This document shows positions 1-64,000 of a stretch of DNA of 64,000 nucleotides, in pieces; within the stretch, counting starts at the first letter, position 1; each line of letters begins with the position of its first letter. This stretch comes from an uncultured Saprospiraceae bacterium (GTDB lineage Bacteria > Bacteroidota > Bacteroidia > Chitinophagales > Saprospiraceae). The notes beneath the pieces were generated by a model. The model saw only the letters and a program-made list of their open reading frames with translations. It did not search any database and was not told where the DNA came from. Where the stretch lies: assembly GCA_964621185.1 (NCBI GenBank), contig CAZULM010000029.1, positions 987-64,986 of the forward strand. Reading direction: 5' to 3'. The translations under genes were made by a program, and so were the position numbers.

Positions 1-3000
1 CTGAACCTCTGCATCAAGGCAAGGCTCTACGTGCCGGGCAAGATGCCGGGCAAAGTGGTCACCAAGACCTATTTTATCAATGAAAACAAGCAACTGCCCG
101 TGCTTGCCATCAGCGCCAACGCAGCCGATCTCTACGGCTTTGATTTTGGCATCCTGCAAAATGCCATCAAAGACCGGGAAGTGCCCGCCACGATCGAGTA
201 TTTTGAGCCGGGCACAGGCGAGCGGGCGTTCCGCGCCGGCGTAGGTTTGCGGGTGTTCGGCACTTCGATTTACAACCTGCCGCAGCGCCCCATTTCCGTG
301 CGTTTCAAGGAAAAATTTGGCGACGAAACCCTGGATTACCCGCTGTTCGAGAGCAAACCCATTCCGCGGTATACCGCTTTTTTGCTCCGCAACGGCGGCA
401 ACGACTACAATACCGCCTTCTTCCGCGACGGGTTGGGCGTAAACCTCGTGAAAGGCAAAATGGACCTCGACTACCAGGACTACAAACCCTGTATCGTGTT
501 CATCAACGGCGCGTACAACGGCATCTACGAAATCCGGGAACGCCTCGATGAACAGTATATCGGGAGCAACCACGAAATCAACCCCGACAACCTCGACCTG
601 CTCGAAGACAGCCTGCAGGTGGTGGCAGGCGACCAGTACCATTTTCTGGCGCTGATGGATTTTGTCCGGAAAAATGACTTGAGCGATGCTGCCAATTTTG
701 CCAAAATCGCGGCGCTGGTCGATGTTGACGAACTTACCAACTACCTGATCCTCAGGTCTTTCATCGGCTACCAGATCGCCGACCTCAACAACCGCTACTG
801 GCGCAGCCGGGATGCCGGGGCCAACGGAAAATGGCGCTGGATCGCCGCCGACCTCGAACACGCTTTCGGGCTGCTCGGCGGCGACCCTGTTTCCGAAAAC
901 ACCATCGCCAAACTCGCCGGGCTGTCGGGCGACTTGCCCGACTGGTCAACCCTGCTATTCAATCGCCTGCTGCAGAACCCCGATTTCCGCGACGGCTTCA
1001 TCCAACGCTCGGCGGCCTACTTGAATACCATTTTCCAGCCCGGCGAAACCATCGCAACCGTGGACAGCATGTACAACCTGCTGGAAAGCCAGATGCCGCG
1101 ACATATCGGCCGCTGGAACTCCCCGCCGTCGAAACAGGCCTGGCAAGGCAACGTCAACCTCATCAAAACTTTTTTGGCAGACAGGCCAAGCCACTACCGC
1201 CGGCACCTGACCGCGCTTTTTGGCGAGCCCGACAGCGCATTGGTTTCCATGGAAATCATCGGGCAGGGCACGGTGTTGGTCAGCGGCGTGTCTTTTTCTG
1301 AAAACATGGACGGCCATTTTTTCAAAAACACTCGAATCCACCTGCAAGCCGTCCCTGCCCCCGGACACCGTTTTGTTGCCTGGCAGGGCCTGGGCGGCAC
1401 GGGCGAAAACACCTGGATCAGCCCCGCTGGCGACACCGCTTTCGCCGCTGTATTTGTGCCAATGGCGAACATAAGCACCATTCCGGCCATCATCCAGGCC
1501 GACACCACCCTGGCCGCGGCTGCCTCGCCGTGGTACGGATTTGAGGACGTGCGGGTGCTGCCCGGCGCCCGGCTGACCGTGGAAGCTGGGGCAACGCTTC
1601 TGCTGACAGACGGAGTTTGTATTGAGGTGCAGGGCGGGCTGGCCTTGAGCGGGTCGCCCGACCGGCGCATCAGCATCCTCCCCGACCCTGCGCCTTCTGC
1701 GCGACGCTCTTTTTTCGGGCAATCGGGGCGTTGGGGCTGCATTTCGGCGGAGGCTCCGACCGACAGCCTCATCATTTCCTTCGCCGATTTGAGGGGCGGC
1801 AGTTTCGGGCGGGACAGGAGCCGGCATTTTTCCAGCATTTCCACTTACGATTGCCCGCTGTTGCTTGAACAGGCCACCATTGCCGAAGGTATGGCGCCCT
1901 TGATCGCAAGGGGGGGCAGCGTCCACATTTCCCATTCCGAGTTCCATACGGATGGGCGCGCGAACGGCTTTATCAGCCTCTACGACATGGACAGCCCGCG
2001 CATCGAAAATTGTATTTTCAAAGGGAACCGTGCCGCCAACACCGACGCCATCGACCTCAAGGGCATCAGCAACGGCGTGGTGGCGCACAACGTTGTATAT
2101 GGCTTCCTCGGCTCCAATTGCGACGGGATCGACCTCGGCATTCGTTCGCAAAACATCGTGCTGGAGCACAACATCATCCACGACTGCTCCGACAAGGGCA
2201 TTTCGATTGGCTCGCAATCCAACGCGCTCATACGCCGCAACCTCATTTACGACTGCGACCTCGGCGTGGCGGTGAAGGACAGCCAGGCCGTAGCCTTTAT
2301 TGACCAAAACACCTTCTATGGCAACCGCCATGCGGTGGCTTGTTATGAAAAAAGTGCGCTCCGGGGTGGCGGCAGGGCCCTTGTGAAAAACTCGATTTTG
2401 TCCGCCTCGACCGAGTCCAGCATTTTTTTTGATGAAAAATCGGCGATACAGGTCAGTTATTCGCTGTCCGACCGGGAGCCCCTGGCCGGCACGGGCAACC
2501 TGTTCGGCGACCCTCAACTGGCTCATCCAAGTACCGGAAATTTTGAGCTTGCCGCCAATTCGCCCTGTATTGACGCCGGCGACCCTTTTTCGCCAGGCGA
2601 CCCCGACGGCAGCCCCGCCGACATGGGCGCCTACTACACGCACACGGGCATCTACGGGCTGAGCCTGCACGTCAACGAGTTCAATTACCACCCGCCATTC
2701 AATTACCCAAGCGGCGATTGGGTGGAACTGTACAACAGCACCGACCAAGCGATTGAGCTGACGGGCTGGCGCTTGACACACGGCCTGCGTGAGTTTGTTT
2801 TTGCTGAAAATACGCTGATCGCTCCGGGCGGTTACCTCGTCGTTTGCCAGGACAGCATGTTGTTCAAAACCTTCCACCCGGATGCGGGCGCGATTGTTGG
2901 GGATTTTCATTTCGACCTGAACAACAAATCCGGGAAAATCGCCCTGAACGAGCCCTCGGGCAGACTTGTCCACAGCGTTCGTTATGCCGATTACCGCCCC

Positions 3001-3849
3001 TGGCCCCCGCTTGCCGACGGGCAGGGGGCGACAGTCGAGCTCGGACAAGGCAAAGAGGGCAACAGGCCCGCCGATTGGCGCGAAAGCCATGTGTTGCTTG
3101 GCACGCCGGGCAAGGCAAACAGCATACCGCGGGATGTTTCAGGCTTGTTTGTCAATGAAATACTCGCCTCCAACACCCAGACACTGCCCGACGAACACGG
3201 CGCGTACAACGACTGGTTCGAGTTGTACAACGCTTCCGACGACACTTTGAACATCGGTGGGCTGTGTTTCAGCGACGACCCGGGCCAGCCAATAAAATGG
3301 CAGGTTCCCCTTCATTTCCCCGAACGGACCACCCTTCCACCCCACGGATTTCTATTGATTTGGGCGGACGGGCAACCGGATCATGGGCCACTCCATGCCG
3401 ATTTCAAGTTGAGCGCCGGGGGAGAGATGGTAGCGATCTTTCAGCGGGAAGGAGCGGGCTACGCTGAGCGGGAGCGTCTCGTATTTGGCCAGCAAAGCCC
3501 GGATGTTTCGTGGGGGCGTTACCCGGATGGCGGTTTGGAGCAGGCTTTTATGCCGCCCACGCCAAGGGCGAGCAATGTCCCGTCAAGCGCGGGAGAACAG
3601 CCGGCACAGGCGTTGAAAATATTCCCGAACCCCTTTTCAACGCAGCTTTTTATCGATGCCCGGAAGGTTGAAAAACCCTATAGCATACAACTGCTGAACA
3701 TGCTTGGCGCGGTACTCGCAGCGCATAAAGACCTGCAGCTGGAAACGGCTGAGCTGCAACGCGGGGATCTGCCGGCAGGCTTTTATTGGGTTGTTGTGCT
3801 GGATGCGAAGGGGACACGGCATGTCGGGAAGGTGCTTGCTTTGGAGTGA
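1..3849 (+). CDS. CotH-family (atypical kinase-like) secreted protein with parallel beta-helix region, two lamin-tail-like (LTD) segments and a T9SS type-A C-terminal sorting domain; 5' end probably runs off the window
   Basis: Frame 1 is open from base 1 (LNLCIKARLYVPGK...), so the GTG at 31 in the ORF track is probably internal. CotH-like N-terminal part: YNLPQRPISVRFKEKFG, LLRNGGNDY, NRYWRS. Beta-helix repeats: NIVLEHNIIHDCSDKGISIG, NLIYDCDLGVAV. Two LTD-like segments: VNEFNYHP..DWVELYN and VNEILASN..DWFELYN. C-terminal tail KIFPNPFS...GFYWVVV...GKVLALE is typical of T9SS CTDs. Confidence 0.8.
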   Translation: MNLCIKARLYVPGKMPGKVVTKTYFINENKQLPVLAISANAADLYGFDFGILQNAIKDREVPATIEYFEPGTGERAFRAGVGLRVFGTSIYNLPQRPISVRFKEKFGDETLDYPLFESKPIPRYTAFLLRNGGNDYNTAFFRDGLGVNLVKGKMDLDYQDYKPCIVFINGAYNGIYEIRERLDEQYIGSNHEINPDNLDLLEDSLQVVAGDQYHFLALMDFVRKNDLSDAANFAKIAALVDVDELTNYLILRSFIGYQIADLNNRYWRSRDAGANGKWRWIAADLEHAFGLLGGDPVSENTIAKLAGLSGDLPDWSTLLFNRLLQNPDFRDGFIQRSAAYLNTIFQPGETIATVDSMYNLLESQMPRHIGRWNSPPSKQAWQGNVNLIKTFLADRPSHYRRHLTALFGEPDSALVSMEIIGQGTVLVSGVSFSENMDGHFFKNTRIHLQAVPAPGHRFVAWQGLGGTGENTWISPAGDTAFAAVFVPMANISTIPAIIQADTTLAAAASPWYGFEDVRVLPGARLTVEAGATLLLTDGVCIEVQGGLALSGSPDRRISILPDPAPSARRSFFGQSGRWGCISAEAPTDSLIISFADLRGGSFGRDRSRHFSSISTYDCPLLLEQATIAEGMAPLIARGGSVHISHSEFHTDGRANGFISLYDMDSPRIENCIFKGNRAANTDAIDLKGISNGVVAHNVVYGFLGSNCDGIDLGIRSQNIVLEHNIIHDCSDKGISIGSQSNALIRRNLIYDCDLGVAVKDSQAVAFIDQNTFYGNRHAVACYEKSALRGGGRALVKNSILSASTESSIFFDEKSAIQVSYSLSDREPLAGTGNLFGDPQLAHPSTGNFELAANSPCIDAGDPFSPGDPDGSPADMGAYYTHTGIYGLSLHVNEFNYHPPFNYPSGDWVELYNSTDQAIELTGWRLTHGLREFVFAENTLIAPGGYLVVCQDSMLFKTFHPDAGAIVGDFHFDLNNKSGKIALNEPSGRLVHSVRYADYRPWPPLADGQGATVELGQGKEGNRPADWRESHVLLGTPGKANSIPRDVSGLFVNEILASNTQTLPDEHGAYNDWFELYNASDDTLNIGGLCFSDDPGQPIKWQVPLHFPERTTLPPHGFLLIWADGQPDHGPLHADFKLSAGGEMVAIFQREGAGYAERERLVFGQQSPDVSWGRYPDGGLEQAFMPPTPRASNVPSSAGEQPAQALKIFPNPFSTQLFIDARKVEKPYSIQLLNMLGAVLAAHKDLQLETAELQRGDLPAGFYWVVVLDAKGTRHVGKVLALE

Positions 3850-3872
3850 GGCGGTCGGGGGGGGCATTTATA

Positions 3873-3975
3873 CCTCACGCCGCTTAGTTTTGTGCATACC
3901 GATCTTTGTAATCAATTGAAGATCAGCTGAATCAATCATACTCAATCACAAAAATCAGGCGAATCATAGTATATT
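3873..3975 (+). repeat. Copy 1 of a dispersed ~100-bp intergenic element (phased AATCA motifs)
   Basis: About 93% identical to 15212-15313 and 21257-21358, in the same orientation. Starts 24 nt after the CotH stop codon. No ORF. Confidence 0.85.
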
Positions 3976-4128
3976 AGCGGGAAAAAGCCTCCTCTACTTC
4001 GGGAGTGGGATATAAAACTGCATATTCCCGTTCGGGTAATACAGATAGTGGCCGCCTGTGAGGCCTGAGGTGCGCTTGAAGTATTTGGCGCTGGTGCCGC
4101 CGTCGGCTCAGCGAACCGCCAAAGTCTT

Positions 4129-4136
4129 TACTTTTG
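4129..4136 (+). promoter_or_regulatory. Candidate Bacteroidota sigma-A -7 box (TACTTTTG, matches TAnnTTTG)
   Basis: Exact TAnnTTTG match 47 nt upstream of the ATG at 4183. The same octamer recurs upstream of four other genes in the window. Confidence 0.45.
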
Positions 4137-4182
4137 TCACTTTTCGCTGCCTTTCAGTCAATAAACAAATGCTCATGAATTA

Positions 4183-5724
4183 ATGAAAAACTCCCTTTTA
4201 CTGCTTGGGCTTTGCGCCTTTTCCATTAGCGCCCAACCCACCATCCAATGGCAAAAAACCTTTGGCGGTAGTTATTTTGACGAAGCCTCCTGCATCCGCC
4301 CAACTACTGACGGGGGCTATGTTATTGCAGGCTGGACAGGCTCTAACAATGGCGATGTAACAGGCTTCCATGGTATTATTGATTTTTGGGTAATAAAAAT
4401 CGATGCTATCGGAAACGTGGAATGGTCAAAAGCGCTCGGCGGAAGTGATGATGACCGGGCATTCGCCATTCGTCAAACCTTGGACGGAGGGTTTATTGTA
4501 GTTGGATTTACCCAGTCAGATGACGGCGATGTTATTGATTTTCACGGTTATAAAGATGCATGGGTTGTAAAACTGAACAAATTCGGTGAAATAGTTTGGC
4601 AAAAAGCAGTTGGGGGCAGTGATTGGGACGAAGCTTGGTGTGTCGAATTAACCTCAGATGGGGGTTTTATTGTAGGCGGCAGATCAAGCTCTACGGACGG
4701 CGATGCAGCTGGGAACCCAGGCAATTTTTTGGATTATTGGATCGTAAAAATGAGCGGTAACGGCGATATTCAGTGGCAAAAATCCTTTGGCGGAAGCAAC
4801 GAGGAAACAGTCATTGCCATCCGCCAAACATCTGATGGCAGCTATATCCTGGCTGGTGAAACCCAATCCACAGATGGCGATGTACAAGGAAATAACGGCA
4901 ACGTAGATTTTTGGGCCGTAAAACTTAGAAGCACCGGCGACTTGGAATGGCAACACCCCCTCGGTGGTACCGGCTTGGATATCGGAACCGATATCATTGA
5001 AACCGTTGACGGATACATCGGATTTGGCTATGCCGGCTCCAACAACGGCGACATTACGGAGCACAAAGGCCTTTTCGACTACTGGGTCGTAAAGCTGAAA
5101 AAGACGGGTGAGCTTGTCTGGCAAAAAACAATCGGCGGCACCAATGATGATTATGCTAGAAGCCTCCTGGTCGAAAACGATGGCAGTCTTATCCTGGCTG
5201 GCACCACAAAATCCAAAGACGGCGACGTGCCATACCACAACGGCATCCAGGTGATGTGGGTGGTGAAAATGAGCCCAACAGGACAGATAATCTGGCAAAG
5301 GACCCTCGGCGGCACCCAGGGCGAAGCCTGTTATTCCATCCAAAAAACAAGCGATGGAGGCTATATCCTCGCCGGCTCGGCTTGGTCGAACGACGGCGAC
5401 GTCACGGGCGTGAAAGGCAAGTCGGATGTCTGGATCGTCAAGCTCGGCCCGGAAGCTCTGGGTGTCGGTAAAGCCCCACATGATGCCGCTACCGCACTCG
5501 GAATCTACCCCAACCCAGCCCGGCAAACAGTCACCCTGAAAGCCCCGAGCGATACCCCGAGCTTAGATTTTGTGATCTCCGACCTGCAAGGCAAGGAAAT
5601 GCGCCGGCAGCACATCCCGAACGGTGGCAGCGTCGATGTGTCCGCGTTCCCGAGCGGGATGTACCAGGTGCTGGCGCTCTCGCCTGCGGGAGAGCTGTAT
5701 TCCGGGATGATGCGGAAAGAATGA
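4183..5724 (+). CDS. Secreted beta-propeller-like repeat protein with T9SS type-A CTD (tandem paralog 1)
   Basis: Signal peptide MKNSLLLLGLCAFSISAQ. About 7-8 repeats of ~52 aa with the pattern W.K..GGS..D.A..I..T.DGG(Y/F)I..G.T.S.DGDV.G.HG..D.WV(V/I)K(L/I)...G...W. C-terminus IYPNPARQTVTLKAP...GMYQVLAL. Confidence 0.85.
   Translation: MKNSLLLLGLCAFSISAQPTIQWQKTFGGSYFDEASCIRPTTDGGYVIAGWTGSNNGDVTGFHGIIDFWVIKIDAIGNVEWSKALGGSDDDRAFAIRQTLDGGFIVVGFTQSDDGDVIDFHGYKDAWVVKLNKFGEIVWQKAVGGSDWDEAWCVELTSDGGFIVGGRSSSTDGDAAGNPGNFLDYWIVKMSGNGDIQWQKSFGGSNEETVIAIRQTSDGSYILAGETQSTDGDVQGNNGNVDFWAVKLRSTGDLEWQHPLGGTGLDIGTDIIETVDGYIGFGYAGSNNGDITEHKGLFDYWVVKLKKTGELVWQKTIGGTNDDYARSLLVENDGSLILAGTTKSKDGDVPYHNGIQVMWVVKMSPTGQIIWQRTLGGTQGEACYSIQKTSDGGYILAGSAWSNDGDVTGVKGKSDVWIVKLGPEALGVGKAPHDAATALGIYPNPARQTVTLKAPSDTPSLDFVISDLQGKEMRRQHIPNGGSVDVSAFPSGMYQVLALSPAGELYSGMMRKE
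5410..5690 (+). repeat. 281-bp block identical to 7170-7450 (3' CTD-encoding ends of the tandem paralogs)
   Basis: Base-by-base comparison at a fixed offset of 1760 shows no mismatch across the block. Identity falls to about 75-80% further 5'. Confidence 0.9.
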
Positions 5725-5730
5725 GGAGCC

Positions 5731-5854
5731 GAGTTTTTGTTTCTCACGACAAGAAAAGGTTTCTCACAACGGCACGACGACACAACGGAACTTCTTCCAA
5801 AGCGTTTATAATCAAACTGTTGTGTCGTTTTCTCGTTGTGTCGTCGTGAGAAAC
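5731..5854. repeat. REP-like module cluster: GTTTCTCAC(AACGGCAC)GACGACACAACG units in inverted orientation
   Basis: Left units lie at 5739-5788. The inverted unit cgttgtgtcgtcgtgagaaac lies at 5834-5854 and can pair with them (9 + 12 bp stems). Related units occur at 7491-7542 and 18551-18579. Confidence 0.6.
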
Positions 5855-5936
5855 TAAAACATTCAGGAATATCACCGCTCCTGTACCCAAATTGGCGACA
5901 TGGATTCACAGCGACCAACCATCAAACAGTTTATAA

Positions 5937-7484
5937 ATGAAAATTATTTGTTTTTGGCTTGCAACCTTGTTTTTCCCAATGGTGCTACTTGCACAACCCC
6001 CCATCAAATGGCAGAGAACCTTTGGCGGCACCTACTTCGATGTTGCACATTGCATCCGCCCAACTACCGATGGAGGCTATATCATAGCAGGCTGGACCGG
6101 GTCCAACAACGGTGATGTCACAGGCTTCCACGGAATCGCTGATTTTTGGGTAATAAAACTAAATGCTTTAGGCGAATTAGAATGGACAAAAACACTCGGC
6201 GGCAGCGACGACGACGAGGCATATGCCATTCGACAAACCAACGACGGAGGGTATATTGTCGCTGGTTTCACCCAATCTGACGATGGGGATGTTACGGGCT
6301 TTCACGGCGAACAGGATGTATGGGTAGTAAAACTGGATAAATTCGGGGAAATAATCTGGCAAAAAGCCATTGGGGGTTCTGGTAGCGATGAAGCTTGGTG
6401 CCTCGAACTAACCTTAGATGGAGGATGCATCGTGGGTGGTCGGTCAAGTTCCACGGATGGCGATGCAGAAGGGAATCCCGGCAACTACCTTGATCTCTGG
6501 GTGGTAAAAATGAACAGCGCCGGAGAAATCGAGTGGCAAAAATCCTTTGGTGGTAGCAGTGAGGAAACCGCAACTGCCATCCGACAAACATCAGATGGTG
6601 GTTATATCATCGCCGGGGAAACCCTTTCCTCAGATGGCGATATTCAAGAAAAAAATAACAATTTTGACTTTTGGGTTATCAAAATTAGAAGTACCGGAGA
6701 TATGGAATGGCAACACCTCTTTGGTGGTACTGGCTTAGACATTGGGTCAGATATTATTGAAACGGCAGACGGATACGTTGGATTTGGCCTGGCCGGCTCC
6801 AACAACGGCGACATTACCGAACACAAAGGTATCTTCGACTACTGGGTCGTCAAGCTGAAAAAAACCGGCGAGCTGATCTGGCAAAAAACAATCGGCGGCA
6901 CCAATGCCGACTACGGCAGGAGCTTCCTCATCGAGGATGACGGCAGCTTTATCCTGGCTGGCACCACAAAATCCAAAGACGGCGACGTACCCTACCACAA
7001 CGGCATCCAGGTGATGTGGGTAGTAAAAATGAGCCCAACAGGGCAGATAATCTGGCAAAAGACACTGGGCGGCACCCAGGGTGAAGCCTGCTATTCGGTC
7101 CAAAAAACAAGCGATGGCGGCTATATCCTCGCCGGCTCGGCTTGGTCGAACGACGGCGACGTCACGGGAGTGAAAGGCAAGTCGGATGTCTGGATCGTCA
7201 AGCTCGGCCCGGAAGCTCTGGGTGTCGGTAAAGCCCCACATGATGCCGCTACCGCACTCGGAATCTACCCCAACCCAGCCCGGCAAACAGTCACCCTGAA
7301 AGCCCCGAGCGATACCCCGAGCTTAGATTTTGTGATCTCCGACCTGCAAGGCAAGGAAATGCGCCGGCAGCACATCCCGAACGGTGGCAGCGTCGATGTG
7401 TCCGCGTTCCCGAGCGGGATGTACCAGGTGCTGGCGCTCTCGCCTGCGGGGGAGCTGTATGCAGGGATGATGCGGAAAGAATGA
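5937..7484 (+). CDS. Secreted beta-propeller-like repeat protein with T9SS type-A CTD (tandem paralog 2)
   Basis: Same architecture as 4183-5724. Signal peptide MKIICFWLATLFFPMVLLAQ. The C-terminal ~120 aa are almost identical to paralog 1. Confidence 0.85.
   Translation: MKIICFWLATLFFPMVLLAQPPIKWQRTFGGTYFDVAHCIRPTTDGGYIIAGWTGSNNGDVTGFHGIADFWVIKLNALGELEWTKTLGGSDDDEAYAIRQTNDGGYIVAGFTQSDDGDVTGFHGEQDVWVVKLDKFGEIIWQKAIGGSGSDEAWCLELTLDGGCIVGGRSSSTDGDAEGNPGNYLDLWVVKMNSAGEIEWQKSFGGSSEETATAIRQTSDGGYIIAGETLSSDGDIQEKNNNFDFWVIKIRSTGDMEWQHLFGGTGLDIGSDIIETADGYVGFGLAGSNNGDITEHKGIFDYWVVKLKKTGELIWQKTIGGTNADYGRSFLIEDDGSFILAGTTKSKDGDVPYHNGIQVMWVVKMSPTGQIIWQKTLGGTQGEACYSVQKTSDGGYILAGSAWSNDGDVTGVKGKSDVWIVKLGPEALGVGKAPHDAATALGIYPNPARQTVTLKAPSDTPSLDFVISDLQGKEMRRQHIPNGGSVDVSAFPSGMYQVLALSPAGELYAGMMRKE
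7170..7450 (+). repeat. 281-bp block identical to 5410-5690
   Basis: See the entry for 5410-5690. Confidence 0.9.
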
Positions 7485-7490
7485 GGCGTC

Positions 7491-7542
7491 GAGTTTTTGT
7501 TTCTCACGACGAGAAACAATAAGCCGTGTCGTCGCAAGAAAC
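7491..7542. repeat. REP-like module (gtttctcacgacgagaaac hairpin plus ccgtgtcgtcgcaagaaac)
   Basis: Begins with the same 20 nt (gagtttttgtttctcacgac) found after the stop codon of paralog 1 at 5731. Stem gtttctc/gagaaac. Confidence 0.55.
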
Positions 7543-7637
7543 AAGCCATGCCCTGGAAAGTATCGTGCAAACTTGCATTTTTGCATCTTGCTTTTTTGCA
7601 AATTTGCCAACTTGCCACATTTCCTAAAAAAAATTCC

Positions 7638-8087
7638 ATGCTCGCAAACTGGTTCTTCATACTCCTCGCACTCGTCGCCGGCACGCTCATGCCCACCCAA
7701 GCAGCGGTGAACAACAAACTGGCCACCTACGTCCATTCCCCGGTTTTGTCGGCCCTCATCTCCTTTTTGGTCGGCACCGTAGCGCTTCTGGTGTATATCC
7801 TGGCTGCAGGCATCCCATTGAACAACATGGCTGCGGCCAAAAACGCGCCTTGGATCACCTGGACGGGTGGGCTATACGGCGCCTTTTTTGTCACCGCCGT
7901 GGTGGTGCTGGTGCCGCGCCTGGGCGTTGCGCTCACGTTCAGCCTGCTTATCGCCGGACAGATGCTGGCCACTTTGCCGATTGACCATTATGGCTTTTTG
8001 GGCGCCACGGTGCGGGAAATAAGCCCTTCACGAATCCTGGGCGTGCTGTTTGTCATCATTGGCGTTGTGCTGATTCGCAAATATTGA
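7638..8087 (+). CDS. Small DMT-superfamily membrane protein (YdcZ/DUF606-like)
   Basis: 149 aa from the ATG at 7638 (MLANWFFILLALVAGTLMPTQAAVNNKLA...), with five hydrophobic segments. The ORF-track start at 7497 adds an implausible basic leader. Lies directly upstream of xdhA. Confidence 0.65.
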   Translation: MLANWFFILLALVAGTLMPTQAAVNNKLATYVHSPVLSALISFLVGTVALLVYILAAGIPLNNMAAAKNAPWITWTGGLYGAFFVTAVVVLVPRLGVALTFSLLIAGQMLATLPIDHYGFLGATVREISPSRILGVLFVIIGVVLIRKY

Positions 8088-8101
8088 CGTAAACTTGCAG
8101 T

Positions 8102-9508
8102 ATGCTTGCGTTCATCCTCAACAACGAGACGGTACAGACAGATGTGCCCCCCGGCACTACCTTGCTCGATTTTATCCGGTACCACAAGCACCTGACCGGC
8201 ACCAAGATCGGCTGCCGGGAAGGCGACTGCGGGGCTTGCACGGTGTTGGTGGGCAGGCTGAACGGCATGTCGCTGGAATACCGTTCCATGACCTCTTGCC
8301 TGATGCCGCTGGCCAATGCCCGAGGCAAACATATCGTAACTGTAGAAGGCATCAACAAACCTGAAGGCCTGACGGCAGTGCAGGAAGCGCTGGTGGAAGA
8401 AAATGGCAGCCAATGCGGCTTTTGCACCGTCGGCTTCGTGCTATCGCTCACCGGGTACTGCCTGGAGGTGAAGGAGCCTTCCGAAGCTGCGGCCATTTCA
8501 GCAATTGACGGCAATATCTGCCGCTGCACGGGCTATAAATCCATTGAGCGCGCAGCGGCACGGCTTACCAATATGCTGGAAGCGCGCGGAAGCATGCCTG
8601 CCCTGGAATTTGCCATCGAAAAGGGATGTGTACCCGCGTATTTCGCTTCCATTCCACAGCGCCTTGCAGACTTTCAAAGCAGCCCGCTGCAAGCAGAAAA
8701 GCCTGCATCAATTGCCCAAATACTGGGCGGCGGCACCGACTTGTATGTCCAACAAGCCGAGCATCTGGTAAATGTTGCGGCTAATCCCCTTTTCGACAAC
8801 ACGGCATTGCAAGGCATCCGGGAAGCTGACGGCTACCTTGAGATCGGGGCTGCGGCAACGGTCAGCGATCTGATGGAATCCCCACTGATGCAGGGCATTT
8901 TCCCCGACCTCTACAAGCACCTGAAACTGGTATCGTCCACGCCCATTCGCAACATGGCCACGCTGGCGGGCAATTTAGTGAATGCATCCCCCATCGGCGA
9001 CCTCACGATTTGGCTCCTCGCGCTGGATGCCAGCGTCGTGCTGCGCAACAGCAAAGCGCGGGAAATCCCGCTGCGCAAGTTTTACCTCGGGTATAAAACG
9101 CTGGACAAAAGCGCCGGCGAAGTACTGGAAAAAATACGTTTCAAAATGCCAACGGGCAGCTTCCTGTTCAATTTTGAAAAAGTGTGCAAACGCACTTACC
9201 TCGATATTGCGAGCGTGAACACAGCCATTTCCCTGAACCTGAAAAATGGCCGCATCGCGGAAGCCCATCTTTCGGCAGGTGGCGTGGGGCCTATTCCGCT
9301 GTACATGACAAAAACCTCCGAGTTCCTGAACGGAAAAACCTGGCCGGAAGACCCCTCAGCCACGGAAGTGTTGCTGGCACAAGCCAACGAGATCCTGCAG
9401 TCCGAGATCAGCCCCATTTCGGATGTGCGGGGCTCGGCAGAATATAAACGGCTGTTGTTGAAGCAGTTGCTGCGCGCCCATTTCACTGAAATATTGCAAA
9501 AGCCATGA
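8102..9508 (+). CDS. xdhA: Xanthine dehydrogenase small subunit (2x[2Fe-2S] + FAD-binding domain)
   Basis: CREGDCGACTV and CGFCTVG...CRCTGY iron-sulfur motifs followed by an FAD-binding domain. The stop overlaps the xdhB start (ATGA at 9505-9508). Confidence 0.9.
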   Translation: MLAFILNNETVQTDVPPGTTLLDFIRYHKHLTGTKIGCREGDCGACTVLVGRLNGMSLEYRSMTSCLMPLANARGKHIVTVEGINKPEGLTAVQEALVEENGSQCGFCTVGFVLSLTGYCLEVKEPSEAAAISAIDGNICRCTGYKSIERAAARLTNMLEARGSMPALEFAIEKGCVPAYFASIPQRLADFQSSPLQAEKPASIAQILGGGTDLYVQQAEHLVNVAANPLFDNTALQGIREADGYLEIGAAATVSDLMESPLMQGIFPDLYKHLKLVSSTPIRNMATLAGNLVNASPIGDLTIWLLALDASVVLRNSKAREIPLRKFYLGYKTLDKSAGEVLEKIRFKMPTGSFLFNFEKVCKRTYLDIASVNTAISLNLKNGRIAEAHLSAGGVGPIPLYMTKTSEFLNGKTWPEDPSATEVLLAQANEILQSEISPISDVRGSAEYKRLLLKQLLRAHFTEILQKP

Positions 9509-11805
9509 AAAACACCGACGCATATACGCATGTCCGCGGCGAGTCCGTGTACCTCGACGACATTCCTTTGCAGCAAGGGAGCTTGTTCGCCTGCGTGTTT
9601 GATTCGCCGGTGGCGCATGGCATCGTGAAGCATATCAACCTGGAAGTGGCGGAAAAAATGCCCGGTGTGGTCAAGGTCATTTTGGCAAAAGACCTTCGGG
9701 GCGAGAACCAGATCGGCGGCATTGTACCCGACGAGCCGCTGCTGGCCGATCACCACGTGCATTTCCAGGGAATGCCCATTGCCTTGGTGCTGGCCACCAC
9801 GGAGGCGGTGGCGCGTGCTGCCGCCGCCAGCATAAAAGTCGATATTGAGCCTTTGCCGCTTATCACCGACCCACGGGTGGCTTTTGAAAAAAACGAATTG
9901 ATTATCCCGCCCAAAAAATTTCGGCTCGGCGATACCGACGCTGCTTTCGCCCAATGCGCCCACGTGTTCGAGGGCCGCGCCGATGTGAACGGGCAGGAGC
10001 ACCTGTATATCGAAACGCAGGGCGCCTACTCCGTTCCGATGGAAGCCGGGGGCATTAAAATCTATTCCTCCACCCAGGGGCCGACGGCGGTACAACGCTG
10101 CGTCGCGCGGGTAACCGGGTTGCCCATGCACCGCATAGAAGTGGAGGTGAGCAGGCTTGGCGGCGGATTTGGCGGGAAAGAAGACCAGGCGAACACCTGG
10201 GCAGCGCTTTGCGCCGTGGGCACGCAGTTGACCGGCCGACCGGTGAAGTACAGCCTGCACCGCATGGAAGACATGCGCATGACGGGCAAGCGGCACCCCT
10301 ATTCGGCCGACTACAAGATCGGTCTGGACGAAAACCTGAAAATCAAGGCATACGAGGTCGTTTTTTACCAAAATGCGGGCGCTGCGGCCGACTTGTCGCC
10401 CGCGGTGCTGGAACGCACCTTGTTCCATTGCACCAATGCCTATTTTGTACCGAACGTAAAAGCTACGGCATACAGTTGCCGCACCAACCTGCCGCCCAAC
10501 ACCGCTTTCCGCGGCTTTGGCGGGCCGCAGGGCATGTTTGTGATGGAAGCGGCCATTGCCCATGCAGCAGCAAAGATGAAGGTGCGTGCCGCAGCCATAC
10601 AACGGGCCAACCTCCTGAAAACCGGCGATGAATTCCCGTATGGGCAAAAAGCCGAAAGTGAGGCCATCACTTCCTGGGAACAGGCAGATGCGCGTTTCAA
10701 CTTTGAAAAGATACAACACCAGGCAGCCGTTTTCAACGTAGAACACCCGTACAAAAAGCGCGGTGTGGCCACAATGCCCATCTGTTTCGGCATTTCATTT
10801 ACCAAAACCGCCATGAACCAGGCGCGGGCGCTCGTACACGTGTACACCGATGGCTCCGTGGCAGTATCCACCGGTGCGGTAGAGATGGGACAGGGGGTAA
10901 ACACCAAGATACTGCAAGTAGCTGCCCAAACTTTTGGTATTGCCCCGGAGCAAGTCAAAGTACACAGTACCAATACCTTGCGCATCGCCAACACCTCGCC
11001 TTCTGCTGCTTCGGCAACGGCAGATTTGAACGGCAAGGCGACGCAGATGGCTTGTCAGGCCATTTTAGAGCGCTTGAAAGCAGTGGCAGCTGAATCCTTG
11101 GGGCTCCCCGAAAGCAAGGGCATCGCCTTGAAAAACGGCTGGGTTTGGCGCCAAAATGCCCAGACGGCGCTCAGTTGGAAAGCCCTGCTCGAGGCCGCGT
11201 ACCTGAAACGCGTCAGCCTCAGTGAACACGCCCACTATGCCACACCGGGCGTATATTTCGATTGGGAGAAAGCCAAGGGCCACCCCTTTGCCTACCATGT
11301 GTACGGCACGGCCATCGTGCAGGTTACGGTGGACTGCCTACGGGGCACCTATGAGATCGATTTTGTGAAAACATGCCATGATTTTGGCAAATCCATGAAC
11401 ACCGCTGTTGACAATGGGCAGATAGAAGGCGGTATTGTGCAGGGGCTCGGCTGGATGACGATGGAAGAAGTGGTGTACGATGAAAATGGGCGCTTGCGCT
11501 CCAATGCTTTGTCGTCGTACAAAATCCCGGATATCTACGCGGCGCCTAAGGAAATAGACATTGGGCCGCTAACCACGGAACGCGACAACCTCGCCGTATT
11601 CAGTTCCAAGGCGGTGGGCGAGCCGCCGCTGATGTACGGCATCGGGGCCTATTTTGCGATCCGGGAGGCGGTGCTGGCGTTTAATCCGGCGGCGAGCTTG
11701 GCGTTTGATGCGCCGTTTACGGCGGAGAGGGTGTTGGTGGGTTTGTATGGGGAGGGTAGGAATTATTCCGAGATAAGGAAAAAAATCCTTAATTTTGTTG
11801 AATAG
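9505..11805 (+). CDS. xdhB: Xanthine dehydrogenase molybdopterin-binding subunit
   Basis: GGGFGGKE, AFRGFGGPQG (xanthine-type Arg motif) and the KAVGEPPL catalytic Glu motif. 766 aa. Confidence 0.92.
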   Translation: MKNTDAYTHVRGESVYLDDIPLQQGSLFACVFDSPVAHGIVKHINLEVAEKMPGVVKVILAKDLRGENQIGGIVPDEPLLADHHVHFQGMPIALVLATTEAVARAAAASIKVDIEPLPLITDPRVAFEKNELIIPPKKFRLGDTDAAFAQCAHVFEGRADVNGQEHLYIETQGAYSVPMEAGGIKIYSSTQGPTAVQRCVARVTGLPMHRIEVEVSRLGGGFGGKEDQANTWAALCAVGTQLTGRPVKYSLHRMEDMRMTGKRHPYSADYKIGLDENLKIKAYEVVFYQNAGAAADLSPAVLERTLFHCTNAYFVPNVKATAYSCRTNLPPNTAFRGFGGPQGMFVMEAAIAHAAAKMKVRAAAIQRANLLKTGDEFPYGQKAESEAITSWEQADARFNFEKIQHQAAVFNVEHPYKKRGVATMPICFGISFTKTAMNQARALVHVYTDGSVAVSTGAVEMGQGVNTKILQVAAQTFGIAPEQVKVHSTNTLRIANTSPSAASATADLNGKATQMACQAILERLKAVAAESLGLPESKGIALKNGWVWRQNAQTALSWKALLEAAYLKRVSLSEHAHYATPGVYFDWEKAKGHPFAYHVYGTAIVQVTVDCLRGTYEIDFVKTCHDFGKSMNTAVDNGQIEGGIVQGLGWMTMEEVVYDENGRLRSNALSSYKIPDIYAAPKEIDIGPLTTERDNLAVFSSKAVGEPPLMYGIGAYFAIREAVLAFNPAASLAFDAPFTAERVLVGLYGEGRNYSEIRKKILNFVE

Positions 11806-11862
11806 AAGGGCAAAAAAAGATGCCTACTCAAGAATCATTAACCTTATTTGAATGTATTCGCC

Positions 11863-12153
11863 ATGCCTCCTAAATTTGATTCAGCGCTTTTCTGGGACGT
11901 TGATGCGTCGAATATTGATTGGGAAAAAAATGCTCGATGGGTAATTGCCCGTGTATTGTCAAGGGGCGACTTGCCTGAATTCCGGGAATTGGTGCGGTAT
12001 TATGGCTTAGAGCGGATAAAAAATGAAATGTTGCAGGTGCGGTACCTTGACAAAAAAACCCTAAGCTTTGTCGCTGCGCTATTTGAAATCCCTCAAGAGC
12101 AATTCCGATGTTACAAATTGAGACAGTCTACCCCGCAACTTTTGCCGTTTTAA
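11863..12153 (+). CDS. Small protein, probable cognate partner (antitoxin-like) of the downstream AbiEii-family nucleotidyltransferase
   Basis: 96 aa from the first ATG (the track start at 11848 is TTG). Overlaps the downstream gene by 46 nt and shares its AT-rich composition. The family name could not be confirmed without an HMM search. Confidence 0.45.
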   Translation: MPPKFDSALFWDVDASNIDWEKNARWVIARVLSRGDLPEFRELVRYYGLERIKNEMLQVRYLDKKTLSFVAALFEIPQEQFRCYKLRQSTPQLLPF

Positions 12154-12725
12154 AAAAACTGAGTGCGCTGCCGGCGTTGGAGGAATTTCAATTGGTAGGC
12201 GGCACGGCTTTGGCTTTGCAAATTGGCCACAGGCACTCCATTGATCTGGACTTTTTCACGCCAAACATTGATTTTGATGAAAAAACGCTACTGCGCATTT
12301 TGCAGAGCTTGGGTGAAACAGTAGTATTTACCACCGATAAAAACTGGTTAGGCATCAACTTTGAAGGCGTAAAAGTTGACATATTGAAATACCCTTATCC
12401 GTTATTGAAGCCGGTCGTCGAATACGGTGATTTGCGACTGGTGTCAAAAGAAGATATAGCTGCAATGAAACTTTCTGCGATTTCCAGCCGAGGGGCAAAG
12501 AAAGATTTTATCGACCTCTATTTTTTGTTAAAGGAATTTTCTCTTCCTGAAATGTTAGGATTCTATTCTGAGAAATTCGGAGTTCAAGAACATTTTCATG
12601 TAATAAGGAGCCTGACTTATTTTGATGACGCGGAGGACGAGGTCACCCCCATAATATTGAAGCCTGTTGATTGGTCAAGTGTGAAAGAGGGGATTGAAAA
12701 GGCAGTTAGGAACTATTTGCTGTGA
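12108..12725 (+). CDS. Nucleotidyltransferase, AbiEii/AbiGii toxin family (DUF1814-like)
   Basis: N-terminal LVGGTALALQIGHRHSIDLDFF motif and 205-aa size are typical of AbiEii-type toxins. About 35-40% GC against about 58% in the flanks. Confidence 0.7.
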   Translation: MLQIETVYPATFAVLKKLSALPALEEFQLVGGTALALQIGHRHSIDLDFFTPNIDFDEKTLLRILQSLGETVVFTTDKNWLGINFEGVKVDILKYPYPLLKPVVEYGDLRLVSKEDIAAMKLSAISSRGAKKDFIDLYFLLKEFSLPEMLGFYSEKFGVQEHFHVIRSLTYFDDAEDEVTPIILKPVDWSSVKEGIEKAVRNYLL

Positions 12726-12791
12726 ATCAAATCACCATAAAATCTGCGAGAAACAAAATGTAAAGCAGCGTACCACATTCTCCTTCAAAAA

Positions 12792-13784
12792 ATGCAACCA
12801 ATCCCAGCCCTCTGGCGCTTCATTTCCAAACACCTGAAAGCCCAACAGCCCCTCATGCTCCTGATCGTTGCCGAGAGCAAGGGCAGCAGTCCGGGCAGGC
12901 AGGGGTTTAAAATGGCCGTGACTGCCACCGGCGAACTTTGTGGCAGCATCGGCGGCGGCATCATGGAGGTGAAGTTAGTGGAACTGGCCAGGGAACGGCT
13001 ACAAAAACAACAGCAAGCCACCCTGCTCAAAAAACAGTTCCACCACAAAGACGCCGCCCAGCACCAAAGCGGTATGATCTGCTCCGGGGAACAAACAGTG
13101 CTGTTTTTTCCCCTCCAGCCGAAACACTTGAACCTCGCCCGCGAGGTGTTGCGCCTCCTGAAAACCCATAGCCAAGCGCTGCTGCAGGTGCGCGAATCCA
13201 GCATCCAACTGCTGGAGGCCGCAAACCAGCAACCGACCTTTCATTTTGAGCAAAGCGGAGAAAATACCTTCCTGTTTGAAGAAAAAATCGGCTTCCAAAA
13301 CAAGCTGTTCATCTTCGGCGCCGGACATTGCGCCCTGGCCTTGTCCGAACTGATGGCGCGCCTCGGCTTCTACATCATCCTTTTGGACGACCGGCCAGGG
13401 CTAAGCACCTTTGAAAAGAATACCTTTGCCCACGAAAAACACCTGCTGCCCGACTACACGCAAGCAGGCGCGCCAGTACCCGAAGGCGACAACGTTTATG
13501 TCGCCATCATGACCCTCGGCTACCGCAGCGACGAAACCGTGCTCCGGCAACTGCTGGGGCAAAACATCCGTTACCTGGGGATGCTCGGGAGTGCCAAAAA
13601 GGTGGAAACGCTTTTTGAAAAGCTCCGTGCCGACAATATCCCGGCGGCGCAATTGGAAAAAGTACACGCCCCGATTGGGCTGAAGATAAACAGCCAGACG
13701 CCGGAGGAGATCGCGGTGAGCATTGCGGGCGAGATTCTTTTGGTTATGAGAGATGAGTTTTTAGAGATGAGAGATAAGATTTGA
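12792..13784 (+). CDS. xdhC: XdhC/CoxI-family molybdenum-cofactor insertion accessory protein
   Basis: N-terminal XdhC motif (AESKGSSPGRQGFKMAV...GSIGGG) and a Rossmann-like second domain (LFIFGAGHCALALSELMARLGFYIILLDDRP). Confidence 0.85.
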   Translation: MQPIPALWRFISKHLKAQQPLMLLIVAESKGSSPGRQGFKMAVTATGELCGSIGGGIMEVKLVELARERLQKQQQATLLKKQFHHKDAAQHQSGMICSGEQTVLFFPLQPKHLNLAREVLRLLKTHSQALLQVRESSIQLLEAANQQPTFHFEQSGENTFLFEEKIGFQNKLFIFGAGHCALALSELMARLGFYIILLDDRPGLSTFEKNTFAHEKHLLPDYTQAGAPVPEGDNVYVAIMTLGYRSDETVLRQLLGQNIRYLGMLGSAKKVETLFEKLRADNIPAAQLEKVHAPIGLKINSQTPEEIAVSIAGEILLVMRDEFLEMRDKI

Positions 13785-14087
13785 GAGATGAGTTTGCACG
13801 ACTGGGGTGTTTTTGTTTGGGGTGGTTTTTTCAGCACTTTTGGCCAACATTAGGGCGTTGAAGGGAAATTGCAGATGAGGATGGATGGTTGGCTGCCAAG
13901 AAATAACAAATATTTGCCTTTCGGTTTTGCATATACCAACAAGGAGTTATTAAAGCGCAATTAGAAACGCAGGCTTACGGAATGGCAAAACATAGTTTTC
14001 TAAATACTCTTTTTAGAGTACTGAAAACCAATGTCAAACCACCCCCCAAATGCCGTGCGACTCATCTCTCATCTCTCATCTCTCAGA
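13782..14087. repeat. Intergenic segment bracketed by imperfect inverted repeats built on GAGAGATGAG units
   Basis: Left end is gagagatgagtttgcacgactggggtg (from 13782, preceded by further gagatgag units from 13747). The right end reverse-complemented is gagagatgagtcgcacggcatttggggggtg (ends 14087). It exactly fills the xdhC-guaD spacer. Confidence 0.5.
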
Positions 14088-14091
14088 AAAT

Positions 14092-14559
14092 ATGGATCAA
14101 ACGTTCATGCGCCAGGCCATCCAAGAATCCCTCAAAGGCATGGAAAATAACGAAGGCGGCCCCTTTGGCGCGATTGTCGTCAAAGACGGCGTTGTGGTGG
14201 GGCGGGGCAACAACAAAGTCACTTCCAGCAACGACCCCACCGCCCATGCCGAAGTGGTCGCCATCCGAGATGCCTGCAAAACCTTGAACAGCTTTCAATT
14301 AGATGGCTGCGTCATATACACCTCCTGCGAGCCTTGCCCGATGTGCCTCGGCGCCATCTATTGGGCAAGGCCGGAAAAGGTGTATTTTGGTTGTACCCGG
14401 GAAGATGCCGCGGCCATTCAATTCGACGACGATTTTATTTACCGGGAAATGGCTGCGCCGATCGGGGAGCGAAAGATACCGATGGAGCAGTTGCTGCACG
14501 AGGAAGCATTGGCGGTTTTTCGGAAATGGGCGGCAAAAGGGGACAAGGTGGGCTATTGA
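14092..14559 (+). CDS. guaD: Guanine deaminase, CDA-fold (Bacillus GuaD type)
   Basis: 155 aa from the ATG at 14092. PFGAIVVKDG, NDPTAHAEVVAIRDAC and CEPCPMCLGAIYWARP are collinear with B. subtilis GuaD as I recall it. Sits in a purine-catabolism context. Confidence 0.85.
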   Translation: MDQTFMRQAIQESLKGMENNEGGPFGAIVVKDGVVVGRGNNKVTSSNDPTAHAEVVAIRDACKTLNSFQLDGCVIYTSCEPCPMCLGAIYWARPEKVYFGCTREDAAAIQFDDDFIYREMAAPIGERKIPMEQLLHEEALAVFRKWAAKGDKVGY

Positions 14560-14633
14560 AAAACCCCTACCCTGCCTAATTTTCTTCGCACCTTCCCCGT
14601 ATTGGACAAACAAGCATTCGCACTACCACAACC

Positions 14634-15167
14634 ATGCGTCACATAACCGCCCTGTATTGTACAACATTGCTCTCGCTTTGCCTGCTCGCCGGCTGCGACA
14701 AGGACCCGTATTATTTCTACGATGGCCCAGGGAAAAAGCCGGTTTACTTGCCTTTCAATGCCTTGCTCGACATTAAAAACGAAGCGCCGCAGCCAGTTGG
14801 GTTGTCCGGAACCATTTTCCTGAGAGACACCTTGCTTTTTATGCTGGAACAGCGAAAAGGCATCCACGTTTTTAACATCAAAGACTCGCTGAACACCCAG
14901 AACCTGACTTTTATCAAAATCCCCGCCGCCACTGATTTTACCATCAACGGCACAGTGCTCTACGCCGATACCTGGAAGGATTTGGTGGTGATCGATATCA
15001 GTAACCTGTTGCAAATCAAAGAGATCAACCGGATAAAAGACGTGATAAGCCCGGCGCTGTACCCGCCGCTGTACAGCGGCCCTTTTGAATGCGTGGATGA
15101 ATCTAAGGGCGCGGTGGTGGACTGGCTAGACGGGACGGTGGAGGATGCGCAGTGCTGGACAAATTGA
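14634..15167 (+). CDS. Hypothetical lipoprotein
   Basis: Lipobox LLAGC at residues 17-21. No recognisable catalytic motif. Confidence 0.6.
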   Translation: MRHITALYCTTLLSLCLLAGCDKDPYYFYDGPGKKPVYLPFNALLDIKNEAPQPVGLSGTIFLRDTLLFMLEQRKGIHVFNIKDSLNTQNLTFIKIPAATDFTINGTVLYADTWKDLVVIDISNLLQIKEINRIKDVISPALYPPLYSGPFECVDESKGAVVDWLDGTVEDAQCWTN

Positions 15168-15211
15168 GCGAGGAGTTTGGACGGCAATTTGAGCGGGTTC
15201 ACCTTTTTATT

Positions 15212-15313
15212 CCTCACACCGCTTGGTTTTGTGCATGCCGATCTTTGTAATCAATTGAAAATCAGTTGAATCAATCATAATGAATCACAAAAATCAGGCG
15301 AATCATAGTATAC
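15212..15313 (+). repeat. Copy 2 of the dispersed ~100-bp element
   Basis: AATCA pentamers at 15249, 15260, 15269, 15273, 15283, 15292 and 15301. Starts 45 nt after the stop codon at 15167. Confidence 0.85.
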
Positions 15314-15519
15314 ATGAGTTGCGGATACTTGGCTTTTGTGCAGATTCCGCGCAAGAAAGTGGCTCAGATTTTCTATGCATTTTTTTGTGTTGCCCACAGT
15401 GCTTCCGACAAAACCCTATTGCTTCCACACCATGATGAAAACCTGGGGATGACCTGCCAATTTGAAGCGGGAAAACCAGCTTTGCCCGCCCTAGAGGCCA
15501 AAAACAAACAACAGTTCTA

Positions 15520-18500
15520 ATGACCTTTTCTACCGCTCAAATCACCCAGCTTGCCAAACAGCACTACGGCCTTGATGCAACGGCGAGTCCGCTCCCAGGC
15601 GAAATCGACCTCAATTTTCGGCTTGAAACCGCCATTGGCGAAGTTTTCACCCTGAAAATTGCCAACCCCAACGAACGCCGGGAAAACCTCGAGTTCCAGA
15701 ACGCCATGATGCTGCAACTAACTGCGGCAGGATTGGGAATTCCGGTCGTGCGAGCTACCCTTGCAGGCAAAACGGTCACGCCGATCAGCGCCCCCGACGG
15801 CACCCAACGCCTCTTGCGCCTGCTCACCTGGATCGACGGCCGCTGCATCGCACATGTGCGCCCGCACACGCACGAGTTGCTGGAAAAAGTAGGCGCGCTC
15901 TGTGGCCACATCAGCGCCGCCATGCAGGGCTTCGAGCACCCCGCCGCACATCGCTTTATCAAATGGGACGCTTCACAAGCCGCCTGGACAGGGGAGCATT
16001 TGGCCAAAATAAAGGGCGCCGAGAAACAAGGGCTTGCCCGGTATTTCTTGCACCTGTTTGAAAACCAGGCCGTCCCATTGCTGCCCAGCTTGCGCCAAAG
16101 CGTGATCTACGGCGATGCCAACGACTACAACATCCTGGTGGACCACAACCTGCAAAACCCCTCCGTGCCGGGCGTCATCGATTTTGGCGACGCGGTTTTT
16201 TCCCACACCATCAACGATTTGGCCGTGGCGGCAGCCTACATGGCGATGGGCAAGCCCGACCCGCTGGCAGCCATCGCGCATTTGGTGAAAGGCTATCACC
16301 GGGTGTTCCCGATGACGGAGCTGGAAGCAGCGGCATTGTTGCCGCTCATCGGTGCGCGGCTGCTTATCAGCGTCACCTGCTCGGCCATGAACCTGGCCGA
16401 AAACCCCGCCAATACTTACCTCCAGATCAGCGACCGACCCGCATGGGCGCTGCTGGAACAGCTGCGGCAAATCCACCCAGCGCTGGCACTGGCCACCATC
16501 CGCCAGGCCTGCGGCTGGGAGCCTTGCCCGAAAAAAGCGGCGTTTGAACATTGGTTGAAAAAAAACCAGGCGCATGCCCAGCCCATCGTTTCAACCGACT
16601 TGAGCCAGGCTGTTTGGCTCGACCTCAGCGTGGGCAGCCAAGACCTGGGCAATTACGCCGATATCGAAGATGCCGAACTGCTGCACCGCCGCATCCAGGA
16701 TGCACAAAATGGGAAACCTGGCATTGGTCGCTACAACGAAGCACGGCCATTTTACACCACCGATGCCTACGAAGTGCGGGGCAACAACGGCCCGGAATGG
16801 CGCAGCATCCACATCGGCCTCGATATTTTTATGGAGGCCGGCACGCCTGTGATGGCGCCTATCGCCGGCACCGTGCACAGCTTTCAGGACAACGCCCACG
16901 AGCGCGACTACGGCCCCACCATCATTTTAGAGCACAAGGTATCGGATGCGCTTACTTTTTATACCTTGTACGGCCACCTCACCCGCACCTCGCTCAATCG
17001 CTTGCAGGTCGGGCAGCCCATCGCCGCAGGAGCGCGTTTTTGTGAGATCGGCCCCATGCCCGAAAACGGCAACTGGTCGCCACACCTGCACTTTCAGGTG
17101 ATTTTGGACATGCTCGACAAACAAGGCGATTTCCCCGGTGTCGCTTTTCCCGAAAAACGCGCTGTCTGGACGAGCCTCTGCCCCGACCCCTGGCTGCTGC
17201 TGACCGGCCAGCCATCGCCCGCGGCGAGCGATTCAAGCACCGAGCAAATCCTGGAAACCAGAAAAAAACATCTGGGCAAAAACCTGAGCGTTTCCTACCA
17301 AAAGCCCCTCACCATGCTGCGCGGCTGGCGGCAATACCTGTTCGACGACACAGGCCGGCGCTACCTCGACACGGTGAACAACGTCGCGCACGTGGGGCAC
17401 GAGCACCCGCGCGTGGTGCGTGCCGGGCAGCGTCAAATGGCGGTGCTGAACACCAATACCCGTTACCTGCACCCCAACATCACCCGTTTTTCCGAAGCCT
17501 TGCTGGCAACGTTCCCGCCTGAACTACAGGTGGCGTTTTTCGTCAACAGCGGCAGCGAGGCCAACGAACTGGCTATGCGCTTGGCCAAGGCTTTCACCAA
17601 GCAGCAAGACATGATCGTGGTGGAGGTTGGCTATCATGGCAACACACAAGGTTGTGTCGATGTTAGTTCCTATAAGTTTGACGGGCCAGGCGGGCGCGGA
17701 GTGCCGCCAAGAGTGCATGTAATGCCCATCCCCGACACATACCGGGGCATTTACCGCAGTAACACGCCTGAAACCGGGAATAAATACGCGGCCCATATCG
17801 CGACAGCCATTGCCGATATTGGGGCAGAAGGCCGAGGCCCGGCAGCCTTTATCTGCGAATCGGTGATCAGTTGCGGCGGACAAGTGACGCTGCCGCCTGG
17901 GTATTTGAAAACGGCCGTGGCTCTTGTCCGCACTGCCGGAGGGCTGTACATCGCCGATGAGGTGCAAACTGGTTGCGGGCGGCATGGCCAATATTTCTGG
18001 GCGTTTGAGGAACATGGGGTGGTGCCGGATATTGTCACCATCGGCAAGCCCATCGGCAACGGGCACCCGCTGGCCGCTGTGGTGACCTCCCGCGCCATTG
18101 CCGACGCATTTGCCAATGGCATGGAATACTTCAACACTTTCGGCGGCAACCCGGTTTCCTGCGCCATCGGGCTGGAAGTGCTGCGGGTGATCCAGGAAGA
18201 AGGCTTGCAGCAAAACGCGCTGGAAATCGGAGCCTATTTGAGTGGCCAGCTAAAAGACTTGGCTGCACAATTCCCCATCATCGGCGACGTGCGCGGGCCA
18301 GGGCTTTTCCTGGGCATCGAACTGGTGAAAGACCGGGGGAGCCTCGCACCCGCCGCGAGCCAGACAGCTTACCTGGCCAACCGCATGCGGGAACTGGGCA
18401 TCCTGATGAGTACCGACGGGCCCTACCACAACGTGCTGAAGGTTAAGCCGCCGATGGTTTTTTCGAAGAAAGACGCTGCGTTTTTGCTGGAAATGCTGGA

Positions 18501-18531
18501 AAGAGTGTTGCAGGAGGATTTTATGCAATAA
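15520..18531 (+). CDS. Tri-domain fusion: aminoglycoside-phosphotransferase/hydroxylysine-kinase-like domain + M23 (LytM) peptidase-like domain + class-III PLP aminotransferase/phospho-lyase-like domain
   Basis: Kinase motifs YGDANDYN and IDFGDA (about 15520-16540). M23 motifs HIGLD and HLHF (about 16740-17130). Class-III aminotransferase motifs [19 protein letters not shown] and the [11 protein letters not shown] lysine (about 17260-18531). No signal peptide. Confidence 0.85.
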
Positions 18532-18550
18532 TGATGGGGGTGCGATTTTG

Positions 18551-18579
18551 TTGCTCACAACGGCACAACGACACGACGG
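18551..18579. repeat. REP-like module ttgctcacaacggcacaacgacacgacgg
   Basis: About 85% identical to 5761-5788. Lies 20 nt after the stop codon at 18531. Confidence 0.5.
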
Positions 18580-18601
18580 GAAATCGGCACAACCAGTTGC
18601 T

Positions 18602-18642
18602 ATCCATGAATATTTCAAAAAAATTTTCAAATATTCATGGAT
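18602..18642. promoter_or_regulatory. 41-bp AT-rich palindrome (14-bp perfect arms atccatgaatattt / aaatattcatggat)
   Basis: Arms at 18602-18615 and 18629-18642. The 13-nt centre caaaaaaattttc is itself symmetric. Could be a terminator hairpin or a dimeric regulator site. Confidence 0.5.
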
Positions 18643-18912
18643 TACCTGGAATTCGATTTAAACTACGTCATAACCCCAGGCGGCGAGCGCTTTGAGCGCA
18701 GCGACGGCCTGCGGATATGCCCTTTGTCTGCCTTTTTGGAGGAAGATTTGCCATCTTTACTGTGATAAAGCAGGGTATCTCCACCGTCAAAAAAGCACAT
18801 GAATCTGTTATTTTTTTGGCCTCCAGCCCGCGCAACCTTTGCAGCACAATTTGACTTCAATATGTCAGGTTGTGCTTTCTTTTGTCCATTTTCAAAATTA
18901 AACACAATTATC

Positions 18913-20193
18913 ATGCGCAAAAACTACTTTTCCTTGCTCATCCTTTTGGTACACTGCCTGCACAACATTGTTGCCCAGGATTGCCTGCCCAATGGTATTA
19001 TTCTGGGCAATCAGGCCGCCATCGACAGCTTTACGATCAATTATCCGGGGTGCAAGCATGTTTTGGGAAATCTTCAAATTGGAACCAACAGTTCAACGGC
19101 TCTAATAACCAACTTAGACAGCTTGTACCAGGTTGAACGGGTAAAATACCTGTATGTAATGAACAACAAAGCATTGAGCAGTTTGAGGGGGCTAAACAGG
19201 CTAAAGCAAATCGATTTAACTTTTCACTGTGTTGGCAATATCGCGTTAGAAAATATGAGTGGGCTGGATAGTTTGAGTTCTATTGGCGGGCCTTTTGAAT
19301 TTGGGTACAATAACAAAATAGTCAATTTAAAGGGATTAGAGCGCTTGACTAACATTGGGGGAGGAATTACATTTAGCAATTGCGCCGCCTTAACGAACTT
19401 GCATGGCTTAGACAGCTTGGGGTCTATTGGAAACTTTCTATACTTTGTTCAAAACCCTGTATTGAGCAGCCTAAGGGGCTTGGAAAAAATAAAAACTATC
19501 CCCTTTTATTTGAGCATTTTTCTAAACCCAGCCTTGCCAAACCTCGACGGCCTAAACAATGTCACCCATATTGGAAACTTGGTGTCAATTACAGACAACA
19601 AGAGCCTAACAAGCTTGAGTGGCCTGGAAAACTTGCAAACCGTCAACAGCCACCTGTGGATCGTCAACAATTATGAGCTTAGCGACATCAGCAGCTTGAG
19701 CAACCTTACCACTGTTAACGGAGAGTTTGCAATACTCAGGGCATACAACCTGACGAGTATAGATGGGATAAAGAACATCAACCCAGATAGCCTGGACCGG
19801 CTGGAAATCAGTGGCTGCCCCACCCTCTCCAACTGCGCTGTTGAAAGCGTATGCAATTACTTGGGCATAGCAGCCAATCCCGCAACCATTCATTCAAATG
19901 GGCAAGGGTGCGATAGCAGGGTCGAAGTGGAGGCTGCATGCACAACCTTGTCGGCAGAAGAAAAACCAAATATCCTTCCCTTAAAAGTATATCCCAACCC
20001 TGCGGGCAAAACGATCAACATCTCGGGTTTCCCTGCCGGCACGGCGAAGGTAAGCAACAACCTAGGCATTGTTGTGTTGAAAAGGGCCTACGACAATGCC
20101 GTGATGGATGTGTCGGGCTTGCCCAGCGGGATGTATTTCCTGCAGGTGTACTCCGGAAAGGAAATGGCGGTTGGGTGTTTTTTAAAAGAATAA
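18913..20193 (+). CDS. Leucine-rich-repeat surface protein with T9SS type-A CTD
   Basis: Signal peptide MRKNYFSLLILLVHCLHNIVAQ from the ATG at 18913. About 12 repeats of ~23 aa (L..L..I.G.L.I..N..L.SL.GL.NL). C-terminus VYPNPAGKTINIS...GMYFLQV. Confidence 0.8.
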   Translation: MRKNYFSLLILLVHCLHNIVAQDCLPNGIILGNQAAIDSFTINYPGCKHVLGNLQIGTNSSTALITNLDSLYQVERVKYLYVMNNKALSSLRGLNRLKQIDLTFHCVGNIALENMSGLDSLSSIGGPFEFGYNNKIVNLKGLERLTNIGGGITFSNCAALTNLHGLDSLGSIGNFLYFVQNPVLSSLRGLEKIKTIPFYLSIFLNPALPNLDGLNNVTHIGNLVSITDNKSLTSLSGLENLQTVNSHLWIVNNYELSDISSLSNLTTVNGEFAILRAYNLTSIDGIKNINPDSLDRLEISGCPTLSNCAVESVCNYLGIAANPATIHSNGQGCDSRVEVEAACTTLSAEEKPNILPLKVYPNPAGKTINISGFPAGTAKVSNNLGIVVLKRAYDNAVMDVSGLPSGMYFLQVYSGKEMAVGCFLKE

Positions 20194-20373
20194 AACCCCT
20201 GCAATTTCTTCCGGGGAGCCAATATCCCGCATTTATTTCCGCTCAAAAGCCGTTTCCAAAAGCATCGCACACTTGTTATTACAAAGCGCTGGCACAGTTT
20301 TTTTGCACAAATAGTAAAGGGGCAAAAATGCCCGAAAGGGATTGCCCCAATTGTGCTTTAAAACTATCGTGCT

Positions 20374-21213
20374 ATGAGAACCATCATCGCTTGTACAGAT
20401 TTTTCCCCAGTTGCGGCCAACGCGGTACAATATGCTGCCGCGCTTGCCAGCGCGACAAACGCGCCCCTTTTGCTTTACCACCACTTCAAATACCCGATAC
20501 CCGCAACGGACATGACGGGCCTGTATCCTGCAAAACTGATCGATGAAGTGACCGAAAACTTAGAAACCAGCCTGTCGGAAATCAAGGACAACCTGTCCAA
20601 GTCCTATCAGATTGAAATCGGATTTGTCGTGCGCAGCTTAGACATGCAGGCCGATTTGGAGGATGTTTTCCAAAGCGAGGATGCCGGCTTGGTGGTGATG
20701 GGGCTTCAAGGAAGCAATTGGGTAAGCCATCTCCTTTTTGGCAGCGAAACGGCGCGCGCCATCCGAAGGGGCAAGCTGCCTTTGTTGCTGATCCCTAAAG
20801 GCTCGGCGTTCCAACCGCCAAAGAAGATACTTTTCCCGTTCGACGACCAAGAAATTCCCAACCCCGGCATAGTCCAACCGCTTCTGGATTTGGCCGATTA
20901 TTTTGATGCGCACATAGAGGTGCTTACACTGTTCGACCTGGAAAAAACGCCGGAACTCGCCCCGCAAAGGATAATGCCAGCCTCGAAAGGGAACCTGGAC
21001 GCGCTCTTGGTCGGCACAAGCCATGAATTTGCCTACCTGTATGAAGACAACATTAAAAATGGCATCCTCAGCGAAGCTGCACAGGGCTCGGCCGATATCG
21101 TGGCCATGATCTCGCACCACCATTCCTTCCTTTCCATGCTCCTCCACCAAAGTGAGACGCAACGGGTCGCCTCTTCAATTCAGATACCTTTGTTGGTACT
21201 TGGAGAGGGCTGA
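20374..21213 (+). CDS. Universal stress protein, tandem UspA domains
   Basis: 279 aa. Two Usp-like halves: MRTIIACTDFSPVAANAVQYAA..., and GLVVMGLQG...LFGSETARAI. Confidence 0.7.
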   Translation: MRTIIACTDFSPVAANAVQYAAALASATNAPLLLYHHFKYPIPATDMTGLYPAKLIDEVTENLETSLSEIKDNLSKSYQIEIGFVVRSLDMQADLEDVFQSEDAGLVVMGLQGSNWVSHLLFGSETARAIRRGKLPLLLIPKGSAFQPPKKILFPFDDQEIPNPGIVQPLLDLADYFDAHIEVLTLFDLEKTPELAPQRIMPASKGNLDALLVGTSHEFAYLYEDNIKNGILSEAAQGSADIVAMISHHHSFLSMLLHQSETQRVASSIQIPLLVLGEG

Positions 21214-21256
21214 CCTGAAATGCTGAGGTGTCATTTTCGCTGCTAATAATATATAA

Positions 21257-21358
21257 CTCATGCCGCTTGGTTTTGTGCATGCCGGTCTTTGTAATCAATT
21301 GAAAATCAGTTGAATCAATCATACTCAATCACAAAAACCAGGCGAATCTTAGTATAGT
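21257..21358 (+). repeat. Copy 3 of the dispersed ~100-bp element
   Basis: Starts 44 nt after the stop codon at 21213. Lies between the convergent usp and nosY genes. Confidence 0.85.
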
Positions 21359-21398
21359 ATCCAATAGTGCCCCGCACAACGGTGACGATTGTGCTATG

Positions 21399-22166
21399 CT
21401 ACAAGTCCTTTCCCCTAAACACCCGCACCGCCAACACAATCGGCACAAAAACCCAGGCCAGCAGCACCACCGCCGCAAACGCGATGCCCAATCCCGTGCC
21501 CAACAATTCCTGGAACAGCGCCCCCGTGTACCCCATGAGGGCCGAAATGTCCATTTGAAGCAGCACCAGCACTCGCGCCAGGTCGATGGGGTTGAGCGCC
21601 ACCACGGCCAACATGGCCTTTTCCAAGGGGTAGTCGGCAAAGGCGAACATCAGGAAAAGCACGATAGCATCGTACAGCAAGGCAAAAAAGAACCAGGACA
21701 GCAGCGCCACCCCGATGCCCTTGGCCTTGTCGCGGGTAAGCACCGAGGCCAGCACCGCAATGGAAACAAACACCACCGACAATGCCGCCGCCGCCAGCAC
21801 CAGAAACAGGCCCGTGGCATTAGGCGAATAAATGGCGACCGGGATGCCAATGCCCATCAGCACGGCCAGCTTCATGGCCGCAGCCAAGCCAAAAAACTCG
21901 CTCCACACGATCACGCTGCGGCGTAAGGGCTGCGCCGCCAGCAGCTCGATAAACTCGTAGGAATTGTAAAAATGAATGGTGGAAAAAACGATGCTCACCA
22001 AGGGGGCGACAATCAGCACGATGTTCAGCAAGCCAACCATGCCCTTGGTGGGGTCGTCACCGAGGTTGAACAGCCCAAAGGATACGGCAAACAAGAACAA
22101 TGTGTAGCCAATCAGTATCCGGTTCTGTAGGATGTCTAACAGAACATATTTAACGATGCGCAGCAT
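21399..22166 (-). CDS. nosY: ABC-2 type permease NosY
   Basis: Six hydrophobic segments. Overlaps the nosF stop by 17 nt. Last gene of the nos operon. Confidence 0.8.
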   Translation of the reverse strand: MLRIVKYVLLDILQNRILIGYTLFLFAVSFGLFNLGDDPTKGMVGLLNIVLIVAPLVSIVFSTIHFYNSYEFIELLAAQPLRRSVIVWSEFFGLAAAMKLAVLMGIGIPVAIYSPNATGLFLVLAAAALSVVFVSIAVLASVLTRDKAKGIGVALLSWFFFALLYDAIVLFLMFAFADYPLEKAMLAVVALNPIDLARVLVLLQMDISALMGYTGALFQELLGTGLGIAFAAVVLLAWVFVPIVLAVRVFRGKDL

Positions 22167-22878
22167 AAGCCTGGTTTTGTTGCATCACTTTAGCCAGCGC
22201 GCGGTTCAACCTTTGCTCGCCGGTGCGTGATTTTAGGTCATCAATAGTCTGGTAAAACTGCACTTTCCCCTCAATGATATAGATCACGTCGGTGGTAAGC
22301 TCCTCCAAGTCGCTGAGGATATGGGAAGTCACGAGTATCAGCTTGCCCTCGGCTTTTTCGGCCAGTATCTTTTCTTTCAGTATCTCCGAGGCAACCGGGT
22401 CGAGGCCTGCGGTGGGCTCGTCGAGGATGAGTACCTGTGGATCGAAGAAGAAAGCTAAGCAGGCGCTCACTTTTTGGCGCGTGCCGCCAGAGAGGGTGCG
22501 CATGGTCTTGTCGGAAAACTTTTCCACCTGAAAAGCCCGCATCAGGTCGTCGTCGATGCGCTCGTAGGCGCCGTTGCGGATTTCCCGAACCATGTCGAAA
22601 ACCTGGGCTACCCGCATATTGTCGGGGTAGCGGCCAATCTGCGGCATGTAGCCCAGGTGCCGGCGGTAGTCCCACGTGCCGTTGATGGCGCTGCCATGAA
22701 GGGTCATTGCCCCGCTGTCGGGCACGACCAGGCCGAGCAGGCATTTCAGGAAAGTGGTCTTTCCCGAGCCGTTGGGGCCGATCAGGGAGATTGCCTGGCC
22801 AGCGTCCATTTGTACGCTTACATTGTCGAGGACCTTCAGTTTGCCGAAGGATTTACAGAGGTTGGATGTGTGTAACAT
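22150..22878 (-). CDS. nosF: ABC transporter ATP-binding protein NosF
   Basis: Walker A GPNGSGKTT, signature LSGGTRQK, Walker B LILDEPT. Confidence 0.85.
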   Translation of the reverse strand: MLHTSNLCKSFGKLKVLDNVSVQMDAGQAISLIGPNGSGKTTFLKCLLGLVVPDSGAMTLHGSAINGTWDYRRHLGYMPQIGRYPDNMRVAQVFDMVREIRNGAYERIDDDLMRAFQVEKFSDKTMRTLSGGTRQKVSACLAFFFDPQVLILDEPTAGLDPVASEILKEKILAEKAEGKLILVTSHILSDLEELTTDVIYIIEGKVQFYQTIDDLKSRTGEQRLNRALAKVMQQNQAYAAHR

Positions 22879-22885
22879 GGTCTTG

Positions 22886-23002
22886 CATCACCGGGCGGTT
22901 CCCGATGTTAATGATTACGCCCTTTCAGGGCTGCGTTAAGTCCGGGCGCTCACACCATCGGGCGGTGCCCGAGGTTAGGGATCACGCCCTTTCAGGGATG
23001 CG
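22886..23002. repeat. Two direct copies (about 85% identical, 47 bp each, 67-bp period) of a GC-rich motif in the fas1-nosF spacer
   Basis: caccgggcggttcccgatgttaatgattacgccctttcagggctgcg versus catcgggcggtgcccgaggttagggatcacgccctttcagggatgcg. Confidence 0.7.
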
Positions 23003-23011
23003 GCGTGGGCA

Positions 23012-23569
23012 TTACTTCGGCAACAGCACCGCGTCGATGACGTGGATGATGCCGTTGGAGGCAGGGATGGTGGCTATGACGTTGGCGCCGTTCACGGTGA
23101 TTTTGCCGTCTTTGTTGCCGATGGTCACGCTGCCGCCGCTGGCCATGGAGAGCACCTTGCCGTCTTCCAGCATGTCGGGTTTGAAAACGGCAAGCGCGAC
23201 GTGGTACTCCAGGATGTTGGACAAGGCATCTTTTTTGTCGGGTTTCAAAAGCCCTTCAACTGTGCCTGCCGGAAGCTTGTCGAACGCGGCGTTGGTGGGC
23301 GCAAATACGGTGAATGGCCCGGCGTTGGTGAGGGCATTCACCAGATCGGCGGCTTTGACGGCCGTTACCAGCGTGGTATGGTCGGGGCTGCCCGCGGCAA
23401 CCTTTACGATGTCCTTTTGGGACACATCGTCCTGAACGGCAGACTGGCCGCCCCCGAGCGCTGCTTCCGACGCGCTGGATGGGCCACCCTTGCTGGGGGC
23501 TGAATGGGTGCAGTTTGAAAGACCGAAAACGGTCAGGATGCTGAGGAAAAGGATACTTAAGTTTTTCAT
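23012..23569 (-). CDS. Fasciclin (FAS1) domain lipoprotein
   Basis: Signal/lipobox MKNLSILFLSILTVFGLSNC from the ATG at 23569. FAS1 motifs: TVFAPTNAAF, IL.YHV, GIIHVIDAVLLP. Confidence 0.8.
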   Translation of the reverse strand: MKNLSILFLSILTVFGLSNCTHSAPSKGGPSSASEAALGGGQSAVQDDVSQKDIVKVAAGSPDHTTLVTAVKAADLVNALTNAGPFTVFAPTNAAFDKLPAGTVEGLLKPDKKDALSNILEYHVALAVFKPDMLEDGKVLSMASGGSVTIGNKDGKITVNGANVIATIPASNGIIHVIDAVLLPK

Positions 23570-23615
23570 TTTCAAATAATTGTGCAATAAAAAATTGTTC
23601 CGCTTTTCAGGTTTG

Positions 23616-24860
23616 TCATGTAAAGGCCATCGGTTTCATGGCAGGTTTATCGTCCATGAGATGTTCAGGCGTAAGGGAAGGGATCACTTTTTCCGCTTTG
23701 TCCATGAGATATACCATGAAGCTGCGCATGAGCATGAGGCCGAAGGGCATCCGCTCCACAACCACAGCGTACAGGCTCACGGGCCGGAAAGGCACATCCC
23801 CTGCCCCGTCGCGATTTAGGTCGTAGCCTTCGTATCGGTCCCAGTAGTTGCCCTCGAAGGTGTTGAGCACGAGGTGGCCATTGGTAGAAATGTCGAAAGA
23901 GTTGCCGAAAAAGTTGTTCTGGCGCACTTCGTTGGCATCGCAGCTGGCTTGCACGCGCAGGGCCCAGCCGTTTTCCTGAAATACGTTCTGCTCCAACAGG
24001 ATACGGCTTGCGCCTTCCATATACACTGCGGCAGAGTTGTGCTCAAAGCGGTTTTTCCAGATATGGCTGTCGGAGATGTCCTTGAGCAGGAGGCCATAAG
24101 CGGCGCTGCCCCAGTTGTGCCCGAAAACATTTTCGGTCATCTGTACCTTTCGGGAGTACATCACCGCCACGCCCGCGCCATTTTCCAGGAAACGGTTGTG
24201 GTGGTAATAATCGCTGTGGGAAAACATGAAATGCAGGCCATAGCGCAGGTTGCGCTCGCTGATGTTGCCGCTGATCTCCGAATCGGTTACGAATTCGAAG
24301 TAAATGCCGTCGCGCTGCCCTGTCAGGTAATTGTGCTCGATCAGCGCCCGGGAGCAGTTCCACAGGTGTACTCCGTTGCCGCAATTCTGCTCCTCTTTGA
24401 GGATGCCCTGCACATCGTTGCCACTGACCCGGCAATCGTGGGTATCGGAGAGGTAAATCCCGAAATTGCAGTCACGAAGGCGGTTGTGCTCAATAACCAC
24501 AAAGCCCACAGACAGCACCTTGATGCCGGCAATGTCTTTGGTGCTCATTTGGCCGCTGTTGCGCAGCTCAAAGCCCCTGATGCAAACATTGGAGGCTGTA
24601 ACGGTGATGATCTCGCATTGGTGCTGGCCGTCCAGCACCGGGTAATCGATGCCGATCAAGGTCAGTGGCTTGGTCACCTCCAGGTTTCCTTCTGCATAAT
24701 GGCCGGGCTGCACGACAATGGTGTCGCCCGCCCTGGCATTTTCCAGTGCCGGCTTGATGGCCCTAAACACTTGATCGGCGCCGACACGGATAGTGGTAGC
24801 CGACAGCGCCGGCGCCAAACCAAGCAGAAAGAAAATATGAAAGTGCAGGTATCTCATCAT
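23616..24860 (-). CDS. nosD: NosD, periplasmic parallel beta-helix copper-maturation protein
   Basis: Signal peptide, then IRVGADQVFRAIKPALENARAGDTIVVQPGHY and repeated beta-helix turns. The first ATG is at 24860 (the track start at 24863 is TTG). Confidence 0.85.
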   Translation of the reverse strand: MMRYLHFHIFFLLGLAPALSATTIRVGADQVFRAIKPALENARAGDTIVVQPGHYAEGNLEVTKPLTLIGIDYPVLDGQHQCEIITVTASNVCIRGFELRNSGQMSTKDIAGIKVLSVGFVVIEHNRLRDCNFGIYLSDTHDCRVSGNDVQGILKEEQNCGNGVHLWNCSRALIEHNYLTGQRDGIYFEFVTDSEISGNISERNLRYGLHFMFSHSDYYHHNRFLENGAGVAVMYSRKVQMTENVFGHNWGSAAYGLLLKDISDSHIWKNRFEHNSAAVYMEGASRILLEQNVFQENGWALRVQASCDANEVRQNNFFGNSFDISTNGHLVLNTFEGNYWDRYEGYDLNRDGAGDVPFRPVSLYAVVVERMPFGLMLMRSFMVYLMDKAEKVIPSLTPEHLMDDKPAMKPMAFT

Positions 24861-24931
24861 CAATTATTCTGGAACAATGTGCGGCATTATCATATTATGG
24901 AATTACCGCATTATCGAATTATCGCATTAGT

Positions 24932-25960
24932 TCAAAACTGCTTTTTCACCGCTTCCCAGTTCATTTCCGTACCGCCGCCGATCTGAGCCCTCACGGCATC
25001 GAGGTCTTGCGCCGTGGAAAAGGTTGCAACGTCGCCGCGCATCGGGCTTTTGATGGCATCGTTCTGCAGGAAAAATGCTTTGTGCAAATCGACAAAAGCG
25101 CCTGTGTTCTTAAAATCGACGCTCACGATTTGAGCGATTTCGCTTTCGAACACCGTGCCGCCTTTCAGGTAGGAAGCCAGACAATTGAGATCGTCAAAAA
25201 TGAACACTTTGCCCTTTTTTGTGACAATTTCTGCCCCGAAACGCTTGTCGGTCAAAGTCATTTTGCAGGCGGTGCAGGCATCTTTCCCATAGCGGATAGG
25301 CTCGGGGCCTGAGCTGCACCCGATGGCGGTTGTGGCCAAAAAGGCGGCAGACAGCAATGTCCCTTTCGCTTTCATATTTGCAGTTTTGATCTTTTTGTCG
25401 TTGAAATAATCCCAGCCAAACAGCACAATAGCCAAGCTGCACACAGCAATCAGCACCCAGGCGCCTGTGTCGGGGCCGGAATAAGCCGTGAAATTGAGCA
25501 GGTTTTTGTAGCCGAGCACGGGCGGCTGGTAGGCCATCCCCTCCACTTTGATGGCGGCGTTAGTATCCAGGTGGTGGCCATAGTCGTAGCCCCAGCGCCA
25601 GAAGTCCCACAAGGCAGCAATGCCATACACGATGGACAAGGCGATGAATGCGCCCAAGATTCGGGCGCGCCCAGTAAAGGCGGCCAAAAGCCCGACTGCG
25701 ATCAAGATGCCCAACAATATCCCGATGAACTTGAATTCGGGAAACATCTCCACGCTGATATGCTTCATGCCGATGTAGTGGTTGAGGCCGTTGATGATGT
25801 CGATGCTGCCGGTCAGCTGGTTGTGCCAAATTTTCATGGTCAAGCCCTCCGGGTACTGTGGCGCCCAGAGCATTATCTGCCAGAGGGGCACAAAGAATGT
25901 GATGACTAATAGGAGCGAGCTCAGGCCCAACAGCGCACGGGTCGTTTTGCTAAGTGTCAT
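24932..25960 (-). CDS. nosL: Membrane domain (4 TM) continuous in frame with a NosL copper-chaperone lipoprotein module
   Basis: Residues 1-195 are hydrophobic helices. Residue 196 starts MKAKGTLLSAAFLATTAIGC (a complete lipoprotein signal, ATG at 25375), followed by the NosL-like CTACKM...FDDLNC region. No stop codon separates the two parts. Confidence 0.7.
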   Translation of the reverse strand: MTLSKTTRALLGLSSLLLVITFFVPLWQIMLWAPQYPEGLTMKIWHNQLTGSIDIINGLNHYIGMKHISVEMFPEFKFIGILLGILIAVGLLAAFTGRARILGAFIALSIVYGIAALWDFWRWGYDYGHHLDTNAAIKVEGMAYQPPVLGYKNLLNFTAYSGPDTGAWVLIAVCSLAIVLFGWDYFNDKKIKTANMKAKGTLLSAAFLATTAIGCSSGPEPIRYGKDACTACKMTLTDKRFGAEIVTKKGKVFIFDDLNCLASYLKGGTVFESEIAQIVSVDFKNTGAFVDLHKAFFLQNDAIKSPMRGDVATFSTAQDLDAVRAQIGGGTEMNWEAVKKQF

Positions 25961-25980
25961 TTTTCAATGGATTGTTTGGT

Positions 25981-26081
25981 AGCGCGACTTTCAAGTCGCC
26001 CGAATAAGGCCATTTATGGCCGCTTTTCCTATAAATAGACGGCCATAAATGGCCTTATTCGGGCGACATAAATGTCGCGCT
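25981..26081 (-). promoter_or_regulatory. 101-nt intercistronic stem-loop between nosZ and the nosL-fusion gene
   Basis: Perfect 26-bp arms at 25997-26022 / 26040-26065, extended to 28 bp by 25995-96 / 26066-67. Outer 8-bp stem at 25981-88 / 26074-81. Symmetric 6x6 internal loop and 17-nt apical loop. Confidence 0.8.
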
Positions 26082-26086
26082 ACCGA

Positions 26087-28087
26087 TTATTTTGCAGTAC
26101 CGGTAGGTTCTACCTTGTTGTTGGTACCGAATTTCAACGGCACGTTGGCGCCGCGCGGCGATACCCGCACATAGCCCTGCATTTCCTGGTGCAGCGCCGA
26201 GCAGAAGTCGGTGCAGTAGATCGGGAACACGCCCACGCGGTCGGGCACCCATTTGAGCGTACAGGTTTCGCCCGGCATGATGAGTATTTCGGCATTGTTG
26301 CCACCTTTCACGGCAAACCCATGGGGCACGTCCCAGTCTTGCTCGAGGTTGGTAACGTGGAAATAGACCTCATCGCCCAGCTTTATGCCCTCGATATTGT
26401 CTGGCACGAAGTGCGAGCGGATGGATGTCATGTTGACGTGCACTTTGTTGCCTTCGCGGAACACCTTGGCCTCTTTTTCGCCTTTTGCCACATAAGGGTG
26501 CTTGTTGTCTTCAATCTTGAAGAACTTGACCGCTTTAGGCGCTACGAGGCTGGCCGGAATGGCTTCGGCATAGTGCGGCTCGCCCGCCGTGGGGAAGTCG
26601 AGCAGCAGTTTCATTTTGTCGCCGCTGATGTCGTACAGTTGGGCAGACTGTGCCAGCTCAGGACCGGTTGGCAGGTAGCGGTCTTTGGTGATCTTGTTGT
26701 AAGCGATCACGTATTTCCCCCAAGGCTTGCGCGTAGGGCCGCCGGGAATGCAAAGGTGGCCAATGGAGTAATAGGTGGGCACGCGGTCCACCACTTCCAA
26801 GCTCTCGATGTTCCACTTTACGATTTCGGAAGAAACGAACATAGAGGTGTAAGCGAAGCCTTTGCCATCGAACTCGGTGTGCAAGGGGCCCAGGCCGGGC
26901 TTTTTAACCTCGCCGTGCAGCGCAGCGTCGTATTTAATCACGGGGATGCCTTCGTATTCGCTTTCAAAATTTTTGTCTTCAATCGCTTTCAGAATCTTCT
27001 TGAAAGAGAACACCGGCACTACTGCCGCCAATTTTCCCGAGCCGGCGATGTATTCCCCGCTTGGGTCCACGTCGCAGCCGTGCGGCGATTTCGGGCATGG
27101 GATGAAATATACCACGTCTTTCAACTCCTTTGGGTCCAGCACGATGGTCTCCGTCTTGATGGTGCTGGTAGCGGTATGGGTGTGTTCGTCGTACACATTG
27201 TGGGCAAAGCGCACTTTGGCCCTTTTGCCTTTGCCGGCCTTGGCGTATTCCTCGCATTTCTTCCAGTTCACGGCCATGATAAAGTCCTTGTCCTTCTGCG
27301 AAGCGTTCACTTCGAGCAGGGTGCTGGCCTGTTCGGTGTTGTAGCAAGAGAAGAAGAACCAGTCGTGGGAGGGGCCCCGCCCACAGCGGCTGAGGTCGAA
27401 GTTGACGCCCGGGAGAATCACCTGGAAACCGAGGTCCATGCGCCCTGTCTCAGGGTTGATGCTGATAAAGGAAACGGTGCCTTTAAAATTTTCTTTGTAC
27501 GAGCTGATCGGCACGTCGGGGTTGGAGTCGGCATCGTCCATCGGGTAGCTGAAACGCGTACCAGCTACGGCATACTCCGAGTTTTCGGTGATAAAGGGCG
27601 AGGAGTGGTTGCCCGCGCTGTTCGGGATTTCGATGATCTCCTCCGTGCGGAAGGTGGCGAGGTTGATCCGGGCGATGCGGGGCGTGTTGTTGCCGTTGGC
27701 AAAGGCCCAGCGTCCGTCGTGCTCGCCGTTGGTGGTGGAAAGCGCGATATGGTGCAGGTCGTCCCAAGGCACAAAGCCGTGGGAAGTGTTCAACATAGGC
27801 TTCGTTTCTTCGCTGTAGCCCCAGCCGTTTTCAGGGAACTGCGAAAATACGGGCACGATGCGCAGGAGGCGGCCTGATGGGAGGCCATAGATGCCAACCT
27901 GGCCATTGAAGCCCCCGGAGACGATGTTGTAGAATTCATCGTGCTTGCCAGGCGCCACATAAACTTTTCCGGCTGCATCACCCTCCACGGCCGTGGCCGG
28001 GTTCTGCGGTTTGCAACCAGGCGAGAACAATACCGCAGGCACTGCCAGCGCGACAAAAAGGAGCGATAAAAAATGTCGGAATTTCAT
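26087..28087 (-). CDS. nosZ: Nitrous-oxide reductase, clade II (Sec-dependent)
   Basis: CuA motif CTDFCSALHQEM near the C-terminus. DDLHH and other His ligands of the seven-bladed propeller. The N-terminus MKFRHFLSLLFVALAVPAVLFSPGC lacks a twin-arginine motif. Confidence 0.95.
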   Translation of the reverse strand: MKFRHFLSLLFVALAVPAVLFSPGCKPQNPATAVEGDAAGKVYVAPGKHDEFYNIVSGGFNGQVGIYGLPSGRLLRIVPVFSQFPENGWGYSEETKPMLNTSHGFVPWDDLHHIALSTTNGEHDGRWAFANGNNTPRIARINLATFRTEEIIEIPNSAGNHSSPFITENSEYAVAGTRFSYPMDDADSNPDVPISSYKENFKGTVSFISINPETGRMDLGFQVILPGVNFDLSRCGRGPSHDWFFFSCYNTEQASTLLEVNASQKDKDFIMAVNWKKCEEYAKAGKGKRAKVRFAHNVYDEHTHTATSTIKTETIVLDPKELKDVVYFIPCPKSPHGCDVDPSGEYIAGSGKLAAVVPVFSFKKILKAIEDKNFESEYEGIPVIKYDAALHGEVKKPGLGPLHTEFDGKGFAYTSMFVSSEIVKWNIESLEVVDRVPTYYSIGHLCIPGGPTRKPWGKYVIAYNKITKDRYLPTGPELAQSAQLYDISGDKMKLLLDFPTAGEPHYAEAIPASLVAPKAVKFFKIEDNKHPYVAKGEKEAKVFREGNKVHVNMTSIRSHFVPDNIEGIKLGDEVYFHVTNLEQDWDVPHGFAVKGGNNAEILIMPGETCTLKWVPDRVGVFPIYCTDFCSALHQEMQGYVRVSPRGANVPLKFGTNNKVEPTGTAK

Positions 28088-28131
28088 ATAAAATTTGATT
28101 TGTAAATTGTTAGGCTAAGGTTCATTCCAAG

Positions 28132-28599
28132 TTATTTTTCCCCGTCGTTGGCGCGCATGAACTCGAGGAGCTTTCGCGCCTCGTCCTCGGATATGTTCTG
28201 GTTGGGCATGCGCACCAGGCATTCTTCGAGTAGCTTTTGGCCTTCGGGGTCATTTTCCAGCATCATGTCCACGTTGGTGATCATGTTCATGATCCACAGC
28301 GGCTGGCGTTTTTTGGTGACGCCGGCCCAGCCTGGGCCAACCAACTTTTCATCGGTGAGCTTGTGACAGGCCAAGCATTTCAACTCGTAATTTGCCTTGC
28401 CCGCAGCTACCCAGTCCTTGTTGAGCGGGTTGGTCAGCTCGATGGTCTTCAACTCGGTGCCGTGCACTTCGGGCTGCGGCGTGGCGGCTTCAGACGGTGT
28501 GGGCGATTTTTTGGCTGCGTCTTCTGCTTCTTTTTTGGAAGTGCAGGCGACAAGGCCAATGGCCAATAGGCTGAGCAAGAAAATCGTTTTGCGAAACAT
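28132..28599 (-). CDS. Mono-haem c-type cytochrome lipoprotein
   Basis: Lipobox LVAC and haem motif CLACHK. First gene of the nos operon. Confidence 0.8.
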   Translation of the reverse strand: MFRKTIFLLSLLAIGLVACTSKKEAEDAAKKSPTPSEAATPQPEVHGTELKTIELTNPLNKDWVAAGKANYELKCLACHKLTDEKLVGPGWAGVTKKRQPLWIMNMITNVDMMLENDPEGQKLLEECLVRMPNQNISEDEARKLLEFMRANDGEK

Positions 28600-28652
28600 G
28601 ATAAATGGTAGCGTTGGTTGAAAGAATTAAAGAGGTTCAGCTCTTTTTTTGA

Positions 28653-28660
28653 CAAAAGTA
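28653..28660 (-). promoter_or_regulatory. Candidate -7 box (TACTTTTG on the minus strand) for the nos operon
   Basis: caaaagta on the plus strand, 54 nt upstream of the cytochrome c start. Confidence 0.45.
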
Positions 28661-28741
28661 TTGGGGTGGGGAATCGGGGAAACATGAGCTGCGTCATCAA
28701 AGAGCCTGATCTTCGTCTGTGGCAGATTACTGCTGTCAAAC

Positions 28742-28749
28742 TACTTTTG
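28742..28749 (+). promoter_or_regulatory. Candidate -7 box TACTTTTG for the helicase gene
   Basis: Exact TAnnTTTG match 114 nt upstream of the ATG at 28863. Back to back with the nos promoter box. Confidence 0.35.
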
Positions 28750-28862
28750 TATATGTTCTCCTAAACCTTTGGCCAATCAATAGTTTCACAGCACGCGCAA
28801 AAGGAAGCGTTCAAATACAGCCCGCCTTCCGCCCAACTTCCGTATTATTGCATCCAGGATCA

Positions 28863-31028
28863 ATGCTTCTCATGCAGCAAACAACCGTCACCAACCTCGC
28901 CCCCCTCAACGAAAAGCAGCGCGAAGCCGTCGTCAGCGATGCCAAGCGCGTGCTGGTGCTGGCCGGCGCGGGTTCTGGAAAGACCAAGACCCTCCTGCAA
29001 AAGATCATCTACCTGATCGAAGAAAAAGGGGTGAGCGCCAAAAACATCATGGCCATCACCTTCACCAAGAACGCCGCCAACGAAATGCTCGACCGCCTGA
29101 TCATGGCCGCCGACAAGAACGGGGACTACGCGGCCATCCTGCACGACAAAAAGCGCTCGGTCTCCGACAAGAACGGCGCCCGGCGGGTGTTCGCCCGAAA
29201 GTTCAAATGGATAGAAGGCCTCACAGTGCGCACCTTCCACAGCTTCGGCTACAGCCTCTTGCGGAGCTTCGGCGTGAACGAGTTCGACAACAAGTTCAGG
29301 ATCATCAGCGAAGAGAAGAGCAAAGAAGAAGATGAATTTTCCCGCTACCTGGCGCCGGAAACAGTGTATGAGGTGTTCTACAAGCTCCTCCTGCAGCGCT
29401 GCGAAGACCAACAGTATCTCCTGGCACTGAAGCGATATGTGCTGGACTATATCGTGGACAAAATCCACGTGCCGGCACAAAAAGCCCGGCTAATGCAGCG
29501 CGACGGCAAGTTCTACACCGCGCTCGACGGCACCCGTGTGCGCTCCAAATCGGAACAGTACATCGCCGATTACCTGTTCCGGCACAGCATCCCGTTCGAG
29601 TACGAGGCTAAAATACAGGTGAAGGACTTCGCGTTCCGCCCCGACTTCTACATCCCTGCCGCCAACCTGTACATCGAGCACGTGAGCAACAAAAGCTACC
29701 CGATGCGCGACAAGGAGGAACAGTTTTCTCTGGGTGGAATTTTGTACGCCAAAACTTATGAGCGCATGGCGGAAAACTCGGCGGTGTTCAACCTGGAGCT
29801 CGACAAGCTCATCCGGGGGCGGCTGCCAGCCAATTACAGCACAGCCGTTACCATAAGCTTCCAGGAAGCTTTCAAAGGCCATCTGGACCATGTAAGAGAA
29901 TTCGTCGTCACCGTGCAGCGCATCACCGACATGATCAAGGTGGAAAGCCTGAACCCGGCGCAAATACTGGAAAAAGCCCTGCAGGACCCGCACGAGCGCA
30001 TCCGCGACTTTTACCGACTGGCCATACCCCTCGTGCAAGGCTACGAACATTACTGCATCGACAAATCCTACCTGGATTTCAACGACCTCATTTCCCGCTC
30101 GGTGTCGCTCCTGAAAAACCAGCCCGACATCGCCCAGCAACTGCGGGCCCGCTACCCATACGTGCTGGTCGATGAGTTCCAGGACGTGAACAACCTGCAA
30201 GTTGACCTCGTAAAATTGTTGCTCACCGAACAGACCCAGCTTTTCTGCGTCGGCGACGACTGGCAGAGCATATACGGTTTCCGGGGCTCCAATGTGGACT
30301 ACATCATCGAGTTCGAGCGGCATTTCTCGCCCGCCACCATCATCAAGCTCAACCTCAACTACCGGAGCACCCAGAACATCGTCGGCGCCAGCAACGAGGT
30401 GATCAGGAACAACAAGCACAAGATCGAGAAGGACATGGCGGCCTCCAAGATGTCGGAGCACAAGATCGTGGTGTATGCCGGCGCCGAAGAGGAAGAGAAC
30501 GTGGAATACTGCATGAAGCGCGTCCGCGAATGCACGGAAGATGGTGTGCCACCGGAAGAAATCTTGTTCCTGTACCGCCGCACCAAGATGTTCGCACCCT
30601 ATTTCGAAGGGCTGAAACGGGAGGGATTGCGGGCGCAGCACAAAACCATCCACTCGGCCAAGGGCCTGGAGGCGCGGGTGGTATTTATCGTGGGCCTCAG
30701 CGACGGCTACGGGGGCTTTCCCGACGTCTGGCTGGAAGACCGGATTTTCCAGATACTGAAAAAGGCCGACCTCAACCTGCTGCTCGAAGAAGAGCGGCGC
30801 TTGTTTTATGTGGCCATCACCCGCGCCAAGGACAAACTTTTCCTGATCACGGAAAAAGGCCGGGAATCGAGCTTTTTAAAGGAAATACCGGAAACCTACA
30901 CCGTGCGCAGCAGCATCCCATCGCTTTCGGTGGTGGAAGAAGTGCGGCTTTGCCCCAAATGTTTCAGCCAGTTGGAAAAGCTGTTCGCTTATTGCCCGTA
31001 TTGTGGAGAGAAGCCAGAGGGGAGTTGA
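28863..31028 (+). CDS. UvrD/Rep-family SF1 helicase with embedded PD-(D/E)xK / Vsr-like nuclease module and C-terminal zinc ribbon
   Basis: Helicase motifs AGAGSGKT, VLVDEFQDVN, VGDDWQSIYGFRG, HSAKGLEA, FYVAITRAKDKL. Insert SKSEQYIADYLFRHSIPFEYE...FRPDFYIP...LYIEH at about 29500-29690. CPKC...CPYC at about 30952-31008. Start taken at the ATG at 28863 (28872 is also possible). Confidence 0.8.
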   Translation: MLLMQQTTVTNLAPLNEKQREAVVSDAKRVLVLAGAGSGKTKTLLQKIIYLIEEKGVSAKNIMAITFTKNAANEMLDRLIMAADKNGDYAAILHDKKRSVSDKNGARRVFARKFKWIEGLTVRTFHSFGYSLLRSFGVNEFDNKFRIISEEKSKEEDEFSRYLAPETVYEVFYKLLLQRCEDQQYLLALKRYVLDYIVDKIHVPAQKARLMQRDGKFYTALDGTRVRSKSEQYIADYLFRHSIPFEYEAKIQVKDFAFRPDFYIPAANLYIEHVSNKSYPMRDKEEQFSLGGILYAKTYERMAENSAVFNLELDKLIRGRLPANYSTAVTISFQEAFKGHLDHVREFVVTVQRITDMIKVESLNPAQILEKALQDPHERIRDFYRLAIPLVQGYEHYCIDKSYLDFNDLISRSVSLLKNQPDIAQQLRARYPYVLVDEFQDVNNLQVDLVKLLLTEQTQLFCVGDDWQSIYGFRGSNVDYIIEFERHFSPATIIKLNLNYRSTQNIVGASNEVIRNNKHKIEKDMAASKMSEHKIVVYAGAEEEENVEYCMKRVRECTEDGVPPEEILFLYRRTKMFAPYFEGLKREGLRAQHKTIHSAKGLEARVVFIVGLSDGYGGFPDVWLEDRIFQILKKADLNLLLEEERRLFYVAITRAKDKLFLITEKGRESSFLKEIPETYTVRSSIPSLSVVEEVRLCPKCFSQLEKLFAYCPYCGEKPEGS

Positions 31029-31078
31029 GCCAGGAAGGCACGACACAAAAAGACTTATCAAAACAAAAATAATATCCA

Positions 31079-34000
31079 ATGAGCAGCTTTGACAAAGGCA
31101 CAGGCAAACGCCCATCCAAAAACGCCTACCTGTGGGCTATTTTTGCAATGAGCATCGTTTTAGCCACAACCAATACCGCTGATGCCCAAATCGTGAACGG
31201 CACACAATCCGGCTTCACCTGGATTTCGACGGAAAACGTAACAGACAAGACATTTGGCTCCGGCTACACCATGTACTGCGCGGCATGGCCGATATTCAAA
31301 CAATACCCCGGCCCTGAACGCTTTCAAACCGGGCTGAGCAGCAGTTGGCTCAGCACACAACGAACAGGCAATGAGCCCAGCCAGTTCTACACCACCATCG
31401 AAGGCGGCCTGGGCTGGTGGCACGACACGCGTTTCGGCACAAAAGTCCCCAAGTTTATCATGGGCGGGGTGTCGTATAATTTCTATTCCTGGGCGAATGG
31501 GCCGGGCGCCGGGCGCAGCGATATGCTGCCCAACGGGCAGCGCGATTGGAGCACGCCCGGCGGCAAATATGGCGTGGCGCAACTATCCAACAGGCTGCTC
31601 TGGGCGCCCGACGGCTTGAACATGGCCCAGGGTTTGAGTGGCGAAATGCTCGGATATGGATATACGCCTTTGCCATTGACCGAACCTATCGCCAATACCA
31701 ATGGCACCGATGTCGAAACCGGGAACCAATGCTGGACGCTTTTCCTGAATTCCACCAACTTCAAAGGCCCTGCGACCTTTTTCCTGCCTACTTTTTGGAC
31801 TGAACCTGTCTTGCTCGACCCCAGTTTGGAAGGCTTGTTCCTGGATTCAAGGCCCTCCGAGCCCAACGTAGCTTTTGGGGTGGAGCACGCGGGCTCTCCG
31901 GCCATTATCGCCCAGGATGGCAACGGCAACCGGTACGCCAAAGTATCAAGGTTGCAATTCCCGGCCAACAACGACGACAGGTCTATGATATTGAACCATA
32001 TCGATGTTTATTCCCCCGATGCGCTCTGGAATAGCATGGAATCGTGGTTCAATGGAGGGCCCGCCGTGCCGCCGGGCTTCAACGCCGCCGGGGTGCGCGG
32101 GGTGCCCTTTGTCAACAACGGGGGCTCCATGGCAGCTGAAATCCATGAAAACCTGTTCAATGGCATAAAAAAGCCCGTTGACCTGGATTACATAGACAAT
32201 GTCCAGCTAAACTCTAACATCATGGGTTTTGAGTACGACCTGAGCGTTGTGGCCCGAGATGAAAAGGTGTTCAGGTTGCCCGAATATTTCAAGCTCGATC
32301 CCGACAGTTTGTGGCGCGCCGTTGAGGTGGACGAGGTGCCTGCAACTACCAATTTGAAAACCACCTCCGTGCCAAGCTCGCCCAGGCCTGAAATCACCTA
32401 TCTGACGCCAATGGATCCAGAATGCCAGTGGCAAGATCCAACCGGGCCCTGGAAAAGCCCCGGGCCTGTGACCGGGCCCTTCAAAGCCGAACTTGGAGAC
32501 GGCACCACGGTCACCTACTATTGGTATCGCTTTGTGGACCAACCTGCCATCATCCATGCCAAGCTCCCGGACGATATTCGAACCAAACTCCAAAGCAGGG
32601 TCGAGCTGATCCACGCCAATTGGAAACATACCGATGAATATCTGGCGCCGCCTTCAATTGGGAAGCTGGCGACCATCGATCCGGCGACAATCGTTCAACC
32701 GCCCGCAGGGCTGGAGATAGGATATGTGCCGATCGTGACCAGGCAAGAAAAAACCCAGAAAAAAGTAAGGGTGTTTGTTTTGGCCGGCCAGTCGAACATG
32801 CAAGGTTATGGCGCCATCGACGACCCTGAAAACGATCCGGGCAGCCTGCACGACGTTATCCAAAACGATACCGATGGCAAATGGGCTAAAATTGGTGTGA
32901 TAGGGAACTGGACTACGCTTGATAACGCCTACCTGTATTTTGAGCGGGATGCCGGGACCATCCGGTCGAATGTGACCGTCGGCCAGGGCGCTTATCCCGA
33001 CCTGATCGGGCCGGAGCTGGCGTTTGCGCACCAACTGGACGAATATTATGACGACCCCATCCTGATCATCAAAACTGCCTGGGGCGGGAAAAGCCTGGCC
33101 GTGGATTTTCGCCCGCCATCTGCCGGCGGCACAACGGGAGAATACTACAACGCCATGATCCAAACGGTGAAGGACGTCACGACAAACCTCAGCAGCGAAT
33201 TCCCCGATCTTGGCGCAACAGATTACGAGATCACCGGGTTTGCCTGGTTTCAAGGTTGGAACGACGGGGCATCCGACGACTTTTTGAACGAATACGAGAG
33301 CAATCTGTACCATTTGGCCAAGGATGTGCGGCATGATTTGGGCGTAGCGAACCTGCCCATCGTCATTGCAAGTTCAGGGCAAGGCGGCTTTGAGGCAACG
33401 GGCGACCTTTGGGTGCAGAGCATGCAAAACATAGTTTCGGTAGCCCAAGAAGCGGTGGGCTGCAACGACAGCCTCTACGGTGGTAAAGTAGGTTTTGTCA
33501 ATACGAAGCCCTTTTACCGGAACCAATCGGCATCGCCCGAAAACGCCATCCATCACTTCAACAACAACGCCCTTACTTTTTTGAACATCGGAAAATCAAT
33601 GGGCGACGAAATGATTTTGGCCATCAACGACATGGCATTTTGTTACCAGGACTGTTCCAATCCCATAACCCCGGATGTCGTATCAATAGGCAACCGGGTA
33701 TGGAACGACCTGAACCGCAACGGCATAAACGAGCCCGATGAGCCAGGTATCCCAGGGGTATCGCTGGTGATCTGGTCAGACCCGGATGGCGATGGCATCC
33801 CCGACTGGCAAGGCTTCGGCGGCGTCCGGGTGACAGATGAAAACGGGTATTACAAGTTTTCCGGTTTGGCGCCAGGCCCCTATGTGGTTTTTGTATGGCA
33901 GGTAAACAATTGGGGCCCAGGGGAGCCGCTTGAACATTTTGTATCCACCAATGGATTCCAGCCCAATGCCAACAACAACGTCGATTTTGACAACAACGGC

Positions 34001-34417
34001 TTTGGCAACCCTTTTTCCGACATCATGTCCGGGATTGTGACCCTCGGAATAGGGGAAGAGCCCCTCCAAGACGGCGACCCGTTCAATTGTTATTTTAACT
34101 ACGACGCCAACGGCAACAACTCCGTCGATTTCGGCTTTTATGACCCCAGCGTCTCTGCAACCCATGATGCATCCGTTGAAGAGCATTGGGTTCAATTATT
34201 TCCAATGCCCGTGCACCATGAATTTACGGTCAAAGGAAAAGTCGGCGATTACCGGCTGGAAATATATGATGCCTTTGGCCGAATGCTTCGGCGGGTCGAA
34301 TACCAAGGGGCTGCCCACACTGTTGATGTTTCATCGTTCCCGGATGGGCTGTATTTTGTCAAAGTGCAAAACCAGACGAACAGGCACAGCAAAATGCTCA
34401 AGCTGGTTAAACAATAA
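31079..34417 (+). CDS. Secreted multidomain protein: unknown N-terminal ~550 aa, sialate-O-acetylesterase/CE6-like domain, SdrD-B-like domain, T9SS type-A CTD
   Basis: VFVLAGQSNMQGYG esterase motif. GNRVWNDLNRNGINEPDEPGIPGV...GYYKFSGLAPGPYVV. C-terminus LFPMPVHHEFTV...GLYFVKV. Confidence 0.75.
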   Translation: MSSFDKGTGKRPSKNAYLWAIFAMSIVLATTNTADAQIVNGTQSGFTWISTENVTDKTFGSGYTMYCAAWPIFKQYPGPERFQTGLSSSWLSTQRTGNEPSQFYTTIEGGLGWWHDTRFGTKVPKFIMGGVSYNFYSWANGPGAGRSDMLPNGQRDWSTPGGKYGVAQLSNRLLWAPDGLNMAQGLSGEMLGYGYTPLPLTEPIANTNGTDVETGNQCWTLFLNSTNFKGPATFFLPTFWTEPVLLDPSLEGLFLDSRPSEPNVAFGVEHAGSPAIIAQDGNGNRYAKVSRLQFPANNDDRSMILNHIDVYSPDALWNSMESWFNGGPAVPPGFNAAGVRGVPFVNNGGSMAAEIHENLFNGIKKPVDLDYIDNVQLNSNIMGFEYDLSVVARDEKVFRLPEYFKLDPDSLWRAVEVDEVPATTNLKTTSVPSSPRPEITYLTPMDPECQWQDPTGPWKSPGPVTGPFKAELGDGTTVTYYWYRFVDQPAIIHAKLPDDIRTKLQSRVELIHANWKHTDEYLAPPSIGKLATIDPATIVQPPAGLEIGYVPIVTRQEKTQKKVRVFVLAGQSNMQGYGAIDDPENDPGSLHDVIQNDTDGKWAKIGVIGNWTTLDNAYLYFERDAGTIRSNVTVGQGAYPDLIGPELAFAHQLDEYYDDPILIIKTAWGGKSLAVDFRPPSAGGTTGEYYNAMIQTVKDVTTNLSSEFPDLGATDYEITGFAWFQGWNDGASDDFLNEYESNLYHLAKDVRHDLGVANLPIVIASSGQGGFEATGDLWVQSMQNIVSVAQEAVGCNDSLYGGKVGFVNTKPFYRNQSASPENAIHHFNNNALTFLNIGKSMGDEMILAINDMAFCYQDCSNPITPDVVSIGNRVWNDLNRNGINEPDEPGIPGVSLVIWSDPDGDGIPDWQGFGGVRVTDENGYYKFSGLAPGPYVVFVWQVNNWGPGEPLEHFVSTNGFQPNANNNVDFDNNGFGNPFSDIMSGIVTLGIGEEPLQDGDPFNCYFNYDANGNNSVDFGFYDPSVSATHDASVEEHWVQLFPMPVHHEFTVKGKVGDYRLEIYDAFGRMLRRVEYQGAAHTVDVSSFPDGLYFVKVQNQTNRHSKMLKLVKQ

Positions 34418-34500
34418 AATGATGCCTGTTTAGCCTTGATACCATCTCGTCAGATATGCCTGAATCGACCAACAAAACAATTTTCACCACAATCTATACC

Positions 34501-37500
34501 TCACTCTACCACCACCCGCTTCACCCACCTGCCGCCTTCCGATAGCAGCTCCAACAGGTACACCCCGCCAGACAAATTGCCGACATCAACTTGTACCGAG
34601 TCCTTGCCCTCTGGTGCAGGTTCTTTCCAGTATGCGAGCAAGCAGCCGCCCATATCATACAAGCGGAACTGCACCGGGCTTGTCCACTCGGGGTTGATGC
34701 CCACCCTGAACTGGCCTTTGGTCGGGTTTGGGCTTATGGAAACCCCACCGGTCCACTGCGCCAGGTATTTCACATCGCGGCAAGCGGCGGCGTCGCACAG
34801 CTCGCCATTGCCCGCCGTGCGCACCACGTACATGCACACACTGTACACGCCGGGGCCGGAAAAGCTGTGCTCGTAGGCCGCATTGCCGATCGTCTGGCCT
34901 ACAACTGGTGTATCGGTAAAGTACCAATACACCACATCGCAGGCGCTGAGGGTGGCCTTGGGCTTGAAACTTGCCCTGTATGCAGCCGAATTCAGGTTCG
35001 TGTACGCGATGCCTTGGGCATGTATCTCTTCCATTGTATTGTCACAGACACAATTCAGGTCCTGGAAACAATCCGGCAATACGATGCAATCATAAAAATT
35101 GCAGCAATGGGTATGGTTGTCATCATCCAGGGTGTGCATGGCCACCGTGAAACATACCGTATCGCCAGCCATTGCGGGCGGGCCAATGGGCAAACTAAAT
35201 GCCTGGGTACCACCCGGCGGCAAGCCGCCGCCAAATACGATGGTCTGGTTGTACACGCCCAGCCCGGCAGGCGAAGTGAACACGATATGCGCTTCGCCCA
35301 TCGTATAGTTTGTGGTGTTGTGGATGATGCCCGAATAATTCCACCCTCCCGTGCCATCATCGCTACAGGTTATTGTTTCGCCTGAAATATACCCGCATGG
35401 CGGCTCGCAGTCCAGTTCAATCGTGTCGCGGCAAACTACCTGGTCGCCCTTCATCCATTTTATCTCCACCAGTTGGGGCGGCGCCTGGTTCGTTTGCACA
35501 CAAATTGTCGGCAAGGCAAAAACGCCCAAGGGGATGCTGCTGCCCAACGGCGCTACCACATCCAGCTGTATCATGGTGGGGCTGTAACTGCTTGTAAACC
35601 AACCGGAACCGAATGGATTGCTGATCGTCATGGTAGCCCCTGGCGTCAACATGCACAAGTTGATGCCGTCAAAATAGTTGGCCGCGTAGTTGTTGTAGAG
35701 CTTGATTTTGTAACAACAGGCATTCCCCCCTATCGGCGGAACGAGGTCAACATGCTCCACCCCGATGTCGTCGCAAGGCTGGCAGTCGGGAATTTCAATA
35801 CAATACAAGGTATCCAAGGAACAACATTGGGAAGTGTCGATGATGCCCGGCTCCCCATCGTGCGCCGTCAGGTTGAAACAAAACATCTGGCCTGCTATGT
35901 TCGGCCCGCTTAGTATGATGGAGTAGGTCTTGCACTGGCCCGGCAAAATGGGATCGGCACTGGCATCGATGAACGGCGGCGTGAGGATAATCCCCGGAGG
36001 GCTCACCGGATTGATGGCAATGTAGGTCACCGGGAACGGGCTGTCGATTGGATTGCAAACCGTAAGCGTGTACACCACCGTGGTATCATCGCAATAAATG
36101 GAGTCAGCGGCAATATACAGGCAGTCGGGCTCTACCGGACAGTCGAAAATCAGGGTATCCGAGCAAACAACGTTGAACTCAAAGTCATACCAATCAAAAA
36201 TAACCAGTTGCGGGAAATTCTGGACATTCGTCAGGCAAAATGTGATGAAGCTGTCCAATGTCCCCGTGGGCAACGGCGTGTTGAACGTGCTGTTCACCAG
36301 GCCAATATTGTTGCTGGCAATCGAAAAAACACTCAGGGCGGGATCGAGGCCGGCCAGGTCAAAATCAAAATCTGTGTCATCGCTGCGGATCACCAGTCCC
36401 AACAAACTGTCGAAGGGGTTGGTATAGGAAATCACCCAACAGCATGTATCGCCCTCAACCGGCTCCGCCGTCACCTCCAGCCCGTTGCAGCCGCAATCGA
36501 TCAAGACCAACATCAAAGAATCCGAAGTAAGGGAACAGCCAAAACTTGTAGTGCCCGTGCAACTATAGGTGCCGCTCTGGGTCACCACCAGGCATTGCAT
36601 GGTCGCGCCGGGGATGGGCACGCCGTTCTTGTTCCATTGGTACGATGCCAGGCCGCTCGGCCCGCAGATCGTATCCGGGTTGCAAGCTTCGTAACAGCCT
36701 ACCGGCACTATGCATAGGTCGGGCAATGGGTGTATGGTGGCGCTGGCCGTGCCTTGGCAGCCGCTGGTTGTGTCGGTACCGATGGCGATGTAGGTGCCGG
36801 CTTGCAATACGGTGATAGATGGCCCCGTGCCGCCATTGCTCCAGGCATACACCACATTTGCCTGTATGGGGCTGACCGTCAGGGTGTTCGGCGTGCCCGC
36901 GCAGCCATTGGGCGCTACGGTAATGCTGAATACCGGCGATGTTTTCAGCATCACGGTAACAGGCGCCGAAACAGCCGTGCAGCCGTTGGCATCGGTGACG
37001 CTCACGGAATACGCGGGCAGCAGGTTGTTGTCGCACACTTGTAAAGTCTGGCCTGTTTGCCCTGTTATCGGGCTCCCGCTTTGGTCGAGCCATTGGTAGG
37101 TAAAACCAGAGCCTGCGGGAGCGCTCAAGGTGGTGCAGCCGCTGTCACAGATTACGGGATTTCCCGAAATAAAAGCGGGCGGAGCGGGCAATATCACCAC
37201 GGTTACCGCGGGCGGCACAGTGGTGCAGCCAAAAGCATTGCCTACCGTGACGCTGTAGGTGCCGGCAGTGGTGGTCGTGATGCTTTGCGTGGTAGCGGAT
37301 GTTGACCACATCCAGGTGCTGCCAGCTGGCGCTGTGAGCGTGACCGTCGCGCCCGCGCAGACCGTCAGGCCGGGCGCTGCAGTTATCACGCCAGGAATTG
37401 CCGCAGGGTTGACCACCACGGCCAATGTGCCTGTATTGGTACACCCGAAAGCATCCGTTACCGTCAGGCCGACATTGAAGGTGCCGGCGCTGAGGTAGGT

Positions 37501-40500
37501 ATGCGACGGCGTGGGGCTCCCGTTGGTAGAGCCGTCGTTAAAATCCCAAGACCAGTTGATGTAGTTGCTCGGCGCGGCACTGAACATGACGGGTTCTCCC
37601 ACACATGCCGGGTTCGGGCTGGCGCTCAGCACGGGGGCCGGTGCGCCGCCGACGGTCACATTTTTGACTATCGTCGCCTGGCAGCCGCTCGCATTGCTGA
37701 CGGTCAGGGTGACGGAATAGGCGCCTGGCCCAGGATAGGTATGCACCGGGTTCTGCACGTTGTCGGTACCGGCATCGCCAAATGCCCAGGACCACATATT
37801 AGGGCCCTGACCGGGCATAAAGGTGCTCAGGTCGGTGAACGTTGCCGTCTCGCAAACGCTCGTTACGCTGAAATCTGCCACCAATGGGATGCACACCAAA
37901 TCGGTGAAAGACACTTCACAGAACCCTGTGCCGGGTGGTTTTTCCGGCACCAGGCCATATACAGTTGGTTTGACGCATCCTATTTGTGTGTAAGCATGGG
38001 TGGCATTGGCCAGCGTGCCGGTATTTGTGTTGCTGTTCGGATCGGCGAAATCCCAGCCGGTGAGGGTGACATTCGGGCTGGCTGTCACCGTAAAGTCCAC
38101 GATGTTGCAATCGGGCATTTGGTTGGCGGCGGTATAGCTAAGTGTGAACGGCTCGGGCTGGCAGGGCGGATCGGCCATACAGGTGTCTTGCACCACCAGC
38201 ACCATGTTGGAGGTGTTCATACAGCCGTTGGCGTCGGTCACTTTTACCCAGTAGGCAAAGGTGGCGGCCACATTGGTGTTCAGGTGTTTCAAAAAATCCT
38301 GGTTGGGCGGGAAACCCTGCGGTACGCCGTTGCAAAACCAGTTGAACGTATATCCAGGCCCATTTACAGCCGTCAGGAGGATGTCGGGCGGGTTGGGCGG
38401 AAGGATGCACAAGAGCGAGGTGCCAGCTGGTGAAATGGCCGCTGTCGGCCCCGGCAAAGCATTCGCCTGGTAATTGTCCACTGCCGTGCATTGGTTGTTG
38501 TCGGTGGTGGTGACCACATAGTTACCGCCTGTGGTAATGGTGATGGTTTGGGTGGTGGCGCTTGTTGACCAAACGTAATCAATAAATCCTGCGCCCGCAT
38601 CCAAGATCGCGGGAACACCTGGGCACAGAATGCCGCTCTGGGTGATGACGGGCACCACAGGCGGTATCACCGGTATGGATACGCTATGTGAAAGCATGGC
38701 ATTGCACAAAGTTACCGTGAGCGAGAGCGTGGCCGTGCCGGGAACGTTGTTCCATTGAACCTGAATGTTCGGGCTGCCCTGCCCGCCGACCACGCTGCCG
38801 AGGTTGGCAGGCGTCACCGTCCAGGTGAACACGGCATCCGGGTGCTGTGCAGGGCCGGCATTGTAGGTTTTTACGCTGTTGATGCAGGCGGGCGGGCCGG
38901 CAATCGTCAGCGGGCCTGCGAGCAGTTTTGGCAGCACCGTGAGCTGGATGGGATCAGACATGCAGTAGGGCGCTGCGATGCTCGATTGGCTGAGCGACAG
39001 GGTGTAGGGCCCTGTAGCATTCCAGGTGACTACCACCGGGTTGCCGGTGAAGGAAGCGGGGGTTCCGCCCGTGACGGTCCAGTTGAACGCAACACCCGTT
39101 TGGCTGCTGTGGCCGAAATAGGTATAAGTGTCGCCCGGGCATATCTCATCGGGGCCGCTGATGCTGTCGGGCGGCGGCATTTCCTGCACCTGTATCACCT
39201 TGGTGACCATCATGTTGCAATAAACGGCGGGGTTGGTCGGCACGGCTTTTACGACAAAGCTGCCGGGGCCGCTGGTCCAGCTCACGGTAATGTTGTTGGT
39301 GCCCTGGCCTGTAAATGGCGCTGCGGGCGTGACGGTCCAGGTATAGGTAGCGGATGGCGCCGCCGTAGCCACAAAGCTGGAACTGGAGTTCAGGCATACG
39401 ATGCCGGGAACCGGGCCCGTCACGTCGAAGCGGGGCTTTATGTTAACGGTCAAGGTGGCAGTGCCTTTGCAATCGTCATCGTCGTGGCCGGGCAAGCCGC
39501 CCAGGAAATTGCTGTAATAGTTCAGCGTGATGGTGCCAACGGGCCCCGGGCCCCATTGAATGGTCACCGTGTTGGTGCCCTGGCCTGCGGTCACGACACC
39601 GCCCGAAACCATCCAGTCGTAGTACGTGCTTGCCCATTTCTGAACGGTATAGGTAGCAGTGGCGTTTTGGCAAACATCCACCGGCCCGTTGATGGGCGTA
39701 GTGCTGGGTATTATCGGCACGGTGATGGAAACGGTGTCGTTGCAGTACAAGCTGTCGCAACCGTTCACGTAGAGCGATACCGTGCCGATTGGGCCGTTGC
39801 CCCATTGCACGCATATCGTGTCGTTGCCCTGGCCGGTGAAGGGATATGGAAGGCCGTTTTCATCCAAAACGCCCCAATAATAGGCGCCGCAATTGGCAGC
39901 ATCCGTCCAGTATTTGCTGCTGTCGCCGGCGCAAAGGGTTGAAATGCAGTAAATATTTGGCCCCGGTAGCGAATCCACGGTCACCTCCATGCAGATCGAA
40001 TCGGTACAGCAGCAAAGCGGGTGTCCCTGCGGGTCAAAATTGTTGCGGGTGACGTACAGGCATACCGTGTACGTCCCTGGCGCGTTGTAGGTGTGCGACA
40101 TTTCGAACATCGTGGAGGTGCTGCCGTCGCCATAATCCCAGAAATAGGTGCTGCCCCCTGTGGAGGTGTTTTGGAAACTGATGGGCGAGCCCAGGCAAAC
40201 ATTCGCGTCTGCCACCTGGAAATCGGCGACAGGGCCTTCCAATATCTCAACGCAAGCCACGACCACCGTGGTTTGGTTGTTGCTGTCGGTAATCGTCAGC
40301 GTCACCGCGCCGTTGCCCATGGGGCCCCAGGTCACCAAGATCTGTGCGGGATTGGCGCCTGTTACAAAAGTGCCACCGGTAACTGCCCAGGTGTAGGTGC
40401 TGCTGGGGTCATAATTGATGAAATACGTCGATTGTGCATTTTCACAGGCATAAGCGCAGCCAGGCGGAGGCCCGCCAGCCGGGTCTGTTGGCCCGGCATA

Positions 40501-40878
40501 GTCCTCCATGTTCACGAAAAAGCAGTCCGGCTTGGGGCATTTTACGGTGACATTTATTTCTGCCACGCAGGTCTGCGCGCTACAGTTCTCGTATCGGTAG
40601 CGGAGTTTGTGTACGCCACAGCAGTCGGTTCCGCCGATAAAAAAGAATGCCCCGTCCTGTTTGAGTTCGAAACAGGGGTTCTGGCCTATCAAAAATACGG
40701 GCAGCATCAAGCCCTGGGGGATGCTGTCGTTGGTTTTGACGTTGAACATGAAGTTCTGGCCCACCATGATGCAAAGGCTGTCGTCAACGGCGACGATGCC
40801 GCCTGGTTGGCTCTTGGAAATGGCGGGGAGAAAAAAAAGGGCGGGGTACAAGAGGCAAGCAATAATAAAGGTCCGCAT
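34501..40878 (-). CDS. Giant (2125 aa) surface protein with PKD and Ig-like repeats, Cys-rich modules and T9SS type-A CTD
   Basis: Signal peptide MRTFIIACLLYPALFFLPAISKSQ. PKD signatures: FWDYGDGSTS..HTYNAPGTYTV, WDFNDGSTNGSPTPSHTY. C-terminus ISPNPTKGQFRV...GVYLLELL. Confidence 0.85.
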   Translation of the reverse strand: MRTFIIACLLYPALFFLPAISKSQPGGIVAVDDSLCIMVGQNFMFNVKTNDSIPQGLMLPVFLIGQNPCFELKQDGAFFFIGGTDCCGVHKLRYRYENCSAQTCVAEINVTVKCPKPDCFFVNMEDYAGPTDPAGGPPPGCAYACENAQSTYFINYDPSSTYTWAVTGGTFVTGANPAQILVTWGPMGNGAVTLTITDSNNQTTVVVACVEILEGPVADFQVADANVCLGSPISFQNTSTGGSTYFWDYGDGSTSTMFEMSHTYNAPGTYTVCLYVTRNNFDPQGHPLCCCTDSICMEVTVDSLPGPNIYCISTLCAGDSSKYWTDAANCGAYYWGVLDENGLPYPFTGQGNDTICVQWGNGPIGTVSLYVNGCDSLYCNDTVSITVPIIPSTTPINGPVDVCQNATATYTVQKWASTYYDWMVSGGVVTAGQGTNTVTIQWGPGPVGTITLNYYSNFLGGLPGHDDDDCKGTATLTVNIKPRFDVTGPVPGIVCLNSSSSFVATAAPSATYTWTVTPAAPFTGQGTNNITVSWTSGPGSFVVKAVPTNPAVYCNMMVTKVIQVQEMPPPDSISGPDEICPGDTYTYFGHSSQTGVAFNWTVTGGTPASFTGNPVVVTWNATGPYTLSLSQSSIAAPYCMSDPIQLTVLPKLLAGPLTIAGPPACINSVKTYNAGPAQHPDAVFTWTVTPANLGSVVGGQGSPNIQVQWNNVPGTATLSLTVTLCNAMLSHSVSIPVIPPVVPVITQSGILCPGVPAILDAGAGFIDYVWSTSATTQTITITTGGNYVVTTTDNNQCTAVDNYQANALPGPTAAISPAGTSLLCILPPNPPDILLTAVNGPGYTFNWFCNGVPQGFPPNQDFLKHLNTNVAATFAYWVKVTDANGCMNTSNMVLVVQDTCMADPPCQPEPFTLSYTAANQMPDCNIVDFTVTASPNVTLTGWDFADPNSNTNTGTLANATHAYTQIGCVKPTVYGLVPEKPPGTGFCEVSFTDLVCIPLVADFSVTSVCETATFTDLSTFMPGQGPNMWSWAFGDAGTDNVQNPVHTYPGPGAYSVTLTVSNASGCQATIVKNVTVGGAPAPVLSASPNPACVGEPVMFSAAPSNYINWSWDFNDGSTNGSPTPSHTYLSAGTFNVGLTVTDAFGCTNTGTLAVVVNPAAIPGVITAAPGLTVCAGATVTLTAPAGSTWMWSTSATTQSITTTTAGTYSVTVGNAFGCTTVPPAVTVVILPAPPAFISGNPVICDSGCTTLSAPAGSGFTYQWLDQSGSPITGQTGQTLQVCDNNLLPAYSVSVTDANGCTAVSAPVTVMLKTSPVFSITVAPNGCAGTPNTLTVSPIQANVVYAWSNGGTGPSITVLQAGTYIAIGTDTTSGCQGTASATIHPLPDLCIVPVGCYEACNPDTICGPSGLASYQWNKNGVPIPGATMQCLVVTQSGTYSCTGTTSFGCSLTSDSLMLVLIDCGCNGLEVTAEPVEGDTCCWVISYTNPFDSLLGLVIRSDDTDFDFDLAGLDPALSVFSIASNNIGLVNSTFNTPLPTGTLDSFITFCLTNVQNFPQLVIFDWYDFEFNVVCSDTLIFDCPVEPDCLYIAADSIYCDDTTVVYTLTVCNPIDSPFPVTYIAINPVSPPGIILTPPFIDASADPILPGQCKTYSIILSGPNIAGQMFCFNLTAHDGEPGIIDTSQCCSLDTLYCIEIPDCQPCDDIGVEHVDLVPPIGGNACCYKIKLYNNYAANYFDGINLCMLTPGATMTISNPFGSGWFTSSYSPTMIQLDVVAPLGSSIPLGVFALPTICVQTNQAPPQLVEIKWMKGDQVVCRDTIELDCEPPCGYISGETITCSDDGTGGWNYSGIIHNTTNYTMGEAHIVFTSPAGLGVYNQTIVFGGGLPPGGTQAFSLPIGPPAMAGDTVCFTVAMHTLDDDNHTHCCNFYDCIVLPDCFQDLNCVCDNTMEEIHAQGIAYTNLNSAAYRASFKPKATLSACDVVYWYFTDTPVVGQTIGNAAYEHSFSGPGVYSVCMYVVRTAGNGELCDAAACRDVKYLAQWTGGVSISPNPTKGQFRVGINPEWTSPVQFRLYDMGGCLLAYWKEPAPEGKDSVQVDVGNLSGGVYLLELLSEGGRWVKRVVVE

Positions 40879-40946
40879 AAAATTGGTGTTTAATGATTAA
40901 AGGATCTTGTTTCAATATTTTATTAGGCATATTCCAAGGCTAATTC

Positions 40947-40954
40947 CAAACTTA
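40947..40954 (-). promoter_or_regulatory. Candidate -7 box (TAAGTTTG on the minus strand)
   Basis: 69 nt upstream of the start at 40878. Confidence 0.3.
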
Positions 40955-41116
40955 TTTTGAAAAAAACCTAAAAATCAACAACAAATTTAGTGCCTTATTT
41001 TTCATACAAAAGAAATCACAATAAAAAACAAGGCCATGCTTGCATGTGCAAGAACTTTTATATTTTGCTGCGCCTAATCTGTGTAAAACCCATCCTTCAT
41101 CCTTAAATCGTATTTT

Positions 41117-43807
41117 ATGCAAAACCTTACCCTTCCGCTTCCAAAATTTTTGAACAACAGCGTGTTAAAAAGATGTTGCCTGCCCTTTTTCCTGGTTTTT
41201 TTCGCACTGGCATTTTTATCTGGAAACGCCTACGCCCAGACAAACCGGGTGAAAAAAGTCGTCATGCAGGGCTTTTGGTGGGACTACCGCAACGACAACT
41301 TTCCCAATAAATGGAGCAACTACCTCACCGAACTGGCGCCCCGGCTCAAGTCGATGGGCATCGATGCCGTGTGGGTGCCGGCATCGTACAAAAACGGCTC
41401 CACCGGCTCGGTCGGGTACAGCCCGATGGACCATTACGACCTGGGCGACAAGTACCAAAAAGGCGGCTCCGACTCGCTCAACGTGCGCACGCGCATGGGC
41501 AACAAAGACGAGTTCCTGCGCATGGTCGGCGTGCTGCACGCCAATGGCATCGAGGTGATCGAAGACGTGGTGCTCAACCACGTGGACGGCGCCGGCGCAA
41601 ACTCGGGCGCGGGCGGGCAAGACCCGGAGCCAACCTATTCCATGGCCAACTCCAATGGCTACAAAAACTTCCGTTATGTTTCCTACGCCACGCCATTGGT
41701 AGATGAATCGCAGAACGACTACTGGACCCGCGCTGGGCGCTGGCCCAAAAACTACCCCAATTTTTACCCCAACCTGAACAATAACTGCACCTCGGGCGAC
41801 ATCTGCTCGGCGTTCTTCGGGCCCGACATTTCCTACGAAAGCAGCGCTTACGGGCAAAGCTCCAACATCCCCACATCCGGCACGGCCACCTTCAGCGGCG
41901 TTACCCGGGCCTACGTGAACCCCGCTCAAAGCGCCAACCACATGCGCGACAACGCCCGTAACTGGATCATGTGGTACAAAAAACAAACCGGCGTGGATGG
42001 CTGGCGCTGGGATGCCGTCAAGCACTTCCCGATCTATGTGCAGGAAGACCTGATATACAACACCAAATACGTGCTGCCCTCCTTTGCACAGGGCGGAGAG
42101 GCCATGTTGAACATCGGCGAATGGATCGGCACCAAATCAGAGCTCGACAACTATGTGCTGAATGTGCGCAGCGGCGTCGAGGAGCATACCGGCACCTTCG
42201 ATTTTGCCCTGCGCGGGTACAGCGGCAGCGGCAGCCTTTACAGCATGGTGCTGAGCCAGGGAAGCTACAACATGCAGAGCATCCCCGGCGAGCAACAGGA
42301 CAAGCGCTACTACAACTATTCCACCCAGCGCGTGCACCGCACCTGCCCCTTCGTGAACAACCACGACACTTTCCGGCCCATTCTGCTCTCCAACGGCAAC
42401 TATTCCCAGCCCCTTGGGAACAACAGCGGCTGGAATACCGGCCAGGAACTCGGCGGCAACGGCCAGCACATCGACCCGCGCGAGCCGCGCCTGTACGCCG
42501 CCTACGCCACCATCTTTGCGGTGGACGGCAACCCTACCGTGTTTTTTGAAGACCTGTTCGACCTGGGCACCACGGGCAAGCGCTTCAGCCACCTGCCCAC
42601 CAGCACCACCGACCTGCCCGTGCGCAACGACATCGTGAACATCATACAAGCGCACCAAAAATTAGCCTACAAAGACGGCGATTACGGGGTGCCGACCAGC
42701 CTCACCGGCAGCCAGGCGCCCTACTACCAGAAAGGCAGCAGCGGCGACCATCTCGTGATCGAGCGCAACGAAAAAGCCCTGATCGGCATCACCGATTTTT
42801 ACAACACCGCTTCCAACAACACTCAAGACCAGGAAGTATGGGTATCTGTGGGCAACACAGGCTGGTACAATACCGACCTGTACGACTATTCCGGCGCGCA
42901 CGGCGTTGCGACGACCCGCGTCTATGGCGATGGCCGCGTTTTGATAAAAACCGCCCCCGTGGGCCATACAATCTCCGGGGCAAGGGGCCACGGCTATTCC
43001 ATCTGGGCGCCAAAGCCCAGCGGGGTCACGTTCAATACCGTGCAGGACATGTACAACTACCTGGCGACCTACGCGCCATCGCGCAGCACCCAATCGATTG
43101 TGGAATGGGAAATGGCCGACGACCTGGGCGACAGCCACGCAAAATCATTGAAACAGGGCGGCAAATTGCCCAACAATTCTACTGCCCAGCGCACGGCCGG
43201 GCGTTTGTACGTCGCCAGCGGACAGGCTATCACCTGCAAGGTCTATCCAGAAGTGGATGGCCGCACGCTCAATATCGCCATTTACAACGCCGCCGGCACT
43301 ACCCTGCTGCAGCAAGCGACCGGGGTTGCCACGGCTGCAGCGCCGCTGACCATCACCCACAACCCGGCTTCTTCCAAATGGGTGACAATCAAGGTGAAAA
43401 ACGCGAACACTTCCCAATTGGGGCAAAAAGTTTGGGTCAATACCACCTACACCGCGCCGGCGACCGTGAACACACGGACCTCGCCCGGCAACCTGGAGCA
43501 AACGGACGAAGGCGGCACCGTGACAAGCACCCCGGAATTGGCATCTCCCAACCCGGCTTCCATTGCTGTGCACCCCAACCCAAGCGGCGGCCGCGTCGAA
43601 TTCGTGGCCACAGGCATCTCCGATCTGGAGGAAATGCGGGTTGAGCTTTTCGACTTGAACGGGAAACTCCTGATTGAAACCCGTGGGAAGCTCAGCAATG
43701 TGCAGGATGCCTTCAACCGGAACTTTGAGCCTTTAAAAGCAGGGGTGTACTTGCTGCGGGTGCAGTCGGAGTCGGTAAGGGAGGAGATAAAGCTCGTGAA
43801 ATTATAG
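41117..43807 (+). CDS. GH13 alpha-amylase with C-terminal extension and T9SS type-A CTD
   Basis: GH13 regions DVVLNHV, GWRWDAVKH, GEWIG, FVNNHD. C-terminus VHPNPSGGRVEF...GVYLLRV. Confidence 0.9.
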   Translation: MQNLTLPLPKFLNNSVLKRCCLPFFLVFFALAFLSGNAYAQTNRVKKVVMQGFWWDYRNDNFPNKWSNYLTELAPRLKSMGIDAVWVPASYKNGSTGSVGYSPMDHYDLGDKYQKGGSDSLNVRTRMGNKDEFLRMVGVLHANGIEVIEDVVLNHVDGAGANSGAGGQDPEPTYSMANSNGYKNFRYVSYATPLVDESQNDYWTRAGRWPKNYPNFYPNLNNNCTSGDICSAFFGPDISYESSAYGQSSNIPTSGTATFSGVTRAYVNPAQSANHMRDNARNWIMWYKKQTGVDGWRWDAVKHFPIYVQEDLIYNTKYVLPSFAQGGEAMLNIGEWIGTKSELDNYVLNVRSGVEEHTGTFDFALRGYSGSGSLYSMVLSQGSYNMQSIPGEQQDKRYYNYSTQRVHRTCPFVNNHDTFRPILLSNGNYSQPLGNNSGWNTGQELGGNGQHIDPREPRLYAAYATIFAVDGNPTVFFEDLFDLGTTGKRFSHLPTSTTDLPVRNDIVNIIQAHQKLAYKDGDYGVPTSLTGSQAPYYQKGSSGDHLVIERNEKALIGITDFYNTASNNTQDQEVWVSVGNTGWYNTDLYDYSGAHGVATTRVYGDGRVLIKTAPVGHTISGARGHGYSIWAPKPSGVTFNTVQDMYNYLATYAPSRSTQSIVEWEMADDLGDSHAKSLKQGGKLPNNSTAQRTAGRLYVASGQAITCKVYPEVDGRTLNIAIYNAAGTTLLQQATGVATAAAPLTITHNPASSKWVTIKVKNANTSQLGQKVWVNTTYTAPATVNTRTSPGNLEQTDEGGTVTSTPELASPNPASIAVHPNPSGGRVEFVATGISDLEEMRVELFDLNGKLLIETRGKLSNVQDAFNRNFEPLKAGVYLLRVQSESVREEIKLVKL

Positions 43808-43873
43808 CGGAGAGCCTTGACGCAGATCGGCATGTGGGGAACCAACATTGCCCAAGGGTCACAGGTTCATGCT

Positions 43874-44031
43874 AGTGCCGCGTCCGGCAAATGACCCGTG
43901 AATTGAGGCGGCAGATTTTTGTTCATCAAGGCGTGAGGGGGGCGCAATGGGGGACATTGTAACCGACGAACAACGCAGCGGAACGGAAAATATGGCCGTC
44001 GATTCATGGGTCATTTGCCGGACGTGGCACT
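43874..44031 (+). repeat. Copy 1 of a ~160-bp hairpin-forming (MITE-like or structured-RNA) element
   Basis: Terminal arms agtgccgcgtccggcaaatgaccc / gggtcatttgccggacgtggcact. About 85% identical internally to 61810-61970. Confidence 0.8.
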
Positions 44032-44177
44032 AGGCCCCCTCATCACCGGAGATGTCTGGCGTGGTGGCAACATCTTTTATCAGAAGTCAAATATTTGGCA
44101 CAATTTGCACAAAAAACCGACAAACCCCTTCAAAAGCGCTACTTTGGCTGTTATTATTTCAGTTCAAAGTGGAAACT

Positions 44178-47100
44178 ATGAAAAAAATCTACACGATCAA
44201 TCTCCTTCAAAAAGCCCTCCTTTGCCTTGTTTTTCTACTCCCTGCCACTGTATTCTCCCGAACCTTTTCCGATCCGGATGATCCGACCAACCCCGATTCG
44301 CTCCTGGCCTTAGGCCCATTGGGGCACCTCTCTTGCATCATCATCGCCGACACCAATTGCGCCACCCAAACATTGACCCTGGAGGCCTGGATCGTCTACT
44401 CGTTTAGCGGACAAGCGGTACCGGTCACCGTTGACTGGACGAACGGCATGACGGCACATAAAATAATCGTTCCTGTACCTGGCGGATGGGGTTGGGACAC
44501 CACGCCTTTTACTTGCGAGCACAACCACAATTCAAACACTTTTGAAACCTCTTCCAGCTTTTTCCCGGGGGGGCTGGATATTCTGGGCTCTACGGCCATT
44601 TGTCCATTTGATGAGTTGGAATTGACGGTAAATACCCAGGGCTACAACGAGTTCAGTTCTTTTGAATGGAGCCCGGCTAACGACAACCTCAGCCCGATCA
44701 CGGTAAACCAACCTGGAATTTATGCCCTCACCGTCACCGATGCCTTCGGTTGTACGCACAGGGATCAGGTAAACGTGACCCAGATACCGCCTTTCGTTCC
44801 CCAGATCACAGGCCAGAACCAGATTTGCCCGACGGGAGATACGACGGTGTTGACCGTTCAGGGCCCATATTTCAACTATCAATGGAGCAGCGGTGACGTG
44901 GGAAGCCCCCTTATTGTTACCGAGCCTGGCAACTATGAAGTTACGGCCACCGATGTCCACGGCTGTACGGGCGTAGGCTCTTTTGGCGTTCAATCCAATG
45001 GGGTTGGCGGTTTCCCAATCGCCGTAACCAGCGCGACCCTCTGCCCGGGGCAATTGGACACCCTCAGCGTTTTGGGCGGCTTTTCCCAGTATAATTGGTC
45101 AAATGGCATTTCAGGCATCAACAATATCGTGAACCAGGCAGGCACCTACACGGTGACAGTCACCAACTTTTCGGGCTGCACCGGAACAGGAACCACGACC
45201 GTGACAGGGCTCGTGCCCCCCGATATACAGATCAGCAGCACCCCATTATGCCCTGGCGGGACGGCTATCTTGACCGCCCTGGTGGACACATTGCCGCATT
45301 ATCACTGGTCAACCAACCAGGATACCAGTTCCATTGCCATTTTCAACCCAGGCACCTATTCCGTCACGGTCAGCGGCAGCGGGATTTGCGCCACCTCCAC
45401 GAACATCGTGGTCAACCTTGCCGCAGTGCCGACTGCCATCATCGACCCGCCCGGCCTGCTGACCTGTTCAGCAACCCAGTTCCCCCTCGACGGCAGCGCC
45501 TCCTCCTCGGGCTCTGGTTTCCCCTTTACCTGGAGCACCCAGGGCGGCAATTTTGTCTCCGGCGATACCACCCTTACCCCTGTCATCAATCAGCCCGGCA
45601 CCTATATCCTGAGCATCGTCAACAACGCCACCGGCTGTATTGACCATGACACCGTGCTCGTATCACAAAATATTATTCCACCCGGCGCAGACCCAGGCCC
45701 TCCAGCTACGCTCACCTGCGCCAACCAAACCCTTACAATCGGCCCCATCCCGGCGCCTGCCGACACCCTGCTGCTGCCGGTGTGGGCCACAGGCAGCGGA
45801 AACATCATTTCCGGCGATTCCACCTGGGCGCCGGGCATCGGGCAACCCGGCACTTATACCCTGATCGTGACCAACGCTGCCAATGGATGTACCAGCACCG
45901 CAACCGTTAACATCAGCCAGGACATAGCAGCCCCCACGGCACAAATCGCGCCCCCTGGCCTTATTACCTGCACCCAAAGCACCGTCGCACTCGACGGCAG
46001 CGGCAGCAGCACAGGCCCCAACTTCAGCTACCAATGGAGCACCAGCAACGGCACCCTCAGCGGATCCAGCACCGGAATGAGCACAACCGCTGCATCAGTG
46101 GGCGATTACACCCTGCTGGTCACCAATACTGCCAACGGCTGTACCGCCTCCAGCTCCATCAGCGTAAGTGCCGATGTGAATATTCCGGTGGTCAGCGCCC
46201 TGGCGCCCAATCTCCTGACCTGTTCTGTTCAATCTGTCGCCATCGACGCATCGGCATCTTCCAACGGGCCGAACTTTGAATACAATTGGGCCACCAGCAA
46301 CGGAACGATTGTCAGCGGTGGCAATACCCTGATCCCTGTCGTAAGCGGCCCCGGCACTTACACACTGACCTTGCTCAACACAGCCAACGCCTGTTCTGCT
46401 ACCCTGGGCGTTCAGGTGATGCAGGACATCCAGCCGCCCGTTGCCATCGCCGGGCCCGCAACTACCTTGAGTTGCAGCGTTTCTTCCTTGCAACTGGATG
46501 GGTCGGGATCGTCTTCCGGGCCGAATTTTACTTACCAATGGAGCACTGTCAACGGAAACATCGTCAACGGAAACACGACCCTCATGCCCACGGTAAGCCT
46601 TGCCGGTGATTACGTTTTGCAAGTAAGCAACACGACCAATGGCTGCACGGCTACGAGTACTGCGCTGGTGCAGAACGATGTGAATGCCCCACAGGCACTC
46701 ATCGCAGCGCCGGCAACCCTCACCTGTGCCGCTACACAAATCAACATCGATGCCTCAGCATCCACGCAAAGTGGCAATGTGACCTACCTCTGGACTGGGC
46801 CCGGAATAATTTCTGGGCAGGGAACCTTGCAACTGGGCGCCGACTTGCCTGGCGTGTACACCCTGCAAATCACCAACAATGTCAATGGCTGTACCGACGA
46901 TGCCAGCATTGTGGTCAATCAAGACATCGCAGCTCCAATGGTGCTTGCAGGCGCCGATTTGCTCATAAATTGCAGCGCCCCAACGGGGGTATTGGGCAAC
47001 ACGGCCAACCCCTCCGGTGCCGGGTACACCCTGGTCTGGACAACAATCGGCGGTAATTTCACGTCCCCAACCGATGCCCCAACAGTGGGCATCAACCAGG

Positions 47101-49745
47101 CTGGAACCTACCAACTCCAAATTATCAACAACCTAAATGGCTGTACCAGTACCGACGAAGTCGTGGTGCAGGCTGATTTTTCCCCACCTGTCGTAGATGC
47201 CGGCCCAACGGCGGAATTGACATGCGTCGTAACCAATACCGTCCTGCAAGGCTCAGGCAGCATGGGCCCAATTTTCAATTATTTATGGACCACCGCTACC
47301 GGGAACATTGTCAGTGGCGCCAACAGCCTGAGCCCGGTCGTGGATGCCGCAGGCGACTACAATTTATTGATTACCAATACTCAAAACGGGTGTACAGCCA
47401 ATGATTTGGTCAGCATTACCGAAAGCGCCGACCTGCCCATCGCCATCGCCGGCCAGCCCCAAACACTTACCTGTATTTTCAGCAGCACTACCTTGAACGG
47501 CACAGGCTCCAGCGCCGGGCCTGAGTTTGCTTATTTGTGGTCGACCACAACCGGCAACATAAGTTCCGGAGCCAACACCCTCATGCCCGTCATTGATGCG
47601 CCGGGTATGTACAGCGTTACTGTGACCAATACTAGCAACAACTGTACAAAAGTCGCCAGCGTCACCATCGCACAAGACATCCAGAACCCGGTGGTTGATG
47701 CGGGGATCGACAATACACTCACCTGTGCCATCACTTCACTTCCGCTGTCGGCTAAGGTACTGTCTTCTTCCTCCAGCGGCATCAACTATATCTGGGGCAC
47801 TGTCGGGGGCCAAATCATCAGCGGCGGCACAACAGCCAGCCCGACCATTGGCGCTGCAGGAACATACACCGTGACTGTAACCGATGCCATCAATGGCTGT
47901 ACCGGCACCGACCAGTTGCAGATTGGAAGCGATGTGGCGCCGCCCATTGCCCTTATCGGCAACCCGCAGACGCTGACTTGCACGACCACCCAAATCCCAC
48001 TGAACACCAGCGGCTCCAGCACCGGGCCCAACTTTAGCTATAACTGGACCACCCAGGGCGGCAACATCGTTTCCATCCAGAATCCGCAACAGCCCGTTGT
48101 GGATGCGCCGGGAACGTACAATGTCTTGATAACCAATATTTCAAATGGGTGCACACAAACGGCTAGCGCAGTCGTTCCGCAAGATGTGCAATTGCCGACA
48201 GCCGAAGCCGGCCAAACGGTCGGGCTCGACTGCGACACCCAAACAAACCTGTTGGATGGGAACGGATCCAGTGTTGGCGCAACATTCACGTATTTATGGT
48301 CCACAACCGATGGTCAAATAGTTTCGGGAAACACTTCACTGATGCCCAGCATCGGGGATCCTGGCACCTACACCTTGCTGGTCACAAACACCACGAATGG
48401 TTGCACACAAACCGACATCGTGGTGGTGACGGAAGACGTAACGCCGCCAACTTGCAGCATTGCCAGTCCGTCGGTATTGACCTGCGCGACACTGACCGTG
48501 CCCTTGAGCGCCAGCGGGACAAATTTTGGAACCGCTCCAAGCTTTAACTGGAGCACCGCCAATGGCAACATTGTCAGTGGAGGCAGCACCTTGATTGCAA
48601 CGGTGAACCAGCCAGGGAATTACGCCCTGCTAGTGCTGAATACAGTAAATGGTTGTTCCACCACGGTTCCGGTTTTGGTAACGCAGGACATCAGCCCGCC
48701 AACGATCCAGGTACAGCCCCCACCCTTGCTGACCTGTTCGGTGCTTCAATTTCCCTTGCAAAGCACCGCATCGGCCCAAACGACCGTCAATTGGAACACC
48801 AATAACGGGAACATCTTATCCGGCAGCAACACACTCAATCCTGTCGTCAATCAACCTGGATTATACCAAGCAATCGTCACCTCGACTGCCAATGGTTGCA
48901 CCAGCACAGTCCAGGTTCCCGTGCTGCGCGAAACGAATGTGCCGACAGGTGTACAATTTGACTTGACACAACCGCTCTGCAACGGCACGCCAGGCTTGTT
49001 GAACGTCAGTCAGGTGATTGGCGGCATTGGCCCTTACGGCTATTCCATCGACGGCGGGCAGCACTTTTTTACCTTCCAGGAATTTGACGACCTGGCGCCC
49101 GGAAACTTCAACCTGGTGGTCCAGGACATCAATGGGTGCGAAATCACGCAACCAATAACGGTTGTCCCACCGCTGCAGCCGCTGGTCAGCCTGCCTCCCA
49201 CATTCAGCATCCAGCTCGGCGCCAACCAGGAATTGAAAGCCATTATCCCCCCGCCATTCCCGGCAAGCCTGATCGAACAGGTGATCTGGGAGCCCCTGGA
49301 CGGCCTGACATTTAATGGAAGCAGTATTTTGGACTTGCTGAACCCAACGGCAACACCTTTCAAAACAACCGAATACACGGTGACGATAGTTACGGCAGAA
49401 GGCTGTACTGCCACGGCGCGCAGCGTGATCGAGGTGAACCGTTTGGTGGACATCTACGCGCCCAACATCATCTGGCCGAACGACCCTGACGGCGACAACG
49501 GCACTTTCCAATTGTTTGCCCGCGACGAATCGGTGGCTGCCATCCACAAATTGCAAATCTTCGACCGATGGGGAACGCTCGTTTTTGAAAACAAGGAGTT
49601 CAGCCCCAACGACTTATCCAATGGTTGGGACGGGATGTACCGGGGCCAATTCGTTGACCCTGCGGTGTTTGTGTGGTGGGCGGAAGTGGAATTGGTGGAT
49701 GGGCGGCAATTGCTGATGAAGGGGGATGTGACAGTGATGCGGTAG
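44178..49745 (+). CDS. SprB-like giant adhesin (1855 aa) with T9SS type-B (gliding-motility-associated) C-terminal domain
   Basis: Signal peptide MKKIYTINLLQKALLCLVFLLPATVFS from the ATG at 44178. 14 tandem ~84-aa repeats at 45421-48933 (LTC....LDGSGSS.GPNF.Y.W.T..G.I.SG..TL.P.V...G.Y.L.V.N..NGCT). One SprB-type repeat (CNGTPG...GGIGPYGYSIDGG). C-terminus IYAPNIIWPNDPDGDNGTF...LLMKGDVTVMR. Confidence 0.85.
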   Translation: MKKIYTINLLQKALLCLVFLLPATVFSRTFSDPDDPTNPDSLLALGPLGHLSCIIIADTNCATQTLTLEAWIVYSFSGQAVPVTVDWTNGMTAHKIIVPVPGGWGWDTTPFTCEHNHNSNTFETSSSFFPGGLDILGSTAICPFDELELTVNTQGYNEFSSFEWSPANDNLSPITVNQPGIYALTVTDAFGCTHRDQVNVTQIPPFVPQITGQNQICPTGDTTVLTVQGPYFNYQWSSGDVGSPLIVTEPGNYEVTATDVHGCTGVGSFGVQSNGVGGFPIAVTSATLCPGQLDTLSVLGGFSQYNWSNGISGINNIVNQAGTYTVTVTNFSGCTGTGTTTVTGLVPPDIQISSTPLCPGGTAILTALVDTLPHYHWSTNQDTSSIAIFNPGTYSVTVSGSGICATSTNIVVNLAAVPTAIIDPPGLLTCSATQFPLDGSASSSGSGFPFTWSTQGGNFVSGDTTLTPVINQPGTYILSIVNNATGCIDHDTVLVSQNIIPPGADPGPPATLTCANQTLTIGPIPAPADTLLLPVWATGSGNIISGDSTWAPGIGQPGTYTLIVTNAANGCTSTATVNISQDIAAPTAQIAPPGLITCTQSTVALDGSGSSTGPNFSYQWSTSNGTLSGSSTGMSTTAASVGDYTLLVTNTANGCTASSSISVSADVNIPVVSALAPNLLTCSVQSVAIDASASSNGPNFEYNWATSNGTIVSGGNTLIPVVSGPGTYTLTLLNTANACSATLGVQVMQDIQPPVAIAGPATTLSCSVSSLQLDGSGSSSGPNFTYQWSTVNGNIVNGNTTLMPTVSLAGDYVLQVSNTTNGCTATSTALVQNDVNAPQALIAAPATLTCAATQINIDASASTQSGNVTYLWTGPGIISGQGTLQLGADLPGVYTLQITNNVNGCTDDASIVVNQDIAAPMVLAGADLLINCSAPTGVLGNTANPSGAGYTLVWTTIGGNFTSPTDAPTVGINQAGTYQLQIINNLNGCTSTDEVVVQADFSPPVVDAGPTAELTCVVTNTVLQGSGSMGPIFNYLWTTATGNIVSGANSLSPVVDAAGDYNLLITNTQNGCTANDLVSITESADLPIAIAGQPQTLTCIFSSTTLNGTGSSAGPEFAYLWSTTTGNISSGANTLMPVIDAPGMYSVTVTNTSNNCTKVASVTIAQDIQNPVVDAGIDNTLTCAITSLPLSAKVLSSSSSGINYIWGTVGGQIISGGTTASPTIGAAGTYTVTVTDAINGCTGTDQLQIGSDVAPPIALIGNPQTLTCTTTQIPLNTSGSSTGPNFSYNWTTQGGNIVSIQNPQQPVVDAPGTYNVLITNISNGCTQTASAVVPQDVQLPTAEAGQTVGLDCDTQTNLLDGNGSSVGATFTYLWSTTDGQIVSGNTSLMPSIGDPGTYTLLVTNTTNGCTQTDIVVVTEDVTPPTCSIASPSVLTCATLTVPLSASGTNFGTAPSFNWSTANGNIVSGGSTLIATVNQPGNYALLVLNTVNGCSTTVPVLVTQDISPPTIQVQPPPLLTCSVLQFPLQSTASAQTTVNWNTNNGNILSGSNTLNPVVNQPGLYQAIVTSTANGCTSTVQVPVLRETNVPTGVQFDLTQPLCNGTPGLLNVSQVIGGIGPYGYSIDGGQHFFTFQEFDDLAPGNFNLVVQDINGCEITQPITVVPPLQPLVSLPPTFSIQLGANQELKAIIPPPFPASLIEQVIWEPLDGLTFNGSSILDLLNPTATPFKTTEYTVTIVTAEGCTATARSVIEVNRLVDIYAPNIIWPNDPDGDNGTFQLFARDESVAAIHKLQIFDRWGTLVFENKEFSPNDLSNGWDGMYRGQFVDPAVFVWWAEVELVDGRQLLMKGDVTVMR

Positions 49746-49919
49746 GAAAGCGGGGCATATCAGATTACGGACTTGTACGGCAAGGTGCTGGCAACACAGC
49801 CGTTTATGTCCAATTTGACGGAAATAGATGTGGCCGGCCTCCCCTCCGGGGTTTACCTGCTGAGCCTTCGGCCGGACAAGGGGCTGCCCATGGTGAAAAA
49901 ATTTGTGCTGCTGCATTAA
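49746..49919 (+). pseudogene. Orphan fragment of a T9SS type-A CTD, in frame directly behind the TAG stop of the adhesin
   Basis: Translation ESGAYQITDLYGKVLATQPFMSNLTEIDVAGLPSGVYLLSLRPDKGLPMVKKFVLLH* matches the distal two-thirds of a type-A CTD. It lacks the PNP-containing first strand and any start codon or signal peptide. Confidence 0.55.
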
Positions 49920-49923
49920 AAAA

Positions 49924-49956
49924 AGCGCCAACCCGGATTCCCTCCAGGATGGCGCT
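49924..49956. terminator. Putative bidirectional intrinsic terminator
   Basis: Stem agcgcca / tggcgct (7 bp, 19-nt loop) flanked by an A-run on one side and a T-rich stretch on the other. Lies between convergent transcription units. Confidence 0.4.
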
Positions 49957-49986
49957 TCTTTATCAGCACTGGTTCAAAAGCGATGC

Positions 49987-52443
49987 TTACTGCCTTTGGT
50001 CCACCCGTTGGTACTTTTCAGGGTTTTTCAGGGCATCTTCTTTCATAGCTTTCTTCTCTTCTGGTGTCAACGCTTTCGCAGGAGGCGGGGAAGCTTGCTG
50101 CTGCTTCTGCATTTGTTGCTGTGCCGGCACAGCGCCATCAGTAACCGTTGTCGTGATGGTAGTGCCCTGTTGCTGCTGGATGGCGTTGTTTTGCTGCCCG
50201 TAATTCATGCCACTATCCTGAATATGCTTTTCACGCACACGCATGTTGATACCGTCTGTGTTGATGGAGGTGCCATTGTTAGGGCTTTGGTGCCCGCTGC
50301 CCAAAATGGGCGCGATGGTCAAGCCCACAAGGCAGGTCAATTTGATCAGGATGTTCATGGACGGGCCAGATGTGTCCTTGAAAGGATCGCCCACCGTATC
50401 GCCCGTAACCGCAGCCTTGTGCGGCTCAGAGCCTTTGTAGTACATGGTGCCGTTGATGTCGACGCCTTTTTCGAAAGATTTCTTGGCGTTGTCCCAGGCG
50501 CCGCCAGCATTCGACTGGAAAATGGCCCACATAACACCGCTCACCGTCACGCCCGCCATGTAGCCGCCGAGGGCTTCAGCGCCCATGACAAAACCTACAA
50601 CGATCGGGGTAACAATGGTGATCAGGCCCGGCGCCAGCATTTCTTTCAGTGCCGCCTTGGTACTGATGGCCACGCAGCGCTGGTAGTCGGCGGTGCCGGT
50701 GCCTTCGAGCAGGCCCGGTATCTCGCGGAACTGGCGGCGAACTTCTTCCACCATTTCCATGGCCGCTTTGCCCACGCTTTGCATGGCAAATGCGCTGAAC
50801 ACAACCGGGATCATACCGCCCAGGAACAGGGCAGCCAAAACTTTTGCCTTGAAGATGTTGATGCCTTCGATGCCCGTGAAGTCAACATAAGCCGCGAACA
50901 GGGCCAAAGCCGTCAAAGCCGCAGAAGCGATGGCGAAGCCTTTGCCGATAGCAGCCGTGGTGTTGCCCACAGAGTCGAGCACGTCGGTGTTGGCCCGCAC
51001 TTCTTTGGGCAATTCGCTCATTTCAGCGATACCGCCCGCATTGTCGGCAATCGGGCCGAAAGCGTCGATGGCCAACTGCATGGCCGTGGTGGCCATCATC
51101 GCAGAAGCCGCAATGGCGACGCCATAGAAACCGGCAAATGCGTAAGCCGCCCAGATAGCACCCGAAAAAAGCACGATGGGCATCCAGGTGGACATCATGC
51201 CCGTAGCAAGTCCGGCAATAATATTGGTCGCAGAACCCGTTGCCGATTGGCGAACGATGCCCAATACCGGTTTGCGGCCCAGGCTGGTGTAGTAGGCCGT
51301 GATGGCAGAGATCAAAGCGCCTACGATCAGGCCGACCATGGTGGCGTTGAATACGCTGGTATTGGTTACCTCCACTGAGCCCTGGCCGAAAAAGCGCATC
51401 GTCATGGTTTCCGGCAACATCCATTTGATGAGCGGGAACGCAACCACAGCCGTCAGGATAATGCTGATCCAGTTGCCGCGGTCCAGGGCGCTTTGCACGG
51501 TTTCGGCAGTCGCTTCGGCGCCTTCCTTGATGCGCACCGCCCACATGCCCACGATGGACAGCAGGATGCCGATACCGGCAATCGCAATGGGCAACAAGAT
51601 GGGACCGATGCCGCCAAAAACGTCATTGATGCCGCCAGAATCGCGGATAACCGAGTTGCCAAGTACCATGGCAGCCAGAACGGTAGCCACATAAGAGCCA
51701 AAAAGGTCGGCGCCCATGCCCGCTACGTCGCCCACGTTGTCGCCCACGTTGTCGGCGATGGTGGCGGGGTTGCGCGGGTCGTCTTCCGGGATGCCGGCTT
51801 CCACCTTGCCCACTAAGTCGGCGCCCACGTCGGCTGCCTTGGTGTAGATGCCCCCACCCACACGGGCGAACAGGGCGATGGACTCAGCGCCCACCGAAAA
51901 ACCGGCGAGCACTTCCAGTACCCGCGACATGATGCGCGGGCCGCCGTCTTCGATGGTGTAGGAGCCGTTCATGAACACGATATAGAAAATAGCGAACAGC
52001 GCGCTGAGGCCCAATACAGCTAAGCCCGCCACGCCGAGCCCCATCACGGAGCCGCCGTTGAACGACACTTTGAGCGCTTGCGCCAGGCTGGTACGCGCGG
52101 CCTGGGTGGTGCGCACGTTGGCCTTGGTGGCGATGCGCATGCCGAAGAACCCGGCAAGCACCGAGAACAGCGCGCCGATGACAAATGCCACGACGATCAG
52201 GGGGTGGCTCGACTCCACCTGGGTGCTGAGCCAGCCGAGCAGTACGCCCGCTACCACCACATAGATGGCGAGGATACGGTATTCGGCTTTCAAAAAAGCC
52301 ATGGCGCCGTCGGCGATGTTCTTCGCGATGCCCTGCATCTTGCTGTCGCCGGCGTCTTGCTTGGTGACCCAGCTTTGCAGGAAGAACATGTACATGAGGC
52401 CAACGACCCCAAAGATTGGTAATAGGTAAACCAGAGAACTCAT
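49987..52443 (-). CDS. hppA: Membrane-integral ion-translocating pyrophosphatase (K+-dependent type) with ~103-aa Q-rich C-terminal extension
   Basis: Conserved [26 protein letters not shown] and [10 protein letters not shown] (Ala at the K+-dependence position). About 16 TM segments. The tail lies at 49990-50298. Confidence 0.93.
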
Positions 52444-52504
52444 CCGGTAAGTTTTAGTTTGATGTGAAAATGAATGTTGGAGGGCCTTTTGCCCAAAACG
52501 GCGG

Positions 52505-52512
52505 CAAAAGTA
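52505..52512 (-). promoter_or_regulatory. Candidate -7 box (TACTTTTG on the minus strand) for hppA
   Basis: 62 nt upstream of the start at 52443. Confidence 0.45.
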
Positions 52513-52657
52513 ATACAGTTTTCTGCTTAGTAGTCTGTAAACGCGGAGCGTTTCTTTTATTCTGTGTCAACTTCGCCCCAAAAGTTGACCCGGTGGCCCA
52601 CCAAGGACATATAATGTTAATGCACAGGCCAAAGCTTTGCGCTTCCAGAAAAAAACC

Positions 52658-52665
52658 TATTTTTG
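52658..52665 (+). promoter_or_regulatory. Candidate -7 box TATTTTTG
   Basis: Exact TAnnTTTG match, but 222 nt upstream of the ATG at 52887. Confidence 0.25.
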
Positions 52666-52886
52666 TCCCGCGCATTGCCCGGTTTCCTTCCATTCCCTGC
52701 GCAGGGGGGCAGTTGCGCAGCAGGCCTGCTTATATTAATCCGCCCTTGTGTGGTTGAGTTCAGCTTTGCTGCACAAGGTTGATCGTTTCAAGTATCTCTT
52801 ATTTTACGGCTATCTCAGAAAAGTTTTGCCCACCGGCATCGGTAGGCACTCGAAACTTATACCTTTTACCAAAAAATTTTTCAGAC

Positions 52887-55800
52887 ATGAAAAACACAAA
52901 TTTCTATCTTTCAGGCGCCGTATCGTGCCGAAACACGCAAAATTCCCCGAGCTTTCCTGCGGGGGGGGGGGGCAAAGCCCCGTTTTCGTTCATTTTTCTC
53001 CTTTTTTGGGTAATGGCCTGTTTTTTCGCTGAATCGGCAGCAGGGCAGAATGGCGGGCCGGGGAGTTCCTGGACCTCCGGGGTCAATTTTGGCACCAACA
53101 GCCCCAGTGCTGAAGATACCTGGGCTTTCGATGCTGCCGAAATGCCCAATGGCGACTTGGTCATTGTGGGATACGCAGAGACAGGAGATGGCGATGTCCG
53201 GGTGCCTGCCTTTGCTGTGCTTAACAAATACGGCGAGCTTTTAACTTCTCAATACATCACTGGATATCCTGGCGTATTCAGCCAGGTTGACCTGTCTGAT
53301 GATGGGACATATTTGATTTTGGCAGGATTCCGTGGACTCCCTGACGATGACGACCCCGGAGACAGCGAATCGCCCGAGAATGCTGATGCCCTATTGACGA
53401 GGCTTAATTTTATCGGCCAGGGATACTACGTTGATTGGTCCCAACAGTATGCCGTGGGGAAAACGACGGAAGTCCCGGACGGCAACGGCGGCAACTTCCC
53501 GTTTGTCACCGGACAGGAACGCTTCACCTCGGTTGATATTACGCCCACCGGCACTGTTGTCTTGAACGGAGGGCTCAGGAAGGGCAACAGCGCCAACCCC
53601 GAATTTGGCTACCAGTTTATTTATGTGGTGACTTCAGATGGCGATTTTGTCTCTGAACGCATCTTTACCGAAACAAACGGCTTCTTGAGCGATTGCAAGG
53701 TGGTGAATATCAACGGAGTAGAATCCATAATCTTTACTGGGTTCCAGCAAATGGGGAACGGCGCCTGGAAATTCGAGATTACCGACAACACGCCAAATTC
53801 GGACAACAAGCCCTTTATAAACAGCAAGCACCCGATATGTGACCGAGACATCGTGATCGGCAAACTTGCGCTGAACGACCTCCAAAACGGATTTATTAAA
53901 TACTATAACGGCAACAGCTATCCCTACTCCAATTATGCTTATGACGACCCTCAAAATCCAGGGGCGCCGACCTACATAAACCCTCATACAGGGATATGGG
54001 ATGCGCCGGATATCGACGAATGTCCCGACAAGTTTGGGCCCTGTACCCCGGGCAAAAGTGTTCCAGGATGGGGCTTCGCAGCAGATGGCAGCAAAAGTGG
54101 ATCCCCGGCAATAGACAAATACCTCGGCATCACATCCTGCGATATAGGCAAGAGCATCGTGTACAAAGATGGTTATATCTACGTCGCAGCAGAGGTGAAT
54201 ATGCTTGAATTCTCTGGGAGCCAGTACAACAATTTACAGTTCAGCGAACCCCACCCGGGTGCGGAGATTCCCGGCAAGGGCGTGCTCCTGAAGGATCGGT
54301 GCGATGGGGACAACTGGTGGTATTCCGCCTATAAAGATGCATCCATCCATATTATCAGGGTAAAAGCCGATGGCACAGGCGGCGCTTTCGTTAAAAATGT
54401 GGCCCATTTCAGCGGCGGGGACTTCGCCCCTGCCCTGATCGTCGATCAGACCGACGGTAACCTCGTCTTGGGCGGCAACAGCGGGGATGACGGCGTTGGG
54501 GCTTGCTTCCCGGAAATGGACAACTGCCACGGAGAGGAGAACATGCTGATCAAACTTGACATAAACACGCTCGACGTGATATGGCAGCAGTCGCACCTCG
54601 CTTATGGGCACGGCAATTGTGTCTTTGGCCTGATCCAGACCGCCGACGGGGGATATGTGCTCGTAGGCAACAATGAACTGGAGGGCGACCACGAGACCTT
54701 CAACATCATCCGGTTTACTCCCGACTGCCAGGGCAAAGCCAATTTCCACCAGGATGGCGACTATCTTGTCACATCAGCCGACGAGCAATGGTCGCCCGCC
54801 AACAAGCCCAACCCTTACCGTTTCCGGGGAAATGTCATCGTCCCGAACGGTAAGAAACTCACCATTAAAGATGGCCTGGTGGTAGAGTTCGCCAGCACGA
54901 AAGCCACCCCTGACCACCGAAAATCCGGGATCACCGTGCAAGCAGGGGGCAACCTGGATGTGTTGGGGGCATCCGTCCTCAAAGGCATAGACTGTGGCGG
55001 GGAGAACATGTGGGACGGCATCACGGTGCTGGGCAACCCGAACGCGCCCGCTGGCCCGCAGCAAGGCAGGGTGTCGGTCACTGGCTTGTCCAGGATCGAG
55101 AACGCAGTGCGCGGCGTCGTGCTGGGGAATACCGCCTGGGCGACCGAAACCAGGTACCTCAACGATGGTAACACCCTCGGCACCAATATTGCCGATACCT
55201 ACATGGACAACTTAGGCATGGGCGGTGGAAGGATTTTTGCGGGGAACGCGACTTTTTACAATTGCGGCAGAGGCGTAGTGTGGGAGCCACAGCCGGCTTT
55301 TTCCAACCTCAGCACACTGATCAACGCCAAGTTTGAGTTCACTGGGGGGCTTGCCGACCCGATGTACGCGTTTATGCCCGATTGGCCCTCCAGCGGCCGA
55401 CCAACGGGCGCCGAACTGGGCTGCCGCCTGCGGTCGGTGCGCGACGTGCGGTTCATCAACTGCTCCTTTGTCGCCACGGCGCCGGTCGGCTTCTACCCGC
55501 TCCAGCGTAACCGCCCGAGCGGCATATATGCCACCGATGCCAAGTTTTCCTTCTCAGGCGGCGGGTTCCCACAACATTTCGAGAACCTGTACATCGGCAC
55601 AGAATCCGCCTCCATGCTGGCCGGCCTGGCCACCACCCTCAGCTTCAGCGGCGCGAAGATGAACAACGTGTATCAGGGCCTAAACGTAAGGGGCAATATC
55701 GCCCCAAACATCGCAGGCTGCCATTACACCAACATCCCCGAAGAAGGGCAGCTGAAAGATGGCACCCCGGTGGGGGTCTTTACCCTGAACACCCAGGGCA

Positions 55801-57038
55801 TCGCTCTAAGCGGCAACGAATTCAGCTCCGATGCCGATTACAAGTCCTTTGGCGCCATCACCCAAAATACCCTCGGCACCGGCGGCGCAAAAGTAGCGCA
55901 CAACACTTTCACCGACATGAACATCGCCAACCTCTTCGATGGCGACAACTCCGCCCTGCAGACACACTGCAATACTTATCAGGGTGATGTGGGGGATGTT
56001 TCTTGGAATGTGAAGGGGGTACTGGCGAACCAAGGGAATCCATTAAACCCATTGACTCCTAAGCCAGACAATAAATTTCTCTGGGACTGCGGTGCGCCGC
56101 TATTAGACATTAGCAACGGTAATTCACAGCCTTTTTCTTATTTTGAACGGCTAGAATCACCAAGCAATACAAGTTCAATAGTCAAATGCACGGAGAATGT
56201 GGTCGTTTTTTTTGACAACTCAGATGCTGGTGCAGCAAATTGTGTCATAGAAGACCCCTGCCCCAACCCGCCGAACTGCTACACCCTTGCCACAGCCTAT
56301 ACAAACAGTGGCCATGCATTGCCGTATCGCAACGACCTGCTCAATGCCTATGTTCGGATGCAGCCAACAGCAGTTCCCGATTCGCTTTCTCTGCCAGGGA
56401 CCACGCGAGGGATCGACTTGCTGCTGACCCGGGGCCAACAGGAAGACAAGCGTATCCTGGTGGCAACTTATACATCTTTGGGCAATTTTAGTGCCGCCCA
56501 GCAGTATCTGCAACAGGTATCAGGCGCCTCTGCCGAGACCCAGGATTTTATTGCCTATTATGCTGTGTTGGTCAATGCGGGCCTGGCTGGCCGTGACGCT
56601 TACCACCTGACATCCTCGGAATTTGCCCAATTGGCGCCCTTGATGGCCAACAGCAGCACGGTGGCAGATCAGGTAAAAGTGCTCGACCATGTTCTGAACG
56701 GCGTGTATCACCCGCTTTCCGCAGAATCGGAAAACAGCGGCCGGACTGGGAACCGGGAAGGCGATGCTTCAAGTTTGAGCCAATCCAAAAAGCTGCTCGT
56801 TTTCCCCAACCCTTTCAGTGAGGCCCTGCGTTTTGCTGCGCCGGAAGGTCTGTCCATTTCCATGCTCACGATCACGGATATTTCCGGCAAGCACCTGTAT
56901 GAGCAGCGCTTTAGAAAATCTGAATCGTTGGTCAATTGGCAGCCCAACGACGTGCCTGCTGGAATATTATTGTACCGATGCGTCCTTTCCGACGGAGAAT
57001 CAGTGCATGGAAAGCTCCTTTACACAAAAAATCAATGA
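52887..57038 (+). CDS. Large (1383 aa) secreted protein with propeller-like N-terminal repeats, beta-helix-like centre and T9SS type-A CTD
   Basis: Start at the ATG at 52887 (MKNTNFYLSG...), hydrophobic segment FSFIFLLFWVMACFFAESAAG. C-terminus LLVFPNPFSEALRF...GILLYRCV. Its stop overlaps the next start (ATGA at 57035-57038). Confidence 0.75.
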   Translation: MKNTNFYLSGAVSCRNTQNSPSFPAGGGGKAPFSFIFLLFWVMACFFAESAAGQNGGPGSSWTSGVNFGTNSPSAEDTWAFDAAEMPNGDLVIVGYAETGDGDVRVPAFAVLNKYGELLTSQYITGYPGVFSQVDLSDDGTYLILAGFRGLPDDDDPGDSESPENADALLTRLNFIGQGYYVDWSQQYAVGKTTEVPDGNGGNFPFVTGQERFTSVDITPTGTVVLNGGLRKGNSANPEFGYQFIYVVTSDGDFVSERIFTETNGFLSDCKVVNINGVESIIFTGFQQMGNGAWKFEITDNTPNSDNKPFINSKHPICDRDIVIGKLALNDLQNGFIKYYNGNSYPYSNYAYDDPQNPGAPTYINPHTGIWDAPDIDECPDKFGPCTPGKSVPGWGFAADGSKSGSPAIDKYLGITSCDIGKSIVYKDGYIYVAAEVNMLEFSGSQYNNLQFSEPHPGAEIPGKGVLLKDRCDGDNWWYSAYKDASIHIIRVKADGTGGAFVKNVAHFSGGDFAPALIVDQTDGNLVLGGNSGDDGVGACFPEMDNCHGEENMLIKLDINTLDVIWQQSHLAYGHGNCVFGLIQTADGGYVLVGNNELEGDHETFNIIRFTPDCQGKANFHQDGDYLVTSADEQWSPANKPNPYRFRGNVIVPNGKKLTIKDGLVVEFASTKATPDHRKSGITVQAGGNLDVLGASVLKGIDCGGENMWDGITVLGNPNAPAGPQQGRVSVTGLSRIENAVRGVVLGNTAWATETRYLNDGNTLGTNIADTYMDNLGMGGGRIFAGNATFYNCGRGVVWEPQPAFSNLSTLINAKFEFTGGLADPMYAFMPDWPSSGRPTGAELGCRLRSVRDVRFINCSFVATAPVGFYPLQRNRPSGIYATDAKFSFSGGGFPQHFENLYIGTESASMLAGLATTLSFSGAKMNNVYQGLNVRGNIAPNIAGCHYTNIPEEGQLKDGTPVGVFTLNTQGIALSGNEFSSDADYKSFGAITQNTLGTGGAKVAHNTFTDMNIANLFDGDNSALQTHCNTYQGDVGDVSWNVKGVLANQGNPLNPLTPKPDNKFLWDCGAPLLDISNGNSQPFSYFERLESPSNTSSIVKCTENVVVFFDNSDAGAANCVIEDPCPNPPNCYTLATAYTNSGHALPYRNDLLNAYVRMQPTAVPDSLSLPGTTRGIDLLLTRGQQEDKRILVATYTSLGNFSAAQQYLQQVSGASAETQDFIAYYAVLVNAGLAGRDAYHLTSSEFAQLAPLMANSSTVADQVKVLDHVLNGVYHPLSAESENSGRTGNREGDASSLSQSKKLLVFPNPFSEALRFAAPEGLSISMLTITDISGKHLYEQRFRKSESLVNWQPNDVPAGILLYRCVLSDGESVHGKLLYTKNQ
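52961..52972 (+). repeat. G12 homopolymer inside the 5' coding region (codons for AGGGG)
   Basis: Counted directly: c at 52960, twelve g at 52961-52972, c at 52973. Confidence 0.95.
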
Positions 57039-58594
57039 CCGTGCGGAAGATATTGGCACTGGCGCTGCTCACCCAGGTTTGGGTGGGCAGCGCCCAGGTT
57101 TATTTTAGTAAACAAATAGACTGGATGAATAATTATGAATCCTTGGGATTTATTACAACCACCAAAGACTATGGGAATTTCCTAGTATCTGGAGGTAGTT
57201 TTAGTCTAGATCCATGGTTAGAACAAGCTTTTTTTGCGAGATTTGACAATCTGGGAAATATAAAAGGAACTGGCGTAAGCCTTCCATCTGGGAGCCATTT
57301 CGGTAGTTCAAGAGATGCGATTACTTTAGATAGTACTTACAGCTTGATAATGGGTTCGTTTTATATATATTCCAATGGAATTGAAAACGCCCAAATGTTT
57401 CTCATTAAAATTAATACACTGACTGGTGACACAATCTGGACTAGACATTATGGGTTACCAGATAAGCATGACTTCGGGAAAAAATTAATAAAAACGAAAG
57501 ATAGCGGCTATGCTGTTGCAGGAAAGACTTTTTTGGCCACTAATCAACCTCCAGAGAAAATTCTTTTGTTCAAAATTGATAGCAGTTGGAATCAGGTTTT
57601 CAGAAAAGAGTATTCAACAAATCTTGCAAATGCCCATAATGGCTGGGCAATAACAGAAACCGTTGATCATGGATTCATTCTATCCTGTTCTATAGTTTAT
57701 CAAGGGCTTTGTGCAGGTTGCGCTACAGTTGATTATATGAATGATATTCTTTTGATCAAAACCGATGCTCTTGGGAATCAGCTTTGGACAAAAAGGTTGG
57801 CCCCTACGGAATGGAAACAGTATAGCTGGGGCGGATTTGATATTCAGCCTCTGCCTGACAGTACAATTATTATTTTCGGCAATAAATATTACCACATTTA
57901 CAATCAAACATTTTCCGACTACTCCCGCTATATGCTCTTTAAGTTCAACATGGATGGTACCCTTTTAGACTCAACTTCTTTTGGTGGTGGAGATGGAACA
58001 CTTATTACAACCACTATTCCTACTACAGACAAGAATTTTTTGGCGGCTGCTACAGAAAACGACTCATCATTTGTTGGCATCGGGCAGACTGGAGTACTGT
58101 TGAAAATTTCACCTTCTCTTGAATTGCTTTGGAAAAAGGAATACCGCATTAGCCCGCCGGGGGTAAAGTTTTATGAAAAATTTTTTGATGCGATTCAATT
58201 ACCGGACCAAGGATTCATTGTTTGTGGCAGCGCATATGAAGATAGCACTAAGCAAAACGGCTGGATACTCCGCGTGGACTCCCTCGGCTGCCTCGAACCC
58301 GGCTGCGACGGCAGCAGCGCCGCCCCGGAACCGCCCGGCGAAGGCCCGGGCATCGCCCTGTCGCCCAACCCCACCGGCGGGGCCTTTCGCATCGCGCTCA
58401 CCCGCCCGGGCGAGGTGCTGCTCGGGGTGCGCCTGCTCGACCTGCAAGGGAGGCTGATCAGCGACCTGCAGTACCTCCGCAGCGCCGGCTGGCGGGAATG
58501 TGAGCTCGACTTGTCGGGGCAGCCGTCGGGGGCGTACTTGGTGCAGGTGCGCACGAGGGCGGGCTGGGCGCTGCGGAAGGTGCTGAAACAATGA
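57035..58594 (+). CDS. Secreted propeller-like protein with T9SS type-A CTD (tandem paralog A)
   Basis: Signal peptide MTVRKILALALLTQVWVGSAQ. AT-rich body (about 37-40% GC). GC-rich 3' module SPNPTGGAFRIALT...GAYLVQVRT. Confidence 0.8.
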   Translation: MTVRKILALALLTQVWVGSAQVYFSKQIDWMNNYESLGFITTTKDYGNFLVSGGSFSLDPWLEQAFFARFDNLGNIKGTGVSLPSGSHFGSSRDAITLDSTYSLIMGSFYIYSNGIENAQMFLIKINTLTGDTIWTRHYGLPDKHDFGKKLIKTKDSGYAVAGKTFLATNQPPEKILLFKIDSSWNQVFRKEYSTNLANAHNGWAITETVDHGFILSCSIVYQGLCAGCATVDYMNDILLIKTDALGNQLWTKRLAPTEWKQYSWGGFDIQPLPDSTIIIFGNKYYHIYNQTFSDYSRYMLFKFNMDGTLLDSTSFGGGDGTLITTTIPTTDKNFLAAATENDSSFVGIGQTGVLLKISPSLELLWKKEYRISPPGVKFYEKFFDAIQLPDQGFIVCGSAYEDSTKQNGWILRVDSLGCLEPGCDGSSAAPEPPGEGPGIALSPNPTGGAFRIALTRPGEVLLGVRLLDLQGRLISDLQYLRSAGWRECELDLSGQPSGAYLVQVRTRAGWALRKVLKQ

Positions 58595-58620
58595 AAATAT
58601 GGGAAATATGAAAGCTCCTT
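58269..58620 (+). repeat. 352-bp block identical to 59878-60229 (CTD module plus the gene junction); 61480-61806 is the third copy with 2 substitutions
   Basis: Direct comparison of the three gene ends. About 70% GC against about 38% in the preceding gene body. Confidence 0.9.
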
Positions 58621-58634
58621 TACACCAAAAAACA

Positions 58635-60203
58635 ATGACCGTGCGATATTTCTTGGCACTGGCGCTGCTCATCCAGGTTTGGGCGGGCAGCGCCCAGGTC
58701 TATTTCAATAGGCAGATAGACTGGGAGCATCAATATGAATTTCTTTCTGGTATTGCATTAAATAATGATGGAGAGGAAACCTTTGTTGTTGGTGGCGCTG
58801 TAGATGTATTTTCAACTCAAAATTATTCTGTAATTGCCCAACTTGATTCCAATGGTGATTATTATTGGAAAGGAACTTTCTCCCCTGATTCCAACTTGTA
58901 CGGACAGACTTATCATCTTGAAACCCTTACAGGAAATTACGCATTACTATTAGGAAACTATTGGAAATTATTGCCAGATGGTACTTTTAATCTACAGATT
59001 TATTTAACAAAAATAAACACTCAAACCAATAGCGTAGCTTGGACAAAAGAATTCGGTCAGAACACTATTTCTGAGCAAGGATGGACAATTCAGAAAACCC
59101 AAGCTAATGGAGCCATAATTTGCGGGGGAAGTTTACTTGAAAACAATTCAAGCCACACAAAAATGCTCCTCCTCAAAACCGACAGCCTCGGTAACCAGCA
59201 ATTCCGCAAAGAATATACCACCGATCCCAGCATGGACCACTATGCGTATTCGCTGGTGCAAACTGCGGATGGGGGGTATCTGATATTGGGGGTGCGTGCA
59301 TATTTTGGCACATATCAGGGAGGTGTTGGCACCATCCATAAAAATGATTTGGTGCTGCTCAAAACCGACACTCAAGGCAATCAGCAATGGGTTAAAATTT
59401 ACGCTCCCTGGGAATGGAAACAGATTTTATATAATGGGTTCGATATCCAGCTGTTGGCTAATGGTGACTTTATTACTGTTGGTGCTAAAAGTTATGCTAT
59501 TTTTGAACCAAACAATACATACACAGGCAAATATTTTTTGGCAAGGTTCAACCCCCAGGGTGAGATTGTCGATTCGGTCACACTCCCCAAAAGCTACTAT
59601 TTTTTCAAAGTAAACCGCCTCAAGCCCTCCCACGACGGCAATTTCTGGGCCATCGGCGCCGAAAAAGACTCTTCCAGCACCGGCCAGACGGGCCTGATCA
59701 TGAAAATCACGCCCAACTTGGAAATCTTGTGGAAGCGCGAGTACCGGGTAAGCCCGCCGGAGTCCATGCTGCACGAAATGTTCTACGAGGGGGTGGAGAT
59801 GCCCGACCACGGCTTTGTGCTGTGCGGCGGCGCGTTCGGTCCGCTGGAGGACAGCACCAACGCCAACGGCTGGGTCATCCGCGTGGACTCCCTCGGCTGC
59901 CTCGAACCCGGCTGCGACGGCAGCAGCGCCGCCCCGGAACCGCCCGGCGAAGGCCCGGGCATCGCCCTGTCGCCCAACCCCACCGGCGGGGCCTTTCGCA
60001 TCGCGCTCACCCGCCCGGGCGAGGTGCTGCTCGGGGTGCGCCTGCTCGACCTGCAAGGGAGGCTGATCAGCGACCTGCAGTACCTCCGCAGCGCCGGCTG
60101 GCGGGAATGTGAGCTCGACTTGTCGGGGCAGCCGTCGGGGGCGTACTTGGTGCAGGTGCGCACGAGGGCGGGCTGGGCGCTGCGGAAGGTGCTGAAACAA
60201 TGA
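58635..60203 (+). CDS. Secreted propeller-like protein with T9SS type-A CTD (tandem paralog B)
   Basis: Signal peptide MTVRYFLALALLIQVWAGSAQ. The N-terminal body is divergent from paralogs A and C. The 3' module is identical. Confidence 0.8.
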   Translation: MTVRYFLALALLIQVWAGSAQVYFNRQIDWEHQYEFLSGIALNNDGEETFVVGGAVDVFSTQNYSVIAQLDSNGDYYWKGTFSPDSNLYGQTYHLETLTGNYALLLGNYWKLLPDGTFNLQIYLTKINTQTNSVAWTKEFGQNTISEQGWTIQKTQANGAIICGGSLLENNSSHTKMLLLKTDSLGNQQFRKEYTTDPSMDHYAYSLVQTADGGYLILGVRAYFGTYQGGVGTIHKNDLVLLKTDTQGNQQWVKIYAPWEWKQILYNGFDIQLLANGDFITVGAKSYAIFEPNNTYTGKYFLARFNPQGEIVDSVTLPKSYYFFKVNRLKPSHDGNFWAIGAEKDSSSTGQTGLIMKITPNLEILWKREYRVSPPESMLHEMFYEGVEMPDHGFVLCGGAFGPLEDSTNANGWVIRVDSLGCLEPGCDGSSAAPEPPGEGPGIALSPNPTGGAFRIALTRPGEVLLGVRLLDLQGRLISDLQYLRSAGWRECELDLSGQPSGAYLVQVRTRAGWALRKVLKQ

Positions 60204-60229
60204 AAATATGGGAAATATGAAAGCTCCTT
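59878..60229 (+). repeat. Second copy of the 352-bp identical block
   Basis: See the entry for 58269-58620. Confidence 0.9.
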
Positions 60230-60243
60230 CACAGCAAAAAACA

Positions 60244-61800
60244 ATGACCGTGCGAAAGGTATTGGCACTGGCGCTGCTCGCCCAGGTTTGGGTGGGCAGC
60301 GCCCAGGTTTATTTTAGCAAACAAATAGACTGGATGAATAATTATGAATCCTTGGGATTTCTTACGACCACAAGAGACTATGGGAATTTCCTAGCATCTG
60401 GAGGTAGTTTTAGTCTAGATCCATGGTTAGAACAAGCTTTTTTTGTGAGATTTGACAATCTGGGAAATATAAAAGGAACTGGCGTAAGCCTTCCATCTGG
60501 GAGCCATTTCGGAAGCGCTAGAGACGCAATCACTCTGGACAGCTTTCATAGCCTGATTGTGGGTTCATTCTATGTGTTTTCGAATGGAATTGAAAACGCT
60601 CAAGTATTTCTAATCAAGATCAATACTTTGACTGGAGACACTATTTGGACGAGACAATACGGCAAACCTGATCGGAATGAATTTGGGAGAAGCATTATTA
60701 GAACCAAAGATCAGGGATTTATTTCATTGGGGTTTTCATATTCGTCCAATAATCAGCCGCCCGAAAAAATATTGCTTATTAAAGTTGATAGCATTGGGGG
60801 TTTAGTATTTAGAAATGAGTATTCAACTAACATTTCACACAATCAAAGGGGCTGGGCGATAGTTGAAACCACTGATGGAGGTTTCTTGTTATCGTGCAAT
60901 GATAACTTCCAAGGAGTATGTTTTGGATGTTCATCAACTGGTTTTTTAGCCGATATCTTGTTATTAAAAACAGATGCCCTCGGAAATCAACAATGGTCAA
61001 AGGTTTTTCAAGCTTTAGAGTGGATGCAATACACTTGGTCAGGCTATAACTTTATTCCGATCACAGATTCAACTTTTGCTTTATTGGGCAATAAAGGCTA
61101 TCGGGCCAATGGGAATCAGAGTGGTTATTTTAATTATTTCCTGTTTATTCTAAATTCTGATGGGAATATTATTGATTCAACCTCATATAAAGGAGGGGTC
61201 GATGCCGTTCCTACAAGTTTAATAAAATTGCGAGATGGAAATTTATTGATCACGGGGTCAGAAAACGATTCACTAATGGGAAGTATAGGGCAAACAGGGG
61301 TTTTAATGAAATTAAATCAATCTCTCCAACTTCAATGGAAAAAAGAATATCATATAAGTCCACCTGGAACCCCTATTTATGATAGATTCTTTGAAGCTAT
61401 TCAAATGCCTGATTTCGGCTTTGTTGTTTGCGGAAGTTCTTATGAGGATTCCACTAAGCAAAACGGCTGGATACTCCGTGTGGACTCCCTCGGCTGCCTC
61501 GAACCCGGCTGCGACGGCAGCAGCGCCGCCCCGGAACCGCCCGGCGAAGGCCCGGGCATCGCCCTGTCGCCCAACCCCACCGGCGGGGCCTTTCGCATCG
61601 CGCTCACCCGCCCGGGCGAGGTGCTGCTCGGGGTGCGCCTGCTCGACCTGCAAGGGAGGCTGATCAGCGACCTGCAGTACCTCCGCAGCGCCGGCTGGCG
61701 GGAATGTGAGCTCGACTTGTCGGGGCAGCCGTCGGGGGCGTACTTGGTGCAGGTGCGCACGAGCGCGGGATGGGCGCTGCGGAAGGTGCTGAAACAATGA
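60244..61800 (+). CDS. Secreted propeller-like protein with T9SS type-A CTD (tandem paralog C)
   Basis: Signal peptide MTVRKVLALALLAQVWVGSAQ. The first ~270 bp are about 95% identical to paralog A, then identity decays. Same 3' module. Confidence 0.8.
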   Translation: MTVRKVLALALLAQVWVGSAQVYFSKQIDWMNNYESLGFLTTTRDYGNFLASGGSFSLDPWLEQAFFVRFDNLGNIKGTGVSLPSGSHFGSARDAITLDSFHSLIVGSFYVFSNGIENAQVFLIKINTLTGDTIWTRQYGKPDRNEFGRSIIRTKDQGFISLGFSYSSNNQPPEKILLIKVDSIGGLVFRNEYSTNISHNQRGWAIVETTDGGFLLSCNDNFQGVCFGCSSTGFLADILLLKTDALGNQQWSKVFQALEWMQYTWSGYNFIPITDSTFALLGNKGYRANGNQSGYFNYFLFILNSDGNIIDSTSYKGGVDAVPTSLIKLRDGNLLITGSENDSLMGSIGQTGVLMKLNQSLQLQWKKEYHISPPGTPIYDRFFEAIQMPDFGFVVCGSSYEDSTKQNGWILRVDSLGCLEPGCDGSSAAPEPPGEGPGIALSPNPTGGAFRIALTRPGEVLLGVRLLDLQGRLISDLQYLRSAGWRECELDLSGQPSGAYLVQVRTSAGWALRKVLKQ

Positions 61801-61806
61801 AAATAT
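61480..61806 (+). repeat. Third copy of the CTD-encoding block
   Basis: Identical to the other copies over 61480-61763. Substitutions at 61764 and 61770. Confidence 0.9.
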
Positions 61807-61809
61807 ACC

Positions 61810-61970
61810 TATTGCCGCATCCGGCGAATGACCTGTGAATTGAGGTGGCAGATTTCTTGTTCGTCAAGGCGTGAGGAGGGCGCAATGCTGCAAATTGTAA
61901 CCGACGAAAAACGCAGAAAAACAGAAAATATGGCCGTCAATTCAAAGGTCATTCGCCGGATGCGGCAATA
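61810..61970 (+). repeat. Copy 2 of the ~160-bp hairpin-forming element
   Basis: Arms tattgccgcatccggcgaatgacct / aggtcattcgccggatgcggcaata (25 bp perfect) plus an inner tgaattga / tcaattca stem. Confidence 0.8.
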
Positions 61971-62182
61971 GATTCCAGTGAACTGTAAGATTTTTTGGAT
62001 TGATCGTGGCCTTAGTGTCGCCACGGCCTCGGAGGCCCAACATTTGTATAACTCAATGCCCAAGTGGAACAGGGCCTCGAGAGGCCTAACATTGTAGCTT
62101 CTGTATGGTGGGGAATGGCCCCAAACAAAACGAGCCGCCCCTTCCCAGGAGCAGCTCGAATATTTTTTTGTGCGGTTTTGTA

Positions 62183-62344
62183 CTATTCTTCTTCGTCTTC
62201 TTCGAATTTAACCACCGGTTTAAGGCGATATTTCTCTTTTTCTGTCGGTTTGAGTTTTTTCTTTTTGTGGTCCTGAAATTGATGGTTCTGTTCGCGATCT
62301 TCCAGGCGGCGGAAGTCTTTTTTGTTCTTTTCCCAGTTTCCCAT
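62183..62344 (-). CDS. Possible small (53 aa) highly charged protein
   Basis: My own translation: MGNWEKNKKDFRRLEDREQNHQFQDHKKKKLKPTEKEKYRLKPVVKFEEDEEE*. Below the ORF-track length cut-off. No homology could be asserted. Confidence 0.3.
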   Translation of the reverse strand: MGNWEKNKKDFRRLEDREQNHQFQDHKKKKLKPTEKEKYRLKPVVKFEEDEEE

Positions 62345-62542
62345 GGCAAAAGCTTTTTGTTTTTAACACCTTTCCTTTACAGTTCTGAAAAGTTTTAGAG
62401 GCGCTTAGGTGAAGAGATGAATGTGATTGAGATTACAAAAATAAGGGATTTCAGACGTTTTCCAAACTTGGGCGAAAAAAATATACCGGGATTTGGGGGG
62501 ATTTGAAGGATTGGAAGGATGGATAGATCGTTAAAAGTCCAG

Positions 62543-62550
62543 TACTTTTG
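62543..62550 (+). promoter_or_regulatory. Candidate -7 box TACTTTTG for the peptidase gene
   Basis: 51 nt upstream of the ATG at 62601. Confidence 0.45.
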
Positions 62551-62600
62551 AGCGCTGCACAACAATCCACGCTTGCTGACACCTTCAAATTCGTTTATCC

Positions 62601-64000
62601 ATGATCAATATTCGCCTTTTAATACCCTTTTTCGCGCTTTCCCTGCCTGTAGCGGCCCAGCCCGTACAGTTTTCTTGGGGGCATGAGGCTTTGCCCCTCA
62701 ATTTTAACGAAGCAAAACACCGGCCCCTCCCCGCCGCCCAGGAAATCGTGCTGGGGAAATACGCCCGTTACCTGCAATTCGAAAAAACGCTACATTCAGC
62801 AGCGCAAAGCGATTTGCAGGCTCTTGGCATCGATGTGCTCAGCTATGTTTACCCGGCCACTTACCTGCTCCTGCTGCCCGACGGCCTTGACTTGCAGCAG
62901 CTCCAGCGATTTTCGCCGCTGAGTATCGCGGCCCTGAAACCGGAATGGAAAATGGCCAAAAGCCTGCGGGAACCGCCTTACGGCTCCTGGGCCGTTCACG
63001 GCGGCTGGATCGACGTCAACCTCCAGCTTTTCCCGAACGTCCCCATCGAAACTGGCGCCCGCTGGTGCCGCGAAAACGGCATCGTTGTGCTGAAAGAAGG
63101 CAGCCAGAACGGTTTTTTACAGGCGAGCATACGCCAGGACGAAATCCTTGAAAAAGCCGCCTTGCCCTTTATCCGGTACCTGGAACTGCTGCCCCCGCCC
63201 GCCACCAAAGACGACACCCGCGCCCGCGCCATGCACCGCAGCAACATGCTGGACGTGGCGCACCCCTCCGGCAAAAAGTTCAACGGCGAGGGCGTGCGCG
63301 CCCTCGTGCGCGACGACGGGAAAATCGGGCCGCACATCGATTTCCAGGGCCGCTTGGTCAACTTGGCCGAAGGCCCGCCAGCCAAAGGCATCCACGGCGA
63401 TGCGGTCGCCGGCGTGCTGGGCGGCGCGGGCAACCTCGACCCCGGCAAAAAAGGCATGGCCGCCGGCGCCGAGATATTCTCCATCGACGTCGAGCAGGAA
63501 TTCCAGGACGCCACCCTGACCCTGCACCTCACCAAAGGCATCAACCTCACCAACACCTCCTACTCCAGCGGCTGCAACACCGGCTACACCATGGCCGCCC
63601 AAACCGTTGACAAACAGCTTTTTGAAAACCCCTCCCTGATGCACGTGTTCTCTTCGGGCAACTCCGGGCTCAACGACTGCAACTACGGCGCAGGGCCAAC
63701 CTGGGGCAACATCACGGGCGGCCACAAAATGGCCAAAAACGGCATCACCGTCGGCAACGTGGCCCAGGACGGCATGTTGGACCTCACTTCGAGCCGCGGC
63801 CCGGCACACGACGGGCGGCTCAAACCCGATATCTGCGCCAACGGCAAAAACCAGTTTTCCACCTCCATCGACAATGCCTACGTCGAGTTTGGCGGCACTT
63901 CGGGCGCTGCGCCCGGCATCGTCGGCTGCCTGGCTCAATTGACCCAAGCCTTCAAAAGCCAGCACAGCGGGCAAGTGCCGGATGCCAGCCTTTTAAAAGC
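62601..64000 (+). CDS. Subtilisin-like (S8) serine peptidase, 3' partial (runs off the window)
   Basis: Not in the ORF track because no stop is reached. My translation from the ATG at 62601 is open to base 64000. Signal peptide MINIRLLIPFFALSLPVAAQ. Candidate triad contexts LVRDDG (Asp), HGDAVAG (His), GGTSGAAPG (Ser), and oxyanion SSGNSG. Confidence 0.8.
   Translation, partial: MINIRLLIPFFALSLPVAAQPVQFSWGHEALPLNFNEAKHRPLPAAQEIVLGKYARYLQFEKTLHSAAQSDLQALGIDVLSYVYPATYLLLLPDGLDLQQLQRFSPLSIAALKPEWKMAKSLREPPYGSWAVHGGWIDVNLQLFPNVPIETGARWCRENGIVVLKEGSQNGFLQASIRQDEILEKAALPFIRYLELLPPPATKDDTRARAMHRSNMLDVAHPSGKKFNGEGVRALVRDDGKIGPHIDFQGRLVNLAEGPPAKGIHGDAVAGVLGGAGNLDPGKKGMAAGAEIFSIDVEQEFQDATLTLHLTKGINLTNTSYSSGCNTGYTMAAQTVDKQLFENPSLMHVFSSGNSGLNDCNYGAGPTWGNITGGHKMAKNGITVGNVAQDGMLDLTSSRGPAHDGRLKPDICANGKNQFSTSIDNAYVEFGGTSGAAPGIVGCLAQLTQAFKSQHSGQVPDASLLK

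Follow-up and report, generated by a model that had tools for sequence, protein, structure and literature searches.

An intergenic 105-bp repeat of a Saprospiraceae bacterium as a MITE of the IS630/Tc1-mariner kind with a phased AATC array

The window analyzed here is a 64,000-nucleotide stretch of one contig (C29) of the host genome (G000), a draft of 6.4 Mb in 127 contigs with 52.8% G+C and 99% completeness. The nearest public relatives of one window protein come from uncultured Saprospiraceae/Lewinellaceae MAGs, and T9SS sorting domains detected by Pfam in window proteins are consistent with Bacteroidota. The window contains three copies of a short repeat, termed here family A, all in the same orientation, as the original prediction had it, and on the plus strand. 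Copy 1 (3869-3973) lies 19 nt downstream of the stop codon of a CotH/T9SS-cargo gene and 209 nt upstream of the next start codon (4183). Copy 2 (15208-15312) follows the stop codon of a 177-aa ORF by 40 nt and precedes by 207 nt the start of a gene for a 1003-aa APH/M23/aminotransferase protein. Copy 3 (21252-21356) is located between convergent genes, 38 nt after the stop codon of a usp gene (21213), with the end of an ABC-2 permease gene at 21399 on its other side. The copies had been predicted with starts 4-5 nt too far in and ends 1-2 nt too far out; with the revised limits, the distances from the upstream stop codons, previously put at 24-45 nt, are 19, 40 and 38 nt, and the pairwise identity, previously put at about 93%, is 91-92% when counted on the alignment of the three copies. 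The CotH and usp (tandem Usp) assignments of the upstream genes were confirmed by Pfam, whereas the 177-aa protein, described as a lipoprotein, has no Pfam match. The repeat has no ORF, as predicted: by inspection, stop codons are found in every frame.

The limits of the element were derived from the information content of 175 genomic copies aligned with their flanks, which rises abruptly at TATAC and falls after GTATA. Together with BLAST, this defines a family A unit of 105 bp that includes a TA at each end, that is, a core of 101 bp (TAC...GTA) flanked on both sides by the duplicated TA. The family consensus in G000 is TATACCTCACGCCGCTTGGTTTTGTGCATGCCGATCTTTGTAATCAATTGAACATCAGTTGAATCAATCATACTCAATCACAAAAATCAGGCGAATCATAGTATA, and the three window copies are 94-96% identical to it (96.2%, 95.2% and 94.3% for copies 1, 2 and 3). 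The left TA is at 15208-15209 in copy 2 (3869-3870 and 21252-21253 in the other copies) and the right TA at 15311-15312 (3972-3973 and 21355-21356); their assignment to a target duplication rests on the nested insertions and reciprocal empty sites described below. The left terminal inverted repeat (15208-15237 in copy 2, plus strand) has the consensus TATACCTCACGCCGCTTGGTTTTGTGCATG. The right one (15283-15312, minus strand), read inward, is TATACTATGATTCGCCTGATTTTTGTGATT, a degenerate copy of the left repeat in which TGATT replaces the left TGGTT (positions 17-21) and GTGATT replaces the left GTGCAT. The match between the two repeats of family A is poor (about 65-70% identity by eye), and the element is asymmetric; in the subfamilies of two other genomes (G024 and G224), the ends match better, at about 71-76% by eye. 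Between and partly within the repeats lies an array of seven AATCA pentamers (15249-15305 in copy 2, plus strand), which start exactly where they had been predicted, at 15249, 15260, 15269, 15273, 15283, 15292 and 15301, with spacings of 9-11 bp and one step of 4 bp. The last three pentamers overlap the degenerate right repeat, whereas the inner ones extend the spacing of about 10 bp through the core.

The original prediction found no terminal inverted repeats and only weak self-complementarity, and both statements are wrong. The element has the termini TATAC...GTATA together with an imperfect inverted repeat of about 30 nt, and the two ends of the plus strand pair in a fold of -25 kcal/mol (z = -3.6), with an outer TATAC/GTATA stem and an inner stem that pairs positions ~13-26 with ~79-93. 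The minus strand yields a z of only -1.1, because its G-U pairs are lost. The pairing of the ends recurs in the folds of family A, its subfamilies and family C (z = -3.2 to -5.6), but not in family B. The segments that pair are those of the inverted repeats, which suffices to explain the fold without a function at the RNA level. The element also carries a GATC at positions 33-36 (15240-15243 in copy 2), which is kept in family A of both G000 and G018 and in family B, and family A of G000 has two GANTC sites (61 and 93). Methylation-sensitive transposition is known for other IS families.

The BLAST search of the 6.4-Mb genome with family A yielded 212-219 matches (183 full and 36 partial), far in excess of chance, with 109 on the plus and 103 on the minus strand. 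Gene contexts were obtained with our simple codon-usage ORF caller (4518 genes, 87% coding), on which the gene starts used below rest. The full copies are overwhelmingly intergenic: 168 of 183 (92%) lie in non-coding sequence, which makes up 13% of the genome (p = 3e-129 compared to the coding fraction). Among family A copies, 64 are in tandem gene pairs and co-oriented with them, 34 are in tandem pairs and anti-oriented, 35 lie between divergent and 29 between convergent genes. Co-oriented copies lie at a median of 69 nt after the upstream stop codon (1 to 604 nt, 5th-95th percentile), and only 18 of 93 copies fall in the 20-50-nt band that is seen in the window. The proposed fixed position after stop codons thus does not hold genome-wide and is a small-sample impression. 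A search of the whole 64-kb window against Rfam gave 0 matches at the gathering threshold.

Family A has two relatives in the same genome, families B and C, and the three are homologous over their full length at about 60% identity, with 185 (A), 107 (B) and 35 (C) near-full copies. Family B (104 bp with the TAs; TATAGCCAACGCAAAGTGGTTGTGAAAATC...AATCACTTTAATCACAGTATA; e.g., G000:C5:101279-101378 and G000:C66:4976-5077) has the AATC array and the AATCAYAGTATA end in common with family A, and its good repeat matches that of another IS630 subgroup. Family C (103 bp; TATACCCGAAAAAAAGTGGTTTGCGAAAAC...AAATCACTGGGATCCTGGTATA) has 108 total matches in G000, of which about 35 are near-full, and its good repeat resembles the repeat of a 1108-bp IS630-family element of genomes G017, G070 and G006.

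Evidence of mobility comes from three nested insertions among the partial BLAST matches. On contig C68, a family A copy is interrupted by another A copy; on C5 and C66, the 100-bp core of family B is inserted, in opposite orientations, into A copies at the single TA at positions 41-42, and this TA now flanks the B insert on both sides. The clearest case is the comparison of G000 with its nearest congener, the sister species G001. The spacer at G000:C33:9758-9862 contains an A copy, and in the orthologous spacer on G001:C53 a B copy occupies the neighboring TA, at a distance of 9 bp. When each element is removed together with one TA, the joined 122-nt flanks of the two genomes align without gaps (103/122 identical). 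Thus, each genome provides the empty site for the insertion of the other, and the duplication is exactly TA. The flanks of insertion sites show a mild preference for T before and A after the TA. The three window copies are uninformative in this respect, since their flanking genes are present in G001 but synteny is broken at all three spacers; an exact look-up of two flanking proteins for strain variants found neither on record. At another gene end, G001 has an A-type copy (G001:C526:2440-2617) about 25 nt further upstream than the G000 copy at C27:16727-16830 near the 3' end of the homologous gene; the G001 copy replaces the last codons of the related gene. The two species acquired their insertions close to this gene end independently. 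The 29-mer of the family A repeat is found in 27 of 114 genomes of the genus, and full-length relatives, searched for with a sequence-only model built from an eight-sequence alignment, in 4 of 150 other Saprospiraceae genera sampled. Such a patchy distribution across genomes is typical of mobile DNA.

The left end of family A links it to the IS630 family of transposases. Its first 30 bp are also found in small elements with two good repeat copies (on contig C31 of G000 and in G024, G017 and G080). A complete 1147-bp element at G024:C1:3331938-3333084 has the ends TATACCTCACGCCG[C/T]CAAGTTTTCAGCATG, and its repeat is identical to the left end of A at 25 of 30 positions, including the first 15 bases. 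This element encodes a protein of 366 aa that scores 185.9 bits on the NCBIfam model NF033545 'IS630 family transposase' (cut-off 100) and also matches Pfam DDE_3-type relatives. In G018, a homologous transposase gene at a contig end is followed directly by this repeat at its 3' end. The IS630-family elements of G017, G070, G006 and G044 have the repeat pattern TATA[CG]CC..CG.AAAGTGGTT, which matches the good end of families B and C. In G000 itself, the only DDE_3 match is an internally deleted IS630 relic of this latter group, 724 bp long (C2:107339-108062), flanked by TA and with 29-bp inverted repeats TATAGCCACCGYGAAGYGGATGTGAAAAA that match family B. No homologue of the G024-type transposase was found by tblastn in the 99%-complete G000 draft, where only this unrelated relic matched, and a search of G000 for inverted repeat pairs with A ends 0.3-6 kb apart detected none that enclose a transposase. 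One candidate of this type in another genome, a pair of inward A-type repeats 705 bp apart (G045:C5:547584-548288), was rejected: it contains an ordinary gene of about 140 aa (MALNFNKYVQDGEQF...) and no transposase. The same segment also encloses half an A-type element, so that it may be a composite or the result of two independent insertions. The cognate transposase of family A may have been lost from G000 or may be unassembled, and the current mobility of the family is unproven because the draft contains no such gene.

Taken together, the TA duplication, the inverted-repeat ends and the IS630-family partners indicate that the element is very probably a non-autonomous MITE of the IS630/Tc1-mariner kind. 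It is a non-coding sequence of 105 bp with many dispersed copies, terminal inverted repeats, a target duplication, and filled as opposed to empty sites, and its ends match those of an element of a congener, rather than of G000, that encodes an IS630-family DDE transposase. We consider the identification as an IS630-type MITE with TA duplication secure; the family is a new one of a well-known element kind. Mechanistically, an IS630-family DDE transposase would mobilize the element in trans by cut and paste, recognizing the 30-bp left repeat and the weaker, degenerate right one.

One feature that sets the element apart from a plain MITE is its array. In family A, the ATC cores stand at element positions 34, 43, 54, 63, 67, 77, 86 and 95, and the best period for this spacing is 10.5 bp, with a resultant of 0.72 that is reached by 3% of random placements. 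The phased pentamer array, as originally predicted, is real, and it is kept in diverged subfamilies and genera. The subfamily consensuses of G018 and G024 are only 61-72% identical (64-76 of 105 positions) to each other and to that of G000, and their ATC cores are at the same positions or shifted by one. Family B has ATC at positions 34, 42, 53, 67, 76, 85 and 94, and the same layout is found in copies from two other genera (g112 and g108, genomes G224 and G220). AATC columns are invariant in 17 of 28 cases, compared to 12 of 39 for the remaining internal columns (p = 0.024). When eight sequences of families A, B and C from five genomes are aligned, little more than the termini and the ATC cores is left without variation. 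In G000 itself, ATC positions are only slightly less variable than the others (2.7% versus 5.2%), a difference that is confounded by base composition and subfamily structure. No AATC array was seen beside the repeats of complete IS copies, so that the pentamers, if regarded as extra transposase sites, were not inherited from the parent element. The ATC positions are kept in separately amplified lineages although the bases between them drift, without clear constraint on individual copies, which suggests that selection acts on the transposon itself, i.e., on transposition competence, and not at each locus. Our favored guess is a role in cis: the array would assist the pairing of two ends that lie only about 100 bp apart, possibly through accessory contacts of the transposase or a host protein on one helical face, or through curvature. 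If the array does bind a protein or is bent DNA, as first proposed, this property would belong to the mobile element itself rather than to a host iteron.

Direct repeats of this type are not confined to families A, B and C. A copy of A on contig C4 contains an unrelated palindromic element of 132 bp (G000:C4:209755-209886) with ends CACACTACTGGACATTTT... and a 9-bp target duplication (CAATCATAC); it consists of inverted arrays of GCAGATTTTAC-like units, and similar arrays are found at C16:70400, C26:34048, C37:45272 and in G001. Another repeat family of G000 consists of four tandem units of about 9 nt, AATCCGTNN (C26:10882, C26:11123, C45:43918, C80:19716, C16:52112, C16:53458 and C20:4915), and these arrays often face an inverted ACGGATT x4, forming long hairpins. 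Arrays of AATC/GATT direct repeats are thus common to several small, unrelated repeat families of this genome. In the G018 subfamily of A, positions ~74-82 are an exact TTATCCACA, the DnaA-box consensus, and G000 has TCAATCACA at the same place; the G018 sequence is probably a by-product of the inverted repeat (ATGCACAAAA versus ATCCACAAAA).

The orientation of the element relative to genes is not random. Copies located between tandem genes are co-oriented versus anti-oriented with them in ratios of 65:35, 40:20 and 23:12 in the three families, i.e., about 2:1. The genome-wide comparison comes out mostly in favor of the plain MITE that the original prediction had named as its refuting outcome, with the exception of this co-orientation. 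The gene boundary next to the array end is a start in 205 cases and a stop in 112, compared to 144 and 173 at the end with the canonical repeat (Fisher p = 1.5e-6). The positional regularity lies in the array end facing gene starts, which is the opposite end from the one originally singled out. In G000, a start codon is found within 5 nt of the array end in 32 cases and of the other end in 2; within 20 nt, the numbers are 67 and 11 (p = 6e-11), and within 50 nt 89 and 24, and it should be noted that up to 31 elements classified as genic could hide cases of the opposite orientation. A count that does not depend on the gene caller points the same way, with a smaller effect: an ATG is found 0-5 nt after 44 of 189 exact array ends (23%) versus 27 of 228 other ends (12%). 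Given the available intergenic TA sites, 33-47 insertions in the two orientations together are expected within 20 nt of a start, whereas 78 are seen, split 67:11. Many of the adjoining ATGs open, by eye, signal peptides or TAT signals, and one ORF that starts 2 nt after the element matches an AI-2E transporter profile from residue 10 onward. The orientation of the element also correlates with the sign of the local GC skew (p = 0.005), which is inseparable from gene strand on draft contigs. A neutral minimal MITE would neither show a 2:1 gene orientation bias nor need a conserved array; hence, something more acts on this element.

A second effect, compatible with a cis role of the array, concerns the region preceding start codons in G000. 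Bacteroidota do not depend on Shine-Dalgarno pairing to initiate translation but on adenines upstream of the start and on low structure (PMC6847099). The native regions at -40 to -1 in G000 have 33% A (up to 46% near -11) and 15% G, and the last 40 nt of the element contain 19 A and 4 G in family A, and 18 A and 1 G in family B. In score, the array end is like the native regions at -40 to -4: among native upstream regions, family A reaches the 41st and family B the 78th percentile, and the other end only the 2nd-3rd. The A-rich, G-poor array end, which resembles native pre-start regions, may be tolerated or retained before start codons and so become the leader of a gene. Taken to its conclusion, this reading makes the element an exapted, portable 5' leader or promoter of the host, perhaps with a -7-like box in the left repeat, that would drive or permit expression of the gene on its right, a proposal that we regard as doubtful; equally tentative is its corollary that the array is kept because an A-rich sequence of low structure suits the position before the start in a phylum that does not use Shine-Dalgarno pairing. 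The excess of start-adjacent insertions, the real N-termini at the adjoining starts and the native-like composition argue for such a role, as does the presence in left repeats of TGGTTTTG or AATTTTTG, one mismatch from TAnnTTTG. However, no exact TAnnTTTG or properly spaced -33 TTTG was found inside the element, and TAnnTTTG occurs upstream of start-adjacent copies at about the background rate in a low-powered count. Family C shows no leader-like difference in score between its ends, about 75% of copies are not start-adjacent, the stable RNA hairpin of the plus strand should hinder initiation, and the gene starts come from a simple ORF caller. None of the window copies is start-adjacent: two are separated from the next start by about 200 nt, and the third is between convergent genes. 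A crude ATG-proximity test in G024, G045, G018, G001 and G224 gave 40 of 352 (11%), about the chance level, so that the start-codon adjacency is so far specific to G000. A combined reading, which we put forward tentatively and consider unlikely in full, is that of a Saprospiraceae MITE superfamily in which one repeat would have been swapped for a conserved, phased AATC array with a double use. The array would be a cis requirement for transposition of so short an element, through bending or binding at multiple sites, and it would be a leader that allows insertion a few bases from start codons in one orientation only.

Three further explanations were considered. The array could be bound by a host protein (for example, a nucleoid protein, a response regulator or DnaA), and the roughly 200 copies of the element would then form a dispersed binding or titration network independent of transposition. 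The phasing on one helical face, the conservation of ATC positions across genera, the AATC-type arrays of unrelated small repeats and the exact TTATCCACA of the G018 subfamily are compatible with this, but individual copies decay roughly uniformly, and conservation between amplifying lineages selects transposability, not function per locus. Furthermore, no such array was found at a non-repeat locus such as a promoter or origin, no candidate protein was identified, and the outer pentamers are accounted for by the degenerate inverted repeat, which makes a host array improbable. It is still less probable that the element is a 3'-UTR element, terminator or sRNA, that is, a transcript-level signal after stop codons. 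The window copies, 19-40 nt after plus-strand stops, the strand difference in folding and the co-orientation with neighboring genes had pointed in this direction. Genome-wide, the distances are spread over 1-604 nt, a stop lies within 20 nt of only 33 (inverted-repeat end) and 23 (array end) of 277 elements, and 35 copies of A are between divergent genes; the hairpin is not followed by a U-run, the window has no Rfam family, and the paired regions are transposon inverted repeats for which no RNA function is needed. A REP/REPIN palindrome spread by a RAYT (IS200/IS605-like) single-strand transposase would share the length of about 100 bp, the long imperfect hairpin, the intergenic location and the hundreds of copies. 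To our knowledge, REPINs and IS200/IS605 elements make no target duplication, so that the demonstrated TA duplication and reciprocal empty sites contradict this origin; in addition, the ends correspond to inverted repeats of the IS630 family, and the element is asymmetric and not a symmetric doublet of short REP units. We attach practically no weight to it.

As an IS630-type MITE, the element is routine, a piece of ordinary selfish DNA. Its identification accounts for about 500 small repeats (families A, B and C; about 0.8% of the genome), which an annotation would otherwise list as intergenic elements of no known kind or take for regulatory RNAs, and it flags likely assembly break points in Saprospiraceae MAGs. 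Outside RUP, a bacterial MITE that is tied to a transposase family and has clean reciprocal empty sites is rare. Less routine are the internal architecture, which is kept across genera, and the finding that in G000 a third of the gene-start-facing copies reach to within 20 nt of the start codon and do so in one orientation only. If this adjacency is functional, it would be a tractable case of transposon sequence adapting to the translation-initiation region of Bacteroidota, and if the double use of the array is real, dozens of G000 genes would have had their 5' leaders replaced.

Among known systems, the plant Stowaway MITEs are likewise of the Tc1/mariner type with TA duplication; they are eukaryotic and unrelated in sequence. 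Internal, MITE-specific sequences of Stowaway elements reportedly raise transposition relative to the autonomous element, and we treat this parallel as a lead for the role of the array, not as evidence. Compared to IS630-family insertion sequences, the element shares the TA duplication and the inverted repeats, and elements of congeners score as IS630-family; it differs in being non-autonomous, in its degenerate second repeat and in the array, which is absent from full-length elements. In ISY100, an IS630-family element of Synechocystis, an N-terminal double helix-turn-helix of the transposase binds the repeats, and the transposase alone suffices in vitro (PMC2170065). The Correia elements of Neisseria (CREE/NEMIS) are similar MITEs of 100-155 bp with TA duplication and TATA-type termini; they are co-transcribed with their neighbors, and their end promoters, central IHF site and hairpin RNA affect adjacent genes (PMC2649163, PMC2229807). 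They have long, good repeats (the 26-bp Correia repeats) and a single IHF site, whereas family A has phased pentamers and no IHF-consensus site: WATCAR-N4-TTR was not found on either strand of A, B or C. Beyond TATA, the termini of Correia and family A differ by our reading. The transposase of Correia is not established, whereas the partner of family A is of the IS630-family type. The closest described analogue is RUP of S. pneumoniae, a 107-bp MITE ascribed to IS630-Spn1 by the same kind of argument (PMC2229807). The two are alike in length (107 versus 105 bp), in their roughly 100-200 intergenic copies, IS630-type ends and TA insertion, and in having no ORF (PMC2229807). RUP is reported to target IS elements, and no such targeting was seen for family A. 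RUP is of another sequence and phylum, and its repeats are short and symmetric, with no reported internal motif (PMC2229807), whereas the Saprospiraceae element combines one good 30-bp repeat with one degenerate repeat and a phased AATC array.

Follow-up and report, generated by a model that had tools for sequence, protein, structure and literature searches.

The window analysed here is a stretch of 64,000 nucleotides from an uncultured Saprospiraceae bacterium, whose genome (G000) comprises 6.4 Mb at 52.9% GC. In this window, the frame that runs from the ATG at 52887 to a stop at 57036-57038 is open over 1383 codons, and its translation includes ...SPSFPAGGGGKAPFSFIFLLFWVMACFFAESAAGQ.... Near the 5' end of this frame lies c-GGGGGGGGGGGG-c, a run of exactly 12 G that occupies codons 25-29 and exceeds the length of about 7 nt taken as the minimum for such a homopolymer. 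Direct reading of the DNA places the run at 52961-52972, where the sequence-only reading had put it, and, as claimed there, no other homopolymer of the window is as long, the runs next in length being 8 nt. The same reading had located the tract inside the coding frame and upstream of a hydrophobic export signal, and translation from ATG 52887 agrees; the frame from 52887 to 57038 is confirmed as the only workable one through the tract. From the tract to the hydrophobic core, the frame reads GGC AAA GCC CCG TTT TCG TTC ATT TTT CTC CTT TTT TGG GTA, with no ATG, GTG or TTG among them. The expectation that no in-frame ATG would be found in this interval is thus upheld, and the first in-frame ATG, at 53013, falls within the hydrophobic segment.

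An N-terminal Sec signal peptide can be recognised by eye only if translation starts at ATG 52887, and consists of K30, an 18-residue hydrophobic core and AAG/Q. The A-x-G/Q junction is kept in all homologs. The deposited product, P0002, begins at the internal ATG and has, as read from its N-terminus, no signal peptide that could be used; for most homologs, too, the annotation starts at an internal Met. Ahead of the tract, CATGAAAAACA is invariant in nine loci, the length of the leader is kept at 72-77 nt across related loci, and one leader indel, of 3 nt in L019, is not explained by tract-edge substitutions. Leader substitutions fall on the three codon positions at 59:71:66, without codon-position bias, and the leader appears to be free of constraint at the amino-acid level.

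Upstream of the leader, the sequence (G/T)AAAGTTTTG(T/C)C, which includes a candidate promoter element, is kept in nine aligned loci, and the motif also lies upstream of three further genes of this genome that carry tracts. The helix at the predicted 5' end of the transcript contains three pairs with changes on both sides that preserve pairing. A search of positions 52600-53100 against Rfam gave no match. A sigma-54 promoter, considered from an upstream TGGCA motif, was rejected by inspection as the GG-N10-GC spacing does not hold. An invertible promoter (inverton) was rejected for this locus because flanking inverted repeats are absent: between 52300 and 53200, none was found around the promoter, and there are only short imperfect pairs of 10-21 nt with 71-92% complementarity.

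Table 1. Features at the poly-G locus, in coordinates of the window.
Feature	Position	Strand	Basis or remarks
AAAGTTTTG motif, candidate Bacteroidota-type -7 promoter element	52820..52828	+	Inferred; common to orthologs
Stem-loop TTGCCCACCG-gcat-CGGTAGGCAC at predicted transcript 5' end	52826..52849	+	RNAalifold consensus helix, columns 37-60 of alignment A1
N-terminal leader of 24 codons, from the ATG	52887..52960	+	MKNTNFYLSGAVSCRNTQNSPSFP, then first two bases of Ala25
Cargo gene, 1383 aa	52887..57038	+	AlphaFold2 model and homolog domains
Small leader hairpin GGCGC-N6-GTGCC	52914..52929	+	Consensus helix, columns 131-146 of alignment A1; contains GTG 52925
G12 homopolymer, proposed slipped-strand switch	52961..52972	+	Last base of Ala25, Gly26-28, first two bases of Gly29; orthologs G8-G12 at same codon
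Sec signal peptide core	52974..53042	+	K30, hydrophobic APFSFIFLLFWVMACFFA, ESAAG, likely cleavage before Q53; read from translation
Internal ATG, start of deposited gene call	53013..53015	+	P0002, 1341 aa, begins MACFFAESAAGQ
T9SS cargo gene, 519 aa	57035..58594	+	ATG overlaps stop of the large gene (ATGA); TIGR04183, 25.7 bits
Two further tandem paralogs of the 519-aa gene	58635-60203, 60244-61800	+	PF18962 matches

The protein encoded behind the tract models as a roughly 7-bladed beta-propeller (residues ~53-610), a beta-helix (~630-1030) and a helical region (~1130-1250), in an AlphaFold2 prediction of medium confidence (mean pLDDT 62). Foldseek matched this model to generic beta-propellers only (CylK, WD40, sialidases), without a functional assignment; no Pfam family was found in the 1383 residues at E <= 0.01, and a PDB sequence search gave no match. 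Residues 1305-1370 align to the sorting-domain model TIGR04183 at E = 0.004, and the score of 17 bits falls short of the 23-bit cut-off. The homologs P0003, P0004, P0013 and P0014 carry PF18962, another (P0010) is named by NCBI as a T9SS type A sorting domain-containing protein, and the C-terminus of the window protein, LLVFPNPF...GKLLYTKNQ, resembles those of its neighbours. To judge from at least 150 PF18962 matches above cut-off out of 482 candidates, the genome as a whole uses the T9SS. The ATGA overlap between the 1383-aa and 519-aa genes suggests translational coupling, and the pair is present in all orthologous loci. By BLASTP, the two tandem paralogs that follow share 51% and 73% identity with the 519-aa protein, their C-terminal sorting domains are identical, and their last ~100 residues are the same or one residue apart.

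Changes in the length of the tract have predictable consequences for the frame. In silico, G9, G12 and G15 leave it open, G11 and G14 lead to a stop at 41-42 aa, and G10 and G13 to a stop at 47-48 aa. The prediction that slippage by +1 or -1 would shift the frame before the export signal is therefore correct, G11 stopping at 41 aa and G13 at 48 aa. A GTG at 52925 enters the frame at G11 (52974-52925 = 49, which requires a change of -1 or +2), and initiation there would give the plausible signal peptide MPKHAKFPELSCGGGGKAPF..., so that the -1 (G11) state may be leaky instead of fully off. This GTG is not conserved in L013 and sits in a hairpin arm. L015, L019 and L021 have an in-frame TTG or GTG beyond the tract from which a normal signal peptide could be translated, in which case the tract would be partly irrelevant in those orthologs. 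Several relatives have two ATGs in different frames before the tract (ATGATTTTTCAAC-ATGAAAAAC), rendering two of the three tract phases translatable, and one paralog family of the window's own genome has an ATG in all three.

Related loci were drawn from an index of 5.8 billion proteins. Among the proteins of 400 genomes of the family, no homolog was found outside the window's own genome, and JGI metagenomes, scanned for the exact flanks, gave no near-identical copy of the window locus (0 matches). The comparative sequences are almost all metagenome assemblies, in which homopolymer lengths can be mis-called, especially in long-read assemblies. Thirteen related loci from Saprospiraceae/Lewinellaceae MAGs, the window included, carry G8-G12, without interruption, at the same codon (~25) of a common MKN leader. 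The tract is thus kept as pure G despite an unconstrained leader peptide, indicating conservation at the level of DNA. Seven of the 13 are in frame (the window, L013, L041, L018, L019, L020 and an L042-type locus), four are out of frame (L014 with G10, L021 with G11, L023/L054 with G8 and L053 with G11), one is unclear (L051) and one is polymorphic. The comparison of tract length across relatives, named beforehand as a check on the proposed switch, thus gave both variable lengths and both frame states. The main frame is open back to the tract in every locus, and the out-of-frame loci have downstream frames that are intact over 1,300+ aa (L014, L021, L023) or open up to the end of the locus (L053, L054).

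The polymorphic locus has G11 in L015 and G12 in L039 and L040; outside the tract these copies show 100% identity, across 300 nt on the upstream side and 4,193 nt on the downstream side (~4.5 kb). Both states come from a Lake Mendota series. Its product is recorded as a 1373-aa call, as at G11, on three contigs and as a 1428-aa call, as at G12, on four. Three contigs of other assemblies terminate at or within the tract. Between L021 and L039, the flanks are 89-99% identical and most of the gene body gives no blastn match; this fits replacement of the cargo body behind a conserved cassette, as for a surface protein under diversifying selection.

Within the window's own genome, an i.i.d. model yields, by calculation, ~1 G/C run of at least 12 nt, so that the existence of G12 alone is not significant. 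The context of the tract, to which the conservation of the pure G run at one codon in diverged orthologs also belongs, is not due to chance. Of 90 runs of four glycines in long ORFs, only one has the spelling GGG-GGG-GGG-GGN. G/C runs are ~4-fold depleted at 7 nt and not depleted at 10-12 nt, and 23 of the 88 runs of at least 8 nt lie at the 5' ends of long ORFs, an enrichment over a background of 12% (p = 2e-4). An in-frame internal G10 run, in a coding context that cannot tolerate frameshifts, is present at C14:83127. In about 15 large genes, 8-12 nt of G or C occupy the same 5' position, with mixed frame states, and a Por_Secre_tail (T9SS sorting-domain) match at E <= 0.01 is found in 11 of 15 tract-bearing ORFs, eight of them above the Pfam cut-off. 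Four paralogs share ~200 nt of near-identical upstream DNA, and their tract regions differ in all four by length or interrupting bases. A count of GGGGGGGGGG across 60 genomes of the genus is uninterpretable, as it includes overlapping windows and probably artefactual, very long poly-G blocks. MutS and MutL, and with them mismatch repair, are intact in this genome, and switching rates may therefore be lower than in repair-deficient Campylobacter or Helicobacter.

Taken together, these sequence comparisons indicate that the window tract is not isolated and belongs to a genome-wide and lineage-wide pattern, and that a cassette of promoter, leader and poly-G is common to Saprospiraceae/Lewinellaceae. 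The G12 run is probably a slipped-strand contingency switch in the N-terminal leader coding region of a T9SS cargo protein. The phase-variation candidate first proposed from the sequence is supported by the conserved tract, the mixed frames, the G11/G12 ortholog and the ~15 similar tracts, and is not proven for this locus, at which we infer switching from comparison. Ribosomes that start at ATG 52887 would have to cross the G run before reaching the signal-peptide core. At G12, and likewise at G9 or G15, the 1383-aa protein would be made and could be exported, and the gain or loss of one G during replication would put the ATG out of frame, with termination at 41-48 codons. Individual cells would thereby toggle the surface protein reversibly and heritably, and polarity and the ATGA overlap would probably bring the three downstream T9SS genes along. 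The likely benefit would be varied exposure to phages, grazers or surfaces.

It is unlikely that the run is instead a passive poly-glycine spacer in a long signal-peptide n-region, with lengths that reflect neutral drift and assembly errors, and with 'off' relatives that are mis-assembled or decaying. Such a spacer would be at home in an unconstrained leader peptide, in a genome expected to contain ~1 run of this length and in which mismatch repair is intact, and the comparisons rest mostly on MAGs. Against this, GGG makes up 18.6% of Gly codons, a usage at which a glycine spacer would not be expected to stay a pure G run in 13 diverged loci. C runs, which would encode proline, hold the same position in other genes, and genes for secreted proteins show an enrichment of tracts at their 5' ends. 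The long open downstream frames of the out-of-frame loci listed above also speak against it, as does the recording of G11 and G12 products each on several contigs, whose flanks are identical where checked.

A second alternative would place the tract in an untranslated leader or short uORF, with the cargo starting downstream, at ATG 53013 or a non-canonical codon, and with any effect exerted via mRNA structure, uORF coupling or transcription. The deposited annotation begins at 53013, codon-position bias is absent in the leader, the 5' region has two conserved hairpins, and some orthologs have an in-frame TTG or GTG after the tract, all of which would be in keeping with such an arrangement. It is nevertheless very unlikely, as the product from 53013, MACFFAESAAG-Q, is without an n-region and has a hydrophobic stretch of ~5 residues, unusable for Sec export of a T9SS cargo, and in the window, L014 and L020 the stretch from the tract to 53013 has no ATG, GTG or TTG. 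The invariance of CATGAAAAACA, the 3-nt length of the single clean leader indel and a main frame that is open back to the tract in every locus further argue for translation through the tract.

If RNA polymerase slipped, or ribosomes shifted frame, on the G run, some full-length protein could also be made at every tract length, and the tract would be a dimmer and not a heritable switch. The long open downstream frames of the out-of-frame orthologs would fit such a dimmer, and RNA polymerase is known to slip on long homopolymers, as on poly(A) in Buchnera (summarised in PMC2831843). Known productive slippage occurs mainly on A or T runs, and any such effect would add to, and not replace, the variation in DNA length that is seen directly in the G11/G12 ortholog; as a substitute for the switch it is extremely improbable. 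The chance that the length of 12 is itself an assembly error is practically negligible: Illumina two-colour and nanopore platforms are prone to errors in poly-G, and the same assembly has an implausible C13-T-C40-T-C14 block (contig C17) and G runs at contig ends, but the present run lies in the middle of a 71-kb contig and is in frame with the 1383-aa ORF (a one-in-three chance if its length were random), orthologs independently show the tract, and another true length would alter the current state and not the nature of the feature.

Beyond the slipped-strand switch itself, it can be proposed tentatively that promoter, 5' hairpin, ATGAAAAAC leader and poly-G form a portable module that is recombined before diverse, fast-replaced T9SS cargo, with starts in two or three frames giving graded output in some copies. 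The result would be a stochastic surface phasome of ~15 genes in a free-living bacterium, probably serving in defence against phages or grazers, and undescribed for the T9SS or the phylum. In the open-access full-text literature, no description of phase variation by homopolymers was found for T9SS cargo or for Saprospiraceae, which does not prove absence. Slippery-repeat phase variation is textbook knowledge for host-adapted pathogens; to our knowledge, Bacteroidota are thought to depend on invertible promoters, and environmental bacteria have rarely been considered for phase variation. If the tracts switch as proposed, ~15 independent switches give each cell of a common lineage of freshwater and activated sludge its own T9SS-displayed surface, which bears on phage-host dynamics, on floc and biofilm attachment and on the interpretation of strain heterogeneity in metagenomes. 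There are also practical consequences, as gene callers systematically mis-start or split tract-bearing genes, the deposited call here beginning inside the signal peptide, and assemblers break contigs at the tracts.

The mechanism is, by analogy, a classic one, and several known systems can be set beside it. Bacteroidales invertons bring about stochastic on/off expression of surface structures, and the present locus would reach the same biological end by another mechanism, from a promoter without flanking inverted repeats. In Haemophilus influenzae, lic1A and lic2A encode LPS-modifying enzymes and contain tetranucleotide repeats, preceded by starts in more than one frame. Such starts recur in the relatives with ATGs in two frames and in the paralog family with three, whereas the window locus has one ATG only, plus the GTG that enters the frame at G11, and its repeat is a homopolymer. 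The opa genes of Neisseria form a multigene surface family in which each copy switches independently through CTCTT repeats in the leader-peptide coding region. The repeat described here is likewise found where the leader peptide of a multigene surface-protein family is encoded, but it is a homopolymer and not a pentanucleotide repeat, and the opa products are small outer-membrane beta-barrels.

The genomes of Campylobacter jejuni and Helicobacter pylori are small, AT-rich and without MutS/MutL-type repair. Their phasomes are genome-wide sets of G/C runs of ~8-12 nt that are concentrated in surface-structure genes, with mixed on/off states within any single genome (PhasomeIt, PMC6321876). The window's own genome resembles them in its genome-wide G/C runs of ~8-12 nt, likewise concentrated in such genes and in mixed states, and differs in its size, its 53% GC and its intact MutS and MutL, as well as in the specific placement of its tracts, which in T9SS cargo genes follow the start codon and precede the signal-peptide core. 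The closest case is Neisseria pilC. In N. gonorrhoeae and N. meningitidis, frameshifts in a poly-G run within the signal-peptide coding region of pilC1 and pilC2 result in reversible on/off switching (as reported in PMC13017665, citing Jonsson et al. 1992). Homology to PilC/PilY1 was not found for the window protein among Pfam families, PDB sequences or fold matches, the last being to generic beta-propellers only, and the resemblance, drawn by analogy, is one of mechanism only. In both, a large surface protein has a poly-G run within the sequence that encodes its signal peptide, in an organism that is proficient in mismatch repair. PilC is a pilus-tip adhesin of a host-restricted pathogen, whereas the present cargo would take the T9SS route in a free-living environmental Bacteroidota, and here the tract follows a 24-codon leader and is part of a cassette common to many genes.

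A run of exactly 12 G residues lies near the 5' end of a large gene for a probable type IX secretion (T9SS) cargo, and the tract feature itself is real. The sequence-only reading had placed it inside the 5' coding region of a 1383-aa surface protein and called it the longest homopolymer of the window; the frame from the upstream ATG is indeed open for 1383 codons (translation MKNTNFYLSGAVSCRNTQNSPSFPAGGGGKAPFSFIFLLFWVMACFFAESAAGQNGG...), and the runner-up runs reach 8 nt. That reading saw no in-frame ATG after the tract and ahead of the hydrophobic core; in-frame GTG and TTG are missing there as well, and the first start past the tract is an ATG within the hydrophobic stretch. The deposited gene call (P0002, 1341 aa, N-terminus MACFFAESAAGQ) begins there, which would deprive a T9SS cargo of a usable Sec signal. 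In silico, the predicted loss of frame on slippage by one nucleotide is borne out: translation stops after 41 codons at G11 and after 48 at G13, and G9, G12 and G15 keep the cargo frame open. The "off" state at G11 is qualified by a GTG that comes into frame and would give MPKHAKFPELSCGGGGKAPF...; this codon lies in the arm of a hairpin and is not conserved in the related locus L013.

Slipped-strand mispairing at such a coding homopolymer would change the length of the tract, and this length would gate translation of the signal peptide from the sole good start codon. A classic switch of this type is the best explanation of G12, a probable one that draws its support from comparative data.

Protein homologs of the cargo were found only in Saprospiraceae/Lewinellaceae metagenome-assembled genomes. 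Most are annotated from an internal Met within the signal peptide (P0003-P0011, as in the window), a choice of the gene callers that leaves public annotations without the export signal. The DNA of these relatives shares one layout, consisting of a AAAGTTTTG motif, a hairpin, CATGAAAAACA, a leader of 72-77 nt and a pure G run, and tract length, which the earlier reading had proposed comparing among strains, varies from G8 to G12. The most direct evidence for this variation is a polymorphic locus recovered from a Lake Mendota bin (L015), an ENA assembly (L039) and another JGI sample (L040), with 100.00% identity in the 300 nt before the tract and the 4,193 nt after it, and tracts of G11, G12 and G12; protein calls for the G11 and G12 states are found on 3 and 4 contigs, respectively. 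At G12 (P0015), the in-frame start of this ortholog becomes a further ATG, which precedes ATGAAAAAC by 13 nt and belongs to a different frame, so that two of the three phases would be translatable. In-frame TTG/GTG codons past the tract in some orthologs are a second caveat on "off". Assemblies break at poly-G switches, and such loci will therefore escape surveys. Three JGI contigs from three samples (L042, L043, L045) carry, behind the same cassette, a natural 667-aa deletion variant, in which residues 1-298 are fused to residues 998-1383 of the window protein.

Every G/C run of at least 8 nt in the window's own genome was oriented and its downstream sequence examined. In about 15 ORFs (640-1383 aa), a run of 8-12 nt separates a short Met-leader from the signal-peptide core, except at C41, where it directly follows the signal peptide. 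A Pfam scan of 15 ORFs (the 14 loci other than the window's, plus a penicillin amidase at C87:19557) found the T9SS sorting domain Por_Secre_tail at E <= 0.01 in 11, with 8 exceeding Pfam's cut-off, alongside beta-helix, PKD, cohesin/dockerin and M12-type protease domains; the genome holds at least 150 sorting domains of this type. Four cohesin/dockerin-like paralogs (C58:36903, C75:17862, C75:24475, C5:185568) have near-identical DNA over ~200 nt upstream and differ, all four, in the tract region: aaaaaat[G10]c, aaaaaat[G8]agc, aaaaaatc[G9]c and aaaaaatga[G9]c. An ATG precedes the tract in all three frames, so every tract length would allow translation from one start or another, and output may be graded and not binary. 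Elsewhere in the genome, an almost pure C block of 69 nt lies mid-contig on C17, an artefact of assembly or sequencing or else a hypervariable tract of extreme kind. Runs on three further contigs are each followed by CGAAAAC...; two have near-identical flanks, as a repeated element bearing its own homopolymer, and no long ORF begins at these runs.

Positions and frame states of the tracts and associated features (window positions where no contig is named; genome runs relative to the upstream ATG, with labels of the four-paralog family provisional and set by the nearest in-frame ATG; relatives relative to ATGAAAAAC)
Feature	Position or locus	Run	State or remark
Motif and hairpin	52820-52860		
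Cargo gene (+)	52887-57038		ATG 52887, stop 57036-57038
Candidate GTG start	52925		in frame at G11
G tract (C29)	52961-52972	G12	in frame
Internal ATG	53013		start of P0002
Next gene	57035		ATG overlaps stop (ATGA)
Tandem T9SS genes	57035-61800		519-530 aa
Genome run	C16:78827	C12	in frame
Genome run	C81:26223	G11	out of frame
Genome run	C12:45432	C11	
Genome run	C37:47260	G10	long leader out of frame, junction ATG in frame
Genome run	C37:53465	G10	out of frame
Genome run	C58:36903	G10	in frame
Genome run	C10:14526	C10	
Genome run	C5:185568	G9	long leader out of frame, ATG at -4 in frame
Genome run	C75:24475	G9	in frame
Genome run	C75:17862	G8	in frame
Genome run	C3:31417	G8	out of frame
Genome run	C5:34373	G8	out of frame
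Genome run	C41:31055	G8	out of frame
Genome run	C57:34453	C8	
Poly-C block	C17:49273-49341	C13-T-C40-T-C14	
Repeated-element runs	C38:54179-54189, C92:9348-9358, C103:4838-4847	G10-G11	
Relatives	L018	G11	in frame
Relatives	L019	G10	in frame
Relatives	L020, L041	G9	in frame
Relatives	L013, L042, L043, L045	G8	in frame
Relatives	L021, L022	G11	out of frame, downstream frame intact 1,300+ aa
Relatives	L014	G10	out of frame, downstream frame intact 1,300+ aa
Relatives	L053	G11	out of frame, downstream frame open, running off locus
Relatives	L023, L054	G8, G-to-A interruption	out of frame; downstream frame intact 1,300+ aa in L023, open and running off locus in L054
Relatives	L015	G11	polymorphic
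Relatives	L039, L040	G12	polymorphic
Relatives	L051	G9	downstream frame just 212 aa
Relatives	L016 (1-60), L052, L055		contig end at or within tract; one with poly-C junk

In a genome of 6.4 Mb (127 contigs, 52.9% GC), an i.i.d. model expects about one G/C run of at least 12 nt, and the existence of one such run thus proves nothing. Its context does carry weight: depletion of G/C runs is strong at 6-9 nt and absent at 10-12 nt, and 23/88 runs of at least 8 nt lie at long-ORF 5' ends, against a background of 12% at random sites (p = 2e-4). GGG makes up only 18.6% of Gly codons, and among 90 four-glycine runs of long ORFs, one, presumably the window tract, contains three GGG codons. A passive glycine spacer combined with assembly noise is an unlikely reading of the tract, given the pure-G conservation among relatives, the C runs occupying the same position in other genes, the long frames that stay open downstream in out-of-frame loci, and the identical flanks of the G11/G12 pair.

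The conserved AAAGTTTTG(T/C)C motif of the window and of the matching sites in L013-L023 is directly followed by a 10-bp hairpin, the sequence of which varies among loci with its pairing kept (three pairs are changed on both sides), and then by ACCAAC...ATGAAAAAC. Motif and hairpin are probably a promoter and a 5'-terminal mRNA stem-loop. The hairpin has no match in Rfam, the promoter region has no flanking inverted repeats, and the same 5' region heads genes without a G tract (L046, L049). The leader peptide shows no codon-position constraint (substitutions 59:71:66), as would be expected if the tract lay within a 5' UTR or uORF; this is nevertheless improbable, as ATGAAAAAC is invariant and no downstream start at the window locus gives a signal peptide. 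Transcriptional or ribosomal slippage on the G run is still less probable, and a mis-called length, the least credible reading, would alter the current state and not the nature of the feature.

The cargo protein itself has no Pfam family and no sequence relative in the PDB. An AlphaFold2 model from an 11-sequence alignment (mean pLDDT 62) has a beta-propeller at the N-terminus, a middle part resembling a beta-helix and a helical region, and its Foldseek matches are generic propellers only. TIGR04183, the T9SS type A sorting domain, gives a weak match at the C-terminus (E = 0.004, under cut-off), and homologs match PF18962. The pair formed with the following ~520-aa gene is kept in all orthologous loci. 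In the window, this gene is one of three tandem T9SS paralogs, with bodies 51-73% identical and last ~100 residues (the sorting domain) identical or differing by one residue, which suggests a 3' module homogenised by gene conversion. Given the overlapping start and the tandem arrangement, a 5' frameshift in the first gene would plausibly lower expression of the entire block. L021 and L039 apparently represent one chromosomal locus, with flanks 89-99% identical (80-99% for flanking genes and promoter-leader cassette together) and most of the cargo body without nucleotide match. This suggests that the switch cassette was conserved and the cargo behind it replaced by another allele or strongly diversified.

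Full-text searches of the open-access literature found no account of phase variation by homopolymers for T9SS cargo or in Saprospiraceae. The closest analogue is gonococcal pilC, which likewise has a poly-G tract within the sequence encoding its signal peptide (PMC13017665). Relatives with more than one start resemble the Haemophilus lic genes in design, and the genome-wide tract set recalls Campylobacter phasomes (PMC6321876). With MutS and MutL intact, this genome resembles the situation in Neisseria and Haemophilus rather than that in Campylobacter. The mechanism is of a well-known kind, and the setting is new: T9SS cargo of free-living Saprospiraceae, in a genome-wide set with a shared cassette.

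Follow-up and report, generated by a model that had tools for sequence, protein, structure and literature searches.

A tandem array of T9SS cargo genes with divergent beta-propeller bodies and near-identical sorting-signal modules in a Saprospiraceae bacterium

How can neighboring genes encode bodies that differ markedly, and end in virtually the same few hundred nucleotides? This question is raised by three adjacent T9SS cargo genes, A, B, and C, arranged in tandem in a 64,000-nt stretch of DNA from a Saprospiraceae bacterium (hereafter, the window). The bodies of A and C are 66% identical at the protein level and those of A and B 39%, whereas the last ~330-350 nt of the three genes are 100/100/99% identical and display a base composition sharply set off from that of the bodies.

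Layout of the array and anatomy of the encoded proteins

Paralogs A (57035..58594), B (58635..60203), and C (60244..61800) are all encoded on the plus strand, directly 3′ of a 1383-aa T9SS cargo gene (52887..57038, plus strand), which matches TIGR04183 weakly at residues 1305-1370 and the TGA stop codon of which overlaps the ATG of paralog A (ATGA). Paralogs A and C carry bodies of one lineage (A/C-type), and paralog B belongs to another (B-type). Alternative start codons are present for paralog B (an in-frame ATG at 58599, 4 nt past the stop of A) and for paralog C (ATG at 60208). The upstream gene is 62% identical in amino acid sequence, over its full length, to the 1374-aa gene occupying the same position in the relative L035, and in other genomes nearly every family member adjoins a gene ending in ...HGK(L/I)(L/I)xxKK(Q/K)*.

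Both junctions within the array retain a piece of this neighbor. The A/B junction (58611..58634, plus strand) and the B/C junction (60220..60243, plus strand) each repeat the 24 nt at 57011-57034, which encode the last 8 codons of the 1383-aa gene; L035 retains, between its two copies, a longer relic of 166 aa, which matches the final 163 aa of its own upstream gene at 83% identity. The initial annotation had taken the junction repeats as marks of the unit of unequal crossing-over, and the relics do mark a duplicated unit: one is present at each junction because the duplicated unit began within the 3′ end of the upstream gene. These traces indicate that tandem duplication of such a unit founded the array.

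Paralog A comprises a putative Sec signal peptide, a beta-propeller body, a conserved, Cys-containing linker (GWILRVDSLGCLEPGC), and a T9SS type-A CTD, and B and C, as members of the same Saprospiraceae family, are built from corresponding parts. The N-terminus, MTVRKILALALLTQVWVGSAQ followed by VYF, can be read by eye as a positive n-region, a hydrophobic core, and an A-x-A-like site, and residues 2-17 form a helix in the AlphaFold model. In the model of paralog A (mean pLDDT 87), an all-beta propeller is followed by a C-terminal beta-sandwich. The best PDB match of the predicted propeller is the CylK propeller (TM 0.59), and the CTD, modeled as part of the whole protein, adopts an Ig-like beta-sandwich fold of seven strands (residues 440-518, pLDDT ~84-91). 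All three paralogs score above the cut-off of 23 bits for TIGR04183 (A, 25.7; B, 27.6; C, 25.9 bits); with PF18962, B and C score 28.5 and 29.4 bits, respectively, and A 26.6 bits, just under the cut-off of 27. A domain search of the bodies detected no peptidase domain; they are homologous beta-propellers instead. The same genome encodes T9SS machinery, including SprA (TIGR04189, 2292 bits) and GldM (TIGR03517, 283 bits), and carries more than 360 CTD-bearing frames. The array may thus provide the cell with differing propellers that all bear one common export/attachment tag.

Homogenized ends and old bodies

The shared 3′ module spans, in copy A (58269..58620, plus strand; GC 0.73, GC3 0.92), the linker, the CTD, the stop codon, and the start of the junction. 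Copy B (59878..60229, plus strand) is 100% identical to it over 352 nt, and copy C (61480..61806, plus strand), in which the repeat stops 6 nt past the stop codon, is 99% identical, with exactly two differing sites (61764 and 61770), precisely as initially annotated. A whole-genome search recovered these three copies only.

The history of the bodies can be traced through their orthologs. At the nucleotide level, the body of A is 83% identical to its ortholog X917455_1 from another species (dN 0.07, dS 0.67), compared to 67% identity to C and 50% to B; the nearest relatives of the B body are B-type genes in other genomes (66-70%). Other species of the genus carry orthologs of both the A/C-type and the B-type bodies at the syntenic position. 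Synonymous divergence between the paralogs is saturated, and the dN/dS values of the bodies (0.08-0.17) indicate purifying selection. Judging from these comparisons, the bodies are old paralog lineages that have long diverged under purifying selection at a syntenic locus. The component of the initial annotation that finds no support is the suggestion that variable, possibly foreign N-terminal bodies were shuffled in: both body types have syntenic orthologs within the genus, are under purifying selection, and share their compositional mosaic with the entire family.

The module shows the opposite affinity. That of A is 99-100% identical to those of B and C vs 77% to the module of the X917455_1 ortholog, from which it differs with a dN of 0.186, compared to 0.07 for the body. 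Paralog A thus displays the pattern of concerted evolution, with a module closer to those within the genome and a body closer to the ortholog. Because the two parts of the gene point to different nearest relatives, conversion after speciation is well supported. The borders of the converted segments are sharp: maximum chi-square analysis places breakpoints at ~58256 (A-B), 58246 (A-C, 3′ side), and 57304 (A-C, 5′ side), with chi-square values of 129-279 vs at most 24 in 1000 permutations. The genes are accordingly mosaics, as the initial annotation had proposed, and its notion of a constant sorting-signal cassette homogenized by gene conversion is well supported by the phylogenetic incongruence together with these breakpoints. 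A further parallel that it had drawn, to the gene pair at 4183-7484 of the window, also holds, the CTDs of this pair being 99-100% identical vs 72-82% for the bodies.

The 5′ breakpoint delimits a second tract, at 57035..57304 of paralog A (plus strand; chi-square 129), which matches 60244-60513 in C. The two genes had been described as ~95% alike over their first ~270 bp and decaying thereafter, with B different throughout, and the alignment agrees: A and C are 94-99% identical over the first ~90 codons, after which identity drops to 0.43-0.76. The dS between them is 0.074 within the tract and saturated further on. Since the dS between A and its ortholog is raised over codons 22-95 (1.66 vs 0.67 in the rest of the body), C was probably the donor and A the recipient.

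The incongruence and the breakpoints point to the following sequence of events. Once the lineage had separated from the nearest sampled species, the copies underwent non-reciprocal homologous recombination with one another, which overwrote the last ~330-350 nt of all three genes with a single sequence; a second tract, covering the first ~270 nt, was copied between C and A. Conversion may have been limited to the ends because only the signal-peptide/hairpin region and the linker with the CTD are similar enough to start recombination; conversion restricted in this manner would reinforce itself.

Base composition and competing explanations

The compositional contrast was quantified by a GC profile in 200-nt windows and by GC and GC3 values calculated from codon alignments of bodies and modules. 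The profile is far from flat: GC ranges from 0.335 to 0.45 in the bodies and peaks at 0.755-0.76 at the 3′ ends, in agreement with the initial estimates of ~37-45% and, for the last ~330 bp, ~70%. In the codon alignment, the bodies have a GC of 0.375-0.449 and a GC3 of 0.32-0.50, and the modules a GC of 0.725-0.731 and a GC3 of 0.90-0.92, against a genome background of 0.529 (mean GC) and 0.69 (median GC3). The module GC3 of 0.92 falls in the top 0.3% of the genome, whereas A and C, by body GC3, belong to the lowest 1% of genes. The three modules rank second to fourth for GC when every 300-nt window of the 6.4-Mb genome is considered, and among the 361 CTD-bearing frames compared, A, B, and C show the largest CTD-minus-body GC contrast. 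Paralog B had been described as becoming richer in GC from about 59150; the rise is patchy at 59100-59400 and continuous only from ~59500, with GC3 climbing from 0.67 to 0.97 across codons 315-430.

This combination of an AT-rich body and a GC-rich tail recurs in every one of the ~25 family members examined (more than 12 genomes), among them a single-copy locus, where the module is already GC-rich (GC3 0.66). The modules of other relatives, including distant ones, have GC3 values of 0.66-0.87, and low body GC3 is common to all family members despite saturated dS. Because the mosaic is family-wide and extends to the single-copy locus, the composition appears to be a standing property of the family rather than the result of a recent import.

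A link between homogenization and GC content emerges from other genes of the same genome. Four of the five other paralog sets with CTDs far more alike than the bodies lie at or above the 97th percentile of GC contrast (Mann-Whitney test on the five sets, focal family left out: GC, p = 0.004; GC3, p = 0.0005). In the array and four other paralog sets, the step in identity coincides with the step in GC3; the exception among the six sets is the C8 pair (CTD 89% identical), which shows no GC contrast. At third positions of the module, 19 sites are G/C here and A/T in the ortholog, with 4 in the reverse direction, compared to 44 and 57 in the body. When changes are polarized, 6 AT-to-GC and 3 GC-to-AT changes are assigned to the lineage studied here vs 0 and 14 in the non-homogenized sisters (Fisher p = 0.0008, with small counts). 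The relative G034, whose genome is complete and consists of a single contig, contains three arrays in which the CTD tracts are 0.9-1.0 identical and the bodies 0.4-0.75, and the GC3 of the CTD exceeds that of the body.

The most economical account of these patterns is GC-biased gene conversion (gBGC), whereby repeatedly converted segments would preferentially fix AT-to-GC changes, and the rarely recombining bodies would drift to an AT-rich mutational equilibrium. From the sequence comparisons, we infer that GC-biased conversion underlies the extreme GC3 of the module, and rare recombination the low values of the bodies. Two observations qualify this reading. With a GC3 of 0.21-0.33, the recent A-C 5′ tract is an AT-rich exception to the GC3 enrichment of converted tracts, so that conversion alone does not lift GC quickly; and given the GC3 of 0.66 at the single-copy locus, conversion within arrays cannot be the sole cause of the GC richness.

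An alternative source of the GC would be an unsampled GC-rich donor, either a gene or an organism, from which the module was acquired before spreading to the three copies. The module GC of 0.73 is indeed far above the genome mean, and the nearest known module is 77% identical and separated by many G/C-to-C/G changes (13-18 GC-neutral changes at third positions). We nevertheless consider a donor unlikely, given that the modules of all relatives are already GC-rich, that four unrelated paralog sets show the same coincidence of identity and GC3, that the genome contains no further copy of the module, and that the sister lineages decay toward AT while the lineage studied here does not. Still less probable is the inverse scenario, in which one gene was recently triplicated and the bodies were then exchanged for foreign DNA, leaving the identical CTD as a duplication remnant. 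The AT-richness of the bodies relative to the genome median GC3 would fit it, and the conserved 5′ and 3′ islands could act as recombination anchors; however, this scenario is largely refuted by the ortholog of the A body at the same locus in another species and the genus-wide occurrence of both body types, by the low GC3 of every family member despite saturated dS, by dN/dS values of about 0.1, and by the incongruence with the ortholog, which affects the module rather than the body. Selection at the nucleotide level, be it on an RNA structure, an antisense gene, or a DNA site, is the least credible cause of the identity and GC content of the module. Long antisense ORFs overlap the module, as they would any GC-rich stretch, but its predicted folding energy shows no excess (z = +0.66; in 73 of 100 shuffles the fold is as good or better), it matches no Rfam family, and the modules of orthologs differ from it by 12-28% of nucleotides, indicating that the module sequence is not constrained across species.

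The draft nature of the genome, a short-read MAG of 127 contigs, calls for consideration of yet another possibility, namely, that a single collapsed repeat node was threaded three times by the assembler, in which case the identity, and perhaps also gene order or gene number, would not be real. In the Logan contigs of the likely source run, which break at the repeat borders, the module is collapsed into one 327-nt contig containing variants missing from the assembly, including a T at 58350, a site that reads G in each of the three assembled copies; the true identity of the modules may accordingly be 98-100% rather than 100%. In addition, one X2 contig links the end of B, the module, and the start of B. 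However, the depth of the collapsed module, 71 vs 25-35 for the bodies (~2.5×), supports a copy number of about three, and at k = 31 the collapse itself requires near-identical copies. Furthermore, the two C-specific substitutions are resolved, every body is in frame with its module, a contig assembled in an independent study extends across the C body and the module into the unique downstream flank, and the same mosaic is present in a complete single-contig genome. We therefore regard an artifact of this kind as quite improbable. On balance, the explanation that we favor as a whole, and consider probable, is that the array consists of old, divergent propeller paralogs, the ends of which have been homogenized by conversion and the composition of which has been shaped by gBGC.

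A conserved hairpin and the relation to known systems

The 5′ region of each gene contains a hairpin within the signal-peptide coding region, at 57061..57094 in A and at the same place in B (58661-58694, with one mismatch) and C (60270-60303), all on the plus strand. It consists of a 15-bp GC-rich stem (11 of the 15 pairs are G-C), a 4-nt loop, and a T-rich tail, with 7 T in 8 nt located 4 nt past the stem or directly after the extended stem. The hairpin was matched by a terminator search, having, as far as the sequence goes, the GC-rich stem-loop and U-rich tract of a terminator, and it is unusually stable (MFE z = -5.8). Across 18 family genes, 98.9% of the 270 pair cells are paired, and 8 of the 15 pairs show double changes (33 cells), a level reached in 0 of 500 shuffles and contrasting with at most 3 cells in slid controls. 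The presence of a G.U pair makes the hairpin strand-specific. A covariance model yields matches only in genomes that carry the family. In the core family, the hairpin is in-frame and codes for the signal peptide's hydrophobic core, so that compensatory changes alter the peptide, whereas in distant relatives it is located just 5′ of the ATG. The covariation thus indicates that pairing is maintained through compensatory substitutions even as these rewrite the peptide. The hairpin resembles intercistronic REP/SRPS stem-loops in being a stable stem-loop with a U-rich tail that lies between the upstream cistron and the paralog, is copied along, and is maintained in its pairing, but differs from them in that, in the core family, it sits inside the reading frame.

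The arrangement of the array is known in outline, the closest known cases being the KLIKK proteases and the gingipains. The KLIKK proteases of Tannerella forsythia (Ksiazek et al. 2015, PMC4404884) similarly combine divergent N-terminal functional parts with a common export tag. However, their bodies are described as belonging to different catalytic classes (PMC9890683), whereas those analyzed here are homologous propellers of two old lineages, and their genes follow small inhibitor-lipoprotein genes rather than a large T9SS cargo gene or its relic. A KLIKK-type protease cluster can thus be rejected for this locus, which shares with such clusters only the near-identical CTD. A keyword scan of PMC4404884 returned nothing on recombination, duplication, or GC content, and no account of a GC mosaic, of the dating of conversion, or of a signal-peptide hairpin was found in that paper. 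In Porphyromonas gingivalis, variation of the gingipain/haemagglutinin genes rgpA, kgp, and hagA has been ascribed to homologous recombination and gene conversion (Dashper et al. 2017, PMC5266723). These, too, are paralogous T9SS cargo genes whose domains are combined in modular fashion and whose CTD is conserved; unlike the array, they are dispersed, and it is adhesin modules that are exchanged between strains, whereas here, in a tandem arrangement with a strong composition contrast, essentially only the tag and the signal-peptide ends have been homogenized.

gBGC is known in multigene families, such as mammalian histone genes and rDNA, and for bacteria the gBGC hypothesis was reportedly set out by Lassalle et al. 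in 2015. Its operation in bacteria is disputed (PMC8153448, PMC6867656). The array resembles the known cases in that often-converted segments have raised GC3 and AT-to-GC changes outnumber GC-to-AT changes in the homogenized lineage; it differs in that individual bacterial genes display the contrast internally, where conversion tracts between paralogs begin or end, with a repair bias as the putative mechanism. As such, the array gives an unusually clean hint of gBGC in a bacterium. A more far-reaching and, at present, tentative possibility, to which we assign somewhat less than an even chance, is that the T9SS paralogs of Saprospiraceae represent a natural gBGC experiment, and that the signal-peptide hairpin is an intercistronic attenuator or stabilizer absorbed into the coding region. 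If this is the case, GC3 would leap within single genes from ~0.3 to ~0.9 at the very starts of conversion tracts, and would do so repeatedly, both in five or more gene families of the genome studied here and in another genome, which is complete.

Gene array and family context

Four co-directional genes with hardly any spacing between them lie at positions 52887-61800, all on the forward strand: a large gene of 1383 aa (52887-57038) and three paralogs of ~520 aa each, A (57035-58594), B (58635-60203, alternative start 58599), and C (60244-61800, alternative start 60208). The ATG of A overlaps the stop codon of the 1383-aa gene (ATGA). The ends of A, B, and C match the type-A sorting domain (CTD) of the type IX secretion system (T9SS) (TIGR04183, 25.7-27.6 bits with a cut-off of 23; PF18962, 26.6-29.4 bits), and profile matches to the remaining bodies are confined to faint beta-propeller repeats. 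In an AlphaFold model based on 31 homologs (mean pLDDT 87), a short low-confidence linker connects an all-beta propeller to a seven-strand sandwich; the closest solved structure is the CylK propeller (TM 0.59, 16% identity). The predicted fold is clearly that of a propeller, but the match does not allow assignment of a specific activity. The host MAG (6.4 Mb, 127 contigs; Saprospiraceae, bioreactor metagenome) encodes SprA and GldM, as well as over 360 CTD-bearing frames. In public annotation, B is called as a fragment of 346 aa (P0020, start MLLLKTD...), as opposed to the frame 58599-60203; its true start escapes the gene callers, perhaps owing to the AT-rich 5′ half.

The family is patchily distributed, being present in 16 of the 114 species genomes of the genus, and public proteins are at most 82% identical, all originating from Saprospiraceae-type metagenomes. 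The locus is syntenic in two relatives, where an ortholog of the large gene (62% aa identity) precedes two copies (L035) or one copy (L036) of the family gene, with rpsJ coming next; since a subtilase (Peptidase_S8) gene lies downstream of the array here (62601-63998, +), conservation does not extend to the right flank. In the species with the closest ortholog of A, an IS66-family transposase gene is found directly behind the single family gene (L034:3319-4416). At 17 of 19 loci, a distance of 0-4 nt separates the start of the family gene from the stop of a gene whose product ends in ...HGK(L/I)(L/I)xxKK(Q/K), a spacing which suggests that the large cargo gene and the propeller gene form an old, translationally coupled two-gene unit, with several copies per genome. 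The stop of the large gene and the start of the propeller gene often coincide as ATGA, the upstream gene being a large T9SS cargo ending in ...HGKLLxxKKQ.

As reported in the initial annotation, both junctions between paralogs, at 58611-58634 and 60220-60243, carry a copy of the 24 nt with which the upstream gene ends. Between the two family genes of L035 lies a headless 166-aa ORF (L035:7599-8099, in G107:C237) that shares 83% identity with the C-terminal 163 residues encoded by the upstream gene, which has 1374 aa there; its frame remains open, and the CTD profile still recognises it. This places the start of the duplication unit within the upstream gene, and the corresponding relic has been trimmed to about 24 nt in the present genome.

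A homogenised 3′ module on inherited bodies

Re-examination bore out every sequence observation made initially on the three genes. The GC-rich 3′ module, comprising the linker and the CTD, is exactly identical between A and B over 352 nt (58269-58620 and 59878-60229), and that of C (61480-61806) differs at 61764 and 61770; the genome holds no fourth copy. The bodies are divergent, with protein identities of 66% between A and C and 39% between A and B, and the first 90 codons of A and C are 94-99% identical. Maximum chi-square analysis places breakpoints at ~58256 (A-B), 58246 (A-C), and 57304 (A-C, 5′), with chi-square values of 129-279 compared with a permuted maximum of 24.

The composition of these segments is extreme. 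The genome has a GC content of 52.9%, all of its 21,251 non-overlapping 300-nt windows stay below 0.74, and places 2 to 4 in the GC ranking of all sliding windows are taken by the three modules. The third-codon-position GC (GC3) of the modules, 0.90-0.92, falls within the top 0.3% of 108-codon windows (genome median 0.69), and that of the A and C bodies, 0.32-0.34, within the lowest 1% of genes. The largest CTD-minus-body GC contrasts among 361 CTD frames are those of the three paralogs (+0.29, +0.29, +0.23), the next being +0.19. GC-rich CTDs as a genome-wide habit are ruled out by the mean difference of -0.012 over the 361 frames, and RNA structure in the module by a folding z of +0.66; Rfam families gave no match in this segment. 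Windows with the highest GC3 in the genome (0.96-0.98) belong to another multi-copy CTD family (C15:91395-97734, C6:1-1521, and relatives), copies of which are often situated at contig ends.

The initial annotation proposed gene conversion of a constant cassette combined with shuffling of possibly foreign bodies. The first part is supported by a codon alignment of 23 family genes. The body of A is nearest to its ortholog from another species, X917455_1 (83% nt identity, dN 0.07, dS 0.67), compared with 67% to C and 50% to B, whereas its module is 99-100% like those of B and C and only 77% like that of X917455_1, the module dN (0.186) exceeding that of the body. The body of B groups with B-type genes of other genomes (66-70%). 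Thus, the paralogous bodies predate the split of the species and the shared module postdates it, which is the signature of gene conversion; as the ortholog shows, the tag end was overwritten after speciation and the bodies were inherited vertically. A probably also received its first 95 codons from C, because they are near-identical to C (dS 0.074) and far from the ortholog (dS 1.66). No concerted evolution of the module was found across the relatives, whose co-resident modules are 72-88% identical, no more than between genomes; the homogenisation in this genome is therefore recent and lineage-specific. The second part of the proposal found no backing: orthologs of the bodies occupy the syntenic locus, low GC3 is family-wide, and body dN/dS values of 0.08-0.17 point to purifying selection; no foreign sign was found.

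The assembly was checked against Logan contigs from the likely source run and from other runs. Source-run contigs break at the repeat borders, the module being represented by a single 327-nt contig whose depth of 71, compared with 25-35 for the three bodies, agrees with a copy number of about three; nothing in the Logan contigs contradicts the gene number or order. In a sand metagenome from another study, one contig links the C body, by way of the module, to the unique flank downstream, with no differences over ~975 nt of body and four in the 327-nt module; hence, the module varies between strains more than the body. Module variants absent from the MAG occur in Logan contigs of three runs (58350, 58383, 58558; 61543, 61549, 61556, 61770). 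The MAG has G in all three copies at the position where collapsed contigs carry T (58350) and the sand-metagenome contig carries T at the equivalent 61556, so that the apparent 100% identity of the modules should be read as 98-100%.

Compositional mosaic and proposed recurrent conversion

Every family member examined combines an AT-rich body (GC3 0.32-0.52) with a GC-rich module (0.66-0.87, and 0.90-0.92 in the present array), including those at a single-copy locus and homologs of only 31-44% identity. Because synonymous divergence between the paralogs is saturated, the two compositions are not relics of origin and must be maintained. An all-against-all comparison of the 361 CTD ends uncovered five further sets in which CTDs are much more similar than bodies (99 vs 80%, 96 vs 73%, 95 vs 87%, 92 vs 70%, and 89 vs 71%), four of which reach at least the 97th percentile for CTD-minus-body GC (Mann-Whitney on these five sets, focal family excluded: GC, p = 0.004; GC3, p = 0.0005). 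In each of those four (window positions 4165-5724 and 5937-7484; C27:41121-42638 with C13:108823-110337; C45:41745-48314; C16:50479-53398), identity and GC3 go up at the same place, the 3′ tracts being 92-100% identical and the bodies 70-87%. B-type genes are alike over a longer 3′ stretch and have a GC3 of 0.67-0.97 there. GC3 tracks similarity between paralogs. In G034, a complete single-contig genome from another family of the order (44% GC), three arrays of T9SS propeller paralogs likewise have CTD tracts with identities of 0.9-1.0, bodies with 0.4-0.75, and a higher GC3 in CTDs than in bodies; these arrays (L053, L054, L055) are long and tandem, with patchwork identity, several tracts per gene pair, and shared CTD ends.

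We infer, in part from small counts, that this pattern stems from GC-biased fixation tied to recurrent conversion. Strict parsimony polarisation left only 19 informative changes in the focal lineage, with six AT-to-GC and three GC-to-AT, compared with 0 and 14 in three non-homogenised sister genes (Fisher, p = 0.0008). Given so few informative changes, unpolarised third positions were also compared with the same ortholog: the module carries G/C opposite A/T in the ortholog 19 times and the reverse four times, as opposed to 44 and 57 in the body, which rules out a genome-wide shift. Speaking against GC-biased conversion, the recent A-C tract at the 5′ end is AT-rich, and one of the six paralog sets lacks a GC contrast. 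Less probably, the module was instead supplied by an unsampled GC-rich donor.

A hairpin in the signal-peptide code and relation to known arrays

A terminator scan detected a hairpin on the forward strand in each paralog (A, 57061-57094; B, 58661-58694; C, 60270-60303), which begins 26 nt downstream of the respective ATG within the signal-peptide code and consists of a 15-bp GC-rich stem, a 4-nt loop, and a T-rich tail (folding z = -5.8 vs shuffles). Pairing is kept in 98.9% of 270 pair cells across 18 family genes, and double-sided changes affect 8 of the 15 pairs (33 cells), a value reached in none of 500 shuffles; a slid partner gives at most three cells. The encoded peptide varies with the stem (TQVWVGS, TFSKVGA, ISVEVGS, ISAEMGS), the stem extends to 18 bp where a two-codon insertion is present, and a G.U pair renders it perfect on the sense strand only. 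A covariance model recovers three instances outside the training set and finds the hairpin in 11 of the 114 genus genomes, all family carriers except for one weak match (G007, E = 3.5e-4). The GC-rich stem accounts for the small GC peak at each 5′ end.

Both a mobile palindromic repeat and a general feature of secreted-protein genes were rejected as readings of the motif: stems of at least 13 bp are rare (428 strand-specific loci), those of other CTD genes lie mostly upstream of the likely start codon, and the covariance matches are confined to family-bearing genomes apart from the weak one. A terminator-like hairpin plus T-tract also occurs in a distant paralog of the same genome (contig C108) and in homologs with 31-38% identity, where it is located just upstream of the ATG and directly behind the preceding T9SS gene, with no space for a promoter between them. 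We therefore take the coding hairpin to be a putative intercistronic attenuator or transcript-stabilising element overgrown by the reading frame. A sigma-70-type scan, whose model does not cover Bacteroidota promoters, returned 10 sites vs 10.1 expected. A literature search for hairpins inside signal-peptide coding regions yielded nothing pertinent, and one on gene conversion in the T9SS turned up a single paper.

The KLIKK proteases of Tannerella forsythia (PMC4404884) are a known case of clustered T9SS cargo genes with near-identical CTDs, and the gingipain/HagA genes of P. gingivalis (PMC5266723) one of domain modularity with recombination. The present locus belongs with these systems, but in an environmental lineage; it stands apart in having homologous bodies, a dated conversion event, an extreme GC3 mosaic, and a hairpin-encoded signal peptide. 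The signature of GC-biased conversion and the coding hairpin most merit further work.

T9SS arrays with a shared tag are familiar from oral pathogens, and the constancy of the tag has rarely been dated or quantified. Whether recombination is associated with GC bias in bacteria is still argued, and the array sets GC-rich, converting and AT-rich, non-converting segments side by side in the same gene, as do the four sister cases, with strand, expression, and position equal for body and module, so that most genome-wide confounders are removed; population reads would allow the question to be tested here and in the four sister cases. The hairpin bears on annotation, B being truncated to 346 aa in public calls, and on how expression of the array is set; it also shows that selection on RNA pairing can mould a signal peptide.
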